5,456 nucleotides of DNA from Amoebophrya sp. A120. Lineage: Eukaryota > Protista > Dinoflagellata. Location of the stretch: the NCBI GenBank assembly GCA_905178155.1, contig CAJINV010000037.1, positions 1-5,456 of the forward strand. The letters run 5' to 3'. Position 1 is the first letter of the stretch, and each line of letters begins with the position of its first letter. This document shows positions 1 through 5,456 of the stretch, in pieces. The translations under genes and the position numbers were made by a program. Below the pieces are notes generated by a model. The model was given only the letters and a program-made list of their open reading frames with translations, was not told the origin of the DNA and did not search any database.

Positions 1-1265
1 TTGCAACTGATCCGGTAATTTACTTTTGGCCGAAAAGAACTGATCCGCAGTCCAATTTTTCGGCCAAAAGTAAATTCGGATCAGTTGCAAACAGGGTGGG
101 AATCTGCAAAATTCCGTTTTTGCAGGGAAAAAAACCCGAAATCCCAAAGCGGACTGAGCCGGAGCGAAAACCTAATTTACTATTGGAAGATGCCCACCCT
201 GTTTCGCAACTGATCCGGTAATTTACTTTTGGCCGAAAAGAGCTGATCCGCAGTCCAGTTTTTCCGCCAAAAGTAAATTCGGATCAGTTGCAAACAGGAT
301 GGAAGTCTGCAAAGTTTCGTTTTTGCAGGGAAAAAAAGCCGAAATCCCAAAGCGGACTGAGCCGGAGCGAAAACCTAATTTACTATTGGCAGATTCCCAC
401 CCTGTTTTGCAACTGATCCGGTAATTTACTATTGGCCAAAAAGAAATGATCCGCAGTCTCCTTTTTCGACCAAAAGTAAACTCGGATCAGTTGCAAACAG
501 AGTGGGAATCTGCAAAATTCCGTTTTTGTAGGGAAAAAAATGCGAAAACCTAAAGCGGACTGAGCTGGGAAGAAAACCTAATTTACTTTTGGCGGGTAAC
601 CAGCCTGTTTTGCAACTGGTCCGGTAATTTACTATTGGCCAAAAAGAACTGATCCGCAGTCCCCTTTTTCGACCAAAAGTAAACTCGGATCAGTTGCAAA
701 CAGGGTGAGAATCTGCAACAATCCGTTTTTGCAGGGAAAAAAATGCGAAAACCTAGAGCGGACTGAGCTGAAGAGAAAATCTAATTTACTTTTGGCGGAT
801 AATCAGCCTGTTTTGAAACTGATCCGGTAATTTACTTTTGGCCGAAAAGAACTGATCCGCAGTCCCCTTTTTCGACCAAAAGTAAACTCGGATCAGTTGC
901 AAACAGAGTGAGAATCTGCAAAATTCCGTTTTTGCAGGGAAAAAAATGCGAAAACCTAGAGCGGACTGAGCTGAAGAGAAAATCTAATTTACTTTCGGCA
1001 GATACCCACCCTGTTTTGCACTTGATCCGGTAATTTACTCTTGGCCAAAAAGATCTGATCCGCAGTCCCCTTTTTCGACCAAAAGTAAACTGGGATCAGT
1101 TGCAAACAGGGTGAGAATCTACAACATTCCGTTTTTGCAGGGAAAAAAATACGAAAACCTGAAGCGGACTGAGCTGGAGAGAAGACCTAATTTACTTTTG
1201 GCGGATACCCAGCCTGTTTTGCGACTGATCTGGTAATTTACTATTGGCCGAAAAGAACTGATCCG
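1..1265. repeat. Tandem satellite, 203-bp unit, about 6.2 copies, each with a roughly 125-bp imperfect palindrome. Continues beyond the left edge
   Basis: GCAACTGATCCGGTAATTTAC or a close variant starts at 3, 206, 409, 612, 815, 1018 and 1221. In unit 1, 1-14 pairs with 77-90 and 17-36 pairs with 57-76 perfectly. Confidence 0.97.
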
Positions 1266-1304
1266 GTATCTACTTTCTGGCACAGCACACTGATCCCTGA
1301 TCCA

Positions 1305-1739
1305 CTACAAACAAACGAAGAATGTTGATTTGATGTCTCCACCCCCCCCCGACAAAAAACTTCCAACATTCCATATCGGCGGGAAGCATTTCAGACAGCA
1401 ATCGTTCCTCCTCGGCGAGTGACACAGCTCGTCACAGTAGCACGGTCGCAATTGGTCGATCTGGCAGCCGTAGGGCCCATGGAAGTCGATGTAGTGCGTT
1501 TTTTGCGACGTTTCTCCCTGTCCAGGCCCGGCGGGCGTTGTACCAGCAGTTGCATTTGTGCTGGTCAGCACAACAGAAGTCGTGTCTACCGGCTGCGCGA
1601 GTTGGCAAACCGGATATTGCACTTTGTCCAAAAGTGTCATGTTCAGCTCCCCCGCCGGGTCCATAGCCATTACCTGTTGCCGGATCTGGTGCAAAGCATG
1701 TCTGCGGAAGGTATCTTCGTTGAACAGGAGTGTGAGGTT
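1305..1739 (-). CDS. Exon F (NLTLLFNEDT...CYCDELCHSPRRNDCCLKCFPP...). The true end is either the TAG at 1305-1307 or a further intron junction at 1376/1375
   Basis: ORF 1305-1754, in frame after removal of 1740-2002. Contains the CxCDELC-x6-DCC motif. Confidence 0.8.
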   Translation of the reverse strand, partial: NLTLLFNEDTFRRHALHQIRQQVMAMDPAGELNMTLLDKVQYPVCQLAQPVDTTSVVLTSTNATAGTTPAGPGQGETSQKTHYIDFHGPYGCQIDQLRPCYCDELCHSPRRNDCCLKCFPPIWNVGSFLSGGGGDIKSTFFVCL

Positions 1740-4700
1740 TGTGTTATGCAACACAAATTATGTACTCTGGGTCTGGAAACTTGTGATGCATGTCAGTGAA
1801 TATTAAAGCTTGCTGTAATGCAACGCCAAGCATGACAGATTCTGTCGCCGCTCTGTGTTGTGTAGTCCGCATGAGAAGCTGCGTTTTTGCATGACAGACC
1901 AGGAGAGCTCTTCGTTGCCACGCAATACAGAGCTCAGGGTCATGTCAGAATAGCATGACAAATCTCGCATTCTTCCAGACCCAGACATGTCTGCAGTGGA
2001 TATGTGTTCAATAATTGCAACAGAAACTCCGCGTCGGACTGGCGAGCTTGTGGTGGCGTTCTCAACTGTTACATTCTCAAGTGTTACATGATTTGTCATG
2101 CAAAACTACCATAAGCCGCCAGACGACCAAGCTAACTTCGGATGAAAAATTCTGGAAGGGCTAAACAGAATCAAAATCTCATCGAAATTTGTGATGCGAG
2201 AGTTGCAAGCTTGACGATTTTACTGTTGCTGTTCTTGTATCACAAATTCATGTAACAGTTGAGAATGTAACGTTTGAGAATGCCATACTTGTGGTGGCGG
2301 GGTTGTAGCGCTGGGACCAGCATTTGTATCTGCGGTCGCGTTCGTGTCGTTTGTGTCGGAAGCGGTGTTCGTTCCATTTGTATCGTTGTTCATCGTGCCC
2401 GACGTGTTTGCTCCCACGGCACCAGGCGAAGAACCACTTACCGCACTTGCCGTCGTGCTCGTGCCCGGTGCAGTATTCATACCGGCGTCTTGTGAAGAAG
2501 GATCGTATTTGATCCTATCCAACACGGATAAATCCAAGTACTGCAAAGAAGCATCCGCGTCGACCTCAGTACTGCGCAGCCAATCCAGCACGATTTCCGA
2601 AATCGTTCTATTCGTGTTGTTCTCTTGGCCTAGCAAGTAGTCCTTGTTTGTGATAATTGCAGCAGCAGCTGTGTCGTTGACGTCATCCTCGGCGCCGCCC
2701 ATACCAGCACTCATCATGCTGCCATTCGAAGCATTTGACGTTCCACTCGTACCGCTACCACTGGCCGTGCTTGTGGTCCCGCTTTCATATCCAGGAAAAA
2801 AAGTGTGTAAGTGTAACTTTCTTTGAGGAACAGCATCACAAATTTGCTCTACATGACAGAGAAAACCTGTCATGCGTGGCTTGTAAGGCAAAACACACCT
2901 TAAAAGAGAGCTTCGTGGCTGTCTGGCATGACAGGTGTAACTCTGTTGCATGTTCTGCAACACAAATTTACAACACTTACACAGTTTTTTTCTTGCATAT
3001 TTGATACACAGCAGTCAACGCGTTCCTCACAATCATCAAATCCCGCTCAAACAGTTCATGCGCCGCTTGGAAGTAACTAGTTCTCAAATTCTCCCTGACC
3101 GTTTCAATCTCCCGGGCGTCGCACTCGGGGTAGTATCAAATGCAAATATGTCTGGGTCTGGAAAGATGCAAGGTTTGTCATGCTCTGCTAGCATGATTCT
3201 CAGGTTTGTCATGCAGATCACCCAAATGCGCCACTTTGCTGTCATGCAGAAGCCCAGTTTGTCATGCAGAATAGACAACACCGTCGCATCTCCAAAACCT
3301 GTCATGCTTGGCAGCCAATTGAGGCGTGCTCCTCTTTGTCCAACCACCATCACAAGTTTGGAGACCCAGACATATTTGCAATGCATAGGTAGGAGTGTTG
3401 AACCAAATCGACGGTGACCGGCTGGATCATTCTTTCAAACGTCCGGGTTGCATCCCAGACGGAAACTTGCTGGGAGTAGTTGAAAAGCTGGTGCTGGGAG
3501 AGGATGCGACGAAAAACTCCTGACGTAGCTCCTGCTTCTGACGCCAGACTAGCTGTCTGTTGCAGCTGTGCTGTCCCTGCAGCAGGTACTAAAACTCCGT
3601 TTGAATCGAAAGTAGTCTGCTCCACAAGAGCTGCGGGCTCTGTCTTCTCCACCTGGTAGAGGATCTGCTTACTAGAAATCTGTGCTGCGTACTTCGAATT
3701 CCTCGCCAGCCGTCCCGAAAACAGCTTCCTTCGCGACGCTCCGCTTGGTATGTACTCCCGGATAATATTTTCATCCACCCTACTCGTGACGGAGAAATCG
3801 GTTAGTCTCCCACTGTTATCGTCCAACGGGATGTCGACGAAGTCCGCGGTTGTCAAGTTCAACCCCGTGTAGGCGAGAGACTTGTAATCCAGGTTCTTGA
3901 AAGTCGTTTGTAGTAAAGTGTCGACCACGTTTTCAATAGCAGAGAAAACCAGTTGGTCGGCTGGGATGTGCGTTTCTTGAGCGTGGTCTGCGTCTGTGGT
4001 CGTGTTTGTCATGTTACTTCCGTTACCAACATTCTCTACCCCCGTCGCCCGAATTTTCCCGCTGCTTTCCCAACAGACTTCAAAATTCCTCAGCAGCTCC
4101 AGTTCCCGGGGTTTCAAAGTCTGTATCGTGTCTGTCGATAACACATGGTCCCTGATATCCCCCTTCCGCAAGTCGTAGAGCTCCAACAATTCTGGATGCG
4201 CGAAGAAGGTTTCGAACACGTCTGCGCACCTGGGGAAGTCCCTCGCGACGTCTTCCTTCCAGCACAGATTACACTTCGGCGCTGACTGGATTCTGTACTG
4301 CTCGTTGCCCATGTACTCGTGGCAAACGTGGTGTTCCGCGGAATACTTGCTCACCATCGCGCAACTTGTCATGTTAAACTGCCGCTCCAGATCCGCGATG
4401 CAGTAGTTGCTGTCGTTCGTCGCTGAAGTACAGAAATTCCTCGCCTTCACCTTGTTGACGAAGAACGATCCCCGATTCGCCAGTTTCTTCAACTCATATC
4501 AAGTGCAAAAGTGTCTGGGTCTGGGAGAGTGTAAACTTGTCACGCAGATTTTTCATGACGCGTGAGGTCTGGAATGCGGGACTTAGCATGACAGACTCTG
4601 CGAGGTCCCTGCCATGCCTATCCTGCATGAGAAAGTCCCTCCCAACTTGGTCGAAAGTAGACAGCTTTTGGCACTCATGCAACACAGATTTTTGTATGCT

Positions 4701-5136
4701 TCAGATTTACCATGACAAGTTACTGCCTTCCAGACCCAGACACATTTGCAATTCATAACTCATCATAAGTCCCGAAAGGGTCCAGCGGCTGGTAGTGCGG
4801 CAAGGTCCAGCACGCATTCTCGGGGCCAGTGATGTTTGAGGCGTTAGTGGAATTTGTCATGTTTTGTTCGGAGGAGTTTGTCATGCTAAGATTAACACTG
4901 CTTGCTGACGCGGCAACAACACTGCTATCGCCGTCACCTCCTCCTGCAATCAACAGCGCATAATTCTTCGCTTCCTCGTTCGCGACTCTGTGCAAGTCCG
5001 ACTCACAGTGGTCGAAGTGGTTGAAGAAGACATCTGGCGTGGTCAAATGACGGTGCTGCTCCGTCCATTCGCAATTCTCCAGGGTAAAAGTCGGCCAATA
5101 CTTGTGGCAGCAGTCGAACTGACGCTCTGCGGAGCA
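1305..5136 (-). CDS. Multi-exon gene fragment (5' end outside the window): Cys-rich, Ser/Thr-rich, N-sequon-rich putative secreted/surface glycoprotein with somatomedin-B-like motifs. Exons 5136-4758, 4491-3388, 3128-3000, 2782-2288, 2046-2003, 1739-1305 (or 1739-1376)
   Basis: Removing each TIR element plus one 5-bp direct repeat joins the exons in frame: GTYDE|LKKLA, VQHSY|PECDA, TAVYQ|SGTTS, TPPPQ|ARQSD, QLLNT|NLTLL. Exon lengths sum to 2586 nt = 862 codons including the TAG. About 25 N-x-S/T sequons. The product call is inferred from composition only. Confidence 0.85.
1745..2002. mobile_element. Introner/MITE-like non-canonical intron E5 (258 bp, TIR family A, inverted relative to E2)
   Basis: Ends TATGCAAC...TCTGGGTCTGGAA and (reverse complement) TATCCACT...TCTGGGTCTGGAA. 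Direct repeat TGTGT at 1740-1744 and 2003-2007. Its reverse complement is colinear with E2. Removing 263 nt restores the frame. Confidence 0.88.
2003..2046 (-). CDS. Exon E, 44-nt mini-exon (ARQSDAEFLLQLLNT)
   Basis: Lies between two adjacent elements and is open in the frame linking exons D and F. Confidence 0.75.
2052..2287. mobile_element. Introner/MITE-like non-canonical intron E4 (236 bp, TIR family C)
   Basis: About 50-bp TIRs, GGTGGCGTTCTCAACTGTTACATTCTCAAGTGTTACATGA / TATGGCATTCTCAAACGTTACATTCTCAACTGTTACATGA, each containing a 15-bp tandem doublet. Direct repeat CTTGT at 2047-2051 and 2288-2292. Removing 241 nt restores the frame. Confidence 0.88.
2288..2782 (-). CDS. Exon D (SGTTSTASG...SATTPPPQ), Ser/Thr/Asn-rich low-complexity region
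   Basis: Central part of ORF 2220-2963. The ends of that ORF are read-through into the flanking elements. Confidence 0.85.
2788..2999. mobile_element. Introner/MITE-like non-canonical intron E3 (212 bp, TIR family B)
   Basis: TIRs TATCCAGGAAAAAAAGTGTGTAAGTGT / TATGCAAGAAAAAAACTGTGTAAGTGT (24/27). Imperfect direct repeat TTTCA (2783-2787) / TTTGA (3000-3004). Removing 217 nt restores the frame. Confidence 0.85.
3000..3128 (-). CDS. Exon C (PECDAREIETVRENLRTSYFQAAHELFERDLMIVRNALTAVYQ), absent from the ORF track
   Basis: 129 nt between two elements. It is open in exactly the frame needed to link exons B and D. Confidence 0.8.
3134..3387. mobile_element. Introner/MITE-like non-canonical intron E2 (254 bp, TIR family A)
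   Basis: TIRs TATCAAATGCAAATATGTCTGGGTCT / TATGCATTGCAAATATGTCTGGGTCT (23/26). Direct repeat GGTAG at 3129-3133 and 3388-3392. Removing 259 nt restores the frame. Confidence 0.9.
3388..4491 (-). CDS. Exon B (LKKLANRG...DLVQHSY)
   Basis: 1.1-kb open frame (ORF 3350-4492) whose ends coincide with two TIR elements. Confidence 0.9.
4497..4757. mobile_element. Introner/MITE-like non-canonical intron E1 (261 bp, TIR family A)
   Basis: Left end TATCAAGTGCAAAAGTGTCTGGGTCTGG vs reverse complement of right end TATGAATTGCAAATGTGTCTGGGTCTGG (25/28, weaker pairing to about 47 bp). Direct repeat ACTCA at 4492-4496 and 4758-4762. Removing 266 nt restores the frame. Confidence 0.9.
4758..5136 (-). CDS. Exon A (CSAERQFDCCHKYWP...DPFGTYDE)
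   Basis: 3' part of ORF 4753-5406. Bounded by the TIR starting at 5137 and the element ending at 4757. Confidence 0.85.
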
Positions 5137-5456
5137 TATGGGGTTCTCAAACGTTACATTCTCAACTGTTACATGATTAATATTTATATTGCTTGACTTC
5201 CGGGTTCTGTGATCACATACCCCAGACGACAGGTGACGGCGACAGGTGACGCCGAGAGGTGACGGCGACAGGCGAAAGGAGAGGCCAAACGACAGGCGAA
5301 AGGAGAGGCGAAACGACAGGCGAAACGACAGGCGAAAGGAGAGGCGAAACGACAGGCGAAAGGAGAGGCGAAACGACAGGCGGCGACGACAGGCCAAAAG
5401 CGGCAATTTCTAATGCGGTTCAGCACCAGCAGCAGCAACAACAAAAAAGCAAAAAG
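5137..5456. mobile_element. Introner E0 (TIR family C), truncated by the window end, at least 320 bp
   Basis: 5137-5176 TATGGGGTTCTCAAACGTTACATTCTCAACTGTTACATGA matches the reverse complement of the E4 right end at 38/40. The partner TIR is not in the window. Predicted direct repeat is GAGCA (5132-5136). Confidence 0.75.
5228..5400. repeat. Purine-rich minisatellite, about 14 units of 12-13 bp (GASAGGCGAAAS / GASAGGTGACGSC)
   Basis: Three 13-mers (5228-5266), nine 12-mers (5267-5374) and two degenerate 13-mers. It produces the spurious RLSF/RFASPFAC repeat ORFs. Confidence 0.95.

Follow-up and report, generated by a model that had tools for sequence, protein, structure and literature searches.

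How can a gene that is broken five times by short mobile elements, none with the GT-AG ends of ordinary introns, still be read as one protein? The question is raised by a stretch of 5,456 nucleotides of Amoebophrya sp. A120 (contig CAJINV010000037.1, positions 1 to 5,456; the window), which lies between a satellite array and short tandem repeats and holds five inserts of 212-261 bp, each ending in terminal inverted repeats (TIRs) and standing between 5-bp direct repeats. The introner system of this strain was published in 2021, and that paper includes a TAT...AAA end motif and an example with a 5-bp repeat (PMC7789003). It is rather the excision mechanism that is left as a question, which this locus and its relatives can sharpen, as a literature search found no paper settling how A120 introners are excised. 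The five inserts are short mobile TIR elements that match these introners, and each probably leaves the pre-mRNA as a non-GT-AG intron that includes one copy of the repeat. They are as follows, with predicted introns on the minus strand:

1745-2002, element E1, 258 bp, repeats TGTGT/TGTGT; predicted intron 1740..2002 (minus strand), including the repeat copy 1740-1744
2052-2287, element E2, 236 bp, repeats CTTGT/CTTGT; predicted intron 2047..2287 (minus strand), including the repeat copy 2047-2051
2788-2999, element E3, 212 bp, repeats TTTCA/TTTGA; predicted intron 2783..2999 (minus strand), including the repeat copy 2783-2787
3134-3387, element E4, 254 bp, repeats GGTAG/GGTAG; predicted intron 3129..3387 (minus strand), including the repeat copy 3129-3133
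4497-4757, element E5, 261 bp, repeats ACTCA/ACTCA; predicted intron 4492..4757 (minus strand), including the repeat copy 4492-4496

These positions were derived anew and agree with an earlier note on this DNA as to the inserts, their TIRs, their 5-bp repeats and the removed lengths of 263, 241, 217, 259 and 266 nt for E1 to E5, none of them a multiple of three (mod 3 = 2, 1, 1, 1 and 2). Inverted repeats are present in all five elements, with one decayed end each in E1 and E2, and TAT-N7-AAA is exact in 6 of the 10 arms. The flanking repeat is exact in four of the five; the sole imperfect one, at E3, would give Gln if the upstream copy were kept and Glu if the downstream copy were kept. E1 and E4 belong to one family in opposite orientations, while E5 belongs to the largest family. 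The description of all five as miniature TIR transposons with TAT...ATA ends stands as to their nature; as to their ends it fails at E2, which has TAT at one end only and no ATA at its 3' end (coding sense). This decayed end reads GGT on the plus strand, two changes away from its family arm. The E2 family as a whole lacks AAA at arm positions 11-13, and 7 of 9 repeats at its borders are exact, a count that is partly circular because the borders were chosen with a score that included the repeat. All five elements fold more stably than shuffled sequences (z -3.8 to -6.5), and the outer arms of E1 are degenerate and predicted not to pair. An Rfam search gave no match, and the TIR pattern was found in none of the viral contigs searched.

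When the element plus one repeat copy is cut out at all five sites, a single stop-free minus-strand frame of 861 codons results, from 5136 to a stop codon at 1305-1307, with the junction peptides YDELKK, HSYPEC, VY(Q/E)SG, PPQARQ and LNTNLT that had been predicted. It is composed of the following exons, below which a sixth element copy in the window is added:

1305..1739, minus strand, last exon, with the stop codon at 1305-1307
2003..2046, minus strand, 44-bp exon, placed by frame and codon model
2288..2782, minus strand, exon rich in Thr/Ser/Gly/Asn, placed by frame and codon model
3000..3128, minus strand, 129-bp exon, placed by frame and codon model
3388..4491, minus strand, longest exon, 1104 bp, open frame, no homologue found
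4758..5136, minus strand, first exon within the window, 5' limit 5131 or 5136, start codon not fixed
5137-5180, no strand assigned, unpaired terminal arm of the E2 family

The arm at 5137-5180 may belong to another, sixth intron, as the 3' end of one that extends past the window, or else be a truncated copy, and the host gene is therefore probably 5'-truncated here.

Relatives of these elements were studied in 155 loci of a public assembly related to A120, which is tied to the window by shared element families and codon usage and whose KIN17 shares 92% identity with its A120 counterpart (the one match out of two that carries a name). All five window elements have full-length relatives there, with 12-147 matches of at least 180 nt each and best identities of 81-94%. 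As these relatives exist and the codon model picks the predicted frame, the five inserts are not chance. Where elements were defined by their arms alone, an exact 5-bp repeat flanked 225 of 308, and exact repeats of length 3, 4 or 6-10 occurred in only 0-3 of the 308 each (shuffled rate 0.4%). In the 73 long loci, to which the frame and orientation tests were confined (82 short loci being excluded), removal of the element plus 5 nt gave a longer two-sided open frame than either alternative at 138 of 228 sites (32 for each of the other two frames, 26 ties), and at 62 of 65 when a margin of 200 nt was required. The frame test left out 39 of 267 elements that had less than 300 nt of flank, and 43 of the 267 could not be oriented. 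The six largest families occur in both orientations (39:34, 23:11, 7:7, 9:5, 8:5 and 8:3), and in the 224 oriented elements the 5' and 3' arm logos look alike, TAT(C/G)...TGCAAA, with a mild strand bias at arm position 4 (59 vs 36, P 0.023). Neither AG nor a pyrimidine or branch-like signal was asymmetric between the strands. TAT deviates at 11 of 912 positions, and so does AAA, when not required, one arm per locus having been picked by the search pattern. Additional selection on repeat identity or on TAT/AAA was not demonstrable, as mismatches of about 5% per base against about 1% at invariant arm positions are subject to selection bias. A single longer element was seen in the long loci (834 bp, probably nested), no empty site was recovered, and 35 element-like intervals missed by the caller yielded no clean natural mutants. 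Being short and non-coding, with TIRs, a target duplication of fixed length and many copies, the elements have the properties of MITEs.

Several of the interrupted genes are conserved. Elements, several of them of non-3n length, lie within genes for DNA ligase I, an E1 enzyme, a SNF2 ATPase, KIN17, an enoyl-CoA hydratase/dehydrogenase and a Ras-family GTPase; Pfam was searched with 139 of 244 exon pieces, and 8 of 33 plasmid matches were fetched. KIN17 and the hydratase/dehydrogenase align to their homologues without junction gaps once element plus 5 nt is removed, and the A120 KIN17 protein, whose annotation is transcript-based, runs gap-free across 3 of 3 element junctions, as predicted. KIN17 also has an intron that starts with GT. 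Apparent exon duplications beside paired elements (L037, L039) were rejected, as they are mini-exons.

Aligners cannot place a cut within perfect repeats, and the imperfect ones (41 of 224 oriented sites, and E3 in the window) thus serve as natural markers of the true cut. In both of the imperfect repeats that homologues could decide, the upstream copy is kept, giving Ser in KIN17 and, in the other case, Gly as in 8 of 8 bacterial homologues. These two repeats, informative at repeat positions 1 and 2, only require the 3' cut to fall past position 2 in the downstream copy. The uniform UAU start favoured in the earlier note fits both, and its exact position is fixed by them no further than that; a cut exactly at UAU is slightly favoured. 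Repeat positions 3-5 are outside the reach of the two cases. A codon-fit test of the kept copy was uninformative, with the downstream copy better in 9 of 10 cases at repeat position 1, and it was dropped, since differences between ancestral and derived bases confound it and it erred in the one case that homologues could check.

Taken together, the data are best read as removal of each element and one repeat copy at the RNA level, and for A120-type introners in general such RNA-level removal can be held with high confidence. Removal would be structure-guided and can be pictured in four steps. A trans-acting cut-and-paste transposase would have inserted the elements through a 5-base staggered cut, with little site preference and in either orientation; here the anatomy is observed and the enzyme presumed. 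Base pairing of the two arms in the transcript would form a long hairpin and draw the flanking exon ends close to each other. Because both ends are alike and orientation is irrelevant, the signal would be the paired UAU...AUA end and not a donor, branch point and acceptor on one strand. The 5' cut likely falls immediately in front of UAU, with the 3' cut 5 bases past AUA, as the imperfect repeats partly support, and the upstream copy would therefore stay in the mRNA and restore the original coding sequence exactly. The catalyst, by a small balance of probability, would be a modified spliceosome in which the hairpin replaces U1-based choice of the 5' site. A strict ruler at the hairpin end does not explain E1, with its unpaired outer arms, or E2, without a 3' ATA. 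Both are natural end mutants and so offer a test of how large a part of the hairpin end is required.

An unlikely alternative for the catalyst is a spliceosome-independent pair of endonuclease and ligase, or else a factor derived from a transposase, that recognises the hairpin end; a mechanism of this kind has been proposed for the nonconventional introns of euglenids. Independence of orientation and the lack of AG, pyrimidine or branch-like asymmetry speak for it, as does the Euglena code, in which a paired motif is likewise combined with a 3' spacer of 5-6 nt (PMC12501133). In A120, U1 snRNA was not detected, and the authors of that study expect a distinct mechanism (PMC7789003). However, A120 has 83 of 89 spliceosomal proteins plus U2, U4, U5 and U6, 35% of its introns are GT-AG, GT is mildly enriched on the 5' side of the elements, and the transposon-born non-canonical introns of Fritillaria are reportedly removed by a changed spliceosome (PMC11282704). 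The furthest-reaching form of the proposal, one symmetric rule for all elements (cuts ahead of UAU and 5 nt behind AUA at a paired hairpin end) carried out by a spliceosome-independent machine for which GT, AG, branch point and U1 are dispensable, is doubtful. If true, it would amount to an RNA-level eraser of 5-bp-duplicating insertions, by which a transposon could enter coding DNA anywhere and in either orientation free of cost.

For the window itself, the host gene could be a pseudogene hit by five elements, with nothing spliced there. The earlier note had taken restoration of the frame as a sign of splicing, which does not hold because any target-duplicating insertion restores the frame automatically. 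No homologue of the longest exon was found, neither in word-index searches (203-648 and 649-2000 residues) nor among 1.84 billion representatives, the Atlas giving matches at 0.78 only. These homologue searches covered the longest exon, and Pfam gave nothing over the cut-off for five exon pieces of the host gene. The setting between repeat arrays would also suit a pseudogene. Four sequencing runs with the same species label, which may or may not include this organism or strain, show depth on elements only, with none on exons and no exon-exon joint; in one RNA run, 187 reads come from another family copy still joined to its flanking sequence. Since there is thus no junction read and no homologue of the longest exon, what backs the host protein is its open frame and its codon fit. 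Against a pseudogene, the 861 codons are free of stops or frameshifts while the ends of E1 and E2 are visibly decayed; the chance of meeting no stop depends on the true age and would be 0.20, 0.04 and 0.002 at 2%, 4% and 8% neutral divergence. A codon model trained on the 155 loci alone preferred the predicted frame in all 6 exons, clearly for five and by a small margin for the 44-bp exon, and other members of these families interrupt conserved genes at other loci. A pseudogene is therefore improbable, and the host gene is, with good confidence, alive and spliced by removal of element plus one repeat copy.

Very improbable is an ordinary spliceosome acting on cryptic GT/GC-AG pairs beside each element, with a few codons gained or lost. 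The claim that no GT-AG or GC-AG lies within the repeats proved right for all equivalent cuts (0 of 5 elements), with one correction, as one equivalent cut of E1, and of no other window element, offers AT-AC; A25/A120 reportedly lack the minor spliceosome. Apart from this AT-AC, the ends of canonical spliceosomal introns (GT/GC-AG, AT-AC) are absent from the window elements, even at E2, whose repeat extends to 12 nt with the upstream exon end and so allows 13 equivalent cuts. Each window element has 10-35 frame-keeping GT/GC-AG pairs no more than about 60 nt away, every one of which alters the product by at least 3 nt. In the related loci, where the 41 of 224 oriented sites with imperfect repeats were excluded from these counts, GT-AG among equivalent cuts is slightly enriched (13 vs 7.2 expected, P 0.017), as is GT on the 5' side (91 vs 79 expected, P 0.017), and some sites may therefore use ordinary splice signals. 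A 3' AG shows no enrichment (85 of 183 sites vs 88.3 expected), and 153 of 183 sites offer no GT-AG, GC-AG, GA-AG or AT-AC at all among equivalent cuts. The gap-free junctions in KIN17 and the hydratase/dehydrogenase also speak against nearby pairs, and 65% of A120 introns are non-canonical by RNA-seq.

A hairpin with a direct repeat is an anatomy that favours template switching by reverse transcriptase, and published junctions could in part be such artefacts, with real processing differing; this is scarcely probable, as non-3n elements in conserved genes with intact frames must go for the proteins to exist. DNA-level excision in a working genome copy, like that of ciliate internal eliminated sequences and offered as an alternative in the earlier note, is compatible with inverted ends and the loss of one repeat copy but hardly credible, as A120 introns were defined by RNA reads mapped onto the element-containing genome and we know of no germline-soma nuclear dimorphism in Amoebophrya's group.

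The question of how these elements are excised is sharpened by four features: a single duplication length of 5 bp, the occurrence of both orientations, a 3' AG that is not enriched, and the imperfect repeats. The locus also bears on gene prediction, as ordinary callers split such genes into pieces (for example P0001).

The match to published Amoebophrya introners, also proposed in the earlier note, is close. According to Farhat et al. 2021 (PMC7789003), A120 introners have inverted repeats of TAT, seven variable bases and at least three A, direct repeats of 3-5 nt, a mean non-canonical intron of 240 nt and RNA-seq-supported junctions. The window elements share the end motif, direct repeats, length of about 240 nt and hairpin, as well as the many families, the lack of fixed terminal dinucleotides and the 5-bp example in the Fig. 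S19 legend. The target duplication is a uniform 5 bp here versus 3-5 nt with an unspecified border there, the present data come from a related assembly, and the E2 family without AAA at 11-13 departs from that motif; the figures of that paper (logos, repeat distributions) may already show part of these results. The A120 families of Gozashti et al. 2025 (PMC12130899) are likewise TIR DNA elements of 150-320 bp with mostly non-canonical ends and no assigned superfamily. Their repeat lengths, however, are 2-5 or none, with 5 in 3 of the 22 rows seen out of 58 A120 rows (column as read here), and mixed 'carry'/'co-opt' modes are described, whereas the present data favour one rule and no co-opted AG. 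The element motifs were not found in the supplements of that paper, in which no element sequences were seen. The introners of Micromonas, Aureococcus and Symbiodinium (PMC9860276) are also non-autonomous TIR/TSD elements turned introns, but carry or co-opt GY and AG. IS3EU/GingerRoot (PMC10045372) shares the TA..TA termini but usually makes 6-bp duplications, an exact 6-bp repeat occurring here in 0 of 308; it is a lead only, because no transposase was found. Nonconventional introns of Euglena, an unrelated lineage, likewise have paired ends, no GT-AG and junction repeats, with an unpaired 3' spacer of 5-6 nt (PMC12501133 and PMC11282704). Their motif (PMC12501133) is N3CDG...CH'G N5-6 with a purine opening the next exon; here the arms read TAT(C/G)...TGCAAA, and a purine follows the repeat in about half of 224 sites, no rule beyond background. 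The introns of Fritillaria borealis (PMC11282704 and PMC13326754) also have a MITE origin with TIR and TSD and are removed despite non-GT-AG ends, yet they have a fixed AG start, AC/AT-type ends and a target-site preference, whereas the ends of the elements described here vary with the target site.

The five inserts that the earlier note placed in one gene were located as claimed. All have inverted ends and are flanked by a 5-mer repeat, whose two copies are identical at four of the five.

E1, 1745-2002, in the minus-strand gene, inverted ends with flanking 5-mer repeat
E2, 2052-2287, in the minus-strand gene, inverted ends with flanking 5-mer repeat
E3, 2788-2999, in the minus-strand gene, inverted ends with flanking 5-mer repeat
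E4, 3134-3387, in the minus-strand gene, inverted ends with flanking 5-mer repeat
E5, 4497-4757, in the minus-strand gene, inverted ends with flanking 5-mer repeat

Taking out each element plus one 5-bp repeat copy (263, 241, 217, 259 and 266 nt, lengths not divisible by 3) restores the frame, as the note had also stated; the result is a single 861-codon minus-strand frame from 5136 to a stop at 1305-1307. A codon model trained on 155 related metagenomic loci chose this frame in all six window exons, one narrowly. Equivalent cuts at the five sites offer no GT-AG or GC-AG pair, again as proposed, though AT-AC is possible at E1. Each element has 10-35 frame-keeping GT/GC-AG pairs within about 60 nt, and the window alone is therefore insufficient to exclude their use. 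The proposed TAT...ATA ends hold generally but not for E2, where TAT stands at a single end and the opposite end is two bases off its family arm, so that the flanking repeat there has grown to 12 nt. Over these 12 nt the decayed end equals the exon past the other end (2047-2058 and 2288-2299). The two changes are neighbouring, at the most conserved arm positions, and possibly reflect microhomology-driven conversion. A sixth arm, of the E2 family (5137-5180, 44 nt, 98% to the related locus L107), has no partner inside the window; AT-rich sequence adjoins it, and the reading frame stays open across it and the repeats beyond until a stop near 5409.

The predicted protein part (1305-5136, minus strand) is rich in Thr, Ala and Ser, contains 26 N-x-S/T motifs as well as 24 Cys, and would resemble a surface or secreted protein. 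A Pfam search of exon pieces found no protein family, and protein sequence searches with the longest exon found no homologue. Outside the gene, positions 1-1265 form a tandem satellite (203-bp unit, 6.2 copies, 90% match) whose unit is predicted to fold as DNA into two long hairpins (-60.6 kcal/mol); it has no Rfam hit and, like the window exons, no counterpart among the 155 loci. Purine-rich tandem repeats of 13 bp (3.5 copies) and 12 bp (11 copies) occupy 5227-5398.

The exact pattern of the commonest arm had zero matches in viral contigs and occurred in at least 162 metagenome stretches, the contigs among the matches listed all coming from one assembly. The comparison set (155 loci, 614 kb) matches the E1-E5 elements. 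KIN17 at one locus, L039, had two hits: a fragment of the gene itself and, with 92% identity, a protein of Amoebophrya sp. A120, which marks the assembly as an A120 relative; we infer that the window comes from this relative or one close to it.

Among 308 elements picked there by arms alone, 225 have an exact flanking repeat at length 5, and 0-3 at lengths 3, 4 and 6-10. The target site has a weak base preference; insertion phase is skewed (107/66/51, chi-square P 1e-5; 224 oriented elements, L001-L073) with no strong target consensus. The arm logo is TAT(C/G)...TG(C/T)AAA, positions 12 and 13 being A in 98% although the search criteria did not demand it. Mismatch between arms is 0.01-0.05 at positions 1-3 and 11-13, and 0.28-0.62 at the variable, frequently unpaired positions 4-7. 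At the latter, in all families, a small number of arm variants are freely mixed between one end and the other (same in 34 of 224), so that an internal loop recurs immediately inside UAU/AUA. Median nearest-neighbour identity is 85% in a small sample. The 73 long related loci yielded no autonomous copy; an 834-bp element with an exact 5-bp duplication (L027, 632-1465) is probably one element inserted within another.

Frame recovery is proof of transposition into the frame, not of splicing, because any target-duplicating insertion yields it, and the case for removal thus needs other evidence. In the related loci, the two-sided open frame is longest under the same rule at 138 of 228 sites, and this holds at 62 of the 65 with a clear margin. 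Elements there interrupt genes for DNA ligase I, ubiquitin-activating enzyme, SNF2 ATPase, KIN17, hydratase/dehydrogenase, TerC and a Ras-family GTPase, the last by an E2-family copy directly past the P-loop (between profile positions 15 and 16 of two Pfam models that are related to each other and match with weak E-values). In A120, the KIN17 protein, which stems from a transcript-based annotation (PMC7789003), is gapless over all three L039 element junctions. Mini-exons of ~35-45 nt lie between two elements at L037 (5961-6000) and L039 (4437-4484). We infer that E1-E5 are removed from the window gene's RNA. Read depth from four sequencing runs falls on elements only, and these runs gave no read across an exon-exon junction; in run X6, 187 RNA reads at 4673-4742 come from a different E5-like copy, retained or untranslated, and run into unrelated flanks.

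Element orientation is immaterial: the six largest families occur both ways (39:34, 23:11, 7:7, 9:5, 8:5, 8:3), and in this very gene E1 and E4, which belong to a single family, point in opposite directions. The logo of the 5' arm resembles that of the 3' arm (224 oriented elements; position 4 mildly biased, 59 vs 36), and the last 60 nt equal the mirrored first 60 nt in base composition. Of 183 sites, 85 offer a 3' AG, where phase-matched coding sites would lead one to expect 88.3; GT (91 vs 79) and GT-AG (13 vs 7.2) are mildly above expectation. Both imperfect repeats readable against homologues (n=2) retain the upstream copy, at repeat position 2 in KIN17 and at position 1 in L037, where the resulting Gly is that of 8/8 bacterial proteins. 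The UAU start suggested earlier is consistent with these two repeats at positions 1 and 2, which would fit an intron that starts at UAU and ends 5 nt beyond AUA; such a span predicts that the mRNA encodes Gln at the E3 junction. E1-E5 fold more stably than shuffles (z -3.8 to -6.5), with no pairing predicted for the outer arms of E1. Given orientation independence, alike arms, no AG excess, the kept upstream copy and the stable folds, we favour a hairpin that would guide RNA-level removal of the element and its downstream repeat copy, with a modified spliceosome as the likeliest agent. The main rival is a spliceosome-independent route; for A120, PMC7789003 gives U1 as not detected and the introner border position as undefined, and our literature search, which covered few subscription journals, found no paper settling the excision mechanism. 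That the window gene is a pseudogene is unlikely, because the chance of an intact 861-codon frame is 0.20, 0.04 or 0.002 at 2, 4 or 8% neutral decay.

On all the sequence features tested, E1-E5 are A120-type introners, a phenomenon already published, at a locus that is real and well formed. According to Farhat et al. 2021 (PMC7789003), 65% of A120 introns are non-canonical (mean 240 nt), and the introners number 29,850 copies that fall into 1,954 families. Their inverted repeats begin with TAT, followed by seven variable bases and then at least three A, and their direct repeats are 3-5 nt long, including a 5-bp example. Gozashti et al. 2025 (PMC12130899) list 58 A120 families, and the 22 examined here are mostly TIR elements of unassigned superfamily; a Karlodinium-derived strain is described in PMC12005148 as having mostly GT-AG introns. 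Existing data can be used to test where the cut falls, given that the 5-bp rule is uniform, that orientation makes no difference and that some repeats are imperfect. IS3EU/GingerRoot transposons share the TA..TA ends, but according to PMC10045372 they usually make 6-bp duplications rather than the 5-bp ones here, so that one of their defining features is missing and kinship is a lead. For the removal itself, the non-canonical introns of Euglena and Fritillaria provide two model mechanisms for comparison.
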